From the UHGV virus genome UHGV-0348865: DNA of 64,000 nt; one strand, given 5' to 3'. Within the stretch, counting starts at the first letter, position 1. Each line of letters opens with the position of its first letter. A program made the position numbers and the translations under genes. Of this stretch, positions 1 through 64,000 are shown one piece after another. The notes below the pieces were generated by a model. It saw nothing but the letters and a program-made list of their open reading frames with translations, had not been told where the DNA came from and made no database searches. Source of the DNA: a virus.

Positions 1-2
1 AT

Positions 3-765
<763 letters not shown>

Positions 766-775
<10 letters not shown>

Positions 776-1377
776 TTAGTGAGTCTAAACCCTTAATAGT
801 AATTCTCAATGGACCTCCGGGTTGTGGTAAAGATACGATAGCTAGTGCTTGGGTAAATGCACACTCTTACCATCATGGCTATTTAACCAAATCCTTCAAG
901 GAGCCAATGTATAAGGTAGCTGCTGCTGCACTAGGCATACCTCTAGAAAACTTTCTAGCACGCTATGAAGATCGTGAATGGAAAGAAAAACCTAGATCAG
1001 AATGGGGAGGGAAGTCTGTAAGAGATCTGATGATTTCTACAAGTGAAGACTTCTTAAAACCTATGTTTGGCAATAATCATATGGGGACTCTTGCTGTAAA
1101 GAGCATCAAACAAGAAGGGCTAGGTCAGGATGATATTGTCGTGTTTACTGACGGGGGTTTTGATGCAGAGGTACGAGAACTAGAAAAGAATTTCCATGTC
1201 CAAGTTGTCCAAGTTCTTAGAGATGGTTGCTCTTTTGAGGGAGATTCTCGCTCATATATTGAAGGTGAGCAGAGAAAAACATATCTACTGTATAATGACT
1301 CAACTGTTGAATCAGCAGTGTTAGATCTAGATTGTATTATTGATCAAGCTCGGGATGATATTTATGGAAGAAGTTAA
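766..1377 (+). CDS. P-loop nucleotide kinase-like protein (dNMP kinase-like)
   Basis: Walker A motif LNGPPGCGKDT near the N-terminus; about 200 aa; sits in a nucleotide-metabolism context. Confidence 0.6.
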
Positions 1378-2185
1378 GCTCCCTGAAGTTGCTCTAGTGG
1401 ATGCTGACGTTCTTCGATATGAGGTAGGTGCTCTTACTCAGGAGCATCCCTTCCTTGATACAGGACGTGTTCCAGTTGATTATAATTTCATGATTGAACG
1501 ACTTCAGTATAAGATTGATACAATCATAGCTCGCTCGGGTTGTAGCAAGGTTGTATTCTACTTCAGCGAAGGTGGTAACTTCCGTTTTGATGTTGCTAAG
1601 CAGCAAGACTACAAGGCAAACAGACCTCCCGGAGAAAGACCTTTTCATTGGCAAAACGTTGGTGATTACATTAAAGGTAAGTATGAATACATAGACGTAT
1701 TTGGGAGAGAGGCTGATGATGCACTAGCTGAAAGGCAACGCAGAGATAAGAACACTATCATCTGTACTAGAGACAAAGACTTGTTGATAACTCCCGGATG
1801 GCACTACCGTTGGGCTTGTGGAGAAAGACAGAAAGAAGTTCCTCCTCACTACGTGTCTGATTTAGTTTCATGGCAAAATTTCTTCTATCAGATGCTGGTT
1901 GGAGACGGTACAGACAATATCCCCGGATGCGGAGAACGTAAAGAAGTTATGTGGGGTGGTAAGCTCCAGCTTCGACGTCAAGGAATAGGGAAGAAAGCAG
2001 CAGCTAAACTATTGGCTGGTGTTACAGATAAGTGGACCATGTATCATATAGTACGAATGGAATATTATAAGAAGTTCGATACTGAAGATGAAGAGAAAAT
2101 GCTTGAGAATGCTCGGCTGCTCTTTGTTGGTCAAACTCCGGAAGACCTATTTGATTGGTCGTGGCTCGAAAAAACTTGGGAATAA
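1355..2185 (+). CDS. 5'-3' exonuclease / flap endonuclease (FEN-like)
   Basis: Conserved acidic motifs VDADVLRY, KANRP, GREADD and GDGTDNIPGCG plus a helix-hairpin-helix-like GIGKKAAAKLL; start taken at an internal ATG (1355 or 1364) because the track start 1340 is TTG. Confidence 0.8.
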   Translation: MIFMEEVKLPEVALVDADVLRYEVGALTQEHPFLDTGRVPVDYNFMIERLQYKIDTIIARSGCSKVVFYFSEGGNFRFDVAKQQDYKANRPPGERPFHWQNVGDYIKGKYEYIDVFGREADDALAERQRRDKNTIICTRDKDLLITPGWHYRWACGERQKEVPPHYVSDLVSWQNFFYQMLVGDGTDNIPGCGERKEVMWGGKLQLRRQGIGKKAAAKLLAGVTDKWTMYHIVRMEYYKKFDTEDEEKMLENARLLFVGQTPEDLFDWSWLEKTWE

Positions 2186-2195
2186 GGATATTATA

Positions 2196-2375
2196 ATGGG
2201 TAAATTTGATTATCGTTCATATGATGAAAACTCATCCAATCGTGAATCTCGTAAAGACCAAAAGATTAAACATCAACTATTTGATCAGCGGACTGGTCGT
2301 ATTCCTCGTGAGGGTAAAGTAAGTCATCGTGTAAACAAACGAGTTTGGGAAGAAGCTGATTATGGCGAAGTCTGA
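2196..2375 (+). CDS. hypothetical small basic protein
   Basis: ATG at 2196 preceded by AAGGATA; the track ORF starts earlier at 2088, overlapping the FEN gene. Confidence 0.4.
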   Translation: MGKFDYRSYDENSSNRESRKDQKIKHQLFDQRTGRIPREGKVSHRVNKRVWEEADYGEV

Positions 2376-3315
2376 GAAGACACGCTGTAGCGGAACGTGG
2401 ACTGAAGCTCGTTACAACTCTTTCATCAAGTCAGGGATTCGTTCTCTGACTAGAAAGTGGAAGCCCATGTTCGATGCACTAGCAGACGCCAAGACAGAGC
2501 AGAAGATTAATCCAAAGACAGGAAGACTGGCAATGCACTTTAAGTGTGCCATGTGTGGTTCTGACCACCCTGTAAAGGATATGGCTATAGACCACATAAA
2601 GAGTATCATAGGTCCAGAAGGGTTCCTTGATTGGGACACTACTATAGAGAGGGCTTTGTGTGAGAAAGAAGGTTTTCAAGTTCTATGTAAAGATCCTTGC
2701 CACAAAGAGAAAACAAATAGAGAGAATATGGAAAGAAAGACTTGGAAGAAAGCAAGAGATGACAACCCTAGAGAGTATGATTCTTGGAACAGCATGAATC
2801 GAAGATGCTACGATAAGAATTTTAGAGCATACCCTTGGTACGGAGGAAAAGGCATCAAGGTTTGTGAGGAGTGGAATCAATCAAATGGTATAGGATCTCT
2901 TGATAACTTTATAAGAGATATGGGCAAGAGGCCAGAAGGTTGCACTTTAGACAGGATAGACCCAGAGAAAGATTATGAACCAACCAATTGTCGATGGGCT
3001 ACTAATTTAGAACAAGGACGAAACACTTCAAGGAATGTTTGGATTCAAGTAGACGATGATTTACTGCAACTTCATGAGTGTGAGGAGCGATACGGTGTTC
3101 CTGCTAAATTAGTGGGACGACGTATCAACAAAGGTTGGACCCCTAGACAGGCTGTTGGTTTAGATAAGAAAGAAAAAGCGGAATACCTCACTAACCTAAC
3201 AGAAGAAGACGTAGAGTTTATCAGAGATAGCAAGTTATCACAGGAGAAAACTGGAGAAGTTCTAGGGTTAACAAGAGATCAAGTCAGATGGATTAAAAAG
3301 AAATTTAACATTTAA
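2362..3315 (+). CDS. HNH-family homing endonuclease with C-terminal HTH
   Basis: Motif block DSWNSMNRRC...YGGKGIKVCEEW...FIRDMGKRPEGCTLDRIDPEKDYEPTNCRWAT typical of phage HNH homing endonucleases; N-terminal Cys/His cluster (CAMCGSDHPVKDMAIDHIKS). Confidence 0.75.
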   Translation: MAKSEKTRCSGTWTEARYNSFIKSGIRSLTRKWKPMFDALADAKTEQKINPKTGRLAMHFKCAMCGSDHPVKDMAIDHIKSIIGPEGFLDWDTTIERALCEKEGFQVLCKDPCHKEKTNRENMERKTWKKARDDNPREYDSWNSMNRRCYDKNFRAYPWYGGKGIKVCEEWNQSNGIGSLDNFIRDMGKRPEGCTLDRIDPEKDYEPTNCRWATNLEQGRNTSRNVWIQVDDDLLQLHECEERYGVPAKLVGRRINKGWTPRQAVGLDKKEKAEYLTNLTEEDVEFIRDSKLSQEKTGEVLGLTRDQVRWIKKKFNI

Positions 3316-3322
3316 GGATATC

Positions 3323-3568
3323 ATGGAAACTGTTAAGGAAATTAATGATGATCAAAAGTCTACGCAACAAGTGCTTCGCTTTCGCTATCGTAATTGGAGA
3401 GGCGAGGTTGCTGACCGGTCCGTTATTCCACTCCGAACCTCCGTTGCTAGCTCCCGTTTTCATAACGGTGGCAAACCTTGTTGGATTATGACAGCGATAG
3501 ATGTAGAGAAAGATGAGATTCGAGAGTTCAAACTCTCTGACATTATTCAGTATTATGATTTAATCTAG
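3323..3568 (+). CDS. hypothetical protein
   Basis: 81-aa ORF with RBS; no motif recognised. Confidence 0.45.
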   Translation: METVKEINDDQKSTQQVLRFRYRNWRGEVADRSVIPLRTSVASSRFHNGGKPCWIMTAIDVEKDEIREFKLSDIIQYYDLI

Positions 3569-3576
3569 GAGATTGT

Positions 3577-3702
3577 ATGGGAAATGACCAAGAACTGATT
3601 GACGAAATGTTAAAACTAGCCAACCGTCTCACAGAGATAATTAAAGAGATCAATGCAAGAAAGGAATCATACTTAGCCTCTGAAGAGAATTGGGATGTAT
3701 GA
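3577..3702 (+). CDS. hypothetical small protein (41 aa)
   Basis: ATG preceded by TAGGAG; below the ORF-track size cutoff; last plus-strand gene before the convergent terminator. Confidence 0.3.
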   Translation: MGNDQELIDEMLKLANRLTEIIKEINARKESYLASEENWDV

Positions 3703-3735
3703 CGAATTTGATGGTTTTTAAAATTTAGAAACAAA

Positions 3736-3776
3736 TAAAGCCCTCTTGGATTTCTCCTTGAGGGCTTTTCTTTTAT
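3736..3776. terminator. bidirectional rho-independent terminator between convergent modules
   Basis: Inverted repeat AAAGCCCTC...GAGGGCTTT flanked by an A-run on the 5' side and a T-run on the 3' side, between the last plus-strand gene and the stop of the 1473-aa minus-strand gene. Confidence 0.6.
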
Positions 3777-6700
3777 CACTCCTTAGGTCGAACTCTTACA
3801 CGGAGTCTCGATTGACGCTTACTGCGTTCAAGCTTCTCTGACAATGAGCCACGTTTAATCTTCGGCTTCCCTTCGTCATTAAACTTCTCCAAGAACTTCA
3901 AGTACTCAGTACGATTCGTTGTCTTGTAAGAAGGAATCTTAATATCAGGGTTCTCTTCAATCACACGTCTCATCTTCGCTACATCATCCCTACCAAGCAA
4001 CTTACTCTTAGCCTGTTCAGCTGTAGAACCAAAGATCTTCTCCAGTGCTCTAGATTTGTTACCACCTGCGGAAGAAGCACCAAGTTTAGCAATAGCAGAG
4101 TAATCATCAGCACTAAACCAAGCTACTGGATTATCACCATATTTCTTCTTGTTTTCAGCAGCAGTCTGCAATGCACGTACAAAGCGACGGTTGTTACCAG
4201 CTTTATCTGCACCATGAACCCTGTCTAAAACTTCAGCCACACTAGCCAACTCATCCAAGCTTTTCCCACTCAAGAAAGCTTTCTCTACTTTATCAGCAAA
4301 GACCTCTTCCTGTTGTTTAATGCTTTCCAAGATATCAGAATTTGCTTGAGATCTTTCATCGTCAGGCAGAGCAGAACGAATCTTCTCCATCTCCAATTCT
4401 TCCTCTTGCAGTTTCTTAATATCAGAGTCAACCTTCTGAGCCTCTTCAATAGCCTTCCTAGTATCCGCATCCAAGTTATCAAGTTTACCTTCAGTGTCTC
4501 CAGTAACCTTAACAATCTCTTTCTCAATAGGAGTCATTGATTCGTACTTCTTAGCGAACTTCTCAACATCAGCTTCGATACGAGAACGAGCATTCTGATG
4601 TTCAGTAGGAGTCATAGGCTTCTCAAGAAGTGCATAACGGTTATCCATATAGGAACCAGCAAATGCTTCAGCATCCTCTCTAGATATGCCCTTATCTTCC
4701 ATAGTACGCATCAGGCGGCGATGAATGTCATCACGTTGACGTTGTACTGCCATAAGGTCATTCTCACGCTCTTGGGCCGCTTTAAGCTCTTCACTGCGCT
4801 TAACTCTCTTGTCCACATCAAACTTACGGTTCATCTCTTCCGCTTGCTCATACATCTTGTTCCACTTGGCCTGACGAGCATCTTCCTCTGCATCAGTTAA
4901 ACGACGCTGACGATCAAGGTAATCTGACTCGGCGTTATGGATACGTTCGATATAACTACGGAACTTCTCTGGAGGAACTGGAGAGTTCTTGTCATGGTGA
5001 GCAGCTAACTGTTTCAATGTACGAGATTCCTGAGCCTCACGGACAGGTTTAGGTAAACCTTCCATCATCTTCTCAATCTCACTCTTCTGAGCTGCAATAG
5101 CCTCTAGAGTTTTACGTTCATTCTCAACAGCAGCCTTAGCATCTGAACGAGCCTGAGCCTTTTTCCTGAGGGTAGCAAGACGTTCTTCACGAGCCTGTAA
5201 GTGCTTAGCAGCAGCTTCGTACTGAGAGTTCTTGTTAGCTTTGTTGAAGGCATTCACTTCTCTGTTGTAGGTGTTAATAAACCCATCCCAAATATCCTTC
5301 ATCTGACCAACTTCCAAAGCCTCTTCCCTACCAGCCTTCTCTGAAGATTTAAACTTCCCATCTACAAAGTCATTCATCAGCTTACGCATAGCATCTTTCT
5401 GAGCAGGACGTAAAGGTTCTGAATCAATCAAAGCATCAATCTCAGACTGAAGCTCTTTCTTCTGGTCAACCAGTTTAGGAGCATTCTTGTTATCGAAAGC
5501 TTTGTTCTCTTCTAGAGCTTGTTGATACAATCTATCAAACTCATCTTCACGCTGCTTCTGATACAACCTTTCAGCACGACGTTTCAGACTATCCAAGTTA
5601 GTTACGTTCCCACCTAAACCTTTCTCTTCAGCACGTAATGCCTTAGTAGCAACGTCTTCTGGCAGACCACGTTCCTTAACCCATTCAGCAAAATTAGTTC
5701 GTACAGTGTTGTTCTTAGCAGTAGCAATACCTTGCTGAGAAGCCAGCTGGTTACGAGCCATTTCTTCATGACGTTCAGTGTTGATAGCATTATCTTCCTG
5801 ACGAATACGACGCATCAGCTCCTTAGGATCACCTTTATAAGCCAAGAAGTTTTCAGCAGTAGCTTTAGCTTTAGCAGCCTTAGAGTACAGAGAACGAGCA
5901 AAACGTTCTGCACGATCTTTAGTAGCCTGACGAGCAGCACTAGACATAGCAGCTAAACGTTCTACACCACTTGCCGGTTTAACGTCCTGTACAGCTTCCT
6001 TAGAAGCTTTAGGAGCACGGGCAGGTAATGGCTCAGCTTTGACTGTTGGTTCCTCTACAGTTGGTTCTGGAGCCTGTACGGCCTCTTCTTGAGCACGTTG
6101 CTGTTCCATTGCACGACGCTCCTCTAAAGGATTACGAGCAGGGAGAGGTTCAGCCTGTGGAGCTTGTTCGACCGGAGCTCCTTGAGCAGCAGCTGCCTCT
6201 TCTTCAGCGCGACGCTGTTCAGCCTGACGGATAGCACGTCTTTGCGCAACTAAATCACGAGCTGTAAGAGGAGTTTCTTGAGGAGTAGAAGAAGGAAGAT
6301 TTTCTTCCGTCACAGTACTAGAAGAAGGCTCCCGAACCGGTTCGGTTTCCACGTCATTTTGCGTCTTAAATTTAATGTCATCAACAACTGGTTCTTCTTC
6401 CATCTTAGCACGAGCTTCATCAGCAGTAGATTTAGCACGAGCAACTTCCAAATCACCACGAGCCAGAGAGCGAATAGCCTCACTGTTAGACTCTTGTTGC
6501 TTAACACGTTGAGAGCGAGCACGCTGAGAAGAGAAGCGATTCAGAGCATACTTAGCAGCACCAAGGGTGTTCATAACCAGACTAGGAGAAGAAGCCTCAC
6601 GGAAGCCATCATCAGTCAGGGAAGTCCAACCACGGTCTTGGTTGCTCATGAACTTAGCTGTATTATTCAGAGTGTAAGCATCTTGAATAGGATTAAAACC

Positions 6701-8197
6701 TTCAGGCATACCTTTCAGTTTCTTCAACCCACCAATAGCTTTCTTCATCTCTGGAGAAACATTATCAGCCATCTTCTGTAGTTCAGCAGCTTTCTCTACA
6801 AAGTTATTAAAGTCTTCACCATCACGAGCTTTGAATCGATTTGCTTCATTGTAGAAAGTCTTGTAAGCATCGATGAAATCACGGTCAGCTTGTGTACGGT
6901 TCTTAATATCAATCGGACTACCAGTAAAATCACCAGAAGCTCGGAGAGAAGTTAATTCACGGTCTAGGTTATCTAGAACATCTGTAAGAGCTTTCGTATT
7001 ATCTTTGGTGTAATCAGCCATTGCATCCTTCATAGCAACAGCCTGCTTCTGGTTGTGCTCGTTATCCGCGAATGCTTTACCACGAGTCTTAGCAGGAGAA
7101 GCTAAAGGGTTAAGGCCCGGAATGTTGGAATGCTCTTTCTGGACAGAAGCAGCTTTCTCAGCACGAGCTTGGTCAGTATTAAGAATACGCTGAGCAGCAG
7201 GAGAGTCTACAGCAACAGCATCTGTAATACGGAATCCATTCTCATCTAGAAGGTTTAGAGCAGAAGCAGCGTTAGCAGTTTCAGCCTTAGAGTAAGCCTC
7301 TTTCAATTCATCAATATTTTTAGCACTACGAATCAGTTCATCATCAGCAGCAATATCAGTCTTCGCATATTCTGGAGTGTTCTTGAAGACAGCAGAATCC
7401 GGACGGCTAATCAAACCATGAACTCCACCAACTGCACCACCAAATGCAGCACCCATAGCCCCTTCTTCAATAACCCCTTCCAATGTCTTAGCTAAATCAT
7501 TGTCATCACCATACTTGTTCTGAACTTCAGCAGCACCAACAAGAGCACCACCTTTAGCACCAGCCACTGCGTTACTAGCAACGTTCTGACCAATACGACC
7601 AAGTGTGGACTCAGCTGTACCAACAGCACCCGGAAGGATTCTCTGAGCTGCATAGTTAGCACCACCAACTAAGGCTGCATCTAGAACAGACTTATCTTCT
7701 CCCTCTTCAGGGGTTTGGTCTGCATACGCACGACCGGTCTCACGACCTGCGATGATAGCAGCGGCAGCTAATGGGTTAGCAACTGTCAGACCAATGTCGG
7801 CAACCACCCCAGCATACTGACCAGCAGACTTACCAATCCCATCCTCAATCTTATCCATACGTTCTTTCAAGAGGTTTTGAGCGTTCTCTTGCATACGCTT
7901 CCCGTAACCAGTTTGTGCTCCAGTTAGATCTTCACCAATCTCAACTAAGCCCCCAATACCTCTAGCAAGATTAGCAGAGATGTTAGCACTGCCGGACTGA
8001 AGGGCATTTGACACACCTTGAGCAAACTCACCTATAGCACCACGTTCTTCTTGTTGTGGTTGTGCTACTGGCTGTTCCTCAGGAATAGAGCCACCTGCTG
8101 CCTTATATTGTTCTCTCATTCGAGCTTGTTGCTCCGGAGAGGCATTCAGATACGCAGGAGCTTTGGAAGCTTCTTCCCACGGTTTAATGTTAGCCAT
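3776..8197 (-). CDS. large internal virion / ejection protein (about 1473 aa, coiled-coil rich)
   Basis: Very long A/E/K/R-rich helical protein at the distal end of the structural operon; start placed at MANIKP (AAAGGAGA RBS) rather than the track start at 8242. Confidence 0.55.
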   Translation of the reverse strand: MANIKPWEEASKAPAYLNASPEQQARMREQYKAAGGSIPEEQPVAQPQQEERGAIGEFAQGVSNALQSGSANISANLARGIGGLVEIGEDLTGAQTGYGKRMQENAQNLLKERMDKIEDGIGKSAGQYAGVVADIGLTVANPLAAAAIIAGRETGRAYADQTPEEGEDKSVLDAALVGGANYAAQRILPGAVGTAESTLGRIGQNVASNAVAGAKGGALVGAAEVQNKYGDDNDLAKTLEGVIEEGAMGAAFGGAVGGVHGLISRPDSAVFKNTPEYAKTDIAADDELIRSAKNIDELKEAYSKAETANAASALNLLDENGFRITDAVAVDSPAAQRILNTDQARAEKAASVQKEHSNIPGLNPLASPAKTRGKAFADNEHNQKQAVAMKDAMADYTKDNTKALTDVLDNLDRELTSLRASGDFTGSPIDIKNRTQADRDFIDAYKTFYNEANRFKARDGEDFNNFVEKAAELQKMADNVSPEMKKAIGGLKKLKGMPEGFNPIQDAYTLNNTAKFMSNQDRGWTSLTDDGFREASSPSLVMNTLGAAKYALNRFSSQRARSQRVKQQESNSEAIRSLARGDLEVARAKSTADEARAKMEEEPVVDDIKFKTQNDVETEPVREPSSSTVTEENLPSSTPQETPLTARDLVAQRRAIRQAEQRRAEEEAAAAQGAPVEQAPQAEPLPARNPLEERRAMEQQRAQEEAVQAPEPTVEEPTVKAEPLPARAPKASKEAVQDVKPASGVERLAAMSSAARQATKDRAERFARSLYSKAAKAKATAENFLAYKGDPKELMRRIRQEDNAINTERHEEMARNQLASQQGIATAKNNTVRTNFAEWVKERGLPEDVATKALRAEEKGLGGNVTNLDSLKRRAERLYQKQREDEFDRLYQQALEENKAFDNKNAPKLVDQKKELQSEIDALIDSEPLRPAQKDAMRKLMNDFVDGKFKSSEKAGREEALEVGQMKDIWDGFINTYNREVNAFNKANKNSQYEAAAKHLQAREERLATLRKKAQARSDAKAAVENERKTLEAIAAQKSEIEKMMEGLPKPVREAQESRTLKQLAAHHDKNSPVPPEKFRSYIERIHNAESDYLDRQRRLTDAEEDARQAKWNKMYEQAEEMNRKFDVDKRVKRSEELKAAQERENDLMAVQRQRDDIHRRLMRTMEDKGISREDAEAFAGSYMDNRYALLEKPMTPTEHQNARSRIEADVEKFAKKYESMTPIEKEIVKVTGDTEGKLDNLDADTRKAIEEAQKVDSDIKKLQEEELEMEKIRSALPDDERSQANSDILESIKQQEEVFADKVEKAFLSGKSLDELASVAEVLDRVHGADKAGNNRRFVRALQTAAENKKKYGDNPVAWFSADDYSAIAKLGASSAGGNKSRALEKIFGSTAEQAKSKLLGRDDVAKMRRVIEENPDIKIPSYKTTNRTEYLKFLEKFNDEGKPKIKRGSLSEKLERSKRQSRLRVRVRPKE

Positions 8198-8264
8198 AAC
8201 GTCTCCTTTTATAAATAAAAATGTCCTACCCCCTATATACATTATAGAAGGCAGGACTTAGGTC

Positions 8265-9914
8265 TTATTGAGTGAACCAGCTCGTATCTTCAACAGCTGA
8301 TAGAGCACCATTAAGTTTAGGATTGGTTGCTGCACCACCAACCGCTTCTTCTGCTTGTTCAGAGAAAACACCTAGAGGGTCATAGAAACCACCAGAAGGG
8401 ATTGCACGGTTAACCAATGCAGTAGCCCTCTTCTTGTCCATACCAGAACCGATGTAAGCTTCAATCGTAGCTCTCTTAGCATCAGCAACCCCTTTCATTG
8501 CAGAGGTATGACCAACGTTAGCTTGCTTACGAGCATAAGCAAGAGCAGAATCAGTAGGACGCCATCCAGACTTCAGTGCAAACTTGTTGCCAACACGAAC
8601 GAAGATTGATGGGTCTTCTGCAAAGTGCCCCAAGTCTTCTTCGGTAAGAGAACGAGTAGCACCGATTTCAGCCCTTGCGGAGTTCATGATAGCCTGCATG
8701 TAAGCAGAACGAGCTGTCTGATAGTCTTTATCCTTAACAGCCTTATCAGCCAAATCCAAGTCTTTATTAGACTGGTTAAACAGGCCACCTTTCTCTGCCC
8801 ACTGCTTAGCAACCGTACCTTCAGCTGTATTCTGAGCAAGACGAACTTCTTTCGGGTTAAAGTTAAAACTCTGAGCAGCTTGTTCAGCACGTTCAGCCTT
8901 AACCTTATCACGATAACCAATCAACTCTTTCTGGCGTTCAAAGTTCATGTTAGCTCTTTCTTCAGCGGCACGACGAGTTTCATCAGCACGCTCACGCATA
9001 GTTTGCTCTTGAATCTGTTGACGTCTATCCCATTCAGCATTTTGTCGTTCTTCACGAGCAGCATACAGCGCTTCTTTCTGAGCAGGGTCTACAGCTCTCA
9101 TCTTCAGTAGAGACGGGTCTCCGTTAGCAATAGCAGCTGCGATCGAGTCTTGGGAGAAGCCTTGTTCAATCAGAGCATCACGGTTAGCTTCCAGTTGCTT
9201 CTTAGTCTCATCTTGATTAGCCATTCCCTGACCAATCTGGAAAGCTTCAATAGGAGACTTACCTGACATGATAGAAAGACCTACACCCATTAAACCTGTA
9301 TAGAAACTGGAGTTCTGATAGAAAGGTTCTTTCTGTAGTTTATTCCAAGCTTCTGAAGGATTTTTAGCTTTAGCAACTTGCAAGATATCGTTGTTAACAC
9401 GTTCCTGATCTTTAGCACGAGTAGCAGCAGTCATTCCATCACCAGCGTCTTGTCCTTGAGCAAGAGTATTAATCACACCTTGTGCCTGTTCCACCTGAGA
9501 AGGAGTAAACTCCATAGGACCAGCTTCTAACGGTTTAGTAGGAGGTGTTACCGGAAGAGGTTCTGATTCTGGAGGAATAGAAGAAGGAGAAAGTCCAGCA
9601 GCTTGCATGGTTTCTTGATTCTCAAACTCAGGAAGAGTTACAGCCTGTTGTGCTTGAGGTTGTACATCATTTGGGATATCAGAAGGAAGACCATTACTCT
9701 GAACAGGATTCAACATATTCTGATAATCTACTGAAGTTTGACCTACAAGAGAGGAAAGCCCAGCAGGTATAGCAGGACGTTGATACATAGAAATATCTGC
9801 TGTCTGAGTTGGTCTAGCCATATAAGGAGAGGCCGAAGCCGCTCCCGGATTAACACCATAGAAAGTATTTCTCGGGTCACGACTTCTGACCTGAGCGTAA
9901 GTTGTCTGTTGCAT
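8265..9914 (-). CDS. internal virion protein (549 aa)
   Basis: AGGAGA RBS; position between the Q/N-rich proteins and the large internal protein; no catalytic motif recognised. Confidence 0.45.
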   Translation of the reverse strand: MQQTTYAQVRSRDPRNTFYGVNPGAASASPYMARPTQTADISMYQRPAIPAGLSSLVGQTSVDYQNMLNPVQSNGLPSDIPNDVQPQAQQAVTLPEFENQETMQAAGLSPSSIPPESEPLPVTPPTKPLEAGPMEFTPSQVEQAQGVINTLAQGQDAGDGMTAATRAKDQERVNNDILQVAKAKNPSEAWNKLQKEPFYQNSSFYTGLMGVGLSIMSGKSPIEAFQIGQGMANQDETKKQLEANRDALIEQGFSQDSIAAAIANGDPSLLKMRAVDPAQKEALYAAREERQNAEWDRRQQIQEQTMRERADETRRAAEERANMNFERQKELIGYRDKVKAERAEQAAQSFNFNPKEVRLAQNTAEGTVAKQWAEKGGLFNQSNKDLDLADKAVKDKDYQTARSAYMQAIMNSARAEIGATRSLTEEDLGHFAEDPSIFVRVGNKFALKSGWRPTDSALAYARKQANVGHTSAMKGVADAKRATIEAYIGSGMDKKRATALVNRAIPSGGFYDPLGVFSEQAEEAVGGAATNPKLNGALSAVEDTSWFTQ

Positions 9915-9927
9915 ATTTGTCTCCTAA

Positions 9928-10896
9928 TTAAGTACTAGCCAACCCACCGATTACACCCCCAGCTAATGCACCCCAAGGTCCAAAGGAAGAGCCTGCTGCT
10001 GCACCACTCATACCCCCTCCTAAGAAGCCGCCCCTACCTCCAGATGTTTTAGTAGTTGTAGTTTGTCCGAGAGCACCGTTAAGTACACCTGCTGCACCGA
10101 GTTGGTTATTGATATCTTGCCATCCCCAATTAGCTGCGTTCTGAGCATTCTGGTAGGCATTATCATATTCATTCTGTTGTTGCTGTTGTTGCTGCAATCC
10201 TGCATTCCATTGATTCATTATTTGCTGTTGAGACAAATTAGCACCCTGCTGACCTAGGTTAGAAAGGTTAGAACCAATATTAGAAAGACCTGAGAGAGCA
10301 GCTGCTTGATTCTGTCTATTACCAGAGAGGATGCTTTCAGCTTGGCTAATAGCCGAGTTATAGGCACTGTTGGTAATATCTGTTGCTTGGCCTTGCATCT
10401 GATTCAGAGCATCACCTTGGGCAAAAGATTTAGCCATACGAGCACCTGAACCTTGCTGACCAGCAAACTGTTGAGCTAATTGAGGAAGAGCATTACGTGC
10501 CAAGTTCTGTTGAACCTGTTCATTATTAGCGGTAATGGCTGCTTGCACAGCATCATCGTCATACAGTTGACCAGCGAGAGCACCAATCTGTTCTCCAGTA
10601 ATCCCACCTTGTCCAGAGAGGCTCTGGTAGCCTTTATAGGCATTATCCAGATAACCCAACCCTTGACCTGCTGCATCCATATATTGCTGCGAGAGAGTCC
10701 CTAAAGCACCGGATTGAGCCAAATTATTAAGGGCTTCTGTCTGGTTGTTATTAAATCCTACGTTGTCACGATAGACATAATCCCCTGAACTAGTATTACC
10801 AATCTGCTGGTTAAGCTGGTCAATATACTGTTGAATATATTCAGGGCGAATCATTTGGGAAGTAGTTTTACTACCCCCTCCTCCGAAAAGTCCCAT
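9928..10896 (-). CDS. Q/N/G-rich low-complexity virion protein
   Basis: Strong Gln/Asn/Gly/Ala/Ser bias with a Gly-rich hydrophobic C-terminus; paralogous to the next gene (shared MSLFG/MGLFGG N-terminus and repeated NQ...AG...LSQQ blocks). Confidence 0.45.
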   Translation of the reverse strand: MGLFGGGGSKTTSQMIRPEYIQQYIDQLNQQIGNTSSGDYVYRDNVGFNNNQTEALNNLAQSGALGTLSQQYMDAAGQGLGYLDNAYKGYQSLSGQGGITGEQIGALAGQLYDDDAVQAAITANNEQVQQNLARNALPQLAQQFAGQQGSGARMAKSFAQGDALNQMQGQATDITNSAYNSAISQAESILSGNRQNQAAALSGLSNIGSNLSNLGQQGANLSQQQIMNQWNAGLQQQQQQQNEYDNAYQNAQNAANWGWQDINNQLGAAGVLNGALGQTTTTKTSGGRGGFLGGGMSGAAAGSSFGPWGALAGGVIGGLAST

Positions 10897-10908
10897 ATCA
10901 AATCTCCT

Positions 10909-11961
10909 TTAGTTTGCTCCAAATGCCCCTAAGACACCACCTAAGATATTACTACCTGCTGTGGATAACCAGTTAGACTGACCTCTCTGTTGAGAAAGAT
11001 TAGAACCTCCAATCATAGGTCCAGCCATTCCAGATTGCCCACCTGAGTTATTATAGGAACTCCAAGCATTCTGAGTCTGTTGGTTAGGAGAGAAAGCACC
11101 CATACGACCTGCAATACCTAAACCAGTGATACCAGCACCTAGGAGCTGTTGTCCAGTATTGACTCCCGGAGCAGCATTCTTAATCGTGTACCCAGCCATT
11201 GGACTTACACTGTTTAATACATTAAGCTGATTGTTAAGCTGATTCCACCCATACTGTTGAGAGCCAATAGCGTTCTGCCAATTAATATCAGCTTGAGCTT
11301 GGGCTTGTTGCTGTTGTAGATTACCAGCCATGAGTTGATTCTGGATAGCTTGTTGAGTTGCCTGAACACCTTGAGCACCAAGGTTGAGATTCTGTCCAGC
11401 CAATCCTGACTGAGCACCAAGTAAACCCCTCTGAAAGTTTTGGTCTTGTTGAAGAGCACTGATTCCCATATTCTTGCCACTGATAGTACGGGCTAAGTTT
11501 GTATTAGCACTGTTCAAAGCAGCCCCTTGAGCAGCAGCTCTACGGAGAGAGCCTGAATCAGAACCATTTCCGAGAGATACATTGGAAGCTGCCTTACTGG
11601 TCGCTTGAGCAAGAGCTGAGCTATTCAATCCTTTACTGAAGTTATTAACACCATCAGCAGTTAAACCACCACCGTTGACAATATTCTGATACTGCTGTGC
11701 AAGAGAGTTTAATTGGTCTAACCCTTGCTGTGTACGAGGCGTGTACATATCAGCCAATTGCTTCTGAGTAGTAGAAGCTGCTAAGTTGTTCAGAGCACCT
11801 TGTTGATTGCCATTAAACCCAGCCAGCTGTTGGGAGATGAATCCCGGATCGTTGTTCTGCATATTCTGAGCATTAGCAACAATCTGCTTCAGCAGGGCAT
11901 CAACCTGAGAGGAAGGGGCCACTGTGGTTTTGCTAGAAGCTGATTTTCCAAATAAAGACAT
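10909..11961 (-). CDS. Q/N-rich low-complexity virion protein (paralogue of 9928-10896)
   Basis: Same composition and N-terminal pattern (MSLFGKSASSKTT) as the neighbour. Confidence 0.45.
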   Translation of the reverse strand: MSLFGKSASSKTTVAPSSQVDALLKQIVANAQNMQNNDPGFISQQLAGFNGNQQGALNNLAASTTQKQLADMYTPRTQQGLDQLNSLAQQYQNIVNGGGLTADGVNNFSKGLNSSALAQATSKAASNVSLGNGSDSGSLRRAAAQGAALNSANTNLARTISGKNMGISALQQDQNFQRGLLGAQSGLAGQNLNLGAQGVQATQQAIQNQLMAGNLQQQQAQAQADINWQNAIGSQQYGWNQLNNQLNVLNSVSPMAGYTIKNAAPGVNTGQQLLGAGITGLGIAGRMGAFSPNQQTQNAWSSYNNSGGQSGMAGPMIGGSNLSQQRGQSNWLSTAGSNILGGVLGAFGAN

Positions 11962-11980
11962 AAGTCCTCCTTAAAGATTA

Positions 11981-12763
11981 TTACTTTATACCAATGCTAG
12001 CCAAACGCCTGAGCACTGCTTGTGTTTGTGGACTGTACTGAGAACCTGCTGCATGTGGTGCACTTGCCCTCTGAACTGTTTGAGAAGTAGGAGGTTTACC
12101 AGCAAGCATAGCAGCTACTCCTAATACTGCATTACCAAAGTTCTGCTGAGGCTTCTGGTTTTCTCCTTCCTGCACTTCATCAGAGTAAAACTCTACTGGA
12201 TTGCCACCTAAAGCACCAGTCTTAGAAGCAGCAATTTCTGCCTGAGTTGGGGCTTGAGCAGCCTTCTCCCTATCAAGAGTATCCGGACTAAACTGATTGA
12301 CTGGTTGAACAGCTTGCAAAGCTCCAATAGGGTTAGCAATCTGAGAAGCTGCATCATCATAGAAAGGAAGAAAGTGTTTGTTGTTCATTGAGTCAAGGGC
12401 TTGAGGTGTAAATCCCTTTTTACCGGCAAACATTTGCTTAGCTCCACCTATACCTTCTGAATAACCAACCATTGCTTTCTTAACATCACCATTAAAAGCC
12501 TTTAAGTTATCTCTAATATAACGAGCACCCATATCAATATTCTTTGCTGGGTCAAGTCTGTCTTCTAGTTTGTAACCGTAGTCTTTAGCCAACCCTTTAC
12601 TGATCTGCATTAAACCTACAGGACCAGTTCCAGAGGCTACCGTAGGACGACCACTAGACTCTCTTTGGATTACAGCATGAATCAAAGCAGCAGGAATCCC
12701 ATACTTCTTTGAAGCCTGTTGAACCATTGGGTCTAGTTCTTCAATACCCATTTTAATTGCCAT
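11981..12763 (-). CDS. virion-associated lytic transglycosylase (SLT domain)
   Basis: SLT signature ...VIQRESSGRPTVASGTGPVGLMQISKGLAKDYGY (catalytic E-S and GLMQ motif); strong RBS. Confidence 0.8.
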   Translation of the reverse strand: MAIKMGIEELDPMVQQASKKYGIPAALIHAVIQRESSGRPTVASGTGPVGLMQISKGLAKDYGYKLEDRLDPAKNIDMGARYIRDNLKAFNGDVKKAMVGYSEGIGGAKQMFAGKKGFTPQALDSMNNKHFLPFYDDAASQIANPIGALQAVQPVNQFSPDTLDREKAAQAPTQAEIAASKTGALGGNPVEFYSDEVQEGENQKPQQNFGNAVLGVAAMLAGKPPTSQTVQRASAPHAAGSQYSPQTQAVLRRLASIGIK

Positions 12764-12775
12764 AATATCTCCTTG

Positions 12776-13807
12776 TTATAGTCCAGCAAAAACCTTAGCT
12801 GCATTTATTACAGGAACTGATAAATTAACTACAGTATCAGCTCCTAGGTCGTAATTTTGATCCCATTGAAATAGATATCTTCCATAACCAGTTCCTATGC
12901 TAGAACCACTCATTGTGTGAGATCTCATTTGCTGATACCTCCATCCACTGCCTTGGCCTTTTATCGCACCTATTCCAGAGGTAAGAGGTATCATAGGGTA
13001 TGACATTCCAGTGTTACCACCTCCTGAGCCTATAAAAGTATCCACAGTGAAAGGTGTTCTATTAGTAGAGAAGACACATTGCGTGGTACCCGGAGAGTAA
13101 ATATTCAAACCTCCATTATGTTCCGGAACTCCTGCTCCATTGCAGAATACTGCAATTCTAGCAAACACAGAACCACCCTCATTAGTGTTGCCGTTTATGT
13201 AAGGTCTGTTCTGATAAACACGAATAACCCTGTCATCAGAAGTATAAGATAGTCCTATCCCTCCATCAGACCAATTAGCAAACACAACAGCATTGGTCAT
13301 ATTGAACCCACCGATATTTGGTATCTGAAGGGCATTGTTTATGGTCCCCTGCCAAGCCCAAATACATTGACCGACGACCCCACTATCAGATATCGAGAAG
13401 TAGTCTGCTGTATTAGAAAAGGTAATTCCGTAATTCCTATCCGCTCTAGGCCATATTTGATATACGTTGAACCCACAGTCAAATAAGGGGTTACTGCCGG
13501 GGTTCTGATTCAGAGTAACTCTAAAAGAGGAACTGTTTTCTACGTAGATATTATTCACACAATAAACATCAGGAACTAGGTTAGGAGGGACTTCCCATTG
13601 CCAGCATAAAGAACCGGTGGGAACAATAACTATCTGACCACTGCCATCCCATCCACTAATAGGGAAAGATCTCCCAGCTCCATTAAAGTTAAAACTCCCT
13701 CTTATACTATTCTTGAACTGAGGGAAAGTACTTCCGCTATCAATAAATAAGGGAGCGGGGGTTGCTGGCCCCGGCCCTACTGGTTGTGTCCATATTCCAT
13801 ATGCCAT
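12776..13807 (-). CDS. virion structural protein (function unknown)
   Basis: 343-aa Gly/Asn/Ser/Thr-rich ORF inside the tail gene block. Confidence 0.4.
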   Translation of the reverse strand: MAYGIWTQPVGPGPATPAPLFIDSGSTFPQFKNSIRGSFNFNGAGRSFPISGWDGSGQIVIVPTGSLCWQWEVPPNLVPDVYCVNNIYVENSSSFRVTLNQNPGSNPLFDCGFNVYQIWPRADRNYGITFSNTADYFSISDSGVVGQCIWAWQGTINNALQIPNIGGFNMTNAVVFANWSDGGIGLSYTSDDRVIRVYQNRPYINGNTNEGGSVFARIAVFCNGAGVPEHNGGLNIYSPGTTQCVFSTNRTPFTVDTFIGSGGGNTGMSYPMIPLTSGIGAIKGQGSGWRYQQMRSHTMSGSSIGTGYGRYLFQWDQNYDLGADTVVNLSVPVINAAKVFAGL

Positions 13808-13808
13808 A

Positions 13809-14777
13809 TTACCAACTCCCTATCCTGATTCTAAGAGCACCACTTCCATCATAGAAGTCTATTCTGTTACCATTCATCCACAACTGCGCTCCACCTGTAC
13901 CACCCATAACAAAGTCACCACCAACAGTAAGTCTCCAGTTAGAACCCCACATAGAACCAGCAGTAATCTTATCCGCTGACAAGTTCTGAATCTGGGCGTT
14001 GGAGATGGATACGTTATCAATCTGTGCCCATTGGATTCTAGCGTTAGCAATCTGAGCTGTTGTGATATTGACATTCTTTATATCAGCGAATTCCATCCTA
14101 GCTCGCCCACCCTCAAATACGAAGGGAGTATTCCCAGAGCTGCCATCACCAACAATAAATTTGTTAGCTGTTACTTGGAATTGACTGTTTGTTCCGTTGT
14201 TAGTTAACTTGACCCCAGCATATCTTCCGTTGACTGTAGAGTTAACACCCCACGTAGCTTCATACTCAGAGAGTTTCATATACTGAGAAAGGCTTCCGTT
14301 GATATTTTGCAGTTCTGTCTGAACAAGAGCAATCTCTTGACCTTGATCGTTAACAATACCTTCTACTGTCTGAATCTTAGTTGTGTTACCTTCGATGCTA
14401 GTCTTAAAACCAGATACAGTGCTTTCCAGCTTCACAGGAGGTTGAACAGAATTATCCCAAATATCCTCAGTGGACAGGTTCCCCATCTGGGTTTGGATAT
14501 CTGCAATAGCTGTTTCTATCTCTGTAGTAATTCTATTCTCAAGCCCATCAAATTGTAGATTCATTGCATTAAGAGCTTTAATACGAACATCAATCTCTTC
14601 GTGAATTTCATCTATAGCTTGGAACATTTGGTTAGTAGCTGTACTGACTTTTTGTAATTCATCATACACGGCTACGTTATATGTTTCTGTGTCCTGTACA
14701 TTATTGAGAAACCCAACGTTGTACGGGAGTGTGGTGTTGTTACGACCTGTATTCTTTCTAAATCCTCCAGCACCCAT
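13809..14777 (-). CDS. tail fibre/spike-like structural protein
   Basis: Start placed at the internal Met (MGAGG) with AGGAGG RBS; C-terminal repetitive segment ARIQWAQIDNVSISNAQIQNLSADKITAGS resembles fibre repeats. Confidence 0.5.
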   Translation of the reverse strand: MGAGGFRKNTGRNNTTLPYNVGFLNNVQDTETYNVAVYDELQKVSTATNQMFQAIDEIHEEIDVRIKALNAMNLQFDGLENRITTEIETAIADIQTQMGNLSTEDIWDNSVQPPVKLESTVSGFKTSIEGNTTKIQTVEGIVNDQGQEIALVQTELQNINGSLSQYMKLSEYEATWGVNSTVNGRYAGVKLTNNGTNSQFQVTANKFIVGDGSSGNTPFVFEGGRARMEFADIKNVNITTAQIANARIQWAQIDNVSISNAQIQNLSADKITAGSMWGSNWRLTVGGDFVMGGTGGAQLWMNGNRIDFYDGSGALRIRIGSW

Positions 14778-14807
14778 TCCATAATCCCTCCTTGCTAGAT
14801 AATCTAA

Positions 14808-14836
14808 AAACAATAAAAGGGGCACGAAGCCCCTTG
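14808..14836 (-). terminator. intra-operon hairpin with U-tract (possible attenuator)
   Basis: On the minus strand AAGGGGC-TTCGT-GCCCCTT followed by TTATTGTTTTT, between the Big_2 gene stop and the next gene's RBS. Confidence 0.4.
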
Positions 14837-14839
14837 TTA

Positions 14840-17800
14840 TTATCTTCGTCCGCCAACAGCAAACTCTATCGTTAACCCATTGATAGCAGCATTACTGTTA
14901 ACATCATTATCTATAACATTATAGAAAAGGTATGGATGGTTCAGTCTCACAGAGACATGCCTGTCAACACCGATCGTGTATGTCTTAGATGTGTGTGGGT
15001 GTCCATATTCATTTGAGAATTGACTACCACCAGCTTCAAATATGTAAGTACCTGAACCAGTTGTCTGAGGTCTGAACCTGTTGATATGTTTCTGATTCCA
15101 TTCGTTAGTGATGTTATCAAAATCCATACCAGTTCTTTCTAACCTCATCTCCAGTGGTTTTTCTATAACCTTATCATTAAGCCTATCATAGAAGTAATCC
15201 AAAGCACCAACATCCACTTGATAGAATCCCCTCAAGAATGAACCTACTATCGTAACCCTCTGTCTAAAGTTTGTTGCATCCTTTCTCCAAACAAGTTCTT
15301 TGATAGATGGGTCATCCCAAGTGATCTCTTGGAAGTCAGACCAGATTGGACCTCTCTCTAAAACAGGAGGGTCAACCAGACCGATACACTGAGCATAAGG
15401 GATAGTACGGAAAGACCAAGTATCAAACTCATAATTCCATACAGCAGCTTTAGTGCAAGCGAAGCTTTCTTTCGGCTCTCCCGGACCTACATAGAGAACC
15501 CAAACTTCTTTCTTATCCTGATGCAAGTGTACTCGAGTAGCTAGAGGGTTAACCAGACAAACCTCGTTAATCAGCATGTTCTTAACACGGTTAGATGCAA
15601 TTGACTTCTTGGTTGCACCATTGTGTAAGATCACATCGTTCTGAGTAACTACGAAATGACTACCTTCTACTTCAACCACACACTCAGGAGCAAGGATACC
15701 AGAGTCATTAAAGAGTTTCTTGAACATCAGAGGTTGGTATGTGTTATTAGTTGGAGAACCAATATACGTTTCAAACTCTGTATAAACGAACAAGTAGTCT
15801 TTAAGAGGCAGGATATCAATCAAGCTACCATTAGAATCGGCTAGGTCAATGTAACCAGCATACCCATTCTCTAGAGCCTGAGTCTGCCCTACGATGTTAG
15901 AAGCTAAGTCCGAAGACACAACTCGATCATAGGCAAAGTCATCCCACAGTGTAGGAGCCTTGTTCTCATTGGCAAAGTTAGACCAACGAAGACGAAGCGG
16001 ATAGTTAGTGGTAACACCAGAAGCATTAGCCTCTCTCATATTCAGAGCAAAAAGACGGTTGTTAAAAGATCTCACTCTCTCACATTTCCAGTTAAACTTC
16101 TTGACTGAAGGGTTTCCATCACTATCAACAACTGTTTGCTCACCCCACCCCGGAAGGTCTACAAAGTATTCTGATTCGAATTCTTTTACCTGAGGAGTTT
16201 CATAGTGAGTTGTAGCAACTGCACAGTTAGAGATAACAGCGTGATACCAAGGGTAGTCATCAAAAGCATCGTAATCCTTCTGAGTCATCTGACTGACAGT
16301 GCATGTTACGTTAATCTCTCCTTTACGAAGAGCAACCAGTTTGATAGATTTACCAGTGACTGAAGTTGTAGAAACATAACCAGTTTTATCAACAGACCAC
16401 TGATAAGAGTACTCACCTTCTGGAGAAGCTGTGGCTGTAATGACAATCTCTTCACCAACATCAAGGGAGGCGCTGACAATATCTAAGGTTACAGACGACA
16501 AAGGGGTTGCCAGTAAAGAAGCTCTTGCAAAACCTTCAATGTCATTCACGTTAGAGTAGTCGTAGAAGTTGTTACCTTCATACATCCCTGACGTATCAAT
16601 ACCGGATGTAGGCTCAGCAAAATAAACCGTCTCTTCACTTTCAGGAGGAGTTACTACTTCTTCCTCTTGAGTTTCTACTGACTCTGACACAGGAGCGGCA
16701 AATGCCATAGCACTTGTTCTCATTGTCCTTCCAGCTAAATCCACACGTACAGTACAGACAGCAACTCTGTTACCTTCTTCAGTGGTAGCTGTAATCTCAG
16801 TAAAACCAGCAAGCAGAGCGTTGATCGTCCCTTGTGTGCTAGTCCCTGATACTGTTGCAATATTTGGGTTAGAAGAGGTCCAAGTAATGTTTTGATTAGG
16901 GGCGTTAGCAGGAGAAAGGGTGGCAGTTAAAATATACTGAGAACCTCTACTCACAGTAACATCTGACTGGCTTAAAGAGATACTATCAATCTGAGGGATA
17001 GAAACAATCTCACAAGAAGCAGTCTTAGTCCCGTTATCAGCAGTGATTGTTACATTACCTTCTCCATTCGCTGTAATGACAGCAGTTAAAGAGTTGGCGT
17101 TAGGGGTTACAGATACAATAGAAGCATTATTGCTGGACCAAGTTACAGGGGTTTTGCCAGTAACAGCCGTGAGGGTAGTAGTCCCTCCTTTACGAATTGT
17201 AACAGTATCTTGACTCAAGAAGATGCCTGAATCACCATCGATGATATTAACAGCAATCTGAGCCACTACGGATTCATTGGCAGTAGAGATAGTTACTACA
17301 AGATTACCCTCTTTCTCAAAAGATGTTAGAGTAGCAAGTTTAGAGTCACTAGGGTCTACCGTAATACTTCCATAGGATGAGTTACTAACCTCCCAAATAA
17401 GATCGGTATTGTTAGCATCAGCAGGGAGAAGAGAAACCTCTAGATTCTTGGTCTGATTGAAGTTCATTGAGATAGTTGATTCTTTAGGAACGATCTGAGA
17501 AACAACTGGATAAATCTTAATTGAGGCAGAAGCCTTCTTAGTGACTGTAGCAACCTTACGGCTAATATCAGTCAAGCTTTCATCTGTCAGTTTATATAAC
17601 TTCTTATCAGTACCTACAACAAGAAAGCTATTACCTGCGCTATAATAATCGAAAGGCATAGAAACGAAAGACAGAGGGGTTAAATCCTTATCTTCATCTA
17701 CATAAGAAAGAGGGGCATTGCCCCCCGTCTTAAATACTCTCTGCTCAACAAATCGAGCATTTATAGCATTAGTGAAAGCATTAGGAGCTAAGTCTGTCGG

Positions 17801-17857
17801 AGCCTGATCAGCGATAACGCCTACAGCACCTAGTGACTTTATTGGATACAGCGCCAT
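14840..17857 (-). CDS. large tail protein with three Big_2 (bacterial Ig-like) domains
   Basis: Three tandem segments of the type ITWTSSNPNIATVSGTSTQGTINALLAGFTEITATTEEGNRVAVCTV; 1005 aa; could be a tail tube/nozzle-type protein. Confidence 0.55.
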   Translation of the reverse strand: MALYPIKSLGAVGVIADQAPTDLAPNAFTNAINARFVEQRVFKTGGNAPLSYVDEDKDLTPLSFVSMPFDYYSAGNSFLVVGTDKKLYKLTDESLTDISRKVATVTKKASASIKIYPVVSQIVPKESTISMNFNQTKNLEVSLLPADANNTDLIWEVSNSSYGSITVDPSDSKLATLTSFEKEGNLVVTISTANESVVAQIAVNIIDGDSGIFLSQDTVTIRKGGTTTLTAVTGKTPVTWSSNNASIVSVTPNANSLTAVITANGEGNVTITADNGTKTASCEIVSIPQIDSISLSQSDVTVSRGSQYILTATLSPANAPNQNITWTSSNPNIATVSGTSTQGTINALLAGFTEITATTEEGNRVAVCTVRVDLAGRTMRTSAMAFAAPVSESVETQEEEVVTPPESEETVYFAEPTSGIDTSGMYEGNNFYDYSNVNDIEGFARASLLATPLSSVTLDIVSASLDVGEEIVITATASPEGEYSYQWSVDKTGYVSTTSVTGKSIKLVALRKGEINVTCTVSQMTQKDYDAFDDYPWYHAVISNCAVATTHYETPQVKEFESEYFVDLPGWGEQTVVDSDGNPSVKKFNWKCERVRSFNNRLFALNMREANASGVTTNYPLRLRWSNFANENKAPTLWDDFAYDRVVSSDLASNIVGQTQALENGYAGYIDLADSNGSLIDILPLKDYLFVYTEFETYIGSPTNNTYQPLMFKKLFNDSGILAPECVVEVEGSHFVVTQNDVILHNGATKKSIASNRVKNMLINEVCLVNPLATRVHLHQDKKEVWVLYVGPGEPKESFACTKAAVWNYEFDTWSFRTIPYAQCIGLVDPPVLERGPIWSDFQEITWDDPSIKELVWRKDATNFRQRVTIVGSFLRGFYQVDVGALDYFYDRLNDKVIEKPLEMRLERTGMDFDNITNEWNQKHINRFRPQTTGSGTYIFEAGGSQFSNEYGHPHTSKTYTIGVDRHVSVRLNHPYLFYNVIDNDVNSNAAINGLTIEFAVGGRR

Positions 17858-17866
17858 AATTCCTCC

Positions 17867-18670
17867 TTAGCTAATACGTCTCCAAATGTGAGCTGCTCTG
17901 AATGGTGGCAAAGTGTTAATAGGTTGACGAGAGATATCATCACGACCAAGACTTACACTACCAGAGATTGTATGAGTATGTGTGTCATTATCAGTTCTCT
18001 GACTATAACCACCACCCGGACTATACCAGTTTGGTGAGCTGTTATGACCACTAGCATCCCCACGACCAAACACCATATTGTGACTGTGAGTATTACTGGA
18101 TAGAGAGAAGCTGGAGCCATTAACTGTCATCAAAGGTACGTTCTCAGTTCGAATAGTATTGAAGACACGACCACCAGTACCACCTGCTTGGAACTCAACT
18201 CTCTGAGCATTAGGAACAGTTCCATCAGGGTTTACTACACCAGTACCCATAATGACACCAGTCACTTTAGCCCAAGAACCAAACCCTAAGGAGATTGAAT
18301 CACCTGGGTTAATGTCTTCTTCAGTGATATAGTAAGAACCAATTCGATAGAGCTTATTCTCCATCCAGTTCTTCATGAACGCTTCCATCTGGCCTTTAGT
18401 AACAACATCCTTGTCACCAGTTCCCGGAGTAACATTCTTGATCATAAGACCACCAACATCCATTGCATCACCAGTAAACTTAAGCTTCTCTGACATAATC
18501 TTAAAGGTATCAGAATCTATATCAACCGGTTCTGTAACATTGGGGAATGTGTTCTGTAACGTTTGTTTAATGAGGCGGATTTGAGCCGCCCCTTCGTAGA
18601 TGTAATCCCTGTCTCTAGGATAGAGCGGGTTTAAGTCGGTAATAACTACCGCATTAGTTTCGATAGCCAA
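17867..18670 (-). CDS. tail-associated structural protein
   Basis: 267 aa with a Gly/His-rich C-terminus (NTHSHNMVFGRGDASGHNS...THTHTISG); location between lysozyme and the Big_2 protein. Confidence 0.4.
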   Translation of the reverse strand: MAIETNAVVITDLNPLYPRDRDYIYEGAAQIRLIKQTLQNTFPNVTEPVDIDSDTFKIMSEKLKFTGDAMDVGGLMIKNVTPGTGDKDVVTKGQMEAFMKNWMENKLYRIGSYYITEEDINPGDSISLGFGSWAKVTGVIMGTGVVNPDGTVPNAQRVEFQAGGTGGRVFNTIRTENVPLMTVNGSSFSLSSNTHSHNMVFGRGDASGHNSSPNWYSPGGGYSQRTDNDTHTHTISGSVSLGRDDISRQPINTLPPFRAAHIWRRIS

Positions 18671-18682
18671 AAGGCACCTCCA

Positions 18683-19174
18683 TTAATATTTACCTTCGGT
18701 GTAAAGATCAGCTTCTGCAACCCTTCTATTATGAAGACCCTGACTTCTCTGCTTCTCTCCCTTGACCGTTATTTTATCCCAACGAAGAAATTCGGAATAT
18801 ACATCCCCTTTAACTTCTCCATTGATAACCTTCCTTAACTTAGATGTGCTCAAAGCACCACTGCCAACATTGAAGTTGAAAGAAGTGAGTGCATCAAACT
18901 CATGAACTAGTAAAGGAACCTTTATGTTCTTTTGAGTAGCACGAACAGAGTCTTGTGTGTCTCTATCTAGCAGAGCTAGACAATCCTCTATAGAATACGT
19001 TAATCCTTGTCTAACCGGATAACCATTCATATCGCGCGTAGCCCCTACACATATAGTCCATATACCTGCGGAATCTTTATAAGCCTTGGTTCTCATACCC
19101 TCATGCTTCATGATGAATTCCATTCCAGCTGGGCTTAAGTTTAGTTGTACAGGTAGCAATGCGGCGTTATCCAT
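18683..19174 (-). CDS. phage lysozyme (muramidase, T4-lysozyme-like fold)
   Basis: N-terminal catalytic block FIMKHEGMRTKAYKDSAGIWTICVGAT of phage lysozymes; 163 aa. Confidence 0.8.
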   Translation of the reverse strand: MDNAALLPVQLNLSPAGMEFIMKHEGMRTKAYKDSAGIWTICVGATRDMNGYPVRQGLTYSIEDCLALLDRDTQDSVRATQKNIKVPLLVHEFDALTSFNFNVGSGALSTSKLRKVINGEVKGDVYSEFLRWDKITVKGEKQRSQGLHNRRVAEADLYTEGKY

Positions 19175-19203
19175 TCCTAACCTCCTTTTGTAGTCCCTTT
19201 AAA

Positions 19204-19422
19204 TTAAGGTAGTATCTTTCTCAGAGCGTTAGATTCAGCATCAGGGCAAATAACAACTAAGTTATTTTGAATTGTTCTCTGCTTGCATTGAGAGCTAAGC
19301 TTCTCTACTGGAGCAGGGACAGTTACTAATGGATGAACTGCGCTTACAGGAACTGCGGTTGATACCACAACGCCTGCAACTAAACAGATTAAACCATATG
19401 CAGCCTGTTTCATCATTTTCAT
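19204..19422 (-). CDS. small membrane protein, possible holin/spanin-type lysis factor
   Basis: 72 aa with one N-terminal transmembrane segment (AAYGLICLVAGVVVSTAV) and a Cys-containing periplasmic tail; immediately upstream of the lysozyme. Confidence 0.35.
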   Translation of the reverse strand: MKMMKQAAYGLICLVAGVVVSTAVPVSAVHPLVTVPAPVEKLSSQCKQRTIQNNLVVICPDAESNALRKILP

Positions 19423-19515
19423 TTGAGTGTCTCCTATATATTAACCTCTTGGGATATATTAGTTTCATTACTTACTAAGGGTACTTACTACTAAAGCCCC
19501 CGAAGGGGGCTTATC

Positions 19516-21624
19516 TCACTTGTTAGATTTGAGTTCAGCAATCTCTGCTTTAAGGGTGTCGATTTGTTCCATCAAAGCCAGAATAGCTTCGTGGTGAAGA
19601 CCAATCGCAATACCAGTAGAATCTGGAGATAGGACACCTTTGACAACTGTTCCATCAGGGAGGGTTCTGTCTGGGCCTGTATAGACCAACTCTGGATAGA
19701 TATCCTGAACTTCTTGAGCAATGAACCCAATACCAAACTGGCCCCCGTCTAAGCGTCGCCAAGTGTACCCATGTAGTTTCTTCATCTTCTCAAGAGGTTC
19801 TTCTATCTTAGCAATATCCTTTTTAATTCGGATATCCGAATTACTTACCCAGTTAGCAGGAGCTATGGCACTACCAAACTGGTTAAACAACCAATCATAA
19901 TTCACCCCTGCTCCTGAGAATCTAAGTATGCCAAAGCTATCAACGCCCACGTTCTCCGCAAGAGACATGGAGAAAACAGCGCCCTGTGTTCCTGGATTAC
20001 CCGCCCTGCCTGTCAGCTCACAAATAAACGCCGGGGATGCTACAGGCCACAGACCATCAGACCCTAACTTAGAAGCTGCAATGAAACCTGACCCCACACC
20101 TCTAGTGTATGTTGGGATTGTTAGCTCCCCACCAAGGTCGAATCGAATCTCGGAACTTTTACCTTGATAGTCTTCAATTCTCCATACACCACCTCCACGT
20201 TGACCATAATTACCATCAGCACGCATAGAAGATCTTATGTGCATAGAGTCTCCAATATTATAGTCAGAGCGAACCTCACCACCCTTTATAGCCGTCCCTG
20301 TTCCAGGAGCAGCGGAATCTCCATTAATAACAGACCAAGAAGTATTAGCTGCAATAAATGCTCCGTTGGCACGAACTACCCATACGCCAGATACTTTGTT
20401 TGGAACGATCTCTGCTGAGTTGTTGCGTCCGTAGACGGCGCTGGAACGGGAGGCATCGAAGGTGATTCGCCCGTATGCGTCCCCAGAAGCTGCCAACGCG
20501 GTGAGGTTCGTGGCTGGCGTAACAGTTCCCCCAGCAAACGCCCCGCTGGGACTGAAGTATATCCCACGTGTTCCGGCGTATGTGTTGTCTAAAGAGGCTG
20601 TGATATTAGGAGCGCTATTCAACGCGACAGTCATATCAGAAGCAGAAGTTTTTCCACCTCGGAAAAACAAACCTTCTATAGAGCCATCCTGAACACCGTT
20701 CCAATCTGGTACACGGAAAGTAGTTGTACCATTACCTAAAGAATATTTGCCACGCTGAGATGGGTCTGCTAACCAATCAGAATCGTCAATAGGGGTTAGC
20801 ATTTGAGCAAACACCCATAGTTCTGGATATTTAGCTCGTTCTAATAGCTGCCCATCTAAAGTCACGTCATATGGGTGTATAAGTGCTCGGCTTGCAGCCA
20901 TATGAGGAGTACCAATTCCGTAGTTCATAATACCGTTCATTGTGGCTCCACCAGAACCACCACTGTTACGAAGCTGTCTCATAGTCACAGCGTCATAATC
21001 ACCTACACCATCTGCAATAGTAACAGGCTGTTGGAAAGTTACCTTCTGAGTAAACTGTTTGATATCAGAGTTAATTCCTGTACGGTTCACACCAATAGTG
21101 CGACCCTTAGAATCCTTAACATAAGAGCCAATCGCAGCAAAAGGCAAATCCTCAATCTCTGGGCGATAACGTTTAGAATAAACTGGATACTTGGTTTCTA
21201 CACCAGAATCGTTCTGGTCTACTACTTGAAGACGACCAGCAGAGTGAATCTCTACCCCTTGAACAGAAGAAGCATAGCTACCAATCTTGATTGCATTGTC
21301 AGTAGTGACTTTCATCATATCCACAGACTCTACACCATTAGCCCCAGCAGAACGGAAAGGGATGTTATTGTCTACGAAAGGGTCTGCTTTGAACAAAGCA
21401 CCTTCCATGATAGGTTGAATTGAATCTAATACATAATCTTTAGATGCACCTTCTGTTTTAGTTTGATATACATCAGCTGCATCTGTTTTCTGTAGATATT
21501 TACCTGTTAAATCTACTGCACCAGCTACTCCGTCTACAGTAGAAACCCCAACAACTGCTGCATCTCTATTGATTACAACATGTGGCATCATTATCCCAGA
21601 TTTGGGCATTAATTCTCTAGCCAT
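19516..21624 (-). CDS. tail fibre/spike with C-terminal intramolecular chaperone (peptidase S74) domain
   Basis: C-terminus SDIRIKKDIAKIEEPLEKMKKLHGYTWRRLDGG...GFIAQEVQDIYPELV...LHHEAILALMEQIDTLKAEIAELK matches the endosialidase-chaperone domain; tail-collar-like motif DGQLLERAKYPELW...TTFRVPDWNG. Confidence 0.85.
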   Translation of the reverse strand: MARELMPKSGIMMPHVVINRDAAVVGVSTVDGVAGAVDLTGKYLQKTDAADVYQTKTEGASKDYVLDSIQPIMEGALFKADPFVDNNIPFRSAGANGVESVDMMKVTTDNAIKIGSYASSVQGVEIHSAGRLQVVDQNDSGVETKYPVYSKRYRPEIEDLPFAAIGSYVKDSKGRTIGVNRTGINSDIKQFTQKVTFQQPVTIADGVGDYDAVTMRQLRNSGGSGGATMNGIMNYGIGTPHMAASRALIHPYDVTLDGQLLERAKYPELWVFAQMLTPIDDSDWLADPSQRGKYSLGNGTTTFRVPDWNGVQDGSIEGLFFRGGKTSASDMTVALNSAPNITASLDNTYAGTRGIYFSPSGAFAGGTVTPATNLTALAASGDAYGRITFDASRSSAVYGRNNSAEIVPNKVSGVWVVRANGAFIAANTSWSVINGDSAAPGTGTAIKGGEVRSDYNIGDSMHIRSSMRADGNYGQRGGGVWRIEDYQGKSSEIRFDLGGELTIPTYTRGVGSGFIAASKLGSDGLWPVASPAFICELTGRAGNPGTQGAVFSMSLAENVGVDSFGILRFSGAGVNYDWLFNQFGSAIAPANWVSNSDIRIKKDIAKIEEPLEKMKKLHGYTWRRLDGGQFGIGFIAQEVQDIYPELVYTGPDRTLPDGTVVKGVLSPDSTGIAIGLHHEAILALMEQIDTLKAEIAELKSNK

Positions 21625-21663
21625 TAAATCCTCCTAAAAGCTCCCCGAAGGGAGCTGTGTTAA

Positions 21664-24600
21664 TTAACGAGCTTTCAGTACAGCTACTTCATTCTCTAGA
21701 GCTTCAATCTTGTCCAAGAGGACAAGAAGAACTTCGTGATGAAGAGCGGCTGCTACACCATAGGTGTCAACAGATTTAACATCCTTCACAATTGTTCCAT
21801 CTTTCAACTCCGTGTCAGAGAACTTAGTAACCTTGACGGCATCCGGAAAAACCTTCTCAACATCTTGAGCTAAGAAACCAATACCATTGGGCTTAGAGAG
21901 TTTATCCAACCGCTCCCATGTTACACCCTTAATAGCTTTAAGTTTCTCTATAGGGTTTTCAATCCGTTTGATGTTCGTCTTAAGCCTCTCATCAGAGGTG
22001 CTTGCCCAATTTCCTGCTTGTGCCGTTCCATCAGGAAAGAACTTGAAGTCAGCAGCTGTTCCAGTACCACCATTCACAGAAATCTGAGCGTGCATCAACT
22101 CTGTTCCACCACCACGAACACCACCAAAAGTGTAACTGCCATCATACCAGTCACCAGAGAAATAGGAAACATACCCCGGAGTACTTTGGTTGAAATTGAT
22201 CATCCTGATAGCGTTCTTCTCACTTGGTGCTACACCAACAGAATTGTTAGCCCTGACCAGCACGTCAGTAGGTCTTAAGTATGCATCAATTGTTAGTGCC
22301 CCGTCAGCCCTCTCTGTTCCAATCTGGGTGATAGCATTGGGAAATACCAGAGTACCAGCATTATTGAATTTCCATTCCTGGTTTCCATTAAGAATCTTAG
22401 CACCAGACTTATTAGAAGCCCCATCTATCTCTCCATAAGCAGACATAGTTGCTGAGTAGGTTAAATCTGTTCCTATCTTATATTCTGAACGAACCAGACC
22501 ACCAGATACAGTAAACCCAGCCGATGGTTTAACATCATCGCTATTAATAACACTCCAAGAAGTATTAGCAGCAGTAAAGCCACCATTAGCACGAATCACC
22601 CAGACACCTATGAAGCTGTTGGTGCGGACTTCGGTCGTGTTGTCGCGACCATAAGCGGCGTTTGATAGGCCCGCTCGAAAGCCGACGGAAAGCGCTGGTG
22701 TGGTTCCTGCGCCTAACGGAATATTAAGTGCTGGATCAGCCGCAAACATCGCCCCCGTAGGATCTCCATATACGCTCCATATGTTCGCACCAACGGAGCC
22801 TGTAATATCAGGCGCGGCGTTCTGCTGAACAGTACCGTCGTTGGCGCTGTTACCACCGTCACCGCGAGCATACAGACCAGAGATAGAACCGGTTTGAACG
22901 CCATTTCTATCAGGAACGCGGAAAGTAGTAGAACCATCACCTAAAGAGTATTTACCTCTTTTCTGAGGATCAGCCAGCCAGTCAGCATCTGTGATAGGGC
23001 TTAAGGCTTGAGCATAAGCCCATAAATCTGGATATGAAGTACGAGACAAAAGTTGTCCATCAGAAGGTACATCATTAGAGTGAATTAAAGCACGACTATC
23101 AATTAAACGGAAATCACCTATGTTGAAGTTGGACACTCCGTTTAAGCTTGCACCACTTCCACCACCTCCTTGGTTGCGTAATTGACGAAGGGTAACTGCA
23201 TCTGAATCACTAACCGCATCACCACCTAAACGAGTGGGACCAATCAATCCTTCCAGTTTCGTAATATCTGAGTTAACCCCAGAAGAGTTGATAGCAGCAG
23301 CACCAATAGCAGCAGGAGTAGGTTTGTTACCTTCAGTGTAAAACTTATTCTCACCGCTAGGACCAACATGCACAGGAACCGAAGCAGACAGCACTTTTGT
23401 GTTACTTGTATCGTTGCCAACCAAGACAGTACCGTCAGAACCAGAGGTGATCAAATTAACAGCAACACCATTACTAGAAGTGCCTGTTAATACAATACCT
23501 GTTCCTAGATTTAAGTGTCCTGTCATTTTACCACCAGAAGTAGGAAGAGCACCTAAATCAGAAGAGGTCAAAGCAACATTACCTGTTACCTCGTCAGGAA
23601 CTTTTCCATTAACTGCAACAACATATGGAACTTGAGCAAGAGGCTTACCATCATACTGAGCATCACTGGTAAGATTTGGAGATCGAATTGCTTCCCCTCC
23701 TGTCCAATCAGGCAGACGGATGTTGATGTAGTTTGTAGAATCCGCATCAGTGATACCGTCAGCAAGTTTACCCCAAGAATAGTATTGCTTTGAACCAGCC
23801 TGCCACTCTGTCTCAGAAACTACCGGAAGCTGACCGTTGACCAAAGAAGCTCCTAAATCTGATGCAGTGTCTTTGGAAACCAAACGACCATCAGCAGGCA
23901 AAATACCCGGGTAAGAAACAGGACGAGATGGGTCATATGGAAACATCAACAATTCACCAAGATACAGAGATGGGTTCCCTGTCGGGATGGTGATATCAAT
24001 ATTACCAGTTGAGTCAGGAATACGAGAGTTTACTGTTATTACCCTATTCTCTGTCTTAACTGGGGTTAATGTTTTGTTCGAAGCTACAGTATAAAATTCA
24101 TATTTGTAATCTTCCCAAACCAGAACGTTCTCACCAGTTTTTCTGTTAACAGCATCGGCATCAGCCGCAGCTTTTGTTCTGTATGTTTTAACATAACCAT
24201 CCACTTTCCCATCAACCTGAGATGTACTGTAAGATGCAACGTTTACGACATTATTTAAACCAACTGAAGTTTTATCTAAGACTAGATTAACATCACCGGT
24301 AGCTGGAGATCCTCCGTTCACTGCAACTGAACGAACAGATGGGATTAAGTTAGCGATATCCTCTAAGGTTGTTTTATGTACGGTATTATCGTCCTTATCA
24401 ACATAGAATCCTAAATCACCAAGCTCAGGAATACCTGTAGGTGCTGTATCCAAGTCTTTAACAGAACCATCTTTTCCGGGTTCGCCTTCTGGGATACCTA
24501 AAGAGATTACACCAGTGTTAGGGTTAAAAGAACCAGTAGCTTGACTCCCCGGAGGAAGGGTAGTTACATCAACAGACATTCCCAACAGGATATCAAGCTG

Positions 24601-24951
24601 TCTCTGAACTTCGATTAGTTTCTGGTTAATGAGAGCAACGGCATTATTAGCATCCGACACTGCTGCGTTAGTCTGAGCAATAAGTGTCATCAAACGAGCA
24701 TCTTGATCTTTAAAGTCCTGTTTAAGTTCTTCGATATCTTGCTTCATTAAAACACCTTGTTGATACAGACGTTCTACTTCAGTGATCAAGTCATCAATTG
24801 TACCAAACTTAGACTCCGCTAGCAGTGCCCAATATTTGGAGTCAGCTGCATATTCTGCTGCTTGCTTGTAAGCTCCGATAGAGCCTTCCTTAGCACCAAA
24901 CTGCCCAACATCATTCACTGCATCAGGTGCTTGGTTATTATAAACGATCAT
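21664..24951 (-). CDS. long tail fibre with C-terminal intramolecular chaperone (peptidase S74) domain
   Basis: C-terminus SDERLKTNIKRIENPIEKLKAIKGVTWERLDK...GFLAQDVEKVFPDAV...LHHEVLLVLLDKIEALENEVAVLK; shares a tail-collar-like central module with the 702-aa fibre. Confidence 0.85.
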   Translation of the reverse strand: MIVYNNQAPDAVNDVGQFGAKEGSIGAYKQAAEYAADSKYWALLAESKFGTIDDLITEVERLYQQGVLMKQDIEELKQDFKDQDARLMTLIAQTNAAVSDANNAVALINQKLIEVQRQLDILLGMSVDVTTLPPGSQATGSFNPNTGVISLGIPEGEPGKDGSVKDLDTAPTGIPELGDLGFYVDKDDNTVHKTTLEDIANLIPSVRSVAVNGGSPATGDVNLVLDKTSVGLNNVVNVASYSTSQVDGKVDGYVKTYRTKAAADADAVNRKTGENVLVWEDYKYEFYTVASNKTLTPVKTENRVITVNSRIPDSTGNIDITIPTGNPSLYLGELLMFPYDPSRPVSYPGILPADGRLVSKDTASDLGASLVNGQLPVVSETEWQAGSKQYYSWGKLADGITDADSTNYINIRLPDWTGGEAIRSPNLTSDAQYDGKPLAQVPYVVAVNGKVPDEVTGNVALTSSDLGALPTSGGKMTGHLNLGTGIVLTGTSSNGVAVNLITSGSDGTVLVGNDTSNTKVLSASVPVHVGPSGENKFYTEGNKPTPAAIGAAAINSSGVNSDITKLEGLIGPTRLGGDAVSDSDAVTLRQLRNQGGGGSGASLNGVSNFNIGDFRLIDSRALIHSNDVPSDGQLLSRTSYPDLWAYAQALSPITDADWLADPQKRGKYSLGDGSTTFRVPDRNGVQTGSISGLYARGDGGNSANDGTVQQNAAPDITGSVGANIWSVYGDPTGAMFAADPALNIPLGAGTTPALSVGFRAGLSNAAYGRDNTTEVRTNSFIGVWVIRANGGFTAANTSWSVINSDDVKPSAGFTVSGGLVRSEYKIGTDLTYSATMSAYGEIDGASNKSGAKILNGNQEWKFNNAGTLVFPNAITQIGTERADGALTIDAYLRPTDVLVRANNSVGVAPSEKNAIRMINFNQSTPGYVSYFSGDWYDGSYTFGGVRGGGTELMHAQISVNGGTGTAADFKFFPDGTAQAGNWASTSDERLKTNIKRIENPIEKLKAIKGVTWERLDKLSKPNGIGFLAQDVEKVFPDAVKVTKFSDTELKDGTIVKDVKSVDTYGVAAALHHEVLLVLLDKIEALENEVAVLKAR

Positions 24952-24960
24952 ATTATCTCC

Positions 24961-25713
24961 TTATACACGAGAAGTACGAATACCATAAATATCAGGCAAG
25001 CTGCTCTGAAGTCGAGTCATGTTATTCGGAATTGCGATAGGTGAACCTGAGTACTCTTGTTTCTTATGCTGCTCTACTATTTCATCAAGGATAGCTTTTC
25101 CTAATGCAGACCATTTCTGAACTCCATTATCATCTTGAACAAATAAGCAAGCGTGACGTAGAGTGAAATACAGAAGAAGCTCTGGTGCAATAGTAAGGAT
25201 AGCACTGGTATCTGTATCTTCATGGAATTCCGGTGGGTCCGCATAATAGCTAAGAATCACTGAGTTTTCTGCTGGAATCAAAGGGCTTCCATCATCAGGA
25301 TAAACAGGAGTGTCTGCTTCAATACTAGGATAGAAAATGAAACGACTCCCGAAACGAGCAAAGTTAACAGGCTGGTTGTTCCAGTGGGATGGGTTAATTG
25401 TTCCATGCTGTCTACGATAGCTAATCTCTTCCGGAGATGTTACTTGGAAGATTGTACCATCTTTGGCTCTCATCATCCATTGAGCTTCTAAGTAATCAGG
25501 AGGAATATAAGCCACTCCATCTTTGATATCTAAATACACTTCTTTTTCCAGAGGAGGAATACGTAAGTTACGATAAATCTCTTTCTCTGCAAAGTTAATA
25601 AAGTTTGGAATTTGATTAACAAATTCGTCATCGTCCCTATCTGCCCAGAGGGCCACGGCCTTCTTTAGCCACCCATAGGTATTGATGGGGTATTGAACAT
25701 CTGGCATTGCCAT
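24961..25713 (-). CDS. virion structural protein (possible head-tail adaptor)
   Basis: 250 aa between the capsid/decoration genes and the tail fibres; assignment by position only. Confidence 0.35.
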   Translation of the reverse strand: MAMPDVQYPINTYGWLKKAVALWADRDDDEFVNQIPNFINFAEKEIYRNLRIPPLEKEVYLDIKDGVAYIPPDYLEAQWMMRAKDGTIFQVTSPEEISYRRQHGTINPSHWNNQPVNFARFGSRFIFYPSIEADTPVYPDDGSPLIPAENSVILSYYADPPEFHEDTDTSAILTIAPELLLYFTLRHACLFVQDDNGVQKWSALGKAILDEIVEQHKKQEYSGSPIAIPNNMTRLQSSLPDIYGIRTSRV

Positions 25714-25814
25714 AGGTTGTCCTCCTTGTTATATGTAGACAAAGAATATACATTACACACTGGCTTGTATAGGTCTTAAAACGAAAAAACCCCGCCCGAA
25801 GGCAGGGTCTAATT

Positions 25815-26327
25815 TTAAGCAGGTGTTACACCAGTAAAAGTGCATGTTGCATTGATAGACGGGTCAGCTGTCAAACTAGCTTGAACAGTAACTTCGCCAC
25901 TTGCAGCAGCATCTAATTTTAACGAATTATTAGCGCTTATTGTACCAGCTTCTACGGGAGTTACAACAAGTGTGTAATCATCAGCAACAGAATTGGTTAC
26001 AGTAAACATGGTGTTGAAGTTAGTGGTAGTACCACCTACTTTACCTGTAATTGGCCCACGACTCACAATAGTAGGAGCAGGAGCAACAATTTCAGAAATG
26101 GTTGCTGTACCAGAAACACCTTCTAAAGTTGCAGTAATGGATACATCAGTGGATTGAGACGCACTCGGAGCAGTATACAAACCAGACTGAGTGATAGAAC
26201 CACCTCCTGTCACTGACCAAGTAAAGCCAGTTGTTTCGGTAGAACCATCACTTTTCTCCGCGCTTGCAGTGAACTGCCGAGTAGCCCCTGTCTCTAGACT
26301 TGCTAAAGACGCAGGGCTAACAGTCAC
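25815..26327 (-). CDS. Ig-like (Big_2-type) capsid decoration domain protein; possibly expressed as a frameshift extension of the capsid protein
   Basis: Thr/Ser/Gly-rich beta-sandwich-like sequence (FTWSVTGGGSITQSGLYTAPSASQSTDVSITATLEGVSG); GTG start 11 nt after the capsid stop, in the -1 frame. Confidence 0.6.
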   Translation of the reverse strand: MTVSPASLASLETGATRQFTASAEKSDGSTETTGFTWSVTGGGSITQSGLYTAPSASQSTDVSITATLEGVSGTATISEIVAPAPTIVSRGPITGKVGGTTTNFNTMFTVTNSVADDYTLVVTPVEAGTISANNSLKLDAAASGEVTVQASLTADPSINATCTFTGVTPA

Positions 26328-26338
26328 ACTGTCTACTG

Positions 26339-27397
26339 TTACGCCGCCACCTTTCCCGCAGCAGTGAACAGAACGCCGGAAGCATACGGGTTGCGGTGAC
26401 GCAGACCAACTTCCATTTCAATCATCCACTTCTCGTAAGAACCGTCTTTAGCCAGTTCAGTACGTTTCGGAGCACGCAGAACCATCTGAGTCCAGTCAGC
26501 GCTACGGAAGAAGTAAACTGCATCGGTAGGCATCCAACGGTTAACGATGATTTTGTAGCTCTGGCCCAGCGGGTCAGTGATGCTGTTAACTTCGTAGATG
26601 AACTGCTTGGTGTTCTCAAAGATACGCTTACGTGAACCCTGAGTATTTTCTTGCAGGCCAGCGAAGATCTTAGCATGAGCCGGGTTGATCATGATGATAT
26701 CTGCTTCAGAACCAGCGGTATACAGTTGCAGAGTCATATCAAAGATATCAGCTTCGTCGAAACCAATGTTAGTGGTCGGGTTAGAAGCATTCTGTGCAAC
26801 TTTAACAGTTACTGCACCAGTATCCGGGTCAGCAGGACCATTCTTAGTCTTGTCAACAACGCCACCAGACAGACCACCGTGAGCACACAGGAACTGGAAT
26901 GCACCAGTCTTACGAGCTGCATGGGTGTCGTTCTTACCAATCTGATCTGGATCAGTTGCAGAGTTAGTCAGGTACTGGTCAGCCAGAACGTCGGTACGAG
27001 CCTGACCGGACAGAAGGATTTTCTCGAGGTCACGCTTAATCTCTTTACCTTTCTTCTCCAGCTGATACATCAGTTCACGACCACGACCGTAGTTAGCGGT
27101 GGTGTTAGCAGTATCAGAAACACGAACAACCTTACGCAGAATCTGAGTAACGTTAGATTTGATAACAGTCGGTTTCATTTCGCCGTCTTCAGCACGAGAG
27201 CCTTCGACGTGTGCGTTATTACCGTCAACGCTTGCCAGTGCATCGGTCTGCCAGCTAAAGATAGTCTGGTTGATAGACTCTTTACCGGTCATAGATACGA
27301 ACGGGGTATCCTGAGGGGACAGAACAGAAATCCAGTTAGCAAAAGAAAGTTTTTTACCATTCTGGTCATACGATACAAATAAAGTTGGATTAGCCAT
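26339..27397 (-). CDS. major capsid protein
   Basis: 352 aa directly downstream of the scaffold gene; host-like highly-expressed codon usage; canonical terminase-portal-scaffold-capsid order. Confidence 0.75.
   Translation of the reverse strand: MANPTLFVSYDQNGKKLSFANWISVLSPQDTPFVSMTGKESINQTIFSWQTDALASVDGNNAHVEGSRAEDGEMKPTVIKSNVTQILRKVVRVSDTANTTANYGRGRELMYQLEKKGKEIKRDLEKILLSGQARTDVLADQYLTNSATDPDQIGKNDTHAARKTGAFQFLCAHGGLSGGVVDKTKNGPADPDTGAVTVKVAQNASNPTTNIGFDEADIFDMTLQLYTAGSEADIIMINPAHAKIFAGLQENTQGSRKRIFENTKQFIYEVNSITDPLGQSYKIIVNRWMPTDAVYFFRSADWTQMVLRAPKRTELAKDGSYEKWMIEMEVGLRHRNPYASGVLFTAAGKVAA
26351..26357 (-). other. candidate -1 programmed ribosomal frameshift slippery heptamer G GGA AAG
   Basis: Minus-strand GGGAAAG in X XXY YYZ register relative to the capsid frame, 3 codons before its stop; the -1 frame is open from here into the Ig-like ORF. 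Confidence 0.5.
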
Positions 27398-27438
27398 GTT
27401 ATGTTAGCTCCTATACTATTAATAATTTAATTTGTCGG

Positions 27439-28515
27439 TTAATCTACGAGGAATTTGAATGCGTCTTCGTGACTAACGCGACCCTCTGCGAATGCCTTGG
27501 CAACCTTAGCGTTGTCGGGCTTATTGGAAGTGCGAGACTTTGCAGCATCAGACTTCACAACCTTGCGTGGAGCACCGGGACGTTTAATCTTAGCCATCAC
27601 CTGTTGCTTACCTTTATCAAATTGGTATGCTTTATGGAGAGCTAGGAAAATAGACGGACGGTTTTCCTTCAATACTTCTTCTTCAGTAGCACCTAAGTCA
27701 ATTGCGTATTGCATTAAGTTTTGATATAAGTTTTCATCCCAATTTGGAATCTCACGTTTCAGAATATTAACACATTCAATGCTCTTGGCTTGGAAAGCTT
27801 CCTGCTCTTTAGCTGCTGCTTCCTGCTTAATACGGGCCTGAGCCTGTTCAAGCTGTTGACGGCGAGCTGTGTACTTCTCTAGGAAACGTTTGTTTTCAAC
27901 ATATGCTTGAGGATCTTCTACTGCAAGCTTGTCCCAATCAAAACCGTTATAATCTTCAATTACTCGGTCTGCTTCTAAAGACGCTAGTTCTAATACATCC
28001 TTCAAACCTACTACACGTTCCTCAAATGCTTCCATATGACGCTGAAGAGTTGATTCTCGTTCTGTCATATCAGCACCAGTAAGATAGCCATTAGAAAGTT
28101 CTTCAATAGTCATCTCACGTCCATCAGGAAGGGTGATAACGGTTTCGTAGTCTACATCAAAGACCTCACCTTCACCGTCAACAGAATCATCTTCATATTC
28201 TGCATCGCTTGAATCTTCTTCCTCTTGTTCTTCTGCTTCAGAGGATTCATCTTCATCTTCTTCGACTTCGCCTTCCTCTTCACGATCTTCCCAACCATCT
28301 TCATCTTCGAACTTAAGCTCATCGCTTTCACCGAGAAGGTCGGTATCAAAGTCGAAATCGTCACCGTCTTTTTCCGGGAACTCATCGTCAATGTCCACTT
28401 CTGGTTCTTGTTCAGATTCTAATCGACCGAGTTCTTCTTTGAAAGAACCTTTCAGGTCATCCAGTTGGAGGAAAGATTTAAAATCGTTCGGGTCAATATA
28501 ATTATCTTGTGGCAT
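27439..28515 (-). CDS. scaffolding protein
   Basis: Highly acidic (long D/E runs) helical 358-aa protein between portal and capsid genes. Confidence 0.7.
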   Translation of the reverse strand: MPQDNYIDPNDFKSFLQLDDLKGSFKEELGRLESEQEPEVDIDDEFPEKDGDDFDFDTDLLGESDELKFEDEDGWEDREEEGEVEEDEDESSEAEEQEEEDSSDAEYEDDSVDGEGEVFDVDYETVITLPDGREMTIEELSNGYLTGADMTERESTLQRHMEAFEERVVGLKDVLELASLEADRVIEDYNGFDWDKLAVEDPQAYVENKRFLEKYTARRQQLEQAQARIKQEAAAKEQEAFQAKSIECVNILKREIPNWDENLYQNLMQYAIDLGATEEEVLKENRPSIFLALHKAYQFDKGKQQVMAKIKRPGAPRKVVKSDAAKSRTSNKPDNAKVAKAFAEGRVSHEDAFKFLVD

Positions 28516-28751
28516 TATGAAACATCTCCTGCACTATTGATAGCAGCTTTTATGACCTCTTTTAAGCTACCCACCATTTTATACTTTTGATAACAATCTT
28601 CGCGTTTCTTATTCTCATGAGGTTCGGTTTGAACTATCTCTGTCATGAGTCTTTCTTTCAATGCCTCTAATGCTGCGTCAAGACTGCCGTTAAGATTGAG
28701 AGCCGCCAAAGCGGCGGCGTGCTCTTTATTGAATTGATGCCTAATGTTCAT
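28515..28751 (-). CDS. hypothetical small protein
   Basis: 78-aa ORF between the portal and scaffold genes. Confidence 0.4.
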   Translation of the reverse strand: MNIRHQFNKEHAAALAALNLNGSLDAALEALKERLMTEIVQTEPHENKKREDCYQKYKMVGSLKEVIKAAINSAGDVS

Positions 28752-28760
28752 TCGACGTCC

Positions 28761-31004
28761 TTACTTTTTACTTCCAAGACGTTTGCCTGGAATCCGTGAA
28801 TCTTTGAGAGAAGCTTGTTGCTCTTTCTTAGTTACATTAGCTTCTTTCTTTTGGAGTTCCAAAGTTTTGTCCTGAACACGAGCTTGCTGAACAATCTTCT
28901 CTTGGTCTACCTGATGAGACATAACCATCTGCAATTCTTTCAGTACAGATTCATACTGACGGACCTGCTGTTGCATAAGAGCTAACTTGTGCTTAGCTTG
29001 TTCCAGAGTAGCATTGTTATCTTCTTTACGGTTTTCCAGAGTCATTTCATCTGCTGCATTTTCTTGCTTGAACTGCAACTCTTCCTGACGCAGACTTAAT
29101 TCATCCGCAGCTTTCTGCTGTTCGAATGTAGTACGTTCACGTTGGTCGAATGCATCAGCAATCATCTTCTGAGAAGAAGCCTGTACGTTCTCAACCTGAG
29201 CTTTAGTCATCTCGAGCTGAAGGATTTCCATCGGAGAAGGTTCTGGAGGCTGATACTGTTCCAGAGGCAGAAGGTATTTATGTGTATCTTTAATACCCAT
29301 CAACTCAAAGATCTGTGCAGTCATGTAACGGTCTTGCTCCAAACCAAAGAGAGGTGCTAACTGTGCATCTGCTGCAATCAGCTGTTTCAAGCTAATCAGT
29401 TTCTGTGCACGTTCTGCTTTCTCGTTAGGAGAGATAGCCACAACAACTTGGAGGTTGTGACGAGCTGGTAATTGTTTTGGATTTACCTGAACCATACCAC
29501 GAGGGGTTTGTACCTCAATAGGAACTTCACCGTTTTCTCTGATAAGGCTGTAAATACCACGCATCAACTCAACCATACCATTGTGAGCAATGTTACGACA
29601 TACCATACGGAGACGGTTCTGTGCAGCATTCATCATCAAGCCTACGGTTGCATAAGCGTTATCATTCTTAAACACATCAGGGTTGATACCCATGCCTAGT
29701 TTGGTTACACCTGTACGTGTCTCTTTAAGCTCCTCAGACATACCTAGGAGGCCATCAATACCTTGAGGTAGGTTATGGTATGGGAACAGGTCAATAGCGT
29801 CCTGACGTTCCATTTCAACCACTCCACCGGGACGGTTATCAAGCAGAGAGCGACGATCGTATGCACCAACAAGAGCCTTGTATCGACCATAGTTAGCATT
29901 GTTGACGTTATCAATGTAACCACGAACTAGCGCGGTACGTAAATCTTGAATATCTTTCGTAATGTCATAGACCGATTGACCATAGAAGGAACCCGGAATC
30001 GGATACGGGCAGAAGGTTACAAACGGAATGTGAGTCACTTCTTCAGTGTGAAGGATATGCTCACCAGCTTGAATAACCTGATAGAGTTTAGACTCTTTAT
30101 TCTTATCTAGAACACCAGTACGAATGTAGTGCTCATAAACCCAAACCATAGAAGCGATATCTTCAGTATCTGTACCAATATCAGCATCAATATCCTGACG
30201 CCAGTCAGTACGAGACCAAGCAACTGTAGATTGAGTAGTATCCATCGTGTCTGTCCAGTCGTTAAATGCTTCAATCTCATCTTTAGGGAAGCCCATAGCA
30301 ACCAGATCTTCTTTAGAACGACGTACACGATGACAGAAGTATTGTGCATCTGCAAAAGAGGTAGCATGTTCGTCAACAAAGATTTGCTCTGAAGGAACAT
30401 ATTCAACTTTCACACGTTTAACAGTTTGTTCGTAAGTAACTTTAACATCTACTGTACCGTCTTCATTTTCTTCAGTGAAGATTTCCAGATTCTTGAGTCC
30501 ACCAGCTTCTAATCCCTGAACATATGCAGCCAATGCTTCCGGTGGTACACCTTCAGCTTCTTCAGTTTGAGTAGAAGTTTGCTCATCCCAATAATATTTG
30601 ATAAAAGAGTTACGAGTAACCAGACATTCTTGTGCAGCAGAAGAGATAATATTGTATCCCGGATTGTCACGCAGAAGAATTTGGTTAACCAATTTAGTTG
30701 CTACATCAGCAGCATCAGAATCCTGTTGGTTGTCAGCTACGAAAGTAACTGCTTCATCACCAGAACAGAATACGTTAATAATATCTTGCAATGTACCGTT
30801 AACAGATTCCCAAACAGTACGATCTACCCAACTAGAGCTGCCAGCAGTTACTGGTGCAGGTAAGTTACCATAGAAATATTCCCAAGCTTCACGAGCATAG
30901 CCCTTAACAGCCATGTCCACGTAGCCTTGAGCATAATTAAAACGACGTTGAAGGTCAACACGTAACTCGTCCAACACCTCTTCACTATATTTTTGCTTAG
31001 CCAT
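28761..31004 (-). CDS. portal protein with long C-terminal coiled-coil segment
   Basis: 747 aa immediately downstream of large terminase; GAGGGAGAG RBS; C-terminal roughly 150 aa Q/E/K-rich helical region reminiscent of P22-type portal barrels. Confidence 0.7.
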   Translation of the reverse strand: MAKQKYSEEVLDELRVDLQRRFNYAQGYVDMAVKGYAREAWEYFYGNLPAPVTAGSSSWVDRTVWESVNGTLQDIINVFCSGDEAVTFVADNQQDSDAADVATKLVNQILLRDNPGYNIISSAAQECLVTRNSFIKYYWDEQTSTQTEEAEGVPPEALAAYVQGLEAGGLKNLEIFTEENEDGTVDVKVTYEQTVKRVKVEYVPSEQIFVDEHATSFADAQYFCHRVRRSKEDLVAMGFPKDEIEAFNDWTDTMDTTQSTVAWSRTDWRQDIDADIGTDTEDIASMVWVYEHYIRTGVLDKNKESKLYQVIQAGEHILHTEEVTHIPFVTFCPYPIPGSFYGQSVYDITKDIQDLRTALVRGYIDNVNNANYGRYKALVGAYDRRSLLDNRPGGVVEMERQDAIDLFPYHNLPQGIDGLLGMSEELKETRTGVTKLGMGINPDVFKNDNAYATVGLMMNAAQNRLRMVCRNIAHNGMVELMRGIYSLIRENGEVPIEVQTPRGMVQVNPKQLPARHNLQVVVAISPNEKAERAQKLISLKQLIAADAQLAPLFGLEQDRYMTAQIFELMGIKDTHKYLLPLEQYQPPEPSPMEILQLEMTKAQVENVQASSQKMIADAFDQRERTTFEQQKAADELSLRQEELQFKQENAADEMTLENRKEDNNATLEQAKHKLALMQQQVRQYESVLKELQMVMSHQVDQEKIVQQARVQDKTLELQKKEANVTKKEQQASLKDSRIPGKRLGSKK

Positions 31005-31027
31005 CGATTCTCTCCCTCGGTTGATAG

Positions 31028-31060
31028 CTTAAATAAAAGAAGGGAGGACAAACCTCCCAA
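31028..31060. terminator. GC hairpin with flanking A/T tracts between terminase and portal genes
   Basis: GGGAGG-ACAAA-CCTCCC flanked by AAATAAAAGAA and AATTTTTCTGTT; could terminate or attenuate in either direction. Confidence 0.4.
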
Positions 31061-31241
31061 TTTTTCTGTTTGGACGTTTCTGTTTTTAACGTGGGGCTGT
31101 CCTACCACCACTAGAATTTAGTAACCACAAGACTAAAAGGGAGGTCGTAGCCTACTCTCCCCAACAAGCCGCCAGAATGCTTGCCCCCTGCGCTAGAAAG
31201 GCTAATCTCTGGCCTAAACCTCTCTAGAAACTCTTAGAATT

Positions 31242-32783
31242 TTAGTAACTCTGATTCCATCTGCTTACGTTTGCCTCATACAAAGAAGCACTTCCGTAGC
31301 TAACGTCATGCTTAGAGCGACCACGATGTGTAACAGAGCACGCTGAATAGCGCATTGCATCCATTAAGTCATCATGTTCTTTAATAATCTTACCAACCTT
31401 ACGGTGATATCTAGCTTTCTCTTCAAATAGCTTAGCGTTAGCGGCTGTGTTAAAGATTTTAAAGCGTCCACTCATCATTCTTTCTCGGATATCCGTGATT
31501 CCCGGTTCTACAAAGAAGTTCTTTTTACCATCCATTCCAATTTTGTTGTAGAAGGTCTCACTCTGTACGTTAACTCCTGCATTCTTATAGAATTGAGCAA
31601 CAGATGAACCACTACCTTTCTCAATATTGTCCGCATCGTGCGGTAGGATGACAGGAATCCACTGACCACGACCATTAATAGCTGGAGCATGATACACTGG
31701 AGTAAAGCCACCTTCTTTATATGAGTCGTAAACATAGATAGTATCCGTGTTTGCATCGTAAGCTGTCCAAACAGCAGCAGTTGGGTGATCAATACCAATA
31801 TCAATTGCACAGACACGTTTCCACGTATCAGGAATTTCGAATGGTTCACATTTAATTGTGTCATCCGATACATCATAAATCAAACCACTTCCTAACAATG
31901 GCATACCTTTCGAACGCATCTCTAACTGCCACGCTGGAATACCTTCAGTCATATCTTTTATATCTTGGTCAGTGATATGTCCACCTAGGTCTGCATGAGC
32001 ATCCCACCAAGAAGCATTCTGGAAATATAGAGAACCTGTGTTCTCATCCCCTTCACCTTTCATAAATTTATCTACCAGTTCAGTTAAACCGTTCTCTGGT
32101 GTAGCTGTAATTGTAACTAGACCTTTAGTTGTGAGTGTACGTGTGACGCACTGTGCGAATATAGCCATAGACTCGTATGGATCTTCTTCGTCTAACCAAA
32201 TGTAGTCAACTGTTGCACCCATCAATGTGTGTTCACCCTGTTGGGTTGAACGGAATTCTAATGTACTTAAACCGTCAAACTCTCCTCTTTCGTTTTGATG
32301 TTTGATTTGTACGATTTGAAGTTTGTTACCATCTCGCTCTATCGTGTCAATGACGATAGCATCACGAGGAATGACACCTGTCCCCAATAAGTTTGTATCC
32401 TTTCCGATAGGCGTACCAAACAATTCCTTTTGCAACACTTTCCTTGTGGAATCCCCTGTAATACCAACTGCCCATGCTAAGATAGGTCTTTTAAATTTAT
32501 ATCCTGTCCACCAAGTTGGGTAGCGACCTGTGACATGACAAGCAAACTCGTATGCCTCGCTGTAAGATTTACCAACACGGTTCGCTGCACACAAGAATCT
32601 AAAGCGATGCTTCAATCCTGCTGCATAAAATTTCTTTTGGAAGTCATACGCCTTGAAAGACAAAATCTTATTATACTTCCTCCATTGGTCACGCTCTTTC
32701 AACATATTCAATAGTGCTTTCTTTTCCTCTACACTAAGGTTGTTACCAGTTAGAGCTTCATAAATTTGTTTATCTAATGACAT
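31242..32783 (-). CDS. terminase large subunit
   Basis: ATPase P-loop FLCAANRVGKSYSEAYE, a WLDEED Walker B-like motif and a C-terminal nuclease region (IDIGIDHPTAAVW); GGAGGA RBS. Confidence 0.9.
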   Translation of the reverse strand: MSLDKQIYEALTGNNLSVEEKKALLNMLKERDQWRKYNKILSFKAYDFQKKFYAAGLKHRFRFLCAANRVGKSYSEAYEFACHVTGRYPTWWTGYKFKRPILAWAVGITGDSTRKVLQKELFGTPIGKDTNLLGTGVIPRDAIVIDTIERDGNKLQIVQIKHQNERGEFDGLSTLEFRSTQQGEHTLMGATVDYIWLDEEDPYESMAIFAQCVTRTLTTKGLVTITATPENGLTELVDKFMKGEGDENTGSLYFQNASWWDAHADLGGHITDQDIKDMTEGIPAWQLEMRSKGMPLLGSGLIYDVSDDTIKCEPFEIPDTWKRVCAIDIGIDHPTAAVWTAYDANTDTIYVYDSYKEGGFTPVYHAPAINGRGQWIPVILPHDADNIEKGSGSSVAQFYKNAGVNVQSETFYNKIGMDGKKNFFVEPGITDIRERMMSGRFKIFNTAANAKLFEEKARYHRKVGKIIKEHDDLMDAMRYSACSVTHRGRSKHDVSYGSASLYEANVSRWNQSY

Positions 32784-32944
32784 ACTTCCTCCAGTTTAAA
32801 AATAGAAAAGGGAAAGTCCCTTCGTCAAAGAACCTCCCCTCTCCACTACAAGGGTACACTGCAAAAGAACATCGTGGCAATAAAACTATAACAATCCTCA
32901 GATTGCTAGTCAGATGATCTTCGACAGCTCCCTGTTTCCTTTAA

Positions 32945-33418
32945 TTAACTCTCGTCCGCTTCCTCCCCCTTTTCAGCGTCCTCAGAGTTGTCTTCTTCTG
33001 GAGGCATAACGTCGATACCAAGTGCTCCAGTCAAGAAGTCCTTGATTTGTGCATTCAATGATTCTTCGTTGATTACATTCTCTTCCTCAATCTTAACTTC
33101 AACAGAGGCCGCCTTAGGATATACCAGATCTGCAACTTTTGATGCAGCCTTGAATCTAAGATCAGGTGGAATATTAGGATCTTCGTAAATTTGAATTAAC
33201 ACTTCATCAGGAGACAAATGACTTGCAGCAACACGGTCCAACATTAATTGTGTCAGTTTACCTCTACTACCTCTGGGTCGTCCGAATTTATTTCCCTTTT
33301 GAAACTTCCCATTGCTTGGGTTCATACCACGGCTTTCGAGTTCTTCCGTTACTCCGGGTAATCTTCCTGTAACCTCAGCTACCTGTGCAGGCGTGAGTTC
33401 TCCGTTTTCTCCAAACAT
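32945..33418 (-). CDS. putative terminase small subunit
   Basis: 157-aa protein upstream of the large terminase with a basic N-terminal region and acidic C-terminus; assignment mainly positional. Confidence 0.5.
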   Translation of the reverse strand: MFGENGELTPAQVAEVTGRLPGVTEELESRGMNPSNGKFQKGNKFGRPRGSRGKLTQLMLDRVAASHLSPDEVLIQIYEDPNIPPDLRFKAASKVADLVYPKAASVEVKIEEENVINEESLNAQIKDFLTGALGIDVMPPEEDNSEDAEKGEEADES

Positions 33419-33474
33419 TTTATACTCCTTCTACATTATCAACAACACAAAAAGCCTCCCAACGGAGGCAAACA

Positions 33475-34110
33475 TTACTTACAATCACCAACGGACAGGT
33501 TAAACATCTTACCTAGAGCAATCGTCTCACCTTCCCACGGAAGTTCTGCACCCTTCTCTTCCTCTAAAAGAATAGAGCCGTCGACCAAAAATTTTTCGTA
33601 GTCTCGCAGTGCGTCGTCTACTAACTCACTCTTGTGAATCCACGTAATAGTTTCTGTACCATCCTCTTCGATTCGAACATCACGATGCCATTCATCTTTG
33701 GAGGTAATGTAATCATGGAGCATTTCATATTCAGCTTCTTCAATCATCTCAATCATTGCACGAGCGTAGTCAGGGAGGTGATCATGTTTGGTAGATTCAT
33801 ATTCAACTACTTCCAGAGTAGATGGTTGTGTTTTAGTTTTAGAATCAGGGCGAGTAGTATGAATCAAATCTAACATGTTTTTGTTCTCCGTAATAGTTGG
33901 TTTAAGAATACTTCCACTATATAAATCTTGTACAGCTAGTCCTGAAATATTTCCCATAGTTTCTAAATGTTGCAAGCTACAACCAGAACGGCATAGCTGT
34001 GAATTATAATCGTTAAGGTCCATTGCTTTAATGTGGAAAGGAGAACCAGAAGGGAAACTACCTCCATCTCCATAAACACCTTCCATGTTACGTGCGATTA
34101 AACTATTCAT
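33475..34110 (-). CDS. hypothetical protein
   Basis: 211-aa ORF at the head of the minus-strand operon. Confidence 0.45.
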   Translation of the reverse strand: MNSLIARNMEGVYGDGGSFPSGSPFHIKAMDLNDYNSQLCRSGCSLQHLETMGNISGLAVQDLYSGSILKPTITENKNMLDLIHTTRPDSKTKTQPSTLEVVEYESTKHDHLPDYARAMIEMIEEAEYEMLHDYITSKDEWHRDVRIEEDGTETITWIHKSELVDDALRDYEKFLVDGSILLEEEKGAELPWEGETIALGKMFNLSVGDCK

Positions 34111-34357
34111 CTGTCTCTCCCTTACTATAATCTTTATACGTTTCTACTTTGTAAGTGCGGAATGCTCTGAAGAAGAGCCAACCTAAGCTACTCACATCAA
34201 TTGTAATATCGAAATCTGTTTCATCATCTAAATCAACAAGACGACCTAAGCATGTAGCTTCCATCCCTTCTTCAGAGTCACTATTGATTACGAAAGCGTA
34301 TGTCTCTGTTCTAAACCGAGGCACCATCTCTGATAAAAAGTCTAATACTAAATTCAT
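34103..34357 (-). CDS. hypothetical protein
   Basis: 84-aa ORF; first gene of the minus-strand operon. Confidence 0.4.
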   Translation of the reverse strand: MNLVLDFLSEMVPRFRTETYAFVINSDSEEGMEATCLGRLVDLDDETDFDITIDVSSLGWLFFRAFRTYKVETYKDYSKGETDE

Positions 34358-34380
34358 AATTCTTCTCCTCTGAATAAGAG

Positions 34381-34508
34381 TATAAAGGGCACATCATAAG
34401 ACCTACCCGTAAAGGCCTCCTCATACCAACAACCCGTGTACGCTGAAGTAAAGGGCATGTCATAAAGGGGACTTCATGTTAAGGCACCTTCATAAAGGCT
34501 ATATCACG
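34381..34508. repeat. tandem iteron-like direct repeats (6-7 units of about 15-18 bp)
   Basis: Successive units AAAGGGCACATCATAAG / AAAGGCCTCCTCATACC / AAAGGGCATGTCATAAAGG / GGACTTCATGTTAAGG / CACCTTCATAAAGG / CTATATCACGTTAAGG with an AAGG...TCAT...AAGG core. Confidence 0.5.
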
Positions 34509-34670
34509 TTAAGGCTTATCCACCCACGTACTGAATCTCAACTTACCACATTCCTTACACTTCCATGTTGATAGATACAAACCATGTATTCTTTCATCCC
34601 CGTAAGCTTTACGAAGAAGATAGTAATTGTGCTTACACTTCATCCGTCTAAATACTTTAATTAGATTCAT
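34509..34670 (-). CDS. small zinc-ribbon-like protein (53 aa)
   Basis: Only the 3' third of the 139-aa track ORF; internal Met preceded by AGAGAGGA; CKH...CKEC Cys/His pairs. Confidence 0.3.
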   Translation of the reverse strand: MNLIKVFRRMKCKHNYYLLRKAYGDERIHGLYLSTWKCKECGKLRFSTWVDKP

Positions 34671-34819
34671 TAAGTCCTCTCTTAAGCTTATATATAAGAG
34701 TTTAAAATTCTGATTTGACCGAGTGGGGCTAGCCGCTCGCCGCGCGTTTCCTAAAAAGGGGGAGTCCTCATTTAAAAAAGGGTTATTGGCAATGCCTTTA
34801 CCCTCCCTTTCAACGTTCC

Positions 34820-35290
34820 ACCTTTCCCCGTGCCTACTCCCCGTAGTTATTCCCCCGTGTATACTACCCAATACATTACCTACCCGTTTATTTAGTACCC
34901 CTTTAGAGAGTGAGAGAAAGGCTAGCACTGTACAGGCACAATCATAACAGGTCTAATAATACCGTATAGTAACCATTCCGTCCCCCATAGTTTGAATGTA
35001 AATAGTTTCAATAGTTGTTATTATGAGTGCAATAATGATATATGTATTAATTAAGTGGATGATTGTATTTCTTTTAATTGTTTCTTTTATTACTTTCTTT
35101 TTCAGCGTACATGAGCGTAGCGAATGGTCTTTGATGTTTGAGTAATGCTATTAATAGTTAACTAATTATTTAAGTGGTATATTATTACCGCACTATCTTG
35201 CTATGCTTCCCCGTGGTCTGTTCTGCGGTTGTTGTATCCCCGTTTGTCCTGGTCTGTTGGTCTGTTACCCGTGGTGTTACGCTAACGCTA
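34820..35290. repeat. non-coding region with recurrent CCCCGT(G) and GGTCTGTT motifs and an AT-rich tract
   Basis: CCCCGT occurs at least 6 times in about 34825-35280; GGTCTGTT three times near 35215-35265; 34960-35110 is strongly AT-rich. No credible ORF. Confidence 0.35.
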
Positions 35291-35403
35291 CGAATGTTAT
35301 AAAGTAACAATAAGAAGTAAGCTGATTCTCTGAGTATGGAAAGATTAGTAAATTAAATTCCTTTAGTTTTCAGTAGGATGCAAGAAAGTTAGAAAATAAA
35401 TGA

Positions 35404-35431
35404 TTGACAGTCTTTTCCTTTATTATATAGT
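35404..35431 (+). promoter_or_regulatory. sigma70-like early promoter (TTGACA-16-TATAGT)
   Basis: Perfect -35 hexamer and near-consensus -10 about 40 nt upstream of the 35470 gene; a second TTGACA lies directly downstream. Confidence 0.5.
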
Positions 35432-35469
35432 TGTTGACAGTTGATTGAATCTATCTAAGGAATAACGAA

Positions 35470-35958
35470 ATGGCTAAAGCAATGCAGGTAGTTAATCTGG
35501 CAAGTTATGCACTGATTGCCGCGATCGGTGTTAGTGCACTGGTCACATCTCTTTCTGATAAGGCTATCGCTAGTCCTGCTCCTGCAACTGATGCGGCTAG
35601 TGTCTTCTCTAGTTCCATCAATAAGGGTTGGATGATTTGCAACGGTGCGGATAGTGACACCAATCAAATCGTCTTAAAGGTTAAATTCAGTAACGTTTCC
35701 CGTGATGGTCTGGTCGTTAGTACCAAAACACTAGATAATCAGGGCAATGAAGATTTGCTATTGAAGCGTACTGATAACGATCCCGAACTAGTTACCTTCG
35801 GCACTGTACAACGTTACAGTCATGCGAAAGCTGTCACGAATCTGGTCAGTTATGGCCCGATGAACGAATCAATGCTTGCTACCACGGTTTACAATAACGA
35901 AGATAATGCGGTTTATACCGTACACATCAATTTGGCTAACTGTATCGGTGCTAAATAA
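35470..35958 (+). CDS. secreted/periplasmic early protein with N-terminal signal peptide
   Basis: AAGGAATAA RBS; hydrophobic N-terminus VVNLASYALIAAIGVSALVTSLS followed by a Ser/Thr/Asn-rich mature region. Confidence 0.55.
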   Translation: MAKAMQVVNLASYALIAAIGVSALVTSLSDKAIASPAPATDAASVFSSSINKGWMICNGADSDTNQIVLKVKFSNVSRDGLVVSTKTLDNQGNEDLLLKRTDNDPELVTFGTVQRYSHAKAVTNLVSYGPMNESMLATTVYNNEDNAVYTVHINLANCIGAK

Positions 35959-35982
35959 TATTAAATCTAACAGGAAATATTT

Positions 35983-36240
35983 ATGGGAAATGAAACTATC
36001 GCACTGATTGATACACATAATTACGGTGGCGTTACGCTCTCCTTTGATGAATCAACCGACGCTGGTTATTTATCTTTTCTTGCTAAAGGTGAGATACAAA
36101 ATATCCGCTTTCCCGTTGTTTGTCTGGTGCAGGATTATATAACAGTTGGGAAGTATTTGGCGCAACGTGGGATTCTCCTATCGCTGGAAGAAGTGGAACA
36201 AATCAGTGTATCCTTTTTTGGCGAGGATAGCAACCAATGA
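35983..36240 (+). CDS. hypothetical early protein
   Basis: 85-aa ORF with RBS. Confidence 0.45.
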   Translation: MGNETIALIDTHNYGGVTLSFDESTDAGYLSFLAKGEIQNIRFPVVCLVQDYITVGKYLAQRGILLSLEEVEQISVSFFGEDSNQ

Positions 36241-36437
36241 TTCATGATTATTTTTGGCGTTGCTTGTTTGGTGCGACCTTCCTGCTGTTCATTACTGATA
36301 TGCTGTATTCTTACGTTTTCTAAGGTCTGGATGTGCTGTTTTTGTTTTTGTTAGTCGTGGGCTTCATTTCTTTAAATTATTTACTGATTGTTGCCGCTCT
36401 CGATGTTATTAATCTCATTATTAAAGGTTGATTGGCT

Positions 36438-36803
36438 ATGTGGTTTATTAAATTCGTCGTTAAAACGGTTGTAGGCTTCTTTCTGGTTGTTCTCCTGTTA
36501 GGTGTCCTGCTATCGGCTATGGGTAGTGTAAAGGCTGCAACGTTCTCCCCTGCTACGGTTGACGGTTTACAGTGCACCTATTTGATTGAGAATTATGACA
36601 CTGGTAAACAGTCACCTAAAGTTATTATTTTGCATGTAAATGATTTCGATCATGTGCAATCATTTGATAAAACTATTCAACTGATGAATGAGTCCACTGG
36701 CAAACAAGTCATGATTGATCATCTGATGCGCTCATCCCTAACCTTGTTTGATGAGTCTATGAATGAAGTTGCATCCGGTAACGGTCAATGTGTAAATCCA
36801 TAG
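36438..36803 (+). CDS. membrane-anchored early protein
   Basis: N-terminal transmembrane helix FIKFVVKTVVGFFLVVLLLGVLLSAMG; start at the ATG after AAAGG (track start is TTG at 36432). Confidence 0.5.
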   Translation: MWFIKFVVKTVVGFFLVVLLLGVLLSAMGSVKAATFSPATVDGLQCTYLIENYDTGKQSPKVIILHVNDFDHVQSFDKTIQLMNESTGKQVMIDHLMRSSLTLFDESMNEVASGNGQCVNP

Positions 36804-36879
36804 GCTTAATCTTTCTCCTGTATTGTGCCGTGGTCATGCCTATGGTCATAATCTATCTGATGCTCTAAATCCTTCCTGT

Positions 36880-36908
36880 AAGCCTCCTAGTGAGGCTTTT
36901 CTCTTTTC
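36880..36908 (+). terminator. rho-independent terminator
   Basis: AAGCCTC-CTAGT-GAGGCTT followed by TTCTCTTTTC, about 75 nt after the stop of the 36438-36803 gene. Confidence 0.6.
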
Positions 36909-37189
36909 TAAGGTGATTGTATGCCTTACTCCCTTTTAGTTCGCTGTAGTGCGTTTTAGACCGCTCATTATTTCTTTACAAGCCGTTTTCTATGATGTAC
37001 CGCGTGCGTGCGCTCTTTTACCTTCCTATAGTGAAAAAGTTTAAAATATTTTGCTTTACCCTATTGTATCCCTCACTGGTTAATGTATACTTCATTTCAT
37101 CGGGTACGATGTAAAACATACAAGGCAAGGAAACTTGCCCCGCTCTTTAAAAATCAGGCAAGAAAGTGAAAATATTCTTAAAAAGAGTA

Positions 37190-37218
37190 TTGACACCAGA
37201 AAAAGCCTGATATATAGT
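37190..37218 (+). promoter_or_regulatory. strong sigma70-like promoter (TTGACA-17-TATAGT), first of three in tandem
   Basis: Consensus -35, 17-bp spacer, TATAGT -10, preceded by an A-rich UP-like tract. Confidence 0.55.
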
Positions 37219-37334
37219 GAGCATAAGTCAGCGATGACGTGAAATATCCCGCTCTTTAAAAACTTATCATCTTGCCCTTTCGCATAGATTCAAGCGAGAT
37301 AAGGGAACGGAATAAAAGAAGATGATAAAAAGAG

Positions 37335-37362
37335 TTGACAAGCTAACACGGTGTGTTAAGCT
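37335..37362 (+). promoter_or_regulatory. sigma70-like promoter (TTGACA-16-TAAGCT), second of three
   Basis: Consensus -35 with a weaker -10; same AAAAAGAG upstream context as the first promoter. Confidence 0.4.
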
Positions 37363-37492
37363 ACAAATGCAGTAACCGCTCTTTAAAAATATGAATCATA
37401 AGTTAAGCCTCACCGCTTAATCTTCAATCAAATATAGCTGATTGATATATCCTCCCAATAAGGGGAGCGACGAAAAAAGATTAAAAAAGTGG

Positions 37493-37521
37493 TTGACAGC
37501 TAAAACAGCATGATTCATAAT
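37493..37521 (+). promoter_or_regulatory. strong sigma70-like promoter (TTGACA-17-CATAAT), third of three
   Basis: Consensus -35, 17-bp spacer, CATAAT -10, A-rich upstream tract. Confidence 0.55.
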
Positions 37522-38445
37522 GAGCACTCACTAAGCAAATCATCGCTTCAGTGAAAAGCGTAACAACGGCTAACAGTTGCATAGTGTGAGAAAGCACACT
37601 GATAGATTTACCGCTCTTTAATAATTTAAACATTCTCCTATATCGGTTGAATATGTTAGATGATAATAACCATCGGATAACATACCAGATAAAACGGCGT
37701 AAAACTCCCTAAATTATCAGGGTAAACAGGTTTACATTCCCTTACTGGAAACGTCACCACTGATAAACGGATTCATTGAGTGCACGCAAAGACTTAAGCT
37801 AATCGCCCACGGTTAAGGGTAGCGGCGGCTATCGCTAACAAGGCGCTACAGTGAAAGAAGTTAATCAGGGTAGGCAAGTCCGAAGAATTAACGCCCAATT
37901 GAGGGCGGCGGGGAGTGGTTAAAAAGTGGCAAATTGCTATTTAACAATAAGGTTTAGTGTGAACGTTTACGATGTGAACGGCTTGAGATTCATCACAAGA
38001 TGAAAGTACATAGTCGGTTTATGTAGTAAACTTGCCGAAAGATATAAAACGTCAGAACATTAGACGGTCAATGACTCTTTCACAATAGCATCCCGTTGTG
38101 GGCGATGGCTAGTGATTGAGAGTTGATACAAAAGGATAGGCGAGAGCGAAAGCAAAGTAGACGATATTGCCGACGGTTACAATAAACGTAACTAATTAGA
38201 GTCGGACGCACTGCCTTATTGTGATGATTGATCATCGCTATCAGGTCGGCTTGGTTTATAGCGACTAATTAAAGATACCAGATGAAACATCACAGATAAG
38301 GGGGCGGCAAGGTTAACTCCTGATAAGACCGCCCCGCTTATCAATAATTACTTAACAATGAGTGATTATCGATAAGTCAATAGTGACTTAAAAAGCTCAT
38401 AGCGAGCGGGGGCAATAGTGCCCTTACAATTGAAAGGTGAATATC

Positions 38446-39345
38446 ATGGCTAAAGTTTTTAATCTGGTAAAAGAATCTGGTTTTAACGCACTGGCTAACA
38501 ACATTCGTAGCAATAACGCGGCGATTAAACAAGATGTTTCTAATTTTCTGTTAGGGCACTTGCAGCACTTCCGCAGTAACGGTAAAAAGCTGGACGTATT
38601 GCAGGCGGCGGTTGACTTTCTGTTAACTGAACGTTTTCGTGATATGGATGTGATCGCCACTGCAATTACTTTCTTAACTCCCATCAAGTTTAACACCGAT
38701 GCGGCAAACGGTCGTAAAAAGTGGATTAATCTGGAAGGTGAGGCGAAAGCGAAAGAAGATGCGAAAGAAGCGCAAATTAAGGCCAAAATGGAACAAAACC
38801 GCGCTCGCTGGTCAAATGCTTTCGAAAACTTTGCTTTAGGCCGTGAAATTGAAGTCGATAACCCTAACTTTTACAAGGGTTGTAATGACAACGTGGCGGC
38901 ACACCTGCAAATTCCGGCGAAAAACAAGGAAGATTTTAATCAGGATATTTACGCTTTAGTTGAACGCTTGAATGCAATCCGTATTGAAGCCAAATTACTG
39001 GCTGATGAGCGCAACGGCGCAACTAGCGATAACACTATCGCCCTGAGTGAAGAAGTTGGGAAGGTTAAAAAGTCCTTTGATTCACTCATCAAGAAAGTCA
39101 CGGCCTCAACGGTAGCGATCTCGGATGATTATCTGATGAACGCATCAAGCAAGGAATTAGAATCACTCGATTCATACGCTGATGAAATGGAAAAGACTGT
39201 TGCAGCTATGCAGGAGAAGTTAGAAAGTCTGCGCGGTCGTATCTCTTCAACGGTTGCTACCCGTACCGAACAAGCTGCGAAGGCAGAAGAAGAAGAAGTA
39301 TTGCGTAAAGCGGCTGAGATTATGGCGGCACGTCAGGCGGCATAA
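38446..39345 (+). CDS. first early protein downstream of the long leader (about 300 aa, helical, function unknown)
   Basis: ATG preceded by GAAAGG; Ala/Lys/Glu-rich helical C-terminal half; followed by a strong terminator. Confidence 0.55.
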   Translation: MAKVFNLVKESGFNALANNIRSNNAAIKQDVSNFLLGHLQHFRSNGKKLDVLQAAVDFLLTERFRDMDVIATAITFLTPIKFNTDAANGRKKWINLEGEAKAKEDAKEAQIKAKMEQNRARWSNAFENFALGREIEVDNPNFYKGCNDNVAAHLQIPAKNKEDFNQDIYALVERLNAIRIEAKLLADERNGATSDNTIALSEEVGKVKKSFDSLIKKVTASTVAISDDYLMNASSKELESLDSYADEMEKTVAAMQEKLESLRGRISSTVATRTEQAAKAEEEEVLRKAAEIMAARQAA

Positions 39346-39367
39346 GTAAGACAATATAAATAAACAT

Positions 39368-39405
39368 AAGGCGCTATCTTAACGGGTAGCGCCTTTTCTT
39401 TTATC
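39368..39405 (+). terminator. rho-independent terminator
   Basis: AAGGCGCTA-loop-TAGCGCCTT followed by TTCTTTTAT. Confidence 0.65.
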
Positions 39406-39447
39406 AGTGCATTGATTCAGTGCATTAATCAAAGAATTTAATCAAAG

Positions 39448-39675
39448 GTGATGATCATGTTAATTACGCATACCACGATTTATAGGAATCTTGTCAACGG
39501 TCAACATTACCGCCTATCTAAAAAATATGGCGTTGAATGCAAATGTATTATTACCGGTGAATGGTATCCGTCACCAATGAAGATTGAAACATTGGAACGT
39601 GAAGCGATCAGCTATATTATCACGCAAGAAACAACGTTAGGCCGTATCTTAAGAAAGTTGGGATTGAGAAAATGA
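39448..39675 (+). CDS. hypothetical small protein
   Basis: 75-aa ORF; start overlaps RBS-like GGTGATGATC. Confidence 0.4.
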   Translation: MMIMLITHTTIYRNLVNGQHYRLSKKYGVECKCIITGEWYPSPMKIETLEREAISYIITQETTLGRILRKLGLRK

Positions 39676-39896
39676 TATTCAGTAGTAATTTTGGCAAGTG
39701 TCCTATTTGTGAGAAACATCGCAGCACGGGCAACCATCGAAAATGCAGTAAGATATTACAGCGCCAACGTGATAACAACCATTGGGATACTGTACACACT
39801 AACCAGCGTAAAGAAGAAGTTAGGAAAATGGCTGTTAAAGCGTCATTTGCTCAATCCACTCGTATTGAACACATTCAAAGGTATCAAGCATTATGA
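39672..39896 (+). CDS. small Cys/His-containing (possible zinc-binding) protein
   Basis: CPICEKH...H...C pattern; ATGA start/stop overlap with the upstream gene. Confidence 0.4.
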   Translation: MIFSSNFGKCPICEKHRSTGNHRKCSKILQRQRDNNHWDTVHTNQRKEEVRKMAVKASFAQSTRIEHIQRYQAL

Positions 39897-40102
39897 TCAC
39901 TAACATTTCAGAATTTAAGAAAGCACCTTCCCGCTTGTTAGGCCGTCGTGTTGTATATCTTTACAGCAATAAAGGTAAATGTACAACCGGACGAATCACA
40001 ACGGTGAGTAGTGCTAACAAGAAACTACTAAAGTTATGTGTGACTATGGATGATGGTACAATCCTGCTACGCAGTTGGAAGTCATTTAGTTTACTCGATT
40101 AA
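39893..40102 (+). CDS. hypothetical small protein
   Basis: 69-aa ORF with ATGA overlap coupling. Confidence 0.4.
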   Translation: MITNISEFKKAPSRLLGRRVVYLYSNKGKCTTGRITTVSSANKKLLKLCVTMDDGTILLRSWKSFSLLD

Positions 40103-40171
40103 GTTATTTGTTCAAGCCTGTCACCTTGATGGGCTTGCCCGATATAATTTATCACTAAAAGGAATAAGATT

Positions 40172-40615
40172 GTGGCTAAATCTAAAATCAGCATGAAGGG
40201 CGGGCGTTGTTTTGCTATCTCTGAACTGGAGAAAGAGAAGCCAAAGGCAACTAATCACGTTAGCAAGCGTAGTCTAAAACGTCGTGCTGCAAAAGCTGAG
40301 GCTGAATCCCATGTTCCTTCCAGTGTGGCAAAACGTATAGGCCATCGTGTCCATCGGGCTGATGCGTTGTTGTTAGCTGATCATAAACGCTCTTTGTTAA
40401 AGAGCGGGGGAGCTAAAACAGAAGAGGAGAAGAAGTTAGAAATCTTCTGTAATGGTCGCACCCGTGGTAAACAGAAGTTTAAAGGTAGTACGAAAGACCC
40501 GCAGGCTTTCCCTAAGACAAGTCAGTGTGCGCCTGATGTATTCTACGCAGATAGTAAACACAAGTGGGGTGTTGAGAAATACATTGACCCCATTAAAGAG
40601 GCGAGGGTAAAATGA
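40172..40615 (+). CDS. basic (Lys/Arg-rich) early protein
   Basis: GTG start preceded by AAGGAA; contains the internal palindrome CGCTCTTTGTTAAAGAGCG. Confidence 0.45.
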   Translation: MAKSKISMKGGRCFAISELEKEKPKATNHVSKRSLKRRAAKAEAESHVPSSVAKRIGHRVHRADALLLADHKRSLLKSGGAKTEEEKKLEIFCNGRTRGKQKFKGSTKDPQAFPKTSQCAPDVFYADSKHKWGVEKYIDPIKEARVK

Positions 40616-40794
40616 TTTATTCAGAGATTCTAAATAAAGTCAGAGAGATGCGGCAAGGTGATGCAGTAGTTGATGTTCTGGTTCATCTGGTAGCATCCTT
40701 GCAAGAAGAAAACGATTTGCTAAAGAAGGAAATAGAATCTAGAAGTAGAGAAAGGGATAGGAAATCATTATGGAATAGCACTCCTCTCTTTTAG
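40612..40794 (+). CDS. hypothetical small protein
   Basis: 60-aa ORF with ATGA overlap coupling. Confidence 0.4.
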   Translation: MIYSEILNKVREMRQGDAVVDVLVHLVASLQEENDLLKKEIESRSRERDRKSLWNSTPLF

Positions 40795-40830
40795 TACTAT
40801 GACGCTCTTTCTGTAGCGTCGTGCCCTCTC
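40783..40830 (+). repeat. conserved TTTTAGTACTATGACGC element, copy 1
   Basis: About 35-nt block CTCTTTTAGTACTATGACGCTCTTTCTGTAGCG also present at 48868; followed by terminators. Confidence 0.45.
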
Positions 40831-40850
40831 CCCATTTGAAGCTTCCGAAT

Positions 40851-40876
40851 AGCCGCCTTTGAGCGGCTTTTTGCGT
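40851..40876 (+). terminator. rho-independent terminator
   Basis: AGCCGCC-TTTGA-GCGGCT followed by TTTTGCG. Confidence 0.5.
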
Positions 40877-40935
40877 TGCTGTAAGTACATTTGCGAGTGT
40901 ATTTATAGCAACGGTCATGTGTTGCTTTCAGGTTT

Positions 40936-40963
40936 GCCCCGGCTACGGCTGGGGCTTTTTTAT
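40936..40963 (+). terminator. rho-independent terminator
   Basis: GCCCCGGC-TACG-GCTGGGGC followed by TTTTTTAT. Confidence 0.65.
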
Positions 40964-40985
40964 ACCTATTGTATAGGAATTTTCT

Positions 40986-41303
40986 ATGAAAAACCCGTTC
41001 GAGCTGATAAGTACAGACCCTGTAGAGGCTAACATGCTTTCATTGAAATCCAAGCTGATCATCATTCTTACGAAGTTAATTCGTGATCAGGGTTGGTCGC
41101 AGTGTGTTGCCGCAGAGAAGCTAGGTGTTAGCCAGCCGAGGATTAGTAGCCTTATGAATGGACAGCTTTCAAAGTTCTCCATCGACACATTGTTGAAATT
41201 GATTCTCAAGGTGGGGTATGAGCTGGACATGAACTTCACCCCATTAAACACCAGATCGCCACTTGCAATAGCTGTAAAAGGTGATGATATAAGTTACAAA
41301 TAG
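40986..41303 (+). CDS. XRE/HigA-family helix-turn-helix DNA-binding protein
   Basis: Canonical HTH WSQCVAAEKLGVSQPRISSLMNGQ followed by the FSIDTLLKLILKVGYEL segment typical of HigA-like regulators. Confidence 0.75.
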   Translation: MKNPFELISTDPVEANMLSLKSKLIIILTKLIRDQGWSQCVAAEKLGVSQPRISSLMNGQLSKFSIDTLLKLILKVGYELDMNFTPLNTRSPLAIAVKGDDISYK

Positions 41304-41416
41304 TAAGATACCGCCTATTCCGAAAGGGATGGGTGGAGCTATAAGCATCTTTTCGAGGGTGTTTATTGAAACAACAAAATAGGAGGTAGCAAGTTCTGAT
41401 AACAACGGCACAGCTA

Positions 41417-41806
41417 ATGTTGACATTGACTATTTATTATGAGGCAGGGAATCAGCCAACCGCATGTAAGGCTTTAGTTGCGGATACCGTGATAAATAGA
41501 ATGGCCCAACGAAAACTGACCGCTGAACAGGTGATAAGACAAAAGAACCAGTTTGAGTGGATTCCGGTACTATTAAAACAGGAGAAACCTTATAAACGTT
41601 ATGTAAAGCTGATTCGTGATAAAAATCCGATGACTAAGCAAGCCATTGGAGAAAGCGAGCGACTTGCTAAACGTGCCCTTAAGAAGAATTATGTTCCTCT
41701 GTACAGTGGGACTTACTTTCAGAGTAAGAGCGAAGGGGTGCCAAAATGGTATGCCAATCCTATGTATTGTGGTGATTTAGTGTTCGATAATAGCTCTAGG
41801 GAATAA
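41417..41806 (+). CDS. putative cell-wall hydrolase (SleB-like domain)
   Basis: N-terminal block TIYYEAGNQPTACKALVADTVINR...QFEW resembles the SleB hydrolase motif; by-eye call. Confidence 0.4.
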   Translation: MLTLTIYYEAGNQPTACKALVADTVINRMAQRKLTAEQVIRQKNQFEWIPVLLKQEKPYKRYVKLIRDKNPMTKQAIGESERLAKRALKKNYVPLYSGTYFQSKSEGVPKWYANPMYCGDLVFDNSSRE

Positions 41807-42005
41807 TCACTAGTGCCAGATTTGACAAACTAAATTCCTTTATAAACCAACCACTTAGTAAATTTATTGAAAAAGATGGTAGTATTCTGGGACTATGGGT
41901 AATGCTCTGTATATAGACCCTTTGAAAATTTCTTAGAAAATAAGTTTACTAAATATAACTTACTTAAATAATATTACTTTTAATCTCTGATAAGGGGTAA
42001 ATAAT

Positions 42006-42302
42006 ATGACTTTAGAAGTATATAAATTCCTTTTTGTAAGCTGTTTAACTATCAGCGTTATAGGATTTATTGTTCTCAGAAACAAAGCAGCAAGCTGGGA
42101 GAGAATGTATAAATCCCTAGTCCGAGTGGATGAGATGTATAATGAGAAAGTTAAAGTAACTCTTAACGATCTTATTATGCAAGTTGAAGACAGAAACAAG
42201 CGTCTTCAGAACCTCAATCATGAAGTGTTGCGCCTTGCTCGTGCTAATGAAGACTTACGAGTGGCTATTGCTAAGCAGCAGGAGATTAACAGTGAAAGTT
42301 AA
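42006..42302 (+). CDS. membrane-anchored coiled-coil protein
   Basis: N-terminal transmembrane segment FLFVSCLTISVIGFIVL followed by a helical, heptad-like region. Confidence 0.5.
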   Translation: MTLEVYKFLFVSCLTISVIGFIVLRNKAASWERMYKSLVRVDEMYNEKVKVTLNDLIMQVEDRNKRLQNLNHEVLRLARANEDLRVAIAKQQEINSES

Positions 42303-42528
42303 TATTAAATCTGATCGTACAATGCTTCGATTAAATAATATGAAGCCGGGGGTTCTGTTTGAGCGTAAAGAATCCCTTTATATTAGAACCGACACATTGT
42401 ACGCAGACAATTATGTCAACTGTGTTGATGTGGTAACTGGAAAGCTCATGCCTTTTAAACGGGATGAAATTTGCCAAGTACGCAGCGATCTCCACATAAC
42501 TAACATAGAGACTAAAGATGAAGATTGA
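42292..42528 (+). CDS. small paralogous early protein family member (divergent)
   Basis: GTG start after AGGAGA; pattern PGVLF...Y...CVDVVTGKL matches the family consensus. Confidence 0.4.
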   Translation: MKVNIKSDRTMLRLNNMKPGVLFERKESLYIRTDTLYADNYVNCVDVVTGKLMPFKRDEICQVRSDLHITNIETKDED

Positions 42529-42769
42529 TCTTGAGTTTAAGAATCCAGAGCTGAAAGTAGGTGATTTGAAACTTGGAGATGTATTCCAAGTGAAGGCAAC
42601 ATGTATTGACCATTACATGATTGTCCAGCTATACACACCACATGTGTCAGAGACTGATCTTCGGAATGGTTGTGTAGTACTTAGTTTAAATACCAATCAA
42701 GTAATGAAGCTAGACTCAAACTTACCTGTTTCGGTTATCCATAATGTAGTAATTACCAATCGGAAGTGA
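42518..42769 (+). CDS. small paralogous early protein family member
   Basis: LKLGDVFQV ... CVVLSLNTNQV family pattern; overlaps its neighbours by a few nt. Confidence 0.5.
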   Translation: MKIDLEFKNPELKVGDLKLGDVFQVKATCIDHYMIVQLYTPHVSETDLRNGCVVLSLNTNQVMKLDSNLPVSVIHNVVITNRK

Positions 42770-42984
42770 TTATGAACATTGAAAAGAAGGTTGCTGATGA
42801 GGCTGTTCAGTTGCGATCTCTTGAAACACATGATGTATTTGTGTGGAGAGGTAGCCTGTTTCAGAAATCTGCCTATGCTGTAGAGGGCGGGGTTCGTTGT
42901 TTTAATATCCTTAACAACGAGATGCAAATCCTTCCTAACTTCGCTCATGTTAATAAGTTAGTTCATCTAACCATCAATCAATAA
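42766..42984 (+). CDS. small paralogous early protein family member (divergent)
   Basis: ETHDVFVW ... CFNILNNEM pattern. Confidence 0.45.
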   Translation: MIMNIEKKVADEAVQLRSLETHDVFVWRGSLFQKSAYAVEGGVRCFNILNNEMQILPNFAHVNKLVHLTINQ

Positions 42985-42994
42985 AGGTAAGTAG

Positions 42995-43213
42995 ATGGAA
43001 ATTAAAGTAGTTGATTATCCTAAATATGCAAATGCAGAAGACGTTAAAGGTGGTGATGTTTTCTCTTACGACAGACGTTTCTGGCTGATGTTAGAAGATA
43101 AAACTCCCGATGGTTTGTGTAAGGCCGCTAACCTGAACAGTGGTTCTGTTGAAGTCTTCGGTCTATCAACCACTGTTATGCCACGTCCTGATCTGTGTTT
43201 ATCCCAAAAGTAA
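42995..43213 (+). CDS. small paralogous early protein family member
   Basis: VKGGDVFSY ... AANLNSGSVEV pattern. Confidence 0.5.
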   Translation: MEIKVVDYPKYANAEDVKGGDVFSYDRRFWLMLEDKTPDGLCKAANLNSGSVEVFGLSTTVMPRPDLCLSQK

Positions 43214-43335
43214 CACCGACTTATAGCCCTTGTGTTTATCAGAGGGCTATGTGAGGGTGTTCCTCATTAACTTATTAATTCAGGCATATGCCACACCGCT
43301 AGGGAGAGCTTGCTCGAACATCCGGTGTTAGACTA
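43214..43335 (+). repeat. conserved about 120-nt intergenic element, copy 1 (hairpin + GCTAGGGAGAG + CTCGAACATCCG boxes)
   Basis: Shares ACTTATAGCC-[stem-loop]-GGGCTATGTGAG, GCTAGGGAGAG and CTCGAACATCCG with the copy at 49663-49790; the inner stem differs while the outer stem is conserved. Confidence 0.5.
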
Positions 43336-43571
43336 AAACCTGTTAATTTTCGAAAGACTTTCCGATATGTAGGGGTACGTATTGGTTTGGGATTCAGGAG
43401 ACTTCCTAGGGGTAGGGAGTCTTCACCAGTTGGGATAAGAGATAGCTCTAGAACCTGAACTCTTAGGCAGAGAAGGTCGGCAATGAGTACGCGGTCAGGG
43501 TTAGTCTACTGACTAGGGCTATCCCTTATATCAACTGGCAATAATGCCTCCACTAACAAAGAGAGATAGGT

Positions 43572-43712
43572 ATGAAAGTATCAACCAAACGTATGAACCG
43601 CCCTGAACGTATGGATGCAGTAGCTAATGGTGCTCTGAAACTGGAAGGCTTCTGGATTCATGCAATGTCAGCCATTCGTAACAAGCAAGGCAATTGGACC
43701 TATGCCGGTTAA
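43572..43712 (+). CDS. hypothetical small protein (46 aa)
   Basis: Below the track cutoff; its stop overlaps the ATG of the next gene; coordinates approximate. Confidence 0.3.
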   Translation: MKVSTKRMNRPERMDAVANGALKLEGFWIHAMSAIRNKQGNWTYAG

Positions 43713-43911
43713 AACAGTTCATGTAATAGGTATGCGAGAGATCATTCGCATTGCCTTGATGGAACACACTGATCGCAACGCTCAACTAACGCAAATCTCT
43801 AAGTGTCTTAACTGCTCAAGAGATGTGGCTAAGGAGTTGATGTTCGCATTCCTTTATAATGCAGAAGACGAGATGCTACAGAATCATCTGATTCGTGGTG
43901 TGAGTCAATAA
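43702..43911 (+). CDS. hypothetical small protein
   Basis: Internal Met (MPVKTV) chosen as start because of the overlap with the upstream small ORF; terminator follows. Confidence 0.4.
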   Translation: MPVKTVHVIGMREIIRIALMEHTDRNAQLTQISKCLNCSRDVAKELMFAFLYNAEDEMLQNHLIRGVSQ

Positions 43912-43916
43912 AGAAA

Positions 43917-43946
43917 GGCTGCCTTCGGGCGGCCTTTGTTGTTTTA
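43917..43946 (+). terminator. rho-independent terminator
   Basis: AGGCTGCC-TTCG-GGCGGCCT followed by TTGTTGTTTT. Confidence 0.65.
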
Positions 43947-43989
43947 ATTAAGGGACAACTCTTACTTAAACTAACAAGAGGAAGCTAAA

Positions 43990-44166
43990 ATGTCTAAGCA
44001 AACAATCAAACATACTCAAGCTGGTTACTCTTATGTCAACTCCCCTTGCTGCGGTGCTCGTATTAGTCTGGTTAAGGAAGAGGTTCGTATCGTTCAGCGT
44101 GGCGCTACTGTTGTTCGTGCATGCTGTGTATGTGGTAATGATATTTTCATTAAAGGTAAAGTATGA
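43990..44166 (+). CDS. small zinc-ribbon protein (58 aa)
   Basis: AAGAGGAAG RBS; two Cys pairs (SPCCG ... CCVCG); stop overlaps the next ATG; below the track cutoff. Confidence 0.45.
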   Translation: MSKQTIKHTQAGYSYVNSPCCGARISLVKEEVRIVQRGATVVRACCVCGNDIFIKGKV

Positions 44167-44387
44167 TTATCGTTCGCTCTGAGCCTAAAGATAACACTTT
44201 TGGCAGCCTCCGTAATGGTGATGTGTTCTCTCTAGAGATAGACGGGGATACAAAACCTCCTTTATATATGAAGGTTATGCACAGACATGCTATCTGTATA
44301 AATAACCCTGAAACAAGATTTACATTTGATAGAAGTTGTCCTGTCAGATTTTATCAAGCTACCCTAAACGTCAGGAGAGTAGGATGA
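44163..44387 (+). CDS. small paralogous early protein family member
   Basis: LRNGDVFSL ... family N-terminal pattern. Confidence 0.5.
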   Translation: MIIVRSEPKDNTFGSLRNGDVFSLEIDGDTKPPLYMKVMHRHAICINNPETRFTFDRSCPVRFYQATLNVRRVG

Positions 44388-44635
44388 AAAACTTCCAAGC
44401 TGCACCAATCACTAAAGTGATCGAAGTTGACGGTGTGATGATGACTGTTCCTCTGAATACCCGTCACATTGCGATTGATAAGATGGGATATGTGTGGGCT
44501 TGGAAGATTAAGCCCTCTTACAATGAACTCTTTGATGAGTTTGTTTGCACTGGCACATATAGCCCTACGTTCTTGGGTATCTTTGAAGATTTCAAAGGCA
44601 AGCCTAAGATTATCACACTCCCTGCATGTGCTTGA
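44384..44635 (+). CDS. hypothetical small protein
   Basis: Start at internal Met (MKNFQ) with AGGAG upstream. Confidence 0.4.
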   Translation: MKNFQAAPITKVIEVDGVMMTVPLNTRHIAIDKMGYVWAWKIKPSYNELFDEFVCTGTYSPTFLGIFEDFKGKPKIITLPACA

Positions 44636-44642
44636 GGTTGTT

Positions 44643-44897
44643 ATGAAAGTTTCTAAACGCTGGGCAATATTTGGAGAGATTCAAATAGGTGGTGAGATTA
44701 GGAGTGGAAGCTCCCAACTTGTAGCAGTGTTTGACTCTTATCCAACAGAAGAGTTCCTTATGAAGCTTTCTATTCCTGAACCTCGAAAGAAGGATGTAAT
44801 TAAGCGCATTCTGGAAAGGGGTGTAGGTTTCTGGAAAGAGGATTGGTACTCTAAAGGCTATATACTCAGAGAGATTGATTATGTTCAAATGGTTTAA
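44643..44897 (+). CDS. hypothetical small protein
   Basis: Start at internal Met (MKVSKRW) after GAGG. Confidence 0.4.
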   Translation: MKVSKRWAIFGEIQIGGEIRSGSSQLVAVFDSYPTEEFLMKLSIPEPRKKDVIKRILERGVGFWKEDWYSKGYILREIDYVQMV

Positions 44898-45045
44898 ACG
44901 TCTCGTGCATCTGCACGATTGGGTAATCCTTGAAAAATATTCTCTGAGGATTACCGATGATTGTGGCGGGACAAAGCACAAAGGTCTCCGCTATATCATG
45001 CAGTGTAAAGTGTGTGGTAGTATTACCTATCGTGACATTATTTAA
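44881..45045 (+). CDS. small Cys-containing protein (54 aa)
   Basis: Overlaps the upstream stop; CGG ... CKVCG pattern; below the track cutoff; coordinates approximate. Confidence 0.3.
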   Translation: MFKWFKRLVHLHDWVILEKYSLRITDDCGGTKHKGLRYIMQCKVCGSITYRDII

Positions 45046-45078
45046 ATAAATCTGCGCTCTTAGCTCAACGGAGGGGTT

Positions 45079-45507
45079 TTGAAGATAGAGTTAGAATACC
45101 CCTTCGTCAATGACTGGCGATTGGGTTACTTAAGAACAAGTAGAGATGGTAGGAAGCGTGTTGATTTGTACAACTCCGACACGGAAAGGACAACCATTTC
45201 TTACGCAAGATATTTAATGTCTTGTTATGTGGGTAGATACTTAACTTCAGAGGAAGAGGTTGATCATATTGATCAGGACTCAACCAATGATGAGATTTCC
45301 AACTTACAGATTCTAAGTATCAGTGAACATTTAGAGAAGACATTAAAACATAGGGTTAAGGGTGCAGTATCAATCTTGACTTGTGCCAACTGTGGTGTAC
45401 TTTTCGAACGGAGAGAAAATAAAATACACAAAAAGAATCAGAATTATTTTTGTAGCAGATCTTGCAACGGTAAGTATTACTGGAGCAATGGTTTCAATAA
45501 CAAATGA
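45079..45507 (+). CDS. HNH endonuclease (homing-endonuclease-like)
   Basis: HNH core EVDHIDQDSTNDEISNLQIL plus a C-terminal Cys cluster (CANCG ... CSRSC); immediately 5' of the tRNA-like element. Confidence 0.6.
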   Translation: MKIELEYPFVNDWRLGYLRTSRDGRKRVDLYNSDTERTTISYARYLMSCYVGRYLTSEEEVDHIDQDSTNDEISNLQILSISEHLEKTLKHRVKGAVSILTCANCGVLFERRENKIHKKNQNYFCSRSCNGKYYWSNGFNNK

Positions 45508-45518
45508 GAGTTCTTAAT

Positions 45519-45597
45519 GGGGGTGTACCTCACCCGTCTTCTAAACGGGCGTTAATCGAGTAATTGGAGTATGCAGGTTCGAGTCCTGTCTCCCCCT
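45519..45597 (+). ncRNA. tRNA-like element (non-canonical; anticodon-like hairpin with UCU plus T-arm)
   Basis: Hairpin CCCGT-CTTCTAA-ACGGG (7-nt loop, U33/A37-like positions, UCU centre); T-arm GCAGG-TTCGAGT-CCTGT; GGGGG...CCCCC closing helix. Spacing does not fit a standard cloverleaf. Confidence 0.3.
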
Positions 45598-45620
45598 CTA
45601 AGAACTCTTGGAGAATGTTT

Positions 45621-45944
45621 ATGTTTAAAAAAGTATTATTACTATGTACTCTCTCACTAAGCCCTCTGGTTATGTCAGCTGATTTGAATTTCCTAGATGG
45701 GTCTTCCTCTTATTTAAAAAGAGAGAGAGGTTTGGTTAACAGTAGAACTCCTGATGAGGGATATTTTGTTGGATATACAACCTCCACTACACGAAATATT
45801 GCTAATTGTAGCTCATCGGGAACCTTAAACAAAGTTGTGTGGGAGGTTGTTGCTTTATACATTGAACAGCATCCTGAGAGACGTCATCTAAGCAATGATG
45901 ATCTTATCATAGAGGCTGTAAACAACGCTTGGTGTAATAAATAA
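45621..45944 (+). CDS. secreted protein with cleavable signal peptide
   Basis: Start at the ATG after GGAGA; signal peptide MFKKVLLLCTLSLSPLVMSA followed by a polar mature domain. Confidence 0.55.
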   Translation: MFKKVLLLCTLSLSPLVMSADLNFLDGSSSYLKRERGLVNSRTPDEGYFVGYTTSTTRNIANCSSSGTLNKVVWEVVALYIEQHPERRHLSNDDLIIEAVNNAWCNK

Positions 45945-45960
45945 ACCATAGGAGGTGCTT

Positions 45961-46242
45961 ATGAGTTGGGGTGGTGTAATATCCTTAATCTGTATCTTCC
46001 TTGTCTGTGTGGCCCTTACAGGCTGCGTACAGAGCCGTCCTGATGGATGGTGTGCATTATCTGTTGAAGGTGTGTGCGTATCTCGTTGGCATAAGGGTGA
46101 GAAGGTTCCTTCTGGTGAAATTGATATGCGTTACAGTGGTATCTCATGCCTGAATGGTGCAGCAGTAGATGAGGAGACTAAAACCTTGTCAGATGCGCAG
46201 TGGTGTGGTGGCTCTGTAACAACAACCGGTAAGGAGTGGTAA
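45961..46242 (+). CDS. putative lipoprotein (lipobox LTGC), Cys-rich
   Basis: AGGAGG RBS; N-terminal hydrophobic segment ending in ALTGC; several further Cys in the mature part. Confidence 0.55.
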   Translation: MSWGGVISLICIFLVCVALTGCVQSRPDGWCALSVEGVCVSRWHKGEKVPSGEIDMRYSGISCLNGAAVDEETKTLSDAQWCGGSVTTTGKEW

Positions 46243-46243
46243 C

Positions 46244-46492
46244 ATGACAGCTCATTATTGGAATACAAAGAAGCTCCTTGAAGAGATGGCTGGAGTTAGT
46301 AAGTTCCAGTTAAATTCCATGCTTCGAATGGATGCTCGCTCTTTACGCTTCCAAGTAAAGATTGGTAACTTCAGCGATGGCCTTTACTACACACTGAAGG
46401 AAAGGATTAAGAAGACTCACTTCATCATATATGGACTCAAACCGAGAACATATGTTAACTACATGTATTGGGATACATGCTACGATAATTGA
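46244..46492 (+). CDS. hypothetical small protein
   Basis: 82-aa ORF; contains a CGCTCTTT copy. Confidence 0.4.
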   Translation: MTAHYWNTKKLLEEMAGVSKFQLNSMLRMDARSLRFQVKIGNFSDGLYYTLKERIKKTHFIIYGLKPRTYVNYMYWDTCYDN

Positions 46493-46499
46493 GGTTATT

Positions 46500-46721
46500 A
46501 TGAAACTAGACTCTAAGCAGTCACTTAAAACCGTTGAGCTGTCCACGCTGCCAAACGGAAGTATTTTTGGTCATGATAAACACTTCTGGATTAAAACAGA
46601 CATCATAAACGATGGATATATCACCTGTGTCAATCTTTGGAACGGCTCAGTGGATGGTTATCGCCCTAGCACAAAGGTGGTCCCTCAGCCTGATGCTAAG
46701 GCTGTAGGTTTAGTTTACTAA
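46500..46721 (+). CDS. small paralogous early protein family member
   Basis: Start at internal Met after GAGG; LPNGSIFGH ... CVNLWNGSV pattern. Confidence 0.5.
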   Translation: MKLDSKQSLKTVELSTLPNGSIFGHDKHFWIKTDIINDGYITCVNLWNGSVDGYRPSTKVVPQPDAKAVGLVY

Positions 46722-46730
46722 GGAGTTCAT

Positions 46731-46904
46731 ATGAGCTGTTATGGTGGCGGTGAAGTATACGATGACGATGATATGGAATCTAACGATACATGCCCTGATT
46801 GTGGGTGCGAAACATTTGATGGAGTGTCAGTATATCCTACCTGTAGTTATTCACCAGTGATCTGTAAAACATGTGGAGATCAACCTTGTGATGAGTCTTG
46901 TTAG
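46731..46904 (+). CDS. small acidic Cys-rich protein (57 aa)
   Basis: AAGGAG RBS; Cys pairs CPDCGC ... CKTCGDQPC; below the track cutoff. Confidence 0.4.
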   Translation: MSCYGGGEVYDDDDMESNDTCPDCGCETFDGVSVYPTCSYSPVICKTCGDQPCDESC

Positions 46905-47133
46905 TGTGTTAATAGCCTATCTGATAGGATCAGTAGTATCAGGTGTTCTGATTAAGATTATAGATGTTAAAGGAAATCAGTGTTTCCGAGATTGGGATGG
47001 TGAGCCAGACCTCGGAAAGATAGCAGCTATGGTTTTCTTGTGGCCTATTATTGCTGTACTATTTATAGCACTCGTAGCATGGGCTGCTCTTTGGGATTTC
47101 ATCCTTCCTAACAAAAAGTATGAGGACTCATGA
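46891..47133 (+). CDS. small membrane protein (two predicted TM segments)
   Basis: Hydrophobic stretches LVSVLIAYLIGSVVSGVLI and MVFLWPIIAVLFIALVAWAAL; start ambiguous (GTG 46873 or ATG 46891). Confidence 0.45.
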   Translation: MSLVSVLIAYLIGSVVSGVLIKIIDVKGNQCFRDWDGEPDLGKIAAMVFLWPIIAVLFIALVAWAALWDFILPNKKYEDS

Positions 47134-47734
47134 CTAAAGAATTTTTAGAGTGGTTTGGTGATACCTTCAAAGAGTATCTATTCTCTCCAGAAGACTTTGA
47201 AGAACTGAAAACCTACACTTGGTTGGCTTGGAGAGATAGCCGACGAGAGATGAATAAGTAATATCGTGAAGGATTCTTACGAGAGTCCTTTGAGATAGGA
47301 CTTCAGATCTCCTATCAAACTAACATTCATGTAACTAGCCCATAAGGGCGTTACCCTTTAATAACCCAGCCCACTAAGGGGGCGGGAGTTTAGTGCTGGA
47401 TTAGCATAACGCTTATTCCTACAAAGGCAACCGATTGTTAGATCTTACATGCAATATTAATTAATAGGATATGGGAGGGTTCGTCCCCTCCCCCTATTTA
47501 TAAATTATCAGGAGAGTGCATTAGCTGATTAGCTGTAGAAGGGAGGCCGATACTACAGTGTGGCCCAGAGCTAGTGTACTCTCCTGATGAGGCACCTCCT
47601 CATCGTGGTAAGCTGTGGAATGATCTTTACAGTAGTTACTTGAAGTAGCCTGTACGGCCCTCAGCAAAGAGTCCGGACGATATCTGAGTGACTTTAAAAA
47701 CAGATGGAGCCAGGTGGAATCCCTGGCAATTAAT

Positions 47735-47878
47735 TACAGGTATAGCTTATGTGACCCAGTAATGCAGAGTCTACGGTAAAGCAGTCGCCCGTGGTCGAAT
47801 GACCGTATGCCCATTGGATGCATTCCTTTGGTGATGGCTAGGGAGTCCGAGCGTAGGTTCGAATCCTACACCTGTAAT
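47735..47878 (+). ncRNA. structured RNA-like element with tRNA-type T-arm and 8-bp closing helix
   Basis: 3' end GTAGG-TTCGAAT-CCTAC immediately followed by ACCTGTAA, complementary to TTACAGGT about 140 nt upstream; too long for a plain tRNA. Confidence 0.3.
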
Positions 47879-47908
47879 CAAATTGAATAATATCTAATTG
47901 GAGGATGT

Positions 47909-48220
47909 ATGAAAGCACGAAGAACTATATGGACTCCGATGCAGATTGAAAATCTTCGGAGACTAATCAAAGAGTACTCGGTTCAAGAAGTTGCTCAGAT
48001 CATGAATGTAACGGAGAATGCCGTTAACACAGCTTGCACTAAGTTTGGTATATCAAGAGCTTCAATCCGAGTTAAGTGGTCTAAAGAAGAAGATCAGTTC
48101 CTTATCCGTAATGCTGGGTTCATGCCTATCCAGAGAATGGCTGACATGCTCGGTAGAAGTTATGCTGCTGTGCAGAACAGGGCATGTATGCACCTTAACA
48201 TTAGCCTAAAACTTAAATAG
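47909..48220 (+). CDS. DNA-binding protein with two HTH-like repeats
   Basis: Two internally repeated segments (WTPMQIENLRRL...VAQIMNVTENAV and WSKEEDQFLIRN...MADMLGRSYAAVQNR); GGAGGA RBS. Confidence 0.5.
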   Translation: MKARRTIWTPMQIENLRRLIKEYSVQEVAQIMNVTENAVNTACTKFGISRASIRVKWSKEEDQFLIRNAGFMPIQRMADMLGRSYAAVQNRACMHLNISLKLK

Positions 48221-48228
48221 GAATCAAT

Positions 48229-48474
48229 ATGAAGATCATCCCAAAGATTAAAGATAACACTGTTTCACTGGCTACAATTATTCCCGGAAACCCTTTCGTA
48301 GTTCAGAGAGGAACAGCATCTCCTCAGTATTACATCCGTGTCAGTAACGTGTCCAACAAAATCTCTGTAGAAGAGGGTTGGATTACGACAGTAAATCTAC
48401 TGACTGGTGTACTGGGTGTTATGAAAAGTGATGCCCCAGTTGAAGTGATTCGTATGTCTGTGGTTCAGGAGTAA
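48229..48474 (+). CDS. small paralogous early protein family member
   Basis: IPGNPFVVQ ... TTVNLLTGVLGV pattern. Confidence 0.5.
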   Translation: MKIIPKIKDNTVSLATIIPGNPFVVQRGTASPQYYIRVSNVSNKISVEEGWITTVNLLTGVLGVMKSDAPVEVIRMSVVQE

Positions 48475-48481
48475 TAAGTAG

Positions 48482-48730
48482 ATGAGCACCATTAATATTA
48501 AAGTTAAGCATAAGAAAGAGAACATCCTCAGGGTTATGGATTTATTCAGAGCCGACGTCTTTACTTTAAAACAGTGTCCAACTTCCCATACCTACATGCT
48601 AACGAACCCGAGCAATGGTCTTAAGCCCGCTGGGGCGGTTAATCTGGGAACTGGAGAACTTCGGACAATTGCTGGTGATATGGTTGTTGATGAGAAGTTT
48701 AGTAAAGTCGAAATGATCTTGACTCCTTAG
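48482..48730 (+). CDS. small paralogous early protein family member
   Basis: RADVFTLK ... AGAVNLGTGELRT pattern. Confidence 0.5.
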   Translation: MSTINIKVKHKKENILRVMDLFRADVFTLKQCPTSHTYMLTNPSNGLKPAGAVNLGTGELRTIAGDMVVDEKFSKVEMILTP

Positions 48731-48867
48731 GAAAACAAATGAGACTTAAAGCATATTCTTATGACGATATGATTAACCAAAAAGGCTTCGGTCAACGACA
48801 GCCTGACGGTTCAATTATCTGGTTCGTAAATGGACAGAAAAAGGTAGCTAAATAAGCCCTCTTCTCT

Positions 48868-48915
48868 CCTCCTTTTAGTACTATGACGCCTCTCTGTGGG
48901 CGGCCCAATTTGCGT
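48868..48915 (+). repeat. conserved TTTTAGTACTATGACGC element, copy 2
   Basis: CTCCTTTTAGTACTATGACGCCTCTCTGTGGGCGG; same intergenic context. Confidence 0.45.
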
Positions 48916-48961
48916 AGGGAATTCCCTCTACGCAGCCATGACTTTTTAAGGAATTTCCCCT

Positions 48962-49195
48962 ATGTCTAAAGTAAGCGCAATCGATGCAATCCGTCAACCG
49001 TTCCAGTTCCAATCTAAATCAACCCAAACCTTCAGTGAGCCTAAGCAAATTCGCTTGGGTGGCACAGAGAAAACTGTGTTTGATCTGGCTAAAAACAAGA
49101 GTGTTACCGTGGTTGATGGTGGCACTCTGGTTAACGTTTCCCATCGTATCCGCACTGGCAAAACTGCCAAAGATCGTGCTAAGAAAGGTGAGTAA
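48962..49195 (+). CDS. hypothetical small basic protein
   Basis: 77-aa ORF; stop overlaps the next gene's ATG. Confidence 0.4.
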   Translation: MSKVSAIDAIRQPFQFQSKSTQTFSEPKQIRLGGTEKTVFDLAKNKSVTVVDGGTLVNVSHRIRTGKTAKDRAKKGE

Positions 49196-49437
49196 TGAAA
49201 ATAGGGAAACCAGCTAAGGATGTTCTAGCGAAGATTAGTGATATCTCTACTGGGGAAGTTTTCTCAGCAGAGCACTTTTCAAGTTACTACATGAAAATCC
49301 CTGACACTAAAGTAGAGGGTTGCATCATCCCTGCCAACGCAGTTAACCTGAACACAGGACATTTGTCTGCATTCAAACCTGATTCACAGGTTACTGAAAT
49401 CAAAGATGCCTACCTTGCCTTTGGTGGAGATAAATAG
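49195..49437 (+). CDS. small paralogous early protein family member
   Basis: STGEVFSAEH ... ANAVNLNTGHLSA pattern. Confidence 0.5.
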   Translation: MKIGKPAKDVLAKISDISTGEVFSAEHFSSYYMKIPDTKVEGCIIPANAVNLNTGHLSAFKPDSQVTEIKDAYLAFGGDK

Positions 49438-49438
49438 C

Positions 49439-49654
49439 ATGATAACACTCGTGTCTGTCGTTTACAGATTACACTACCGTCTGGATAAAGGAAAATCCTA
49501 TAAATGCAAGAGTAAGACAGGGAATCGATGCTCTGTAGAGAACAACTCTGGTCAATGGGTGGATGTTCCTTGTTGCTGGTTCAGGAAAGATTTGACTAGC
49601 AAAGAGATTGACGAAATTCTTAGTGATGATTTTGTAAAATCAGGCGATTTTTAG
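49439..49654 (+). CDS. hypothetical small Cys-containing protein
   Basis: Start moved to the internal ATG just after the upstream stop; CKSKTGNRC ... PCC pattern. Confidence 0.4.
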   Translation: MITLVSVVYRLHYRLDKGKSYKCKSKTGNRCSVENNSGQWVDVPCCWFRKDLTSKEIDEILSDDFVKSGDF

Positions 49655-49662
49655 ATAGAGTG

Positions 49663-49790
49663 ACACTTATAGCCTTCCCTCCGGAGGGCTATGTGAGTTA
49701 TTCTGACTCAACTAACCTAATCTTAATATATTTCCCGTATGGGGCCGATGCTAGGGAGAGGAATAATCCTCGAACATCCGTCGGATAGAT
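49663..49790 (+). repeat. conserved about 120-nt intergenic element, copy 2
   Basis: Same three boxes as 43214-43335; palindromic inner stem CCCTCCGGAGGG. Confidence 0.5.
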
Positions 49791-49893
49791 ATTTTAAGAG
49801 CAGGTTATCCACAGATATTGGGTAATATCTTTTTTTGAATTTAAAGCTTGGCTCTTTTCGGAGAGTCCTTTTTTAAATTCAATGAGAGGAAAT

Positions 49894-50046
49894 ATGTCTA
49901 AATTAGATTTAAAACTGCTAGCAGCAGCGGTAGTGATTTGTGCACTAGCACTGGTAACGCAGAGAACATCTGGATTTATTCAGTGTTTCTTTTCTGGGCA
50001 ATCCACTTATCAGTGGGTTATTGACGAGTGTAAACAACAGGAGTAA
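49894..50046 (+). CDS. small membrane/secreted peptide (50 aa)
   Basis: GAGAGGA RBS; hydrophobic LLAAAVVICALALV segment; below the track cutoff. Confidence 0.35.
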   Translation: MSKLDLKLLAAAVVICALALVTQRTSGFIQCFFSGQSTYQWVIDECKQQE

Positions 50047-50048
50047 GT

Positions 50049-50411
50049 ATGAATACACGTCCCATTAAGGGCAACGTTAATATTGAAACTCTGAACAAGG
50101 TTGCATCAAATCTCGGTGGAATGTCCAACGATGAGCTTGAGCAAGAACTTGCTTGGATTGCAAATGGTATCAAAGTTGCTAAAGGTAAGATTGCTCGTGA
50201 GCAAAGCAACATGAAAGCTCACAAGTATATCATCCGTCGTGCAAATGTGTTACCAGAGCGGGTTGTACATCTTGCCCGTAAAAACTACGCAGAAGCAAAG
50301 AAAGCGCTGGAAGAAGCTACTTTCCAGAAGCACCAATTTATGAACAACTATCGAAACTTCCGAGATATTCTTTATATCCGTAAGTCGATTGAGTTGATTA
50401 AAAACCAATAG
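50049..50411 (+). CDS. hypothetical protein
   Basis: 120-aa basic helical ORF. Confidence 0.45.
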   Translation: MNTRPIKGNVNIETLNKVASNLGGMSNDELEQELAWIANGIKVAKGKIAREQSNMKAHKYIIRRANVLPERVVHLARKNYAEAKKALEEATFQKHQFMNNYRNFRDILYIRKSIELIKNQ

Positions 50412-50422
50412 AGGTTGGTATA

Positions 50423-51616
50423 ATGTTTCCAGTAACATTAGAAGATACTGAAGGTAATGTTTTAACGGTCAACCCTCCTTGTTATGGGTTCCTTCAGCTT
50501 CGCAACTATAATGGTGGCGTTGATGAAGACGACGAAGATGATGACTACTTCGACCCTAACATGTATGAGGCAACTCATGGATGGAATATGCACGTTCGAG
50601 TGTGGCATAAAGAAGCCAACGTTCGTAGTGCTGACGGGGAAGAATTCTTGTTAAGCCGAGAGATGGATATGTGTAAAATCAAGCATATCTGGAACTCCGG
50701 AACTCATATGAAGATGTTAGGTTTTAGACGTTGGCGTGATGAAAAACCTGTATCCGCAGCTTTAGGTTGGGGTGCAATTGATCACGAAGGCGAGCTTAAA
50801 AATAACATTGAGCACTGGAACGACAAAAACCCTGAACATCGAACCACACCTCGTGCTGTACTGGAAGCTATGGAAGCATTTGTGGACAAAGATCGTCCCT
50901 CCTGTTTACGCTGGCACGAGAAAGGTTTTATGGGGGTAGCAACTGAGAACGTTCCTGCTGATCGTTGTCTGTTCTATTTGATGTTAGACCGAACCTTCTA
51001 TTGTGAAGATGAAGAGAGTCAAGTTGAAACCTTCCTTCATAAATGGTTGGTTGAAGGTTGGACAATCCTTCAAGCTTATGTCTACTCACGAATGGTTAGC
51101 ACTCACACTAACCTCTTGGGAGAAAAGAAAGCAACTCTGGTTGGTAACGATTGGGATGCTTGTATTTTCCCAGCGTCACTATTTACGGTTGGCATGGCTG
51201 ATAAATATGCCGAAGCATTTAAAGTGCCTTGGCGTCAACAGTCATATAGAGATGGTTGTGGTCACTTTCGTGATGAAGACTTTAAGTGGATTCATTATGA
51301 GAATGATGAAACAGCAGAGCTACGAGTGAACAACTCAATGTTCTTGCCGGTTATGCACCCTGATCTAGTAAAAGATGAGTCAGAAATACTCAAAGGTGAC
51401 AACCTTCTGGTTACCTTTGCTCGTCGGGTATCTAAAGATGAAAGAACAGCTGACAGATTAGTCTACGCTTATCGCGCTGAGACTAAAGATATGTTCAATA
51501 TTTATAATATTGTTCAGCGATTCAGTAGCGGAACTCTGGACCAAAGTTCGGAGTATTCAGTGATTCCGTCCTCTGAGTGGGATGGTATTATGAGCGGATT
51601 ATTTTTAGGAAAATAA
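50423..51616 (+). CDS. hypothetical protein, first gene of the amidoligase-type cluster
   Basis: 397 aa with an acidic N-terminal run (DEDDEDDDYFD); tightly packed with the downstream genes. Confidence 0.45.
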   Translation: MFPVTLEDTEGNVLTVNPPCYGFLQLRNYNGGVDEDDEDDDYFDPNMYEATHGWNMHVRVWHKEANVRSADGEEFLLSREMDMCKIKHIWNSGTHMKMLGFRRWRDEKPVSAALGWGAIDHEGELKNNIEHWNDKNPEHRTTPRAVLEAMEAFVDKDRPSCLRWHEKGFMGVATENVPADRCLFYLMLDRTFYCEDEESQVETFLHKWLVEGWTILQAYVYSRMVSTHTNLLGEKKATLVGNDWDACIFPASLFTVGMADKYAEAFKVPWRQQSYRDGCGHFRDEDFKWIHYENDETAELRVNNSMFLPVMHPDLVKDESEILKGDNLLVTFARRVSKDERTADRLVYAYRAETKDMFNIYNIVQRFSSGTLDQSSEYSVIPSSEWDGIMSGLFLGK

Positions 51617-51626
51617 AAGGTTAGTT

Positions 51627-52598
51627 ATGTCAATCTCCACAACGATCGTACCTCTTAATCTTCAACAAGATTTAGGGGAACAGAAGTTCTTAGGTCGTGG
51701 GTGCTTCGGTATCCACAACTACATGCAAGGTCAAGTCGTAGCTGATATTAATGGTGAAACTATCTCGGAAGAAGGGCGTTATCGTCGTTTCAACCGAGAT
51801 ATCAACTTGCAACTGGAGATGTTGAATTACTGGACTCACTCTTTTCATGGTCATATTGCATCTGATATTGAAAAGAACTTGGTTGAAACAGCAGACACTA
51901 TGAACTCTATGTCTTGCTATCGTGACGTATTTACAATTACTTCAGCGAATAGTGTTTCTGTCAACCTTCGTGAGCATCCAGCAGATCAAATCTTCACAGG
52001 ACTTATGCTCTTCCGTAGCATTCTGGAAGGGCAGTATCGTGGAATGGATTTCCTAGTAGAAGGAATTGAAGACAGGGAAGAGTGGCTGAAGCGTAAACGC
52101 ATCGGTATAGCTCTAGTGTTAGCTGGGTTGGGTCGTGACTTCTTCGGTGGATGGTCTCAACGAGGAAGAGCCAATGGGAGTAGTGAGAGCACATCTATTG
52201 TTATTAACAATAACATGTCAGCAGCAGCTTTCCTTCCTTTGGTTGTAGACTCTGATGAATATACGAAGCAAGTGTGGGTTCAAAACCCCTTCGGTGTTGG
52301 CGACAATGAGAATGGTTATGTTCGTAACCACAACCAAGATGCCTTACGAAGATTTGCTCGTGCTAAAGATCAAGACCCGGACGAGTATGAAACAATGTCA
52401 GAGTGGTTAAGACTCTGGTCCAACTGTTATGGTCACAAACGTGAATCAATAGACGACAAGTTGGGAAACATTACAGTACAAAACTTTACATCCCGACTGA
52501 TTCAAAGAACTGGAGCAGATTCCGGTCTTACTCTTGAAGAAGTTGGTAACACAATCTCATCTCTCTTTTCTGAACTAGTGGAGTATTACAATGACTAA
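51627..52598 (+). CDS. hypothetical protein (cluster member)
   Basis: 323 aa; end overlaps the next gene's start. Confidence 0.45.
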   Translation: MSISTTIVPLNLQQDLGEQKFLGRGCFGIHNYMQGQVVADINGETISEEGRYRRFNRDINLQLEMLNYWTHSFHGHIASDIEKNLVETADTMNSMSCYRDVFTITSANSVSVNLREHPADQIFTGLMLFRSILEGQYRGMDFLVEGIEDREEWLKRKRIGIALVLAGLGRDFFGGWSQRGRANGSSESTSIVINNNMSAAAFLPLVVDSDEYTKQVWVQNPFGVGDNENGYVRNHNQDALRRFARAKDQDPDEYETMSEWLRLWSNCYGHKRESIDDKLGNITVQNFTSRLIQRTGADSGLTLEEVGNTISSLFSELVEYYND

Positions 52599-53397
52599 GC
52601 GCAAATTCCTCATCGGCTCTGACCCTGAAATGTTCGTTCGTACTAGCAACGGTATCATCACCTCTGTAGCTGGTCTATTAGGCTGTTCTAAGGACGATAA
52701 GATCACTCTGGCTAAGGATGTTCGTCTTCAAGAGGACAACGTACTGGCTGAGTTTGACATTGACCCACAGAGCAGCTTTGAGGCGTTTAACGATAACATG
52801 CAACGTGGTATTGATCTCACTAACAATGTCCTGAACAAACTGGACATGGAAACAGCTCCGGGTGTTAGCTCTCACATCTTCACTGAAGAAGAGATGAAGA
52901 CCTTTAATGAATCAGCGTTCATCTTCGGGTGCACTCCTGATTTCAACGCCTTCACTGGTCAGAAAAACCCATCCCCGACTTCTCAGAATAAGGGACTTCG
53001 TACTGCCGGTGGTCACGTACATCTTGGCGTAGTTGGTGCTTTGGATATCACTCTGCAAACTCAGATGATGCTGGGTGTGTTGTGTGACTACTTCCTGTCT
53101 CTCCCAGCAGTAATTATGGACAAAGATACTCGCCGTAAAGAACTCTACGGTAAAGCATCTGCAATCCGTTATAAAGACTATGGTATTGAATACCGTTCGC
53201 TGTCTAACTTCTGGATTAGTGATCGTGAAAACCGTAAGTTTGTTTACGATCAGGTTGACAAGGTTGTTCAGCAGTGTGATATGTCCACTCTGATGGCATT
53301 GCACTCTCGCCTTCCGATTGAGAAGCTTCATGAAATCATTAACGGGAACAACGTTAAAGAAGCTGACCAGCAGATCAAACTCCTTCAGGTAGCATAA
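52591..53397 (+). CDS. putative amidoligase (glutamine-synthetase/GCS2-like carboxylate-amine ligase fold)
   Basis: N-terminal LIGSDPEMFV strand and internal TAGGHVHLGV motif resemble metal/ATP-binding motifs of GS-like amidoligases. Confidence 0.4.
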   Translation: MTKRKFLIGSDPEMFVRTSNGIITSVAGLLGCSKDDKITLAKDVRLQEDNVLAEFDIDPQSSFEAFNDNMQRGIDLTNNVLNKLDMETAPGVSSHIFTEEEMKTFNESAFIFGCTPDFNAFTGQKNPSPTSQNKGLRTAGGHVHLGVVGALDITLQTQMMLGVLCDYFLSLPAVIMDKDTRRKELYGKASAIRYKDYGIEYRSLSNFWISDRENRKFVYDQVDKVVQQCDMSTLMALHSRLPIEKLHEIINGNNVKEADQQIKLLQVA

Positions 53398-53406
53398 GAG
53401 GTTATC

Positions 53407-62361: not shown

Positions 62362-63723
62362 ATGATTGTTATCCCGATTAACCAAATTGAAGATAAGGTT
62401 GCTCAACAACCTGATATCGCTGTTGGTCGTCACTTCATTGAACAGTTGATTAACAACAACTTGATTCCAGACGGTATCTGTCCCATCATTACTGGGGGGG
62501 CTGTTCGTGATGCTATCCTTAACAATATAGCCCCACATGACATTGATATCTTTATTGTCAGAGGACAAACACCAAGAACTCAAAACACTTTCATCCCAAC
62601 TGATCATTGGCAAGAGCTTGGACGGGAGATTGAAAGCAATGTGAAGGAATGGCTAGAGTCACAAGATATTGAATATGCATCACTTCTTGCTGAAGCTACA
62701 AACGAATCCTATGCTGGGGGTTCTCAATTAACATTCACTGATATTATTGAGTTTCAGTGGAATGGGGTTCGTATCCAATTCATGTTTAATTATCCTACTT
62801 CTATCGAAGAGGTATTGGATAATTTTCCTATGATGTGCCGTGGTGCGATGACTCTTGACAACTTATTCATGACTTCTCACGGATACTTGGCTATGACTGC
62901 CCCTTGTCCAGTGGTTGTTTCTAGTCGTGAAATCAGGTATGTTCACAAGAAGTGGCCTAACTCTCAGGTATTGAGGTTTTCCTCTCCAGCAGTTGCACAT
63001 CAATACATGGCCCAAACTCGATATCTTCCTACACCTCAACCAGTTAATCATCTGGTCAACGAACAAGGTCAGGTTGCTCTTCTTGAGGATACAACAAGTG
63101 CTCAATATTGTGTTAACCGTGACATGAGTCGATTCTTTGGAATCCCCTATGAAGAGATTCAGCTAATGTCAAGCACACATGGCTCTAGCCAGATTTATGC
63201 GTATTGGTCTGAAGGGTTGACAAATTTAACGACTAACACGGGCGGTGATCTGCTTGGTCGAGAAGATGAACCTAACCGACACAATGCAATTGAAGGGGTG
63301 TTTGTAGCCCCTGCAATGCGTCGAGCACAAGAGTCACGAAGAGTAAGTCCTACTCGTAGAACATCTTTTGAAGAGGCTCTTGGTGTTACTGGCGATTCAT
63401 TTGAGCGGTGGTTGTCTAGACGTTCTAATGGTCGACCAAACGGCTTAAACGTTAGTGCACGTCAGTTCTCTGGTCAGGGTTTTGCTGTTGGTGATATCAA
63501 CGCACCTGTTAGGGCTGTGTGGGCTGATGAAGGTGTGACCCTAGATGTGGTAGGTAGTCTTGATATTCCTTCTCATGGGGAACTTGCTGAGACTGTCAAC
63601 CGCAGCCTCGCTGATCGGTTTATTGCTAACAACCCTGAAGTATTAGAACCTCAAACCCGTACAGTTCGGTTTGCCGATGAAGCGGGTCGTGGAATCTCTT
63701 TTGATATGGAAACAAATAACTAA
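62362..63723 (+). CDS. Pol-beta-superfamily nucleotidyltransferase (CCA-adding enzyme / poly(A) polymerase head-domain-like)
   Basis: Motif ITGGAVRDAILNNIAPHDIDIF matches the GGxVRD...DxD signature; start at the ATG right after the exonuclease stop. Confidence 0.55.
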   Translation: MIVIPINQIEDKVAQQPDIAVGRHFIEQLINNNLIPDGICPIITGGAVRDAILNNIAPHDIDIFIVRGQTPRTQNTFIPTDHWQELGREIESNVKEWLESQDIEYASLLAEATNESYAGGSQLTFTDIIEFQWNGVRIQFMFNYPTSIEEVLDNFPMMCRGAMTLDNLFMTSHGYLAMTAPCPVVVSSREIRYVHKKWPNSQVLRFSSPAVAHQYMAQTRYLPTPQPVNHLVNEQGQVALLEDTTSAQYCVNRDMSRFFGIPYEEIQLMSSTHGSSQIYAYWSEGLTNLTTNTGGDLLGREDEPNRHNAIEGVFVAPAMRRAQESRRVSPTRRTSFEEALGVTGDSFERWLSRRSNGRPNGLNVSARQFSGQGFAVGDINAPVRAVWADEGVTLDVVGSLDIPSHGELAETVNRSLADRFIANNPEVLEPQTRTVRFADEAGRGISFDMETNN

Positions 63724-63732
63724 GGAATAAGA

Positions 63733-64000
63733 ATGAGTTTACTAGGAAGTGTTGAACTGCATGATGTAATTGACAATGGCTATCTGGATGCGGAGCATAA
63801 GTATGTTAACGCTGCTAGTGTGGATATCCGTATTGGTGATACTATCCTTGTTGAAGAACAGGCTGATGGCATCGTTGATATTGATGCGAAAGAGAATCTT
63901 CAGTGGAAGGAAGTAAAGATTCCTGAAGATGGTTTGGTTATCATCCCGGGTCAGTTCTTCTTGGCTCACTCTATGGAGGAGTTTAACCTTCCAGATAACA
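63733..64000 (+). CDS. dCTP deaminase/dUTPase-fold protein, 5' portion (runs off the window)
   Basis: AAGGAATAAGA RBS; N-terminal region with SVDIRIGDTI and IIPGQFFLAHSMEEFNLPDN resembles bacterial dCTP deaminase. Confidence 0.55.
   Translation, partial: MSLLGSVELHDVIDNGYLDAEHKYVNAASVDIRIGDTILVEEQADGIVDIDAKENLQWKEVKIPEDGLVIIPGQFFLAHSMEEFNLPDN

Follow-up and report, generated by a model that had tools for sequence, protein, structure and literature searches.

Predicted boxA elements and a conserved structured leader RNA in the early promoter spacer of phiEco32-like phages

What occupies the unusually long spacer that precedes an early gene of a virulent phiEco32-like phage (Gordonclarkvirinae)? 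The DNA analyzed here is a 64,000-nucleotide stretch of UHGV virus genome UHGV-0348865 (the window), in which positions 36804-38445 contain no open reading frame of 60 aa or more. This was pointed out in a prior sequence-only reading and is borne out; the longest frames in 36804-38436 have 51 and 50 codons, and both are on the minus strand. That reading took the gene at 38446 for the first early gene, which is incorrect: an early operon already lies upstream, with a promoter at 35404, genes at 35470-36803 and a terminator at 36880-36898. The terminator hairpin and its T run are kept in relatives despite a changed stem sequence (e.g. SU7 and PAS59), and a terminator is annotated at this position in the SU10 and SU7 records. 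The spacer is already known for its tandem sigma70 early promoters; the boxA sites and the structured leader RNA described below appear to be new, and a literature search, Savalia 2008 and Pavlova 2012 apart, found no paper connecting boxA to phiEco32 or Kuravirus to a non-coding RNA. Coordinates of all features are collected in Table 1.

Table 1. Sequence features of the early promoter spacer and its downstream gene, in window coordinates.
Feature	Coordinates	Strand	Remarks
Intrinsic terminator	36880-36908	+	Ends early operon 35470-36803; 7-bp G+C-rich stem, then T run
P0, TTGTAT-16-TATACT	37064-37091	+	Weaker sigma70-type promoter, upstream of boxA1
Hairpin GGCAAG-GAAA-CTTGCC	37124-37139	+	Directly 5' of boxA1; order as for boxB and boxA in rrn leaders
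boxA1, CGCTCTTTAAAAA	37141-37153	+	Exact GYTCTTTAANA match
P1, TTGACA-17-TATAGT	37190-37218	+	11/12 match to consensus; A-rich tract upstream
Hairpin GTCA-GCGA-TGAC	37227-37238	+	11 nt 5' of boxA2
boxA2, CGCTCTTTAAAAA	37250-37262	+	Exact GYTCTTTAANA match; position conserved in relatives
Long conserved hairpin, TTATCATCTT...AAGATGATAA	37264-37327	+	Between boxA2 and P2
P2, TTGACA-16-(TGt)TAAGCT	37335-37362	+	Extended -10 promoter, TGtTAAGCT
boxA3, CGCTCTTTAAAAA	37377-37389	+	About +8 from predicted P2 start; fixed position in 31/31 loci
P3, TTGACA-17-CATAAT	37493-37521	+	11/12 match to consensus
Hairpin AGTGTG-AGAAAG-CACACT	37583-37600	+	11 nt 5' of boxA4
boxA4, CGCTCTTTAATAA	37612-37624	+	Exact GYTCTTTAANA match; unpaired in predicted structure
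Leader domain I	37625-37923	+	Long-range closing helix 37625-37638/37910-37923; helices 2-13, many compensatory changes
Candidate inter-domain pseudoknot, 9 bp, 5' arm ATCGCCCAC	37802-37810	+	Pairs with GTGGGCGAT, 38098-38106
Leader domain II	37924-38222	+	Hairpin 37924-37942 plus domain closed by 37944-37961/38207-38222; helices 14-26
Leader domain III	38223-38424	+	Row of hairpins, helices 27-36; includes 38301-38335 (GGGGCGG...CCGCCCC)
Shine-Dalgarno AAGGTG, ATG 38446 and gp124-homologue CDS	38434-39345	+	299 aa; phrog_13018
Strong terminator-like hairpin	39368-39405	+	Directly after gp124 homologue; 12-bp stem, then T run

The three perfect TTGACA boxes noted at 37190, 37335 and 37493 are present, spaced by 145 and 158 bp, and their interpretation as a promoter array is upheld by published work on phiEco32 and SU10, in which three sigma70 early promoters are reported in the equivalent spacer (PMC4281155). 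The hexamers are near consensus, separated by 16-17 bp, preceded by A-rich tracts and conserved in relatives; in an eight-genome alignment the TTGACA sequences of P1 and P2 are invariant, and the TTGACA and -10 hexamers of P3 are largely so. Two upstream elements, P0 and boxA1, had been missed. P0 is overlapped at 37081-37089 by TAATGTATA, which is the consensus for the phage sigma factor gp36 and has only three exact copies in the window. The P0 -10 segment GTATACT is kept in Bas89, Bas92 and Bas90, and a TTGACA promoter stands at the equivalent place in phiEco32 and SU10.

The box CGCTCTTTAA[A/T]AA does follow each of the three TTGACA promoters, as first claimed, and CGCTCTTTAA occurs five times in the window (0.15 expected), four of these being on the plus strand at 37141, 37250, 37377 and 37612. 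All four match GYTCTTTAANA, the published gamma-proteobacterial boxA consensus (PMC5725501), which has six matches in the window against 0.48 expected, with the four plus-strand matches (beginning at 37142, 37251, 37378 and 37613) clustered within 480 bp. Each follows a promoter match, as judged from predicted starts, and lies ahead of the ORF-free leader. The strand bias and conservation are seen directly in the genomes: 31 of 31 distinct related loci have 3-5 boxA matches in the spacer, all of them on the plus strand, variation in boxA4 among these sequences is confined to the consensus 'N' position, and boxA is still found downstream of promoters of quite different sequence in SU7, PAS59, NC-B and TH42. 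Many relatives contain CGCTCTTTAACAA, which differs from the rrn boxA only in its first base, and boxA4 there has AACAA, as in the rrn boxA core. In the consensus structure boxA4 is unpaired and ranks at the 95th percentile for unpaired probability; boxA1-3 are partly paired with downstream AAAGAG tracts in equilibrium folds. By analogy with characterized boxA sites, the boxes are best read as putative NusB/S10-loading sites that would shield the long untranslated transcript from Rho. A further boxA-like sequence, GCTATTTAACAA at 37936, fails at consensus position 4, is base-paired in the fold, and was set aside as a structural element.

Small hairpins accompany these elements, with one preceding each of three of the four boxA copies, and a hairpin before boxA is also the order in rRNA leaders. 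At 37124 the relatives have a hairpin in the same place with a different sequence. The 37227 hairpin reads TTCA-GCGA-TGAA in phiEco32, a compensatory change, and in PAS59 three pairs of that at 37583 have changed in a compensatory way (GAGGTG...CACCTC). The longer hairpin at 37264-37327 has mutually compensating A-to-G and T-to-C changes in Bas92, SU7 and PAS59.

Between boxA4 and the gp124 homologue there is a leader of ~830 nt, with a length of 845-855 nt in the 31 sequences compared. The description of ~800 nt before the gene as hairpin-rich is substantiated; the plus strand of 37606-38445 has a minimum free energy of -260 kcal/mol (z = -12.1), against z-scores of -7.4 for the minus strand and -1.2 for neighbouring coding sequence. 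The consensus structure has ~225 predicted base pairs with 99.2% of alignment cells paired. A comparison across related phages, proposed as a check in the sequence-only reading, finds compensatory changes at 70-75 pairs: there are 70 double-change pairs (75 in a refined structure) versus 34.5-36.6 in shuffles (34.5 +/- 3) and 5-11 in slid controls, with many of the changes inherited rather than independent because the homologues are all at least 75% identical and belong to a single subfamily. The fold is also strand-specific, since the plus strand has 781 G-U cells and 99.2% pairing and the same helices on the minus strand are 88.3% paired. Compensation beyond controls and strand specificity are both features of conserved structured RNAs in general, and the alignments strongly back the prediction that the leader is a conserved multi-domain structured RNA with a plus-strand-specific fold. 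The suggestion of a long structured 5' leader is therefore strongly supported by covariation. The proposal of discrete small RNAs is not, as the leader contains no terminator and has no Rfam match.

The leader is at least as conserved as the genes on either side (identity in SU7 is 90%, compared with 76% for the gp124 homologue) and contains invariant unpaired blocks. Helices 19, 20, 22 and 24 of domain II are rich in covariation, and when a covariance model of one sub-domain (38031-38144) was run on the window it scored 137.6 bits, with no other copy found. A hairpin offered as an example near 38295-38345 is real, at 38301-38335, and compensatory changes are present in five of its seven pairs. 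The inter-domain pseudoknot is paired in all 31 sequences (100%) with two compensatory pairs, and it is only a candidate because two invariant local hairpins compete with it. Searches with Rfam models at gathering thresholds gave no match in the region, including to GOLLD, ROOL, OLE, riboswitches, group I and II introns, 6S and tmRNA; relaxing E to 10 yielded noise only (no more than 21 bits versus gathering scores of 34-167), and a search of the region for tRNA and tmRNA genes found nothing.

The distribution of the leader is narrow and restricted to one phage subfamily. Within the phage collection it is confined to 98 records, the ones in which the gp124 homologue is found, and searches of 5,426 E. 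coli genomes and 72,556 plasmids gave no match. Distant relatives were also sought among viral contigs by a protein-guided scan, which returned only five near-identical genomes, and two degenerate-motif scans returned only chance matches with no further similarity. Additional useful relatives came from a metagenome 20-mer scan; this also returned three AT-rich contigs with an exact shared 23-mer, which are unrelated and were judged to be chance matches. A promoter array and long leader of similar layout are found in the related phage 7-11, where boxA is absent and homology is detectable neither in the leader RNA nor in the downstream protein. Since 7-11 has this layout without it, boxA is not obligatory for such an arrangement.

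Several characterized systems share parts of this organization. An rrn operon leader has a boxB hairpin, boxA (TGCTCTTTAACAA) and a NusB/S10/NusA/NusG/SuhB complex, and the phage region resembles it in the succession of strong sigma70 promoters with A-rich tracts, hairpin, boxA, and then a long untranslated structured RNA with long-range helices. It differs in belonging to a virulent phage, in having four successive boxA sites, one to a promoter, and in a non-rRNA product followed by a protein gene; moreover, the counterpart of the leader-trailer closing helix, predicted between the 5' flank of boxA4 and the Shine-Dalgarno region, lacks covariation, is broken in two sequences and was rejected. 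A lambdoid nut site comprises boxA (CGCTCTTA), a downstream boxB hairpin and the N protein. It too places boxA near early promoters in a phage early transcript, and the CGCTCTT core here is identical to that of lambda boxA. However, the GNRA-type hairpins at boxA1, A2 and A4 are 5' of boxA rather than 3' as in the lambda-type arrangement, and there is no N homologue among the annotations, the nearby proteins being of unassigned function. Unlike the lambdoid sites, the boxA sequences here match the full consensus (TTTAA), and full-consensus boxA binds NusB-S10 without N. In phage T7, the three strong E. coli promoters A1-A3 stand in tandem before the first early gene, with a leader of a few hundred nt that includes an RNase III site; the present region similarly opens an early transcription unit with three to four strong host-type promoters ~130-160 bp apart, but with a leader of 0.85-1.25 kb, boxA elements and a multi-domain fold. 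The boxA sites of CRISPR arrays and the suhB 5' UTR, which block Rho (Stringer 2020, PMC7665894; Baniulyte 2017, PMC5725501), have the same consensus and likewise precede an unusually long untranslated RNA, although in the phage there are multiple sites and one large folded RNA rather than a repeat array. Finally, GOLLD, ROOL and OLE are large ornate phage or bacterial RNAs, with GOLLD exceeding 800 nt (PMC12286853). The leader is comparable to these in size class, in being phage-encoded, and in having an elaborate structure, backed by covariation, that includes a candidate pseudoknot, but it has no Rfam match, is not beside tRNA islands, has a narrow distribution, and is a 5' leader under early sigma70 promoters of a virulent coliphage.

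We favor an explanation that combines boxA-mediated antitermination with the structured leader, and put its probability as a whole at roughly 60%. The spacer would be the main early transcription start region of phiEco32-like phages, with tandem firing of four host sigma70 promoters (P0, which is weak, P1, P2 and P3), and the nascent RNA would present boxA, CGCUCUUUAA[A/U/C]AA, roughly 10-90 nt past each predicted start. Taking rrn operons, CRISPR arrays and suhB as models, we infer that the boxA RNA (CGCUCUUUAAAAA) would bind NusB-S10, that NusA, NusG and SuhB would then join RNA polymerase, and that the loaded polymerase would resist Rho. The polymerase would need such protection since there is no translation over the following 0.83 kb, or over as much as 1.25 kb when the first start is used, and boxA is required for long untranslated RNAs to escape Rho (PMC7665894). 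The leader RNA, with three domains, two of them closed by helices spanning ~300 nt, and the candidate pseudoknot, would be co-transcribed with the gp124-homologue gene, and may act either in cis, by affecting how stable the gp124-homologue mRNA is or how well it is translated, or in trans. Complexes of the rrn type are said to counter Rho above all, with only a weak effect on intrinsic terminators, and the boxA model thus leaves read-through of the hairpin at 39368, for which the equivalent site in SU7 is annotated as a terminator, unexplained. As a more tentative extension, with the odds against it, the locus could be a phage 'pseudo-rRNA operon', in which rrn-like promoters and boxA load Nus factors and SuhB so as to make and fold an ornate ~830-nt RNA acting early in its own right; sequestration of a host factor or of a defence sensor, or a GOLLD/ROOL-like higher-order assembly, would be examples.

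A simpler account of the leader, which we regard as rather unlikely, is that it is a passive insulator whose hairpins stabilize the 5' end of the early mRNA against RNases, or which merely lacks Rho-loading sites, with no function of its own. The leader and the gp124 homologue are predicted to share a transcript, no terminator having been found between them, and stabilizing 5' hairpins of phage mRNAs are known, as in T4 gene 32 (cited in PMC8948821); however, the near-fixed length, the long-range domain-closing helices, the invariant unpaired blocks and the above-neighbour conservation far exceed what stabilization would need. An unlikelier possibility is a replication origin, in which transcripts from the array form a structured pre-primer or R-loop. 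The large non-coding region, strong promoters and structured transcript are reminiscent of ColE1 RNA II, the T7 primary origin and T4 oriF, which serve as the comparison for transcription-primed initiation, but GC skew changes sign at ~35,000, a point of divergent transcription near the genome ends, rather than at 37-38 kb, there are no iterons or AT-rich unwinding element after the leader RNA, and boxA has no known role in priming.

Still less credit is given to a decoy role for boxA, whereby abundant early transcripts with up to four copies titrate NusB, S10 and SuhB from the host rrn operons and so aid host shut-off. Multiple consensus boxA sites per transcript and very strong promoters fit this, and shut-off of the host by phiEco32 is said to have been reported by Pavlova in 2012. 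But shut-off has already been attributed to gp79 (PMC12276001), and one boxA per promoter is the pattern expected for loading of every polymerase in cis. The initial interpretation of the boxes as DNA operators, at which a phage or host regulator would turn off the early promoters, draws on a repeated 13-bp motif adjoining each promoter and is very doubtful: the motif is non-palindromic, always past the predicted start (about +8 to +85), on the transcribed strand alone in 31/31 loci, and an exact match to a consensus defined at the RNA level. The recurrence of the box core as a palindrome at 40388-40406 does not help, as this lies within an ORF (40172-40615), is absent from 35/35 related loci and varies among relatives at synonymous codon positions, and it looks like a chance coincidence in coding sequence. 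That the region instead encodes small proteins below the size cut-off is the least probable of these alternatives, and we consider it negligible. Two deposited annotations (e.g. CHD5UKE1) do call many 30-50 aa ORFs here, but most records annotate nothing, the 31 aligned sequences contain neither a conserved ORF nor 3-nt periodicity (114/136/114 variable columns), and the substitutions are accounted for by base-pair compensation.

Large RNAs of conserved, elaborate fold are seldom encountered, and for most of them neither a function nor a tractable host is known. The leader RNA described here occurs in coliphages that include BASEL isolates plating on O-antigen-restored E. coli K-12, and with defined promoters ahead of it, it can readily be deleted, probed, examined by cryo-EM and used in pull-downs. 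The boxA interpretation predicts host dependencies on nusB, nusE, suhB and rho. If it is true, a virulent phage would be employing antitermination of the host rRNA type without an N protein, and the boxA modules offer a testable answer as to how the phiEco32-like phages, which occur commonly in nature and feature in therapy studies, drive the host RNA polymerase through ~1 kb of untranslated RNA.

The gene-free spacer at 36804-38445 has counterparts in a single group of phages: a phage collection search with positions 36700-38500 gives 98 matching records at 76-95% identity, all of them Escherichia or Shigella podoviruses of the Gordonclarkvirinae and including phiEco32, SU10 and SU7. Early transcription runs along the + strand of the window, opposite to the orientation in which the phiEco32 GenBank records are written, and in phiEco32 the equivalent spacer is 1.94 kb long and lies between genes 125 and 124. 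The sign of the GC skew switches at ~34,800-35,200, the divergence point of the late (- strand) and early (+ strand) genes; by phiEco32 coordinates the physical genome ends, with a 193-bp terminal repeat, should map to ~34.7-34.9 kb, and the window would thus come from a circularly permuted assembly. There is no ORF of at least 60 aa on either strand within 36804-38436, as the sequence-only reading had stated. The 123-aa ORF before the spacer is called 'terminase' in many records via phrog_13168, a name that looks doubtful because the protein is small and is encoded in an early operon immediately upstream of the spacer.

The three sigma70-type promoters proposed from the sequence (P1 to P3) have near-consensus hexamers, and a weaker promoter, P0, precedes them at a position where phiEco32 and SU10 carry a TTGACA promoter. 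The window overall shows no enrichment of promoter-like matches, and the significance of the array lies in its clustering, the invariance of TTGACA in relatives and the literature. Three sigma70 promoters are described in the SU10 spacer, as in phiEco32, along with a small upstream operon that has its own promoter and terminator (PMC4281155). The array itself is thus not new, and the 299-aa gp124 homologue, whose gene starts at 38446, is not encoded by the first early gene, contrary to what had been supposed. The arrangement resembles that of the A1-A3 promoters of T7. The promoter consensus of the gp36 phage sigma factor, TAATGTATA, occurs exactly three times in the window; two copies face late genes and the third overlaps the P0 -10 hexamer, an overlap that might permit additional leader transcription at a later stage of infection in this phage, Bas90 and CHD5UKE1. 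At the P0 place phiEco32, Bas89 and Bas92 lack the motif.

Behind each promoter lies a copy of CGCTCTTTAA, of which the sequence-only reading had recognized the last three and missed the one behind P0. A single - strand copy brings the window total to five, against 0.15 expected. The motif fits the gamma-proteobacterial boxA consensus GYTCTTTAANA (PMC5725501), which has six matches in the window against 0.48 expected. Among 31 distinct related loci every spacer has three to five consensus matches on its transcribed strand, the last two at fixed positions, and the opposite spacer strand has none in 31/31. The promoter spacer sequences of SU7, PAS59, NC-B and TH42 diverge, and the box still comes after them. 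When all sites containing CTCTTT are tabulated position by position, the conserved part is limited to YGCTCTTTAAnAA. In boxA4 the 31 sequences differ solely at the consensus 'N'; many relatives have CGCTCTTTAACAA at this box, identical to the rrn boxA except for its first base. Each of boxA1, boxA2 and boxA4 is preceded, at a distance of 1-11 nt, by a small hairpin with a GNRA-type loop. Compensatory changes occur in these hairpins in phiEco32 and PAS59, and a hairpin before boxA is the order found in rrn leaders, not in lambda nut sites. Judged by sequence, the spacer boxes are boxA elements.

Several other sites resemble these boxes or could pair with them. The perfect palindrome CGCTCTTTGTTAAAGAGCG exists as described previously and reads as consensus boxA on the - strand, but it is absent from all 35 related loci; it lies inside an ORF (40172-40615), and the site varies in those loci at synonymous positions. 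The boxA-like CGCTCTTTTACC has one extra T and fails the consensus; relatives keep it, placed after the upstream terminator and before P0. AAAGAG tracts immediately 5' of the -35 hexamers of P1 and P2 are complementary to the boxA core CUCUUU, and equilibrium folds partly pair boxA1-3 with such tracts; this pairing could be incidental, the tract being an A-rich UP-like element, or could mask upstream boxA in read-through transcripts.

Coordinates of features in and around the spacer
Feature	Position	Strand	Detail
ORF named 'terminase'	36432-36803	+	123 aa
CGCTCTTTTACC	37011-37022	+	boxA-like
P0	37064-37091	+	TTGTAT-16-TATACT
P1	37190	+	TTGACA-17-TATAGT
P2	37335	+	TTGACA-16-TAAGCT, with TG extension
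P3	37493	+	TTGACA-17-CATAAT
TAATGTATA	37081-37089	+	overlaps P0
TAATGTATA	8236-8244; 25747-25755	-	
boxA1, A2, A3, A4	37141; 37250; 37377; 37612	+	CGCTCTTTAA
AAAGAG tracts	37180-37187; 37326-37333	+	
Domain I	37625-37923	+	closing helix spans ~300 nt
Domain II	37944-38222	+	closed by long-range helix
Domain III	38223-38424	+	hairpins in a row
Terminator-like hairpins	39368-39395; 40851-40868; 40936-40955; 43914-43937	+	
Palindrome	40388-40406		CGCTCTTTGTTAAAGAGCG
tRNA match	45519-45597	+	Rfam

Between boxA4 and the gp124-homologue ATG (37606-38457), 31 distinct sequences have a leader of 845-855 nt, with a mean column identity of 90%. RNAalifold predicts 225 pairs, with 99.2% of the alignment cells paired, and 70 pairs are changed on both sides, compared to 34.5 ± 3.0 in shuffles (0/500 reach this number) and 5-11 in a control with partners slid by 1-3 columns. 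The fold can be assigned to the + strand from its 781 G-U cells, the same helices being merely 88% paired on the - strand. Its folding energy is -260 kcal/mol on the + strand (z = -12.1) against -229 kcal/mol on the - strand (z = -7.4), and neighbouring coding sequence has z = -1.2. These data strongly support a large structured RNA, in agreement with the long 5' leader suggested earlier; of discrete small RNAs, also suggested, we found no indication. The leader fold divides into three parts, domains I to III of the table. A scan of leader column pairs for extra covariation added three elements. One is a helix around the 38245-38265 hairpin, for which a compensating insertion speaks. Another, a 9-bp pairing of 37802-37810 with 38098-38106, is a candidate inter-domain pseudoknot, paired in 31/31 with two compensatory pairs, and 38219-38226 with 38288-38295 is a possible alternative pairing. 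We place no weight on a helix predicted to join the Shine-Dalgarno region to the sequence flanking boxA4 on its 5' side, which has no covariation support.

Conservation of the leader equals or exceeds that of the flanking genes, and the leader is present in exactly those phage records with a gp124 homologue. It has no matches in Rfam, no relative in E. coli genomes and plasmids, and no second copy in a scan of the window. Its invariant 23-mer AAATTGCTATTTAACAATAAGGT (37931-37953) also has exact copies in three AT-rich metagenome contigs (L029-L031), which are related to one another but otherwise have nothing in common with the phage; given how large that collection is, chance is the probable cause. 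Salmonella phage 7-11, of a different family (compared loci L043 1-320 and L018 4865-5917, both - strand), likewise has three sigma70 promoters followed by >1.1 kb of non-coding DNA before its first early gene, but it lacks boxA and detectable homology, and its leader has z = -3.7.

From the observed motifs, with their conservation, and from the fold of the RNA we infer a most probable scheme, covering factor binding, sensitivity to Rho, the transcript ends and what the RNA does, in which host RNA polymerase would initiate at P0-P3, each transcript would soon expose a boxA, and NusB-S10 and the remaining Nus/SuhB complex would be loaded there. The modified polymerase would then withstand Rho over 0.85-1.25 kb of untranslated RNA and reach the gp124 homologue. 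The complex may also assist long-range helix formation, a role proposed for it in rRNA. A requirement for boxA to block Rho has been documented for RNAs that are long and untranslated (PMC7665894). Just after the gp124 homologue comes a strong terminator-like hairpin, with others downstream, and the + strand shows no strong sigma70 promoter at 41-61 kb, so that read-through from the array may matter for the whole early region; rrn-type complexes, however, are not known to overcome intrinsic terminators well. The tRNA match in this region (33.2 bits, gathering score 29), for which ARAGORN makes no call, may represent a phage tRNA of divergent sequence.

None of the five alternatives considered accounts equally well for boxA copies confined to one strand and for a fold so large and so constrained. 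A leader that is passive and simply stabilising is the least improbable of these, though unlikely. It is doubtful that the spacer is a transcription-primed replication origin, since the GC skew switches at ~35 kb, at the early/late divergence near the genome ends and away from the leader; a boxA array acting as a Nus-factor decoy seems slightly less probable again. The earlier idea that the boxes are DNA operators is very unlikely given their strict strand bias, lack of dyad symmetry and variable distance downstream of the predicted starts. Small genes overlooked in the spacer are scarcely credible, with neither a conserved ORF nor codon periodicity in the 31 leader sequences.

In the literature searched, which comprised work other than the two primary papers on phiEco32, no link between boxA and this phage was found; a 2022 publication by the phiEco32-transcription laboratory makes no reference to Nus, Rho or boxA, and calls antitermination in phage 7-11 'to be defined'. 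By analogy, the boxA modules may act like those of rrn leaders, CRISPR-array leaders and suhB, but here they belong to a virulent phage, are multiplied per promoter and apparently operate without an N/boxB system. The running text of a large viral structured-RNA screen does not name these phages. The leader RNA is the same type of molecule as GOLLD, ROOL and OLE (PMC12286853) but falls outside every Rfam family, and its interest is that of a large, strongly supported RNA in a tractable E. coli system.

What the first reader, a model, noticed from the sequence alone, without database searches (positions are those of the whole stretch)
43214..43335. Conserved structured intergenic element in two copies, possible RNA processing or regulatory site
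Seen in sequence: the intergenic regions at 43214-43335 and 49663-49790 share ordered boxes ACTTATAGCC...GGGCTATGTGAG, GCTAGGGAGAG and CTCGAACATCCG. The outer stem TATAGCC/GGCTATG is conserved while the inner stem differs (TTGTGTTTATCAGA versus TTCCCTCCGGAGGG), a covariation-like pattern suggesting a conserved structure. Both copies directly follow a member of the paralogous small-protein family. Inference: RNase III-type processing sites, as between T7 early genes, or binding sites for a phage regulator.
Basis: partly seen in the sequence, partly recalled or inferred. Interest (0 to 1): 0.6.

Follow-up and report, generated by a model that had tools for sequence, protein, structure and literature searches.

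The report
Two-copy structured RNA, phage early operon
Two stretches between early genes of this phiEco32-like coliphage are copies of a conserved folded RNA that is in no RNA catalogue (hairpins plus a three-way junction with an invariant non-Watson-Crick loop); it probably marks or controls the early transcript, but that job is unproven.

Summary
The window is a phiEco32-like podophage (Kuravirus), and both regions lie on the coding strand of its sigma70-driven early operon. The two copies match far above chance (local score 58 against 17±3 in shuffles). They occur in all ~100 related phage records. The second type also occurs in Salmonella 7-11-like phages, and one copy lies on an unrelated metagenomic phage contig. 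Rfam and ARAGORN find nothing there.

Covariation supports a larger RNA than the finding describes:
- a stop-codon-abutting hairpin (P1ext/H1) that competes with a small hairpin (H2);
- a three-way junction (P-LR, H3, H4) whose arm H4 carries an invariant 7x7 internal loop;
- one loop position pair seen only as A/G, C/A or A/A, which fits a sheared pair.

Copy 1 continues into about 230 nt of further covarying hairpins. Copy 2 ends in a conserved intrinsic terminator.

The conserved core is not a long duplex, so a plain T7-style RNase III site does not explain the family. RNase III action on the P1ext/H1 arm is not excluded. My best guess, at about 0.35, is a cis-acting factor-binding "punctuation" module on the early transcript. 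Function remains experimentally open. This is a new RNA family of a familiar general kind.

The parts
43211..43220 (+). Copy 1: stop codon UAA (43211-43213) of ORF 42995-43213, lying inside the conserved 5' edge AAGUAACACC. AACACC (43212-43217) is the 5' strand of P1ext, which pairs with GGUGUU at 43256-43261.
   Evidence: In 33 of 34 distinct copies an upstream ORF ends 3-12 nt before H1, and different upstream genes all end AAG-UAA. P1ext shows C-G / U-A / U-G changes and is 100% paired.
43221..43251 (+). Copy 1 H1 hairpin: UAUAGCCCUU / AGAGGGCUAUG with a variable apex.
43252..43266 (+). Copy 1 H2 hairpin (UGAGG-GUGUU-CCUCA). Its loop is the 3' strand of P1ext, so H2 and P1ext are alternative folds.
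   Evidence: The H2 pairs covary in copy-2-type sequences.
43267..43292 (+). Copy 1 A/U-rich linker (the candidate 5' strand of the junction-closing helix, AUUAAC) and H3 (GGC-AUAU-GCC).
   Evidence: H3 changes GGC/GCC to GCC/GGC in Suseptimaviruses. The closing helix is only weakly supported in copy 1 (by eye, from the alignments).
43293..43328 (+). Copy 1 H4: Pa stem ACACCG/CGGUGU, invariant 7x7 internal loop CUAGGGA / GAACAUC, Pb stem GAG/CUC, CUUG loop.
   Evidence: 98.6% of cells paired, 6 pairs changed on both sides, 0 of 500 shuffles reach the score. Loop position pair X/Y is A/G 20, C/A 14, A/A 2 over 36 distinct copies.
43329..43571 (+). Copy 1 extension. It holds the junction strand and GUUAAU (43342-43347), H5 (43362-43385; 10 bp, GGGG loop), H6 (43397-43424; 12 bp, loop in CUAGGGGUAG), P7 (CAGUU/AACUG, 43427-43537) enclosing a swappable insert, H8 (43537-43548), and then the RBS and start codon of ORF 43572.
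   Evidence: RNAalifold on 15 sequences. 98.8% of cells paired, 7 pairs changed on both sides, 0 of 500 shuffles.
49652..49710 (+). Copy 2 5' domain: stop codon UAG (49652-49654); P1ext (49656-49664 with 49697-49705); H1 (49667-49693); H2 (49694-49710), which is alternative to P1ext.
49713..49807 (+). Copy 2 three-way junction. The closing helix P-LR pairs UAACCU..UCUUAA (49713-49726) with UUAAGA..AGGUUA (49794-49807). It encloses H3 (49734-49743) and H4 (49745-49784), which carries the invariant loop CUAGGGA / GAACAUC.
   Evidence: The same fold is predicted independently for the window and for phage 7-11. Consensus fold. P-LR helix b has 3 pairs changed on both sides.
49808..49880 (+). Copy 2 tail: conserved UCCACAG, hairpin H5' (49813-49830, followed by a U run in Kuraviruses) and the conserved extended intrinsic terminator T2 (49837-49880; core 49850-49874).
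   Evidence: T2 is kept in all 20 distinct copy-2-type sequences, including the 7-11-like phages, and is annotated as a terminator in SU7 and 7-11.

Best explanation
Both regions are copies of one transcribed, + strand structured RNA family embedded in the long sigma70-driven early operon of phiEco32-like phages. Each copy starts at the stop codon of an upstream small ORF. It has two domains. The first is a hairpin arm (P1ext+H1) that a terminating ribosome would melt and that competes with a small hairpin, H2. The second is a three-way junction whose long arm, H4, displays an invariant, largely non-Watson-Crick 7x7 loop. I think it most likely acts in cis as a 'punctuation' module of the early polycistronic transcript. 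In this model the H4 loop is a docking site for a trans factor, either a host protein or enzyme or a phage protein. Binding then decides what happens to the RNA at that point: endonucleolytic processing with the 5' hairpins left as a 3' stabiliser of the upstream message, and, for copy 2, how much transcription passes the conserved terminator into the downstream delayed-early genes. Shown here: the sequence family, its fold, the functional strand, and its position relative to stop codons and terminators. Inferred only: that the RNA is bound by a factor, that it is processed, and that it affects read-through.
For: 1. The window is a Kuravirus. The elements lie on the gene strand, downstream of strong sigma70 promoters at 35404, 37190 and 37493, in a region described as early and sigma70-transcribed in PMC4281155 and PMC12276001.
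2. Copy 1 is present in 99 phage records and the copy-2 type in 104. Between Kuravirus and Suseptimavirus copy 1 stays 85-88% identical, while a protein encoded downstream of copy 2 (ORF 50423-51616) drops to 41%.
3. Covariation supports the fold: H3+H4 98.6% paired with 6 doubly changed pairs; the whole copy-2 type 95.7-96.7% paired with 11-12 doubly changed pairs; the whole copy-1 type 98.8% paired with 7 doubly changed pairs. In every case 0 of 500 shuffles reach the covariation score, and slid controls collapse to 35-54% paired.
4. The loop position pair X/Y occurs only as A/G, C/A or A/A in 36 distinct copies and switches in several lineages.
5. Strand evidence: there are many G-U pairs, and the + strand folds to -81.0 kcal/mol (z -5.6) against -63.2 (z -3.7) for the complement.
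6. The region is not coding: 2-nt indels occur in the H1 apex.
7. Stop codons lie 3-12 nt before H1 in 33 of 34 copies.
8. Terminator T2 follows every copy-2-type element. No comparably strong sigma70-like promoter (at most 9/12 matches) follows on the + strand until about 62 kb, so downstream genes depend on read-through.
9. The same H4 core lies in an otherwise unrelated phage early region, L060.
Against: There are no transcript-end, cleavage or binding data. No partner was identified. Only two copies serve more than 50 early genes. Three strong terminator-like hairpins (39368, 40851, 40936) lie upstream of copy 1 and cannot be governed by it. Copy 1 and L060 have no terminator directly behind them. 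No conserved alternative pairing links the element to T2; the candidate AAGAGC/GCUCUU pairing is lost in 7-11 (by eye). A syntenic candidate in L068 has the same hairpin layout but a different loop sequence, and it matches only weakly (9.3 bits, E 0.31). The L060 genes use Shine-Dalgarno sites, so its 'Flavobacterium' host label is doubtful, and the argument for a universal partner is correspondingly weak.
Confidence: 0.35

Rival explanations
1. Plain RNase III processing signals like those between T7 early genes. The interrupted hairpin P1ext+H1 is recognised as dsRNA and cut, separating the upstream message and leaving it with a protective 3' hairpin.
For: The element is intercistronic in an early polycistronic operon. 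In copy 2 and in 7-11, P1ext+H1 gives about 21 bp in two roughly 10-bp halves around a small internal loop. P1ext shows a compensatory change in copy 1.
Against: The duplex is shorter in copy 1 (6 + 10 bp) and in L060 (about 12 bp). In Suseptimavirus copy 2, P1ext carries a mismatch, while the competing H2 has two doubly changed pairs. RNase III needs no invariant loop, yet the most conserved part is the three-way junction and the H4 loop. Only two sites exist in about 14 kb of early genes.
Confidence: 0.15
2. A transcription antitermination signal. Either it is an RNA that itself modifies RNA polymerase, as HK022 putL/putR do, or it is a nut-like site for a phage or Nus factor, making polymerase read through the terminators that interrupt the early operon.
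For: There are two paralogous structured copies in early transcripts, as with putL/putR (PMC9378689). The early operon holds several intrinsic-terminator-like hairpins on the + strand. Copy 2 sits 50-100 nt before T2 in every genome, and the genes beyond T2 lack a comparably strong promoter. The loop is rich in non-canonical pairs, as in put RNA.
Against: The copies lie 6-12 kb from the promoters, behind three strong terminators. The architecture is a three-way junction plus hairpins, unlike the two-stem put RNA. The boxA-like GCUCUUU lies inside T2 and is not kept in 7-11. Copy 1 and L060 have no nearby terminator.
Confidence: 0.15
3. Genes for stable trans-acting non-coding RNAs. They would be cut out of the early transcript, with copy 2 ending at T2 like a 3'-UTR-derived sRNA, and would act on a host or phage target or sequester a protein.
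For: Sequence conservation resembles that of tRNA-like genes, with copy 1 at 99% identity or more in 40 records. Neighbouring intergenic slots in these phages hold RNA genes: tRNA-Arg in phiEco32 and SU7, and a tmRNA-like plus a tRNA-like gene in 7-11. Copy 2 ends in a U-rich stretch plus a terminator. Copy 1 together with its extension is a compact array of about 350 nt of hairpins.
Against: No promoter of its own is conserved: the sigma70-like match at 49703-49732 is lost in Suseptimavirus and 7-11. Copy 1 runs straight into the RBS of the next gene. No target or seed region was identified.
Confidence: 0.15
4. A ligand-sensing riboswitch or a new self-cleaving ribozyme built on the three-way junction and its invariant loop.
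For: Invariant loop nucleotides flanked by covarying stems in a three-way junction are typical of aptamers and ribozymes. Copy 2 is followed by a terminator. There are no Rfam matches, so it would be a new class.
Against: Downstream genes differ between copy 1, copy 2, 7-11 and L060. No conserved mutually exclusive pairing with the terminator was found. Nothing points to a cleavage site.
Confidence: 0.07
5. A DNA-level element: a conserved linker for homologous recombination between gene cassettes, or part of a replication origin (a DnaA box lies next to copy 2).
For: Different upstream genes are fused to the same AAGUAAC edge, which is a mosaic junction. A perfect TTATCCACA at 49805-49813 is conserved even in 7-11.
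Against: Compensatory changes, strand-specific G-U pairs and the restricted non-canonical X/Y pair indicate a folded single strand. DnaA boxes are not enriched, with 5 found against 3.3 expected. Half of the box is explained by P-LR helix a. The GC-skew minimum lies at about 35 kb, not at the elements.
Confidence: 0.05

Closest known systems
T7 early-region RNase III processing signals (R0.3-R1.3)
   Same: Structured, mutually similar elements in the intercistronic spaces of a host-RNAP-transcribed early operon of a lytic podophage. The hairpin lies directly behind the upstream cistron. Copy 2 has an interrupted hairpin of about 21 bp.
   Different: Here there are only two copies. The conserved core is a three-way junction with an invariant non-Watson-Crick loop, not a duplex. 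The duplex arm competes with another hairpin that also covaries. Cleavage is untested. The comparison with T7 rests on my general knowledge, not on a tool result.
HK022 putL / putR antiterminator RNAs
   Same: Two paralogous copies of a folded RNA in early transcripts, with many non-canonical pairs. Terminators lie downstream and must be passed (PMC9378689).
   Different: put RNAs are about 70 nt, have two stems and lie close to the promoters. These elements are 125-230+ nt, have a three-way junction, lie kilobases downstream, and start at a stop codon. No sequence relation was shown.
Lambda nutL / nutR (boxA + boxB)
   Same: Duplicated RNA signals in early operons that could dock a factor on the transcript or on the polymerase.
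   Different: There is no conserved boxA, no boxB-like small hairpin with a GNRA-like loop, and no identifiable N-like protein.
Mosaic boundary elements such as T4 promoter-early stem-loops (PeSL)
   Same: A conserved non-coding stem-loop block at the junctions where gene cassettes differ between related phages.
   Different: There is no promoter in the block. The structure is far more elaborate, and covariation indicates selection on the fold itself.
Orphan structured RNA motifs of phages and metagenomes in Rfam
   Same: A covarying multi-stem motif of unknown function, found by comparative analysis.
   Different: None of the 4227 Rfam 15 models matches these elements, even at E up to 10.

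Membership tests
T7-type RNase III processing signal | Hairpin of about two helical turns (around 20 bp or more) of dsRNA, often interrupted by an internal loop | tested here: inconclusive
   Copy 2 and 7-11 have 9+1+11 bp. Copy 1 has 6+10 bp. L060 has about 12 bp. The arm competes with H2.
T7-type RNase III processing signal | Located between cistrons of an early polycistronic transcript | tested here: met
T7-type RNase III processing signal | Cleaved by host RNase III in vivo and in vitro | not testable with these tools
   Needs rnc mutants or purified enzyme.
HK022 put antiterminator RNA | About 70 nt, two stem-loops, shortly downstream of an early promoter | tested here: not met
   The elements are a three-way junction plus hairpins, and lie 6-12 kb downstream of the promoters at 37190 and 37493.
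HK022 put antiterminator RNA | Makes RNA polymerase terminator-resistant without protein factors | not testable with these tools
   Only the arrangement 'element, then terminator T2, then genes without a strong promoter' is seen.
Lambda-type nut site | boxA (CGCUCUUA-like) followed by a small boxB hairpin | tested here: not met
   The only boxA-like string (GCUCUUU) lies inside T2 of Kuraviruses and is absent in 7-11. There is no boxB-like hairpin.
Any Rfam 15 family (including riboswitches, ribozymes, tRNA, tmRNA, 6S, Y RNA) | Match to the family's covariance model | tested here: not met
   No hit on either element at the gathering threshold or at E up to 10. ARAGORN finds nothing.
Riboswitch | Conserved aptamer, an expression platform with mutually exclusive pairing, and functionally coherent downstream genes | tested here: not met
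   An aptamer-like junction is present. No conserved alternative pairing with T2 exists (by eye), and downstream genes differ.
The new family itself (H3+H4 model R1) | H3 hairpin, Pa stem, CUAGGG[A/C] / [G/A]AACAUC loop, GAG/CUC stem | tested here: met
   Both window copies score 64-77 bits. There are two copies per Kuravirus or Suseptimavirus locus, one in 7-11 and one in L060. None is found in the GAP52 region. The look-alike at 47734-47877 is not hit.

The most novel reading that the evidence does not exclude
The three-way junction with its invariant non-canonical loop is a self-sufficient functional RNA of a new class. It would be either a protein-independent modifier of host RNA polymerase, a second example of put-type RNA antitermination with an unrelated fold, or a new self-cleaving ribozyme that punctuates phage early transcripts. 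In both versions a ribosome terminating on the built-in stop codon would toggle the P1ext/H2 switch.
Probability: 0.12. Interest if true: 0.8.

Novelty: new variant of a known kind. Interest (0 to 1): 0.55.

Why it matters
phiEco32-like phages are a model for phage takeover of host transcription and are used in phage-therapy collections, yet their early operon is described only in terms of promoters and proteins. This element is among the most conserved sequences of the early region, it is absent from Rfam, and it comes with a well-supported secondary structure. It also has a cleanly testable feature: the X/Y non-canonical pair and the stop-codon-linked alternative fold. If it controls processing or read-through into the delayed-early genes, it would add an RNA layer to the temporal programme of these phages. 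Per the literature those genes include the sigma70 inhibitor gp79. If it binds a host factor, it would give a compact new RNA-protein recognition motif.

Tried and rejected
1. Known RNA families: Rfam at gathering threshold and at E up to 10, and ARAGORN, give nothing on the elements.
2. A third copy at 47734-47877 (UAUAGCUUAUGUGA ... CCGUAUG ... GGCUAGGGAG ... UUCGAAUCC, a tRNA-like T-arm plus acceptor): model R1 does not hit it, and its local alignment to copy 1, copy 2 or the 7-11 copy is within the shuffle range. Homology is not supported.
3. Promoter: no convincing -35 lies upstream of TATAGC. The sigma70-like match at 49703-49732 is not conserved. There is no match to the phage-sigma motif AATGTA quoted in PMC12276001 and PMC4281155.
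4. Coding or read-through extension: 2-nt indels in the H1 apex and loop-length changes rule this out.
5. DnaA box or origin: not enriched and partly explained by helix P-LR; the skew minimum is elsewhere.
6. Pseudoknots between the H4 loop strands and the H1/H2 loops, K-turn, sarcin-ricin/loop-E and 11-nt receptor readings of the loop: none is consistent across copies (by eye). The apparent similarity to 23S rRNA segments involves strands that do not face each other there (from memory).
7. A riboswitch-type antiterminator (AAGAGC/GCUCUU) is lost in 7-11.
8. CRISPR I-F repeat mimicry of H3: the stem is too short and the feature is absent in copy 1.
9. A shared protein partner: all-against-all BLASTP of L060 against the window and 7-11 found only an Srd-like protein shared with 7-11 and two marginal hits.
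10. Wider family search: pattern scans of IMG/VR added no new lineages.
11. Experimental literature: the phiEco32 papers PMC3275717 and PMC2587145 are not held. The 7-11 transcription paper does not mention these regions.

Full report
**Identity of the window and setting.** Megablast of both regions finds about 100 Escherichia and Shigella podophages of the phiEco32 group (Kuravirus and Suseptimavirus, Gordonclarkvirinae) at 85-97% identity. In phiEco32 the homologous stretch is the leftward-transcribed block of small genes 128 to 87. In the window these genes lie on the + strand, downstream of near-consensus sigma70 promoters at 35404, 37190 and 37493. The literature describes this block as early and transcribed by host sigma70 holoenzyme from promoters in the long spacer (PMC4281155; PMC12276001).

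**Checking the observation.**
- The quoted boxes are present in order in both regions and occur nowhere else in the window without mismatch.
- The local alignment score of the two regions is 58. Two thousand dinucleotide shuffles give 17.2 +/- 3.0 and none reaches 58.
- Copy 1 is found in 99 phage records, at 99% identity or more in 40 of them. The copy-2 type is found in 104 records, including 6 Salmonella 7-11-like phages.
- Between Kuravirus and Suseptimavirus copy 1 remains 85-88% identical, while a 397-aa protein encoded downstream of copy 2 (ORF 50423-51616) falls to 41%.

**What the sequence folds into.** I aligned 15, then 27, distinct copies from phiEco32, SU7, Bas88, Bas93, ECBP2, KBNP1711, NJ01, metagenomic contigs and 7-11-like phages.
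- The two 3' boxes are the two strands of one hairpin, H4. It has a 6-bp stem Pa, a symmetric 7x7 internal loop (CUAGGG[A/C] and [G/A]AACAUC), a stem Pb (GAG/CUC plus 0-2 pairs) and a variable loop.
- On that alignment 98.6% of cells are paired and 6 of 11 pairs show changes on both sides. No shuffle in 500 reaches the covariation score, and sliding the partners drops pairing to 27-47%.
- The loop position next to Pb occurs as A/G (20), C/A (14) or A/A (2) in 36 distinct copies, and never as anything else. It switches independently in copy 1, in copy 2 and in the 7-11 lineage.
- From my recollection of base-pair isostericity, these three combinations belong to the sheared (trans Hoogsteen/sugar-edge) family. 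If so, the loop would begin with a tandem G-A / A-G stack on Pb. That reading is an inference.
- H3, a 3-4-bp hairpin with an RUAU loop, changes from GGC/GCC to GCC/GGC or to CCC/GGG.

**The full copy-2-type fold.** Single-sequence folding of the window copy and of the 7-11 copy gave the same architecture independently. RNAalifold on 20 distinct sequences agreed.
- A 5' arm comes first: P1ext (AGAGURAC/GUUAUUCU) stacked on H1 (UAUAGCC.../...GGCUAUG), about 21 bp in all.
- An alternative small hairpin, H2 (UGAGN...NCUCA), uses part of the P1ext 3' strand.
- A long-range helix, P-LR (UAACCU/AGGUUA and UCUUAA/UUAAGA), closes a three-way junction containing H3 and H4.
- The tail consists of UCCACAG, hairpin H5' and an extended intrinsic terminator, T2.
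- With P1ext the model is 95.7% paired with 11 doubly changed pairs. With H2 it is 96.7% paired with 12. No shuffle in 500 reaches either covariation score.
- H2 has two doubly changed pairs. P1ext has one doubly changed pair but a mismatch in Suseptimavirus. Both therefore seem to be under selection, which suggests a conformational alternative.

**The full copy-1-type fold.** P1ext (AACAYC/GRUGUU) shows C-G, U-A and U-G variants. The structured region continues for about 230 nt. It contains H5 (10 bp) and H6 (12 bp), both capped by UA-GGGG-UA. A helix P7 (CAGUU/AACUG) encloses hairpins that are swapped wholesale between phages. H8 follows, and then the RBS of the conserved 46-aa gene at 43572. 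The model is 98.8% paired with 7 doubly changed pairs, and no shuffle in 500 reaches the score.

**Strand and coding potential.** Many pairs are G-U on the + strand. The + strand of copy 2 folds to -81.0 kcal/mol (z -5.6), against -63.2 (z -3.7) for its complement. The H1 apex differs by 2-nt indels, so the region is not coding. The functional form is a + strand single strand, almost certainly the early transcript.

**Range of the family.**
- A pattern for the H4 core recovered only Kuraviruses from IMG/VR.
- In metagenomes and genomes it also recovered 7-11-like Salmonella phages (L042, L058; identified; 7-11 itself is L063).
- It further recovered one contig binned to a Flavobacterium MAG (L060) that has no nucleotide similarity to any deposited phage.
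- L060 is a phage early region. It carries an Srd-like 'decoy of sigma70' gene and many small ORFs. It shares that protein with 7-11. Its genes have Shine-Dalgarno sites, so the host label is doubtful.
- The L060 H1 and H2 are unrelated in sequence. H3, Pa (fully compensated), the loop (C/A form), Pb and a junction-closing helix are all present.
- A covariance model of H3+H4 finds exactly two copies per Kuravirus or Suseptimavirus locus, one in the 29-kb 7-11 region and one in L060. It finds none in the GAP52 region and no further copy in the window.
- A phage contig whose 446-aa protein is 41% identical to the L060 protein (L068) has a similar hairpin layout at the syntenic position. Its loop sequence differs and the match is weak (9.3 bits, E 0.31). 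The loop may therefore not be universal.

**Context.**
- In 33 of 34 distinct copies a real upstream ORF (36 to 155 open codons) stops 3-12 nt before H1. In the copy-1 type at least six different upstream genes all end AAG-UAA inside the conserved AAGUAAC.
- The 5' edge of the element is therefore both a mosaic junction and a built-in stop codon lying inside P1ext. A terminating ribosome must open P1ext and the base of H1.
- The upstream genes of copy 1 and of the copy-2 type in many phages, as well as 7-11 gp112, belong to one family of small proteins of about 75 aa. The family has at least 8 paralogues in the window and the motif G-[DE]-V-F.
- An AlphaFold model of one member (pLDDT 89) is an SH3-like barrel. 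Its best, and weak, PDB matches are domain I of EF-P and eIF5A (E 7.5e-3, TM 0.55).
- In this window an extra ORF, 49406-49654 (phrog_33631), separates the paralogue from copy 2.
- Every copy-2-type element is followed by T2, which is annotated as a terminator in SU7 and 7-11. No comparably strong sigma70-like promoter follows until about 62 kb.
- The conserved amidoligase / glutamine-amidotransferase / ATP-grasp module lies downstream in both Kuravirus and 7-11.
- The early operon also contains terminator-like hairpins at 39368, 40851, 40936, 43914 and 47473.

**Interpretation.** The data establish a new, phage-specific structured RNA family. They do not establish its function.
- A plain RNase III signal does not explain why the most conserved part is a junction with an invariant non-Watson-Crick loop. 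It also does not explain why the duplex arm is short in copy 1 and L060 and competes with H2.
- RNase III could still cut the P1ext/H1 arm of copy 2.
- A put-like or nut-like antitermination role fits the two-copy layout, the non-canonical loop and the terminator behind copy 2. However, the elements lie far from the promoters and behind three terminators, no boxA/boxB is conserved, and copy 1 and L060 lack a nearby terminator.
- A stable trans-acting RNA is plausible. Neighbouring slots hold RNA genes and conservation is tRNA-like. Against it, there is no conserved promoter, and copy 1 runs into the next gene's RBS.
- A riboswitch is unlikely, because downstream genes are heterogeneous and there is no conserved switch with T2. 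A ribozyme cannot be assessed here.
- DNA-level roles (recombination linker, origin with a DnaA box) are contradicted as the main function by compensatory and strand-specific changes. DnaA boxes are not enriched and the skew minimum lies elsewhere.
- I therefore commit, at about 0.35, to a cis-acting punctuation module: a factor-binding junction plus a stop-codon-linked hairpin arm that governs processing, stability and, at copy 2, read-through of the early transcript.

**Novelty.** No Rfam family matches. The phiEco32, SU10, SU7 and 7-11 papers I could read mention promoters and terminators but not these elements. Structured intercistronic signals in phage early operons are a known kind (T7 RNase III sites, nut, put). 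This one has a different architecture and no demonstrated membership in any of them. I therefore rate it 'new variant of a known kind'.

Noticed in passing
L063 (Salmonella phage 7-11, NC_015938.1 reverse complement) 2045-2755: A 700-nt non-coding region holds an unannotated tmRNA-like gene. Rfam tmRNA_permuted scores 29.6 bits, below its gathering score of 47, at 2318-2462. A textbook tag reading frame GCA AAT GAT AAT GCG TTC CGA GTA GCA GCT TAA encodes ANDNAFRVAA*. A T-arm plus ...GTCGTCCCACC lies at about 2600-2632. It is followed by a second tRNA-like gene ending TGCCCGCTCCA (about 2638-2722). ARAGORN calls neither. The region ends with the same RBS context (ACTAACAAAGAGAGAT) as the copy-1 extension in the window.
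   Followed up: partly
window 47505-47880 (tRNA-like part 47734-47877): An insertion of about 370 nt is absent from phiEco32, SU7 and Bas93. It ends in a tRNA-like structure: an 8-bp acceptor stem TTACAGGT/ACCTGTAA and a perfect T-arm GTAGG-TTCGAAT-CCTAC, but no D or anticodon arm. Neither ARAGORN nor Rfam calls it. It superficially shares three short blocks with the element, but the similarity is not significant.
   Followed up: partly
window 47262-47500: A third highly conserved non-coding block is nearly identical in phiEco32 and Bas93 and largely conserved in SU7. It ends in a GC-rich hairpin GGGAGGGTTCGTCCCCTCCC. It is probably another structured RNA and was not analysed further. There is a weak Rfam Clostridiales-2 match at 47459-47546 (22 bits, far below the gathering score).
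   Followed up: no
window 45519-45597, and ORF 45079-45507: Where phiEco32 and SU7 carry a normal tRNA-Arg(UCU), this phage has a different tRNA-like gene with another acceptor stem. It keeps the CUUCUAA anticodon loop, has 4 nt instead of a D arm, and has a 22-nt extra region. Rfam scores it 33 bits and ARAGORN does not call it. Directly upstream lies an ORF with an HNH_3 match (E 3.9e-5), which suggests replacement linked to a homing endonuclease.
   Followed up: partly
window 42518-49437 (ORFs 42518, 42766, 42995, 44163, 46431, 48229, 48482, 49195): At least eight paralogues of a small protein of about 75 aa (motif G-[DE]-V-F ... Y-M-K ... N-L-x-[TS]-G) lie in the early region. The AlphaFold model (pLDDT 89) is an SH3-like barrel weakly resembling domain I of EF-P and eIF5A. 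Function is unknown.
   Followed up: partly
window 39368-39395, 40851-40868, 40936-40955, 43914-43937, 47473-47492, 49813-49830, 49850-49874: The early operon is interrupted by an unusual number of + strand intrinsic-terminator-like hairpins: 21 sites on both strands in 19 kb, against 13.2 +/- 3.9 in shuffles. How polymerase passes them is not described in the papers I could read.
   Followed up: no
window 36804-38436: A 1.6-kb stretch has no long + strand ORF and contains two near-consensus sigma70 promoters (37190, 37493). Early transcripts therefore start with a leader of about 900 nt that was not examined for structure.
   Followed up: no
window 43362-43385 and 43397-43424: Two long hairpins in the copy-1 extension are both capped by the same UA-GGGG-UA apex (GUAGGGGUAC, CUAGGGGUAG). 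This echoes the CUAGGG of the H4 loop and the UUGGGUA loop of H5' in copy 2, and could be a repeated recognition motif.
   Followed up: no
L062 (CALKAR010000070.1) and L060 (JBOFGJ010000684.1): A contig binned to a 'Peptococcaceae' MAG is plainly Kuravirus DNA. The 'Flavobacterium' MAG contig L060 is a phage early region whose genes use Shine-Dalgarno sites. Both look like binning artefacts.
   Followed up: partly
window 49805-49813: A perfect DnaA-box consensus TTATCCACA lies between copy 2 and its terminator and is conserved in 7-11-like phages. Its first half is the 3' strand of helix P-LR, and boxes are not enriched in the window. The conserved UCCACAG part remains unexplained.
   Followed up: partly

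What the first reader, a model, noticed from the sequence alone, without database searches (positions are those of the whole stretch)
45519..45597. Non-canonical tRNA-like element with UCU anticodon-type hairpin next to an HNH endonuclease gene
Seen in sequence: a 5-bp stem with 7-nt loop CU-UCU-AA (U at loop position 2, A at position 6, as in anticodon loops) and a T-arm with GGTTCGAGTCC, closed by a G5/C5 helix. The arm spacing does not fit a standard cloverleaf: there is no clear D-arm and about 22 nt lie between the anticodon-like stem and the T-arm. Inference: a degenerate or unusual tRNA-Arg(UCU)-like gene, a tRNA pseudogene left by HNH-mediated rearrangement, or a tRNA-mimic decoy.
Basis: partly seen in the sequence, partly recalled or inferred. 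Interest (0 to 1): 0.55.

Follow-up and report, generated by a model that had tools for sequence, protein, structure and literature searches.

The report
Rewired arginine tRNA of phages
The flagged 79-base element is a real, strongly conserved gene from a widespread, apparently undescribed family of phage arginine tRNAs whose D-arm is replaced by a different, covariation-proven fold; if it works in translation, it would be the first natural non-cloverleaf tRNA used by a bacterial translation system.

Summary
Window 45519-45597 (+) has a 7-bp acceptor stem, an anticodon arm with loop CUUCUAA (anticodon UCU), a canonical T-arm and no D-arm. Rfam's tRNA model just passes its threshold; ARAGORN finds nothing.

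It is not a pseudogene. The same element occurs in about 270 sequenced phages (Kuravirus, Felix O1-like, phi92-like, jumbo, Klebsiella, Serratia, Streptomyces and Rhodococcus phages) and in many viral metagenome contigs, usually inside tRNA clusters and mostly with an encoded CCA.

In 73 distinct sequences all helices covary. A new 3-bp helix (45529-45531 with 45558-45560) pairs in 73/73, using ten different complementary triplets. It stacks under the anticodon stem.

The following near-invariant strand, UAA(N)UGGAGUAU, copies the D-loop of canonical tRNA-Arg, including the A after GG that corresponds to A20, the main ArgRS identity element.

Every anticodon seen on this scaffold (UCU, CCU, UCG, ACG) is arginine. 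No canonical tRNA-Arg(UCU) co-occurs with it. A sister phage has a canonical tRNA-Arg(UCU) in the same slot. AGA makes up 19% of this phage's Arg codons.

Best reading: a functional tRNA-Arg(UCU) with a rewired core. Charging and decoding are inferred, not shown. I found no prior description.

The parts
45519..45525 (+). Acceptor stem, 5' strand (GGGGGUG); pairs with 45590-45596, with a U-U mismatch at 45524/45591
   Evidence: All 7 pairs show double-sided changes; 98.6% of cells are paired in 73 sequences.
45526..45528 (+). Connector U8-A9-C10. U8 and A9 are invariant in the family; position 10 is U in 72/73 and C only in this window.
   Evidence: Column composition.
45529..45531 (+). 5' strand (CUC) of the new 3-bp helix that extends the anticodon stem; pairs with 45558-45560
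   Evidence: 73/73 paired at each of the 3 pairs; ten different complementary triplets; 0/500 shuffles reach the observed value; slid controls 15-43% paired.
45532..45532 (+). Single unpaired A between the new helix and the anticodon stem (equivalent to position 26)
   Evidence: Column 14 is A48/C20/U5. It pairs with column 39 in only 17/73.
45533..45549 (+). Anticodon arm: stem CCCGU/ACGGG, loop CUUCUAA, anticodon UCU at 45540-45542
   Evidence: All 5 pairs covary. Anticodons across the family are UCU, CCU, UCG and ACG only.
45550..45557 (+). 8-nt linker CGUUAAUC (family consensus C-R-U-U-A-A-N-N) on the 3' side of the anticodon stem; unpaired
   Evidence: Column composition. It is shortened to 3 nt in the divergent relative L057:2689-2766, so its full length is not essential.
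45558..45560 (+). 3' strand (GAG) of the new 3-bp helix
45561..45572 (+). D-loop-like strand UAAUUGGAGUAU. It contains AA(N)UGGA = A14 A15 N16 U17 G18 G19 A20 of canonical tRNA-Arg D-loops.
   Evidence: Near-invariant in the family (partly forced by the search patterns). Canonical phage tRNA-Arg D-loops read AA(N)UGGA, with A after GG in 14/14, against 1/29 non-Arg tRNAs.
45573..45589 (+). T-arm: stem GCAGG/CCUGU, loop UUCGAGU (canonical T54-Psi55-C56-R57-A58 pattern)
45590..45597 (+). Acceptor stem 3' strand (CUCCCCC) plus discriminator U at 45597. No encoded CCA (CUA follows).
45505..45516 (+). 5' arm of the leader/trailer helix (UGAGAGUUCUUA); overlaps the HNH stop codon
   Evidence: 12 bp (2 of them G-U) with 45599-45610. 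Compensatory change in TH42 (GCUCUUA/UAAGAGC). A helix of 12-15 bp is present in 12 of 27 CCA-less members and in none of 46 CCA-encoding members.
45599..45610 (+). 3' arm of the leader/trailer helix (UAAGAACUCUUG); abuts the GGAG ribosome-binding site of the next ORF
   Evidence: TH42 shares only this module, 45505-45609.
45079..45507 (+). Neighbouring HNH-type endonuclease ORF (context, not part of the RNA)
   Evidence: Pfam HNH_3 E 3.9e-5. N-terminal part homologous to the Bas91 'homing endonuclease'.

Best explanation
Window 45519-45597 is a functional gene for a structurally non-canonical tRNA-Arg(UCU). It belongs to a phage-specific family.

Fold (shown by covariation):
- a normal 7-bp acceptor stem;
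- a normal 5-bp/7-nt T-arm;
- a normal anticodon arm;
- no D-arm;
- a 3-bp helix between three nucleotides after U8-A9-N10 and three nucleotides located 8 nt downstream of the anticodon stem. This helix continues the anticodon stem.

Inferred tertiary structure: the 12-nt strand that follows, UAA(N)UGGAGUAU, has the sequence of a tRNA-Arg D-loop. It supplies G18/G19 equivalents to dock on the T-loop and an A20 equivalent for ArgRS. The D-stem strands and the D-loop are therefore present but connected in a different order: D-3'-strand, position 26, anticodon arm, linker, D-5'-strand, D-loop. This would keep an L-shape of normal length.

Inferred mechanism:
1. The RNA is transcribed within the early/middle operon between the HNH gene and the next ORF.
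2. It is excised. The 12-bp leader/trailer helix plus the acceptor stem forms a roughly 21-bp duplex that would suit RNase III, with RNase P cutting at the 5' end.
3. It is trimmed at the 3' end and receives CCA from the host CCA-adding enzyme.
4. It is charged by host ArgRS through C35, U36 and the A20 equivalent.
5. It reads AGA (and probably AGG) codons, which the phage uses about five times more often than E. coli does.
For: Conservation:
- About 270 GenBank phages from unrelated groups and hosts, plus IMG/VR contigs.
- 73 distinct sequences.

Structure:
- Acceptor, anticodon and T stems are 94-99% paired, with many double-sided changes.
- The new helix 11-13:40-42 is paired in 219/219 cells, against 73.7 +/- 1.8% in shuffles and 15-43% when slid.
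- That helix shows 45 double-sided changes and ten complementary triplets.
- It is the only window of the alignment that pairs in 73/73; the next best pairs in 43/73.
- The rival pairings show no compensatory change.

tRNA hallmarks:
- Rfam tRNA score above the gathering threshold.
- CCA encoded exactly one nucleotide after the acceptor stem in 46/73.
- Location inside tRNA clusters on the same strand as the other tRNAs.
- Canonical T-loop and anticodon loop with U33 and A37.

Arginine identity:
- The anticodons on this scaffold are UCU, CCU, UCG and ACG only, even though two of the search patterns left the anticodon free.
- The AA(N)UGGA motif equals the D-loop of canonical phage tRNA-Arg. 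A follows GG in 14/14 Arg and 1/29 non-Arg tRNAs.
- A20, C35 and U/G36 are the E. coli ArgRS determinants (PMC9976931).

Functional slot:
- In 60 loci with 394 ARAGORN calls, 15 canonical tRNA-Arg genes (ACG, CCG, UCG, GCG, CCU) co-occur with the element, but no canonical UCU.
- Sister Kuraviruses (Bas91, CHD5UKE1, 4E8) have a canonical tRNA-Arg(UCU) at the same place after the same HNH gene.

Demand:
- AGA is 10.1 per 1000 codons and 19.4% of Arg codons in the window.

Feasibility:
- E. coli EF-Tu, the ribosome and an aaRS accept an engineered D-armless tRNA (PMC11551756).
Against: - There is no expression, processing, aminoacylation or decoding data for any member. Everything after 'conserved structured RNA with tRNA features' is inference.
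- The window copy is slightly deviant: a U-U mismatch in the acceptor stem, C instead of U at position 10 (unique among 73), discriminator U (3/73) and no CCA.
- The 3-bp helix is not predicted by RNAalifold or by single-sequence folding. It rests on covariation only.
- The proposed tertiary contacts (GG to the T-loop, the A20 equivalent, the Levitt-like A-U) involve invariant positions and cannot be tested by covariation.
- Invariance of the D-loop-like strand in alignment A2 is partly imposed by my search patterns.
- No reason for replacing a working cloverleaf is established.
Confidence: 0.7

Rival explanations
1. A tRNA-Arg mimic that is not used in translation. It would be a decoy or sponge that titrates a host factor recognising tRNA-Arg (an anticodon nuclease, a toxin, a modification enzyme or ArgRS itself) and so protects or manipulates the real tRNA-Arg pool.
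For: A perfect tRNA-Arg(UCU) anticodon loop on a body that standard tRNA recognisers may treat differently. The element is phage-specific: it is absent from 5,426 complete E. coli genomes, and only 4 MAG contigs among 185,579 species genomes hold it. Phage tRNAs are known counter-measures to tRNA-targeting defences (own knowledge; context).
Against: A decoy for one nuclease has no need to track all four arginine anticodon types. It also has no need to keep an encoded CCA, a canonical EF-Tu-binding acceptor/T domain and the ArgRS A20 signature. Nor would it need to be the only UCU-bearing species in otherwise near-complete tRNA sets. A canonical tRNA-Arg(UCU) occupies the same slot in sister phages.
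Confidence: 0.12
2. A cis-acting tRNA-like processing or punctuation signal in the polycistronic mRNA. RNase P and RNase III would cut at the tRNA-like fold and its flanking helix to separate or stabilise the HNH and downstream cistrons, and the released RNA would have no function of its own.
For: In the window and in 11 other CCA-less members, the element is embedded between protein genes and flanked by a 12-15 bp leader/trailer helix that covaries. The 3' arm abuts the ribosome-binding site of the next ORF. TH42 shares exactly the 105-bp module that includes the helix.
Against: The same RNA, at 85-90% identity, sits inside ordinary tRNA arrays with an encoded CCA and no flanking helix in most phages. 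A punctuation signal would not need a conserved Arg anticodon loop or an Arg-type D-loop motif.
Confidence: 0.05
3. A recoding or mischarged tRNA. Because the core is abnormal, another synthetase charges it (as SerRS or LeuRS do for long-variable-arm tRNAs), so AGA/AGG would be read as a different amino acid during infection.
For: A long insert lies where class II tRNAs have their variable arm. The only natural precedent for a D-armless tRNA with a UCU anticodon is mitochondrial tRNA-Ser(UCU), which reassigns AGA (PMC7609411; PMC4615739 abstract).
Against: The insert does not form a variable-arm hairpin: there is no compensatory change, and 7-25 unpaired cells per pair. The scaffold is also used with ACG and UCG anticodons of the CGN box. 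It keeps the Arg-specific A after GG. These phages, including Felix O1 and phi92 relatives, have ordinary coding sequences with AGA at normal arginine frequency.
Confidence: 0.04
4. A decaying tRNA pseudogene or rearrangement scar produced by the adjacent HNH homing endonuclease.
For: ARAGORN finds nothing. There is no D-arm. The neighbouring HNH ORF is mosaic relative to Bas91. The window copy has a U-U mismatch and lacks CCA.
Against: Compensatory changes maintain all four helices in 73 distinct sequences from very different phages and hosts. The window copy scores 97.8 bits on the family model, inside the 80-102 bit range, whereas canonical tRNAs score 34.5 or less. Most members are not next to an HNH gene.
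Confidence: 0.02

Closest known systems
Canonical bacterial and phage tRNA-Arg(UCU), e.g. the Bas91 gene at L001:1956-2031 and E. coli argU
   Same: Same anticodon loop CUUCUAA, 7-bp acceptor stem, 5-bp T-stem with a UUCGAAU/UUCGAGU loop, U8-A9, and the D-loop motif AA(N)UGGA with A after GG. Same genomic slot in sister Kuraviruses.
   Different: No D hairpin. The D-loop-like strand lies 3' of the anticodon arm instead of 5' of it, and a 3-bp helix forms across the anticodon arm. The canonical gene scores only 22.8 bits on the family model, against 97.8 for the window copy.
D-armless mitochondrial tRNA-Ser(GCU/UCU) of animals
   Same: No D-arm. The 'D-replacement' nucleotides pair with nucleotides 3' of the anticodon stem to give an extended anticodon stem (PMC9427863). 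Some members carry anticodon UCU (PMC7609411).
   Different: The mitochondrial tRNA has lost the tertiary core and has a remodelled T-loop. It needs co-evolved mitochondrial factors and carries serine identity. The phage family keeps a canonical T-loop and a GG-A D-loop-like strand, carries only Arg anticodons, and must work with unmodified bacterial cytosolic machinery.
Engineered D-armless 'mini HisT' in E. coli (Edelmann et al. 2024, PMC11551756)
   Same: [quoted passage not shown] This shows such a fold can work in this host.
   Different: It is artificial, a simple deletion, and is limited by PNPase degradation. That paper states that all known bacterial tRNAs are canonical. The phage family is natural, widespread, and retains a D-loop equivalent.
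Other non-canonical tRNAs of bacteria and phages: (8/4) and (9/3) tRNAs and allo-tRNAs (Mukai et al. 2017, PMC5389517)
   Same: Found by searching metagenomes. Some sit in phage tRNA clusters and deviate from the 7/5 cloverleaf.
   Different: Those keep a D-arm and vary the acceptor/T-stem lengths and the variable arm. The present family keeps the 7/5 arrangement and rewires the D region.
CCA-less phage T4 tRNA precursors, matured by host RNase BN and the CCA-adding enzyme (own knowledge, not checked here)
   Same: The window copy and 26 other members lack an encoded CCA and would need the same host pathway.
   Different: T4 precursors are canonical cloverleaves. A long leader/trailer helix that continues the acceptor stem is not a known feature of them.

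Membership tests
tRNA (Rfam RF00005, canonical cloverleaf) | Score at or above the Rfam gathering threshold | tested here: met
   33.2 bits against 29, E 0.0041, 45519-45597. The result is borderline: of three other family members, only one reaches the threshold.
tRNA (Rfam RF00005, canonical cloverleaf) | 7-bp acceptor stem, 5-bp anticodon stem with a 7-nt loop (U33, purine 37), and 5-bp T-stem with a TTCRA loop, all maintained by covariation | tested here: met
   98.6%, 94.2% and 98.9% of cells are paired. 15 of 17 pairs have double-sided changes.
tRNA (Rfam RF00005, canonical cloverleaf) | D-arm: a 3-4 bp stem closing an 8-11 nt loop between positions 10 and 25, 5' of the anticodon arm | tested here: not met
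   Only 7 nt lie between the acceptor and anticodon stems. The Rfam alignment deletes the D-arm. ARAGORN fails in default mode.
tRNA (Rfam RF00005, canonical cloverleaf) | 3' CCA, encoded or added, one nucleotide after the acceptor stem | tested here: inconclusive
   Encoded in 46/73 family members but not in the window copy, where CUA follows discriminator U. Post-transcriptional addition is not testable here.
tRNA (Rfam RF00005, canonical cloverleaf) | Aminoacylation and use on the ribosome | not testable with these tools
   No expression or biochemical data are available.
Bacterial tRNA-Arg identity set (ArgRS substrates) | C35 and U36 or G36 in the anticodon | tested here: met
   Anticodon UCU in the window. 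UCU, CCU, UCG and ACG across the family, all with C35 and U/G36. Determinants from PMC9976931.
Bacterial tRNA-Arg identity set (ArgRS substrates) | A20 in the D-loop, the main determinant for E. coli ArgRS | tested here: inconclusive
   The motif AA(N)UGGA with A after GG is present at 45562-45568. It matches canonical phage tRNA-Arg D-loops (14/14) and differs from non-Arg tRNAs (1/29). Whether this A occupies the position-20 pocket in three dimensions is unknown.
Bacterial tRNA-Arg identity set (ArgRS substrates) | Discriminator A73 or G73 | tested here: inconclusive
   The family has G 38, A 31, U 3 and C 1. The window copy has U. The identity table in PMC9976931 also lists U73 for bacteria.
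Class II tRNA (long variable arm) | The extra nucleotides between the anticodon stem and the T-stem form a variable-arm stem-loop | tested here: not met
   The candidate hairpin 38-40:47-49 has no compensatory change, and 17, 25 and 7 unpaired cells per pair.
D-armless mitochondrial tRNA-Ser | D-replacement nucleotides incorporated into an extended anticodon stem | tested here: met
   The helix 11-13:40-42 is paired in 73/73. Precedent in PMC9427863.
D-armless mitochondrial tRNA-Ser | Loss of the D-loop/T-loop tertiary core, degenerate T-loop, organellar origin | tested here: not met
   The T-loop is canonical and a GG-containing D-loop-like strand is conserved. The genomes are tailed phages of bacteria.
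tRNA pseudogene or fragment | No selective maintenance of structure; lineage-restricted decay | tested here: not met
   Compensatory changes in all helices across unrelated phages. The family-model score of the window copy is typical.
Permuted tRNA genes (Cyanidioschyzon type) | The 3' half is encoded upstream of the 5' half, so the gene's ends do not form the acceptor stem | tested here: not met
   The acceptor stem is formed by the two ends of the gene. The rearrangement is internal to the D/anticodon domain.

The most novel reading that the evidence does not exclude
The rewired core is an adaptation in a host-phage conflict over tRNA. By presenting the ArgRS determinants (C35, U36 and an A20 equivalent) on a body that lacks the canonical D-arm, the phage would own an AGA/AGG decoder that escapes a tRNA-targeting nuclease or modification enzyme, host- or phage-encoded, that recognises normal tRNA-Arg architecture. 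Phage translation would then continue when canonical tRNA-Arg(UCU) is inactivated. This would make it the first natural non-cloverleaf tRNA working on bacterial ribosomes, and a ready-made structurally orthogonal tRNA scaffold.
Probability: 0.25. Interest if true: 0.92.

Novelty: new variant of a known kind. Interest (0 to 1): 0.8.

Why it matters
Textbooks and recent literature hold that all bacterial-system tRNAs are cloverleaves. PMC11551756 says so explicitly, and natural D-armless tRNAs are known only from animal mitochondria with co-evolved factors.

Here a differently wired tRNA is carried by hundreds of well-known, easily grown E. coli, Salmonella and Klebsiella phages: Felix O1 relatives, phi92 relatives and the BASEL phages Bas93 and Bas94. 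These phages depend on unmodified host ArgRS, EF-Tu and ribosomes.

If the RNA is charged and decodes, several things follow:
- The tRNA core could be topologically rearranged while keeping function.
- We would learn which core features ArgRS and the ribosome really need.
- Synthetic biology would gain a natural, structurally distinct tRNA scaffold.
- Every tool needed to ask why phages carry their own tRNAs is already available for these phages.

There is also a practical point. ARAGORN misses the gene. Records label it 'tRNA-OTHER', 'tRNA-Undet' or 'tRNA-Val(aac)', or leave it unannotated, and CDS features are sometimes drawn over it. Phage tRNA repertoires and AGA-decoding capacity are therefore systematically under-counted.

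Tried and rejected
1. Variable-arm hairpin YCG/YGG (columns 38-40 with 47-49), as implied by the Rfam alignment. Rejected: no compensatory change, and 7-25 unpaired sequences per pair.

2. A 6-bp helix UAUCUC/GGAGUA (columns 8-13 with 48-53). Rejected: pair 11:50 is unpaired in 72/73. The outer three pairs (8-10 with 51-53) are invariant, so they can be neither supported nor excluded.

3. An alternative cloverleaf that takes the UCU hairpin as the D-arm and GUUAAC as an anticodon loop. This is the reading behind GenBank's 'tRNA-Val(aac)' for phage Yaboi. Rejected: it ignores the covarying 3-bp helix, and the UCU/CCU/UCG/ACG loop behaves as the anticodon.

4. Thermodynamic folding of the window copy and RNAalifold. 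These recover only the three long helices. The single-sequence z-score for the 79-mer is not significant (-0.49). The 116-nt version with flanks gives z = -2.2.

5. ARAGORN relaxed, intron and mitochondrial modes. They give only forced, inconsistent models.

6. An intron or excision that would restore a cloverleaf. No contiguous deletion can do this, because the D-loop-like strand lies 3' of the anticodon arm.

7. Prophage or chromosomal origin. There is no match in 5,426 complete E. coli genomes. Only 4 of 97 pattern hits in 185,579 species genomes are true members, and all four are MAG contigs.

8. Literature. Eight full-text searches, including the conserved sequence itself, and six papers read gave no description of this family. 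Subscription-only and older literature, such as the 1980s work on phage T5 tRNAs, could not be searched.

9. HNH linkage as the cause. HNH genes flank the element in three unrelated phage groups, but most members have none next to them. I treat this as the usual habit of homing endonucleases of settling in tRNA clusters, possibly helping horizontal spread.
Full report
**1. What is in the window**

The window is part of a phiEco32-like (Kuravirus) E. coli phage. At 45519-45597 on the + strand the sequence reads:

GGGGGUG UAC CUC A CCCGU CUUCUAA ACGGG CGUUAAUC GAG UAAUUGGAGUAU GCAGG UUCGAGU CCUGU CUCCCCC U.

The Rfam tRNA model matches exactly these coordinates at 33.2 bits (gathering score 29). 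Its alignment deletes the D-arm and inserts about 20 nt in the variable region. ARAGORN finds no tRNA anywhere in the 64 kb. With relaxed or mitochondrial settings it produces only forced, mutually inconsistent models. One 95-nt model uses the flanking helix as its acceptor stem, and another lies on the opposite strand.

The element lies in a 113-nt gap between two ORFs:
- Upstream is an HNH-type ORF, 45079-45507 (Pfam HNH_3, E 3.9e-5).
- Downstream is an ORF starting at 45621.

The element is flanked by a 12-bp inverted repeat, 45505-45516 with 45599-45610, that prolongs the acceptor stem across a 2x2 internal loop.

**2. It belongs to a large, conserved family**

Sensitive blastn against 50,697 phage records finds the 79-mer in 272 records, and 259 of them cover at least 80% of it at 80-93% identity. 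The carriers are unrelated phages:
- some Kuraviruses;
- Felixounavirus;
- phi92-like Justusliebigvirus;
- roughly 350-kb jumbo phages;
- Klebsiella phages of two kinds;
- Erwinia and Serratia phages;
- more distantly, Streptomyces phage Yaboi and Rhodococcus phage Trina.

In Felix-like and phi92-like phages the element lies inside the tRNA array, on the same strand as the other tRNAs. Annotations are 'tRNA-OTHER', 'tRNA-Undet', 'tRNA', 'tRNA-Val(aac)' or nothing, and protein features are sometimes drawn across it.

Pattern scans of IMG/VR added dozens of environmental viral contigs. In one genome per 185,579 prokaryotic species, only four true copies turned up, all on MAG contigs. None of 5,426 complete E. 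coli genomes has it. It is therefore essentially phage-specific.

After removing duplicates and one false positive, I aligned 73 distinct sequences without difficulty (82 columns, one single-nucleotide indel).

**3. Secondary structure**

On this alignment the acceptor, anticodon and T stems are paired in 98.6%, 94.2% and 98.9% of cells. Fifteen of their 17 pairs have double-sided (compensatory) changes. RNAalifold predicts the same three helices on its own.

I tested three models for the centre:
- **Model B**, a small variable-arm hairpin (columns 38-40 with 47-49), has no compensatory change and 17, 25 and 7 unpaired sequences per pair.
- **Model C**, UAUCUC with GGAGUA (columns 8-13 with 48-53), fails at 11:50, which is unpaired in 72/73.
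- **Model A** pairs the three nucleotides after U8-A9-N10 (columns 11-13; window 45529-45531) with the three nucleotides just before UAA(N)UGGAGUAU (columns 40-42; window 45558-45560).

Model A is paired in 73/73 sequences at each position. Its double-sided changes number 1, 30 and 14, and pair 12:41 occurs as U-A, G-C, A-U and C-G.

Taken alone, this helix gives these results:
- 100% of cells are paired, against 73.7 +/- 1.8% in 500 shuffles (0/500 reach it).
- When the partner is slid by 1-3 columns, 15-43% are paired.
- There are 45 double-sided changes, against 9.4 in shuffles.

Ten different triplets occur (CUC, CGC, CAU, CAG, CAC, CUU, UCC, CGG, CGU, CCC), each with its exact complement. 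An exhaustive scan shows that column 40 is the only register that pairs in all 73; the next best pairs in 43.

Energy-based methods do not predict the helix. That is expected for 3 bp closed across a 1x8 internal loop, so the evidence for it is comparative only. A fourth pair, 14:39, forms in only 17/73.

**4. The strand after the helix looks like a tRNA-Arg D-loop**

Columns 43-54 read UAA(N)UGGAGUAU. Their invariance in A2 is partly imposed by my patterns. However, a scan that left this region free returned the same motif. The only variant seen there was U47 to C, in L060 and L068. Two divergent relatives found with the covariance model read UAAUUGGAAUGAU and UAAUUGGAUAGAACAU.

The D-loops of 16 canonical tRNA-Arg genes from the same phage loci read AA(N)UGGAUAG. 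A follows the GG in all 14 that have a GG. Among 29 non-Arg tRNAs from the same loci, that nucleotide is A only once and U 21 times.

The motif therefore corresponds to A14-A15-(N16)-U17-G18-G19-A20. Even the one-nucleotide length variation falls at the position where D-loops vary. A20 is the main determinant for E. coli ArgRS, together with C35 and U/G36 (PMC9976931).

My reading, which is inference, is that the parts of the D-arm are all present but connected in a different order:
- Acceptor 5' strand, then U8-A9-N10.
- One strand of a D-stem-like helix.
- One nucleotide equivalent to position 26.
- The anticodon arm, followed by an 8-nt linker.
- The other strand of the helix.
- The D-loop-like strand, followed by four more nucleotides.
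- The T-arm.

Three base pairs plus the junction, stacked on five anticodon-stem pairs, come close to the normal length of the anticodon/D limb. The GG could still dock on the canonical T-loop.

The closest structural precedent is human mitochondrial tRNA-Ser(GCU). [quoted passage not shown] The phage RNA seems to have kept the core.

**5. Arginine only, and it fills the UCU slot**

The anticodon loops in the 73 sequences are:

| Loop | Count |
|---|---|
| CUUCUAA | 59 |
| CUUCUAC | 6 |
| UUUCUAC | 3 |
| UUUCUAA | 1 |
| UUCCUAA | 2 |
| CUUCGAA | 1 |
| CUACGAA | 1 |

The anticodons are therefore UCU, CCU, UCG and ACG. The two divergent relatives carry ACG and UCU. Two of the collecting patterns did not constrain the anticodon.

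A covariance model built with the proven structure (R1) separates three groups in 824 kb of phage DNA:
- Family members score 80-102 bits; the window copy scores 97.8. Two copies cut off by contig ends score 66.5 and 73.9.
- The two relatives score 56-60 bits.
- All canonical tRNAs score 34.5 bits or less. The Bas91 canonical tRNA-Arg(UCU) scores 22.8.

No member with a non-Arg anticodon appeared.

ARAGORN on 60 family-bearing loci called 394 tRNAs. They include 15 canonical tRNA-Arg genes (ACG x9, UCG x3, CCG, GCG, CCU). None is a canonical tRNA-Arg(UCU): the four 'tct' calls are 91-98-nt mis-calls lying on the element or on its relative.

Within Kuravirus, Bas91, CHD5UKE1 and 4E8 have a canonical tRNA-Arg(UCU) directly after the homologous HNH gene. 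The window, 1-6af, 1-6bf, FH3, TH42, HC-25922, Bas93 and Bas94 have the rewired one.

In 46 long ORFs of the window, AGA is 10.1 per 1000 codons and 19.4% of Arg codons. In E. coli it is roughly 2 per 1000 (own knowledge).

**6. Two gene types**

Forty-six of 73 members encode CCA one nucleotide after the acceptor stem, and none of these has more than 5 bp of leader/trailer complementarity. Twenty-seven lack CCA, and 12 of these, including the window, have a 12-15 bp leader/trailer helix continuous or nearly continuous with the acceptor stem.

The helix differs in sequence between lineages and shows a compensatory change between the window and TH42. TH42 shares with the window only the 105-bp module 45505-45609, that is the tRNA plus the helix, in otherwise unrelated surroundings.

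I infer that, in the stand-alone type, the roughly 21-bp composite duplex serves to excise the RNA from the mRNA. RNase III is the obvious candidate, with RNase P, 3' trimming and CCA addition to follow, as for CCA-less T4 tRNAs (own knowledge). None of this is shown.

**7. Verdict on function**

Shown:
- a conserved structured RNA with an acceptor/T domain, anticodon arm and anticodon loop indistinguishable from a tRNA-Arg;
- a new helix replacing the D hairpin;
- an Arg-type D-loop motif;
- exclusive use of Arg anticodons;
- genomic behaviour as the UCU isoacceptor of phage tRNA sets.

Inferred:
- charging by host ArgRS and decoding of AGA/AGG.

That E. coli's EF-Tu, ribosome and at least one synthetase tolerate a D-armless tRNA has been shown experimentally for an engineered molecule (PMC11551756).

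I put about 0.7 on 'functional decoding tRNA-Arg'. The rest is split among a non-translating mimic or decoy, a processing signal, a mischarged or recoding tRNA, and, for this particular copy only, decay. The window copy has a U-U mismatch, a unique C10, discriminator U and no CCA.

Why phages would maintain a rewired core is unknown. Evasion of a tRNA-directed defence or of a phage nuclease is attractive but untested.

**8. Novelty**

The searches and reading that found no description of this family are listed under 'tried and rejected', item 8. A 2020 review of non-canonical tRNAs does not mention phages or viruses at all. A 2024 paper states that all known bacterial tRNAs are canonical. Subscription and older literature could not be searched, so prior mention cannot be excluded.

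I classify the element as a new structural variant of a known kind (tRNA), not a new kind of element.

Noticed in passing
window 45621-45944 (+): The ORF immediately downstream of the element matches Pfam Rap1a (a type VI secretion immunity protein; 28.5 bits against a cut-off of 27.7). It starts with a signal- or lipobox-like MFKKVLLLCTLSLSPLVMSA. The gene is absent from sister phages 1-6af and Bas91, so it is a recent insertion next to the tRNA module.
   Followed up: partly
window 45079-45507 (+): The HNH ORF is mosaic. Its first roughly 80 codons are 86% identical in DNA to the Bas91 'homing endonuclease', while the C-terminal part is unrelated. HNH genes also flank the element in a Felix-like phage (L003:2596-2943) and in Serratia phage Kamaji (L072:1584-2147). 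They may help the module spread horizontally.
   Followed up: partly
L093:4166-4256(-), L046:6269-6364, L026:1612-1702, L076:7758-7845: Unusually long (88-96 nt) tRNA genes with anticodon UAU (Ile). They have a normal D-arm plus a long variable arm whose stem covaries (for example CCCUA/UAGGG). This is class II architecture on an Ile anticodon in phage tRNA clusters. One lies directly beside the rewired tRNA-Arg.
   Followed up: partly
L005:928-997 and 2598-2672; L028:5383-5457; L036:262-337; L057:1770-1845: ARAGORN 'tRNA-???' calls with two-nucleotide anticodons. These suggest further odd tRNAs with shortened anticodon loops in the same phage clusters.
   Followed up: no
L101:6424-6703: A tmRNA gene (tag peptide ANSMNASAFALAA) on a viral contig that also carries 12 tRNAs and the rewired tRNA-Arg.
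   Followed up: no
Alignment A2, columns 15 and 31 (window 45533/45549): In 21 of 73 family members the outermost anticodon-stem pair is a mismatch, mostly C-U, which leaves a 4-bp anticodon stem. A 2026 paper links 4-bp anticodon stems to expanded wobble (PMC13092985). The relevance here is unknown.
   Followed up: no
L046:13348-13429 and L057:2689-2766: Two divergent relatives of the family, scoring 56-60 bits on model R1. One has only a 3-nt linker and anticodon ACG. The other has a longer D-loop-like strand (UAAUUGGAUAGAACAU), anticodon UCU and an imperfect 3-bp helix. The architecture therefore has sub-variants beyond the 73 aligned sequences.
   Followed up: partly
GenBank records MG065639, MG065645, MG065656, MG065689 ('Campylobacter phage') and OK283618 ('Listeria phage LPML1'): These records match the element as phi92-like or Felix-like E. 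coli phages do (146-kb and 87-kb genomes, same identities). Their host labels therefore look doubtful.
   Followed up: no

Follow-up and report, generated by a model that had tools for sequence, protein, structure and literature searches.

Two adjacent plus-strand genes of a phiEco32-like podovirus appear to serve independent, envelope-directed functions early in infection. The downstream gene, ORF-B, would encode a plug for LptD, which would also be the receptor of the phage itself, and the upstream gene, ORF-A, would encode an inhibitor of a cell-wall hydrolase; this combined reading is the one we favour, and we regard it as reasonably probable. Sequence evidence gives good support to the idea that ORF-B, like T5 Llp, makes a phage receptor inaccessible from within the periplasm. 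Taken alone, ORF-A and ORF-B are by their profile matches ordinary members of catalogued families. The added value lies in the complete but split LptD recognition and exclusion module that we infer for kuraviruses and, as a second point, in the recurrent pairing of an exclusion gene with an orphan gene that resembles those for type VI secretion system (T6SS) immunity.

Genomic setting and export signals

The window (the whole 64,000-nucleotide stretch of viral DNA analysed) is, as judged from its database matches, that of a phiEco32-like podovirus (Kuravirus). A megablast search with positions 45000-47000 matched 81 phage records, all from phiEco32-like E. coli/Shigella podoviruses (Kuravirus, Gordonclarkvirinae), with 0/81 covering 80% of the query. 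Late structural genes occupy the minus strand up to ~34.9 kb, and early and then replication genes follow on the plus strand from 35.5 kb. ORF-A (45621-45944, 107 aa) and ORF-B (45961-46242, 93 aa) fall in the plus-strand block corresponding to the phiEco32 early cluster. The phiEco32 orthologue of ORF-B, phi32_106 ('putative phage lipoprotein'), belongs to a cluster classed as early; SU10 CDS 25-68 were assigned to the middle class by the SU10 authors via phiEco32 homology, and the early cluster beyond them has sigma-70 promoters at its start (PMC8948821, PMC4281155). Early expression of both genes, as put forward in the initial annotation, is supported on the single basis of synteny with phiEco32. 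A promoter and terminator scan of 44000-48000 yielded fewer promoter-like sites than shuffled sequences and no convincing terminator, so nothing suggests a separate transcription unit.

The immediate upstream surroundings of the pair are variable. An HNH homing endonuclease gene (45079-45507, plus strand; phrog_14913, E=3e-53, with a weak Pfam HNH_3 match) has an orthologue, Bas91_0100, annotated 'homing endonuclease', while L005 carries a different NUMOD4-HNH gene at the same spot; the gene is taken to mark this spot as an insertion hot spot. It abuts a tRNA-Arg(UCU)-like element lacking a normal D arm (45519-45597, plus strand), which lies directly upstream of ORF-A. This element was recovered only with Rfam (RF00005, 33.2 bits against a gathering score of 29), ARAGORN calling no tRNA in the whole window, and RNAalifold did not recover a cloverleaf for it; its alleles differ by two compensatory acceptor-stem changes. 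By synteny, a canonical tRNA-Arg adjoins the lipoprotein gene in relatives where the window has the tRNA-like element: it directly precedes the gene in phiEco32 and lies ~150 bp upstream of it in Bas91. In the window, the order before the lipoprotein gene is the HNH endonuclease gene, the D-arm-less tRNA-like element and ORF-A.

Both open reading frames lie exactly where they were first annotated and are real genes, with good ribosome-binding sites (GGAG at 45610-45613, 7 nt before the ATG of ORF-A at 45621; AGGAGG at 45950-45955, 5 nt before the ATG of ORF-B) and evidence of purifying selection (dN/dS of 0.13-0.16 for ORF-A, over 13% protein divergence, and 0.05 for ORF-B). Neither has a match in NCBIfam or PADLOC. 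The N-terminus of ORF-A reads MFKK, then VLLLCTLSLSPLV, then MSA/D (a slash marks a predicted cleavage site). Its net charge is +2, no charged residue interrupts the hydrophobic core and the residues at -1 are small; by motif rules, residues 1-20 (nt 45621-45680) are predicted to form a signal peptide. The site aligns with AHA/D, AHA/E and VRA/E in family members, each with an N-terminal signal, and the homologue Rap1a is periplasmic, with a cleaved 26-residue signal (PMC3852654). The cleavable signal peptide proposed for ORF-A is accordingly borne out as a motif and by its family, as a prediction from motif rules.

For ORF-B, the same type of rules place a lipobox, LTGC, at L19-T20-G21-C22 (nt 46015-46026), behind a hydrophobic core with a KD value of 3.5-3.6, and predict acylation of Cys22. 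Residue +2 is Val, not Asp, from which outer-membrane sorting is predicted. T20, G21 and C22 are invariant in 11 homologues, as are all cysteines of the mature protein, namely the acylation site Cys22 together with C31, C39, C63 and C82; the second of the two further Cys pairs, C63 and C82, is specific to kuraviruses and lies in an added C-terminal stretch. The description of ORF-B as a lipoprotein with an LTGC lipobox and several further cysteines was therefore well founded, given this invariance and the homology to Rtp45, with the lipobox itself called by motif rules. By themselves the motifs of both proteins are weak and not beyond chance, since the signal-peptide rules also fire on 14/211 and the lipobox rules on 3/211 of the ATG-initiated ORFs in the window (shadow ORFs counted). 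They become convincing through homology to known exported families, conservation of the motifs in every homologue and low dN/dS.

The initial annotation had also listed a third secreted early protein, encoded by the first gene of the plus-strand early cluster (35470-35958, 162 aa). Its hydrophobic N-terminus stands, comprising a 22-residue uncharged segment with a possible AIA/S site by motif rules, but a signal peptide and a membrane anchor are indistinguishable in this case. The protein matches phrog_21410 (no function annotated; E=3e-101) and has no match in Pfam, NCBIfam or PADLOC.

The ORF-B lipoprotein and LptD

ORF-B is identified as an Rtp45-family outer-membrane lipoprotein by its Pfam, structural-database and phi32_106 relationships. 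It matches PF24052 ('Phage lipoprotein family') with 124.1 bits against a cutoff of 27, over profile positions 1-80 of 80, and Rtp45 itself scores 128 bits on that model; ORF-B also matches phrog_4281. Against all PDB sequences, the single match is chain D of 9RPS, which is Rtp45 (E=1.1e-15), with no other sequence at E<=10, the presence of an Llp chain in the PDB copy being unchecked. In the reverse direction, a tblastn search of the window with Rtp45 finds ORF-B at 42.9% identity over 70 aa (E=4.7e-16). The pair C31-C39 aligns with the C30-C38 disulfide of Rtp45, and the core RPDGWC...GVC...W..G..VP.GE.D.RY.G is conserved between the two proteins. Rtp45 and the Oekolampad lipoprotein, at 35% identity, are treated as equivalent by the authors who described them (PMC12685063); ORF-B, at ~43%, is nearer to Rtp45 than that. 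An AF2 model of ORF-B (pLDDT 49) was unusable, in agreement with the published remark that AF3 mispredicts Rtp45.

Dunbar et al. (PNAS 2025, PMC12685063) describe Rtp45 as the lipoprotein responsible for superinfection exclusion in phage Rtp. In the solved Rtp45-LptDE complex, which accounts for exclusion, the protein is lodged between LptE and LptM, at the periplasmic outer-membrane interface of LptD; its residues 30-35 pair with LptD residues 318-323, C30 and C38 form a disulfide, and the N-terminal three residues, lipid anchor included, are unresolved in the map (Dunbar et al. 2025, PMC12685063). A hairpin running up the LptD lumen raises extracellular loop 4 by as much as 20 Å, which prevents binding of the phage receptor-binding protein (RBP; PMC12685063). 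ORF-B would be made early. By homology, it would then leave the cytoplasm, be lipid-modified at Cys22 and reach the outer membrane, in whose inner leaflet it would be anchored and bind the periplasmic side of the LptD/LptE lipopolysaccharide translocon. It would then push a beta-hairpin up the LptD lumen and displace extracellular loop 4, and RBPs of the DUF6453 type could no longer dock. Thus, of the Llp-like receptor masking first suggested for this lipoprotein, the mechanism holds up through the homology to Rtp45, but the family and the target do not: the family is PF24052, and the homology points to LptD, not FhuA, as the target.

The strongest support for a receptor-blocking role comes from a gene that the initial annotation missed, a homologue of LptD-type RBPs at 12776-13807 on the minus strand. 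Its 343-aa product, the orthologue of SU10 gp19, belongs to DUF6453 (PF20051; 85 bits against a cutoff of 25, with 379 bits for Rtp44, the RBP of Rtp, on the same model). A tblastn search with Rtp44 matches the window at 13708-12809 on the minus strand (E=3e-10), and BLASTP aligns the two proteins over nearly their full length (E=2e-12, 22% identity). The single PDB match is chain C of 9RPT, RBP-Oekolampad bound to LptDE (E=1.2e-9). Immediately upstream lies the gene for the tail needle (13809-14825, minus strand), the orthologue of SU10 gp18 (PDB 7Z4B, E=8e-210). The needle carries a Phage_Tail_Tip domain (PF09327, 95 bits) that also occupies residues 971-1099 of the J-like Rtp tip protein, Rtp43, and the C-terminus of Rtp43 matches the needle gene in a tblastn search of the window (E=0.002). 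The gene order of a Phage_Tail_Tip-domain protein followed by a DUF6453 protein is hence common to Rtp and the window phage. The lipoprotein gene is not next to the DUF6453 gene; the two are 32 kb apart, one in the early and the other in the tail operon.

The two families also have nearly the same distribution. PF24052-type lipoproteins were found by tblastn in 385/50,697 phage records, comprising ~105 kuraviruses along with Rtp-like phages, Dhillonvirus, Webervirus and related small siphophages, and DUF6453 proteins in 302/50,697 records from nearly the same phage groups. T1, an FhuA-dependent phage taken as the negative control, has neither family, in keeping with the mapping of one allele per receptor by Maffei et al. 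(2021). The DUF6453 protein is accordingly presumed to be the partner of ORF-B; at only 22% identity to Rtp44, its receptor specificity could have changed.

The most economical reading would be that LptD is the kuravirus's own terminal receptor, engaged via the DUF6453 protein, and that ORF-B is the cognate superinfection-exclusion factor. It would protect the infected cell, save progeny from loss on debris and exclude LptD-dependent siphophages too; a position of the lipoprotein gene in the early operon makes sense for a factor needed soon after infection. No paper in the literature searched ties kuraviruses to LptD. In the extended BASEL study, kuraviruses need O-antigen strictly, the terminal receptor for later steps is described as open, and resistance maps to O-antigen loss, with no lptD-resistant kuravirus mutants reported (PMC11990801).

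The alternative for ORF-B that survives best is that its plugging of LptD serves cross-exclusion alone, directed at LptD-dependent siphophages of the Rtp-like, Dhillonvirus and similar groups; the kuravirus would not use LptD, and its DUF6453 protein would be a non-virion protein or retargeted to another surface structure. We consider this rather unlikely, though several observations speak for it besides the mapping of resistance to O-antigen loss. SU10 gp19 was detected in neither of two SU10 virion proteomes, though gp16-18 and gp20-24 were, and it is neither mentioned in the SU10 structure paper nor placed in its cryo-EM model; nevertheless, a tip protein present at one to three copies is easily missed by proteomics. 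The distance of 32 kb between genes that are adjacent in siphophages likewise favours this alternative, as does a lack of co-variation, the lipoprotein of WFI101126 being 96% identical to ORF-B and its gp19 only 68% identical to that of the window. Against it, the lipoprotein and RBP-like families are about equally frequent among kuravirus records, each record inspected having both, and the RBP-like gene is found where siphophages keep theirs, behind the Phage_Tail_Tip domain.

The ORF-A protein and alternative readings

ORF-A is, by its closest relatives, a member of the Rap1a/Tai4a family of periplasmic immunity proteins, although its own Pfam score is marginal (28.5 bits against a cutoff of 27.7 for PF18602, 'Rap1a immunity proteins'). 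An exhaustive phmmer search found only 15 relatives among 1.8 billion representatives, and the ten of these that were scanned are all clear PF18602 members (45-73 bits). ORF-A alone has no phmmer match in the PDB; a profile of its relatives matches Tai4 of Agrobacterium (6IJE/6IJF, E=1e-5) and Rap1a (3ZFI/4BI8, E=2e-3). Cys63 and Cys105 are family-invariant, align with the C78-C122 disulfide of Rap1a and are predicted to form a disulfide; in this predicted bond and in a small helical fold, ORF-A agrees with the Rap1a type. Rap1a is a periplasmic dimer that sterically blocks Ssp1, an NlpC/P60-type DL-endopeptidase delivered by type VI secretion (PMC3852654).

Self-immunity of the phage against its own lysin was considered for ORF-A and rejected, since the phage attacks the wall with a T4-type lysozyme and an SLT transglycosylase and not with NlpC/P60 enzymes. 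Beside ORF-A there is neither a Tae4/Ssp1 (NlpC/P60) effector nor a T6SS, its neighbours being the HNH gene, the tRNA-like element and the lipoprotein gene. On both counts ORF-A is an orphan.

The distribution of ORF-A is extremely narrow. There was no tblastn match in 50,697 phage genomes or 72,556 plasmids and no blastn match in 5,426 complete E. coli genomes, and a word-indexed protein search returned near-identical copies only. Elsewhere, ORF-A occurs only in three short metagenomic kuravirus contigs (100%, 96% and 87% identity), in all three directly upstream of the lipoprotein gene. The nearest other relative (P0013, 40% identity) is likewise encoded in kuravirus contigs, on the other side of the tRNA-like element as compared with ORF-A and again directly before the lipoprotein gene; from its position, it is read as an independent insertion at a different point. 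Two divergent alleles at two insertion points in one small region imply either selection for a function or a very active insertion hot spot. With two divergent probes, Rap1a-type homologues were found in 5/50,697 phage records; other phage-borne Rap1a-domain proteins are present but few. A BFVD match with a Rap1a domain comes from phage vB_EcoP_SP5M. No functional study of a Rap1a-type homologue in a virulent phage was found.

ORF-A would thus be a recently inserted accessory gene, coding for a helical Rap1a/Tai4a-family protein that resides in the periplasm and is stabilised by a disulfide. If it works as Rap1a does, it would dimerise and sterically occlude the active site of a peptidoglycan DL-endopeptidase of the NlpC/P60 type that has reached the periplasm. 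Such an enzyme would most likely come in as a Tae4/Ssp1-like type VI effector of neighbouring bacteria, and the infected cell would be kept intact until phage-driven lysis. Points in favour of this proposal are the family, fold and disulfide, purifying selection, the gene pair in three kuravirus contigs and the independent, 40%-identical allele. The initial annotation had extended receptor masking or exclusion to this secreted protein as well; we find this unsupported; the Rap1a/Tai4a family points to cell-wall protection instead. Immunity proteins are highly partner-specific, so that no target of ORF-A is readable from its sequence.

The enzyme blocked might instead be a wall hydrolase, of the NlpC/P60 or another type, that superinfecting phages bring along (small siphophages, for instance, in tail-tip proteins that resemble lambda gpK), or it might be an endopeptidase of the host, MepS being one candidate. 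ORF-A would in that case be a second, post-adsorption exclusion layer or a sacculus stabiliser. Lambda K carries an NlpC/P60 domain, and Rtp encodes a lambda-K homologue (rtp41). Two divergent Rap1a alleles are independently placed beside an exclusion lipoprotein gene, and Rap1a-family members are frequently orphans without T6SS context, some of them in other phage or phage-like contigs as well as in chromosomal ones, so that the family may do something besides T6SS immunity. Nevertheless, Tae4-type effectors are the only known targets of the family (PMC3852654), and the adjacency may stem from no more than an insertion hot spot at a tRNA gene with homing endonucleases nearby. We judge a target of this kind unlikely.

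Such a hot spot also invites the view that ORF-A is a passenger without a role for the phage, brought by homing-endonuclease or recombination traffic at the tRNA locus. The absence of ORF-A from all 50,697 phage records, its GC content of 0.37 against 0.43 for the window, and its position flanked by an HNH gene and a degenerate tRNA would all suit a passenger. Such a gene would hardly be expected to keep a dN/dS of 0.13-0.16 over 13% protein divergence, an intact signal peptide and both structural cysteines, and a well-spaced ribosome-binding site of its own; moreover, a second Rap1a allele is retained in another lineage. We regard the passenger reading as improbable, and an inhibitor of a wall hydrolase remains the preferred account of ORF-A.

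A reading of ORF-B as an outer-membrane spanin (Rz1-like) or other lysis lipoprotein, prompted by its being a small outer-membrane lipoprotein with periplasmic cysteines, is effectively refuted, as kuraviruses own a separate, overlapping Rz/Rz1 pair (Bas91 32382-32756 and 32237-32596, lipobox LSAC) and ORF-B sits in the early cluster, well away from the holin and endolysin genes (18683-19422), is not proline-rich and has a homologue, Rtp45, whose role has been solved and is another one.

Implications and comparison with known systems

A fuller proposal can be put forward tentatively, and we hold it to be possible without expecting it. Kuraviruses (phiEco32/SU10-like) may use LptD as terminal receptor via a low-copy DUF6453 protein (SU10 gp19) at the needle tip; the RBP and exclusion-lipoprotein cassette of siphophages may have been split, with the plug expressed early; and some lineages may repeatedly have recruited Rap1a-type inhibitors beside the plug gene, against endopeptidases of T6SS-armed neighbours or superinfecting phages. 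If so, LptD, an essential and conserved receptor of small siphophages, would have a podovirus among its users as well. Cross-exclusion and cross-resistance between kuraviruses and phages of the Rtp and Dhillonvirus types would then be expected, which matters for the design of phage cocktails. The proposed role of LptD bears on the BASEL question of kuravirus receptors beyond O-antigen and on the unplaced SU10 gp19. A cassette split between late and early operons also means that exclusion genes are not always findable by adjacency.

Rap1a-type immunity homologues are very rare in virulent phages. If the proposal for ORF-A holds, a phage that shields the wall of its host from T6SS amidases or rival phages would represent a new type of accessory function, and a virulent phage would arm its host against interbacterial weapons during the latent period.

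Among known systems, Rtp45 (PF24052; 9RPS) shares with ORF-B the family, the lipobox, the Cys pair and the RPDGWC and VP.GE.D.RY.G motifs, and periplasmic plugging of LptDE is presumably common to both. ORF-B differs in being 17 aa longer and in having a second invariant Cys pair (C63, C82); further, the Rtp45 gene is back-to-back with the RBP gene, whereas ORF-B lies in a podovirus early operon, 32 kb from it. Rtp44 and RBP-Oekolampad (PF20051; 9RPT) share full-length homology, family and position after the Phage_Tail_Tip domain with the DUF6453 protein of the window, but identity is 22-25%, and a siphovirus J tip stands against a podovirus needle. With T5 Llp and the Cor proteins of T1, N15 and phi80, ORF-B has in common the logic of a small, early, periplasm-facing lipoprotein that disables an outer-membrane receptor from inside; there is, however, no detectable sequence relationship (a tblastn search of the window with T1 Cor gave nothing at E<=1), and Llp and Cor target FhuA. 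The mechanisms differ too, as Llp acts by long-range allostery in a TonB-dependent transporter and Rtp45 by physical displacement of a loop (PMC12685063). Finally, ORF-A is ~20% or less identical to Rap1a (Tai4a) of Serratia marcescens and Tai4 of Agrobacterium tumefaciens (PF18602; 3ZFI, 4BI8, 6IJE), and its likeness to them in dimer and target is by analogy only. Rap1a and Tai4 have a cognate effector in a T6SS locus, whereas ORF-A, with neither effector nor T6SS, is encoded by a virulent phage.

Tail needle and the DUF6453 protein

On the minus strand of the window, the gene of a tail needle with a J-type Phage_Tail_Tip domain (13809-14825) is followed by that of a DUF6453 protein (12776-13807), a homologue of Rtp44 and RBP-Oekolampad, the LptD-binding receptor-binding proteins of small siphophages. 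The orthologue of this DUF6453 protein in the kuravirus SU10, gp19, is absent from the published SU10 virion proteomes as well as from the published structural model.

Envelope-directed proteins

The early region of the window seems to be rich in envelope-directed proteins; small plus-strand proteins with N-terminal hydrophobic, signal-like segments are encoded at 36438-36803, 42006-42302 and 49882-50046, none of them belonging to a Pfam family. Outside the window, the kuravirus Bas91 (L007) carries an overlapping Rz/Rz1-type spanin pair on the minus strand (32382-32756 and 32237-32596), the out-of-frame ORF of which has the signal MRKLNQFFIMSALAMSLSAC, and the Bas91 record places the spanin annotation on the Rz part only.

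Insertions at the tRNA/lipoprotein locus

Differing homing endonucleases adjoin this locus at one shared spot, namely an HNH_3 type in the window (45079-45507, plus strand) and a NUMOD4+HNH type in the kuravirus metagenome contig L005 (964-1473), marking the spot as a hot spot for insertions. Furthermore, three kuravirus metagenome contigs (L013, 875-1219; L014, 46-393; L015, 91-438) carry P0013, another Rap1a-family allele, which shares 40% identity with the exported Rap1a/Tai4a-family protein ORF-A. Its insertion point lies upstream of the tRNA-like element, where it stands in place of the small-gene block and HNH gene present in the window and in phage 1-6af.

The tRNA-like element and its flank

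The plus-strand element at 45519-45597 resembles tRNA-Arg(UCU), scoring 33.2 bits with the Rfam tRNA model and thus above the threshold of 29; its D arm comprises only 4 nt, its variable region carries an insertion of about 20 nt and ARAGORN made no tRNA call for it. The 3' end of the element and the ORF-A ribosome-binding site are overlapped by a weak plus-strand hairpin (45596-45613; 7 pairs, 3 of them GC) with a T-poor tail after the stem, and this hairpin did not rise above shuffled-sequence expectation. Between two alleles of the element from kuravirus contigs, the acceptor stem shows two GC<->AU changes, both compensatory, a pattern that suggests continuing structural selection on the RNA. 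In phiEco32 and Bas91 the same site is occupied by a canonical tRNA-Arg.
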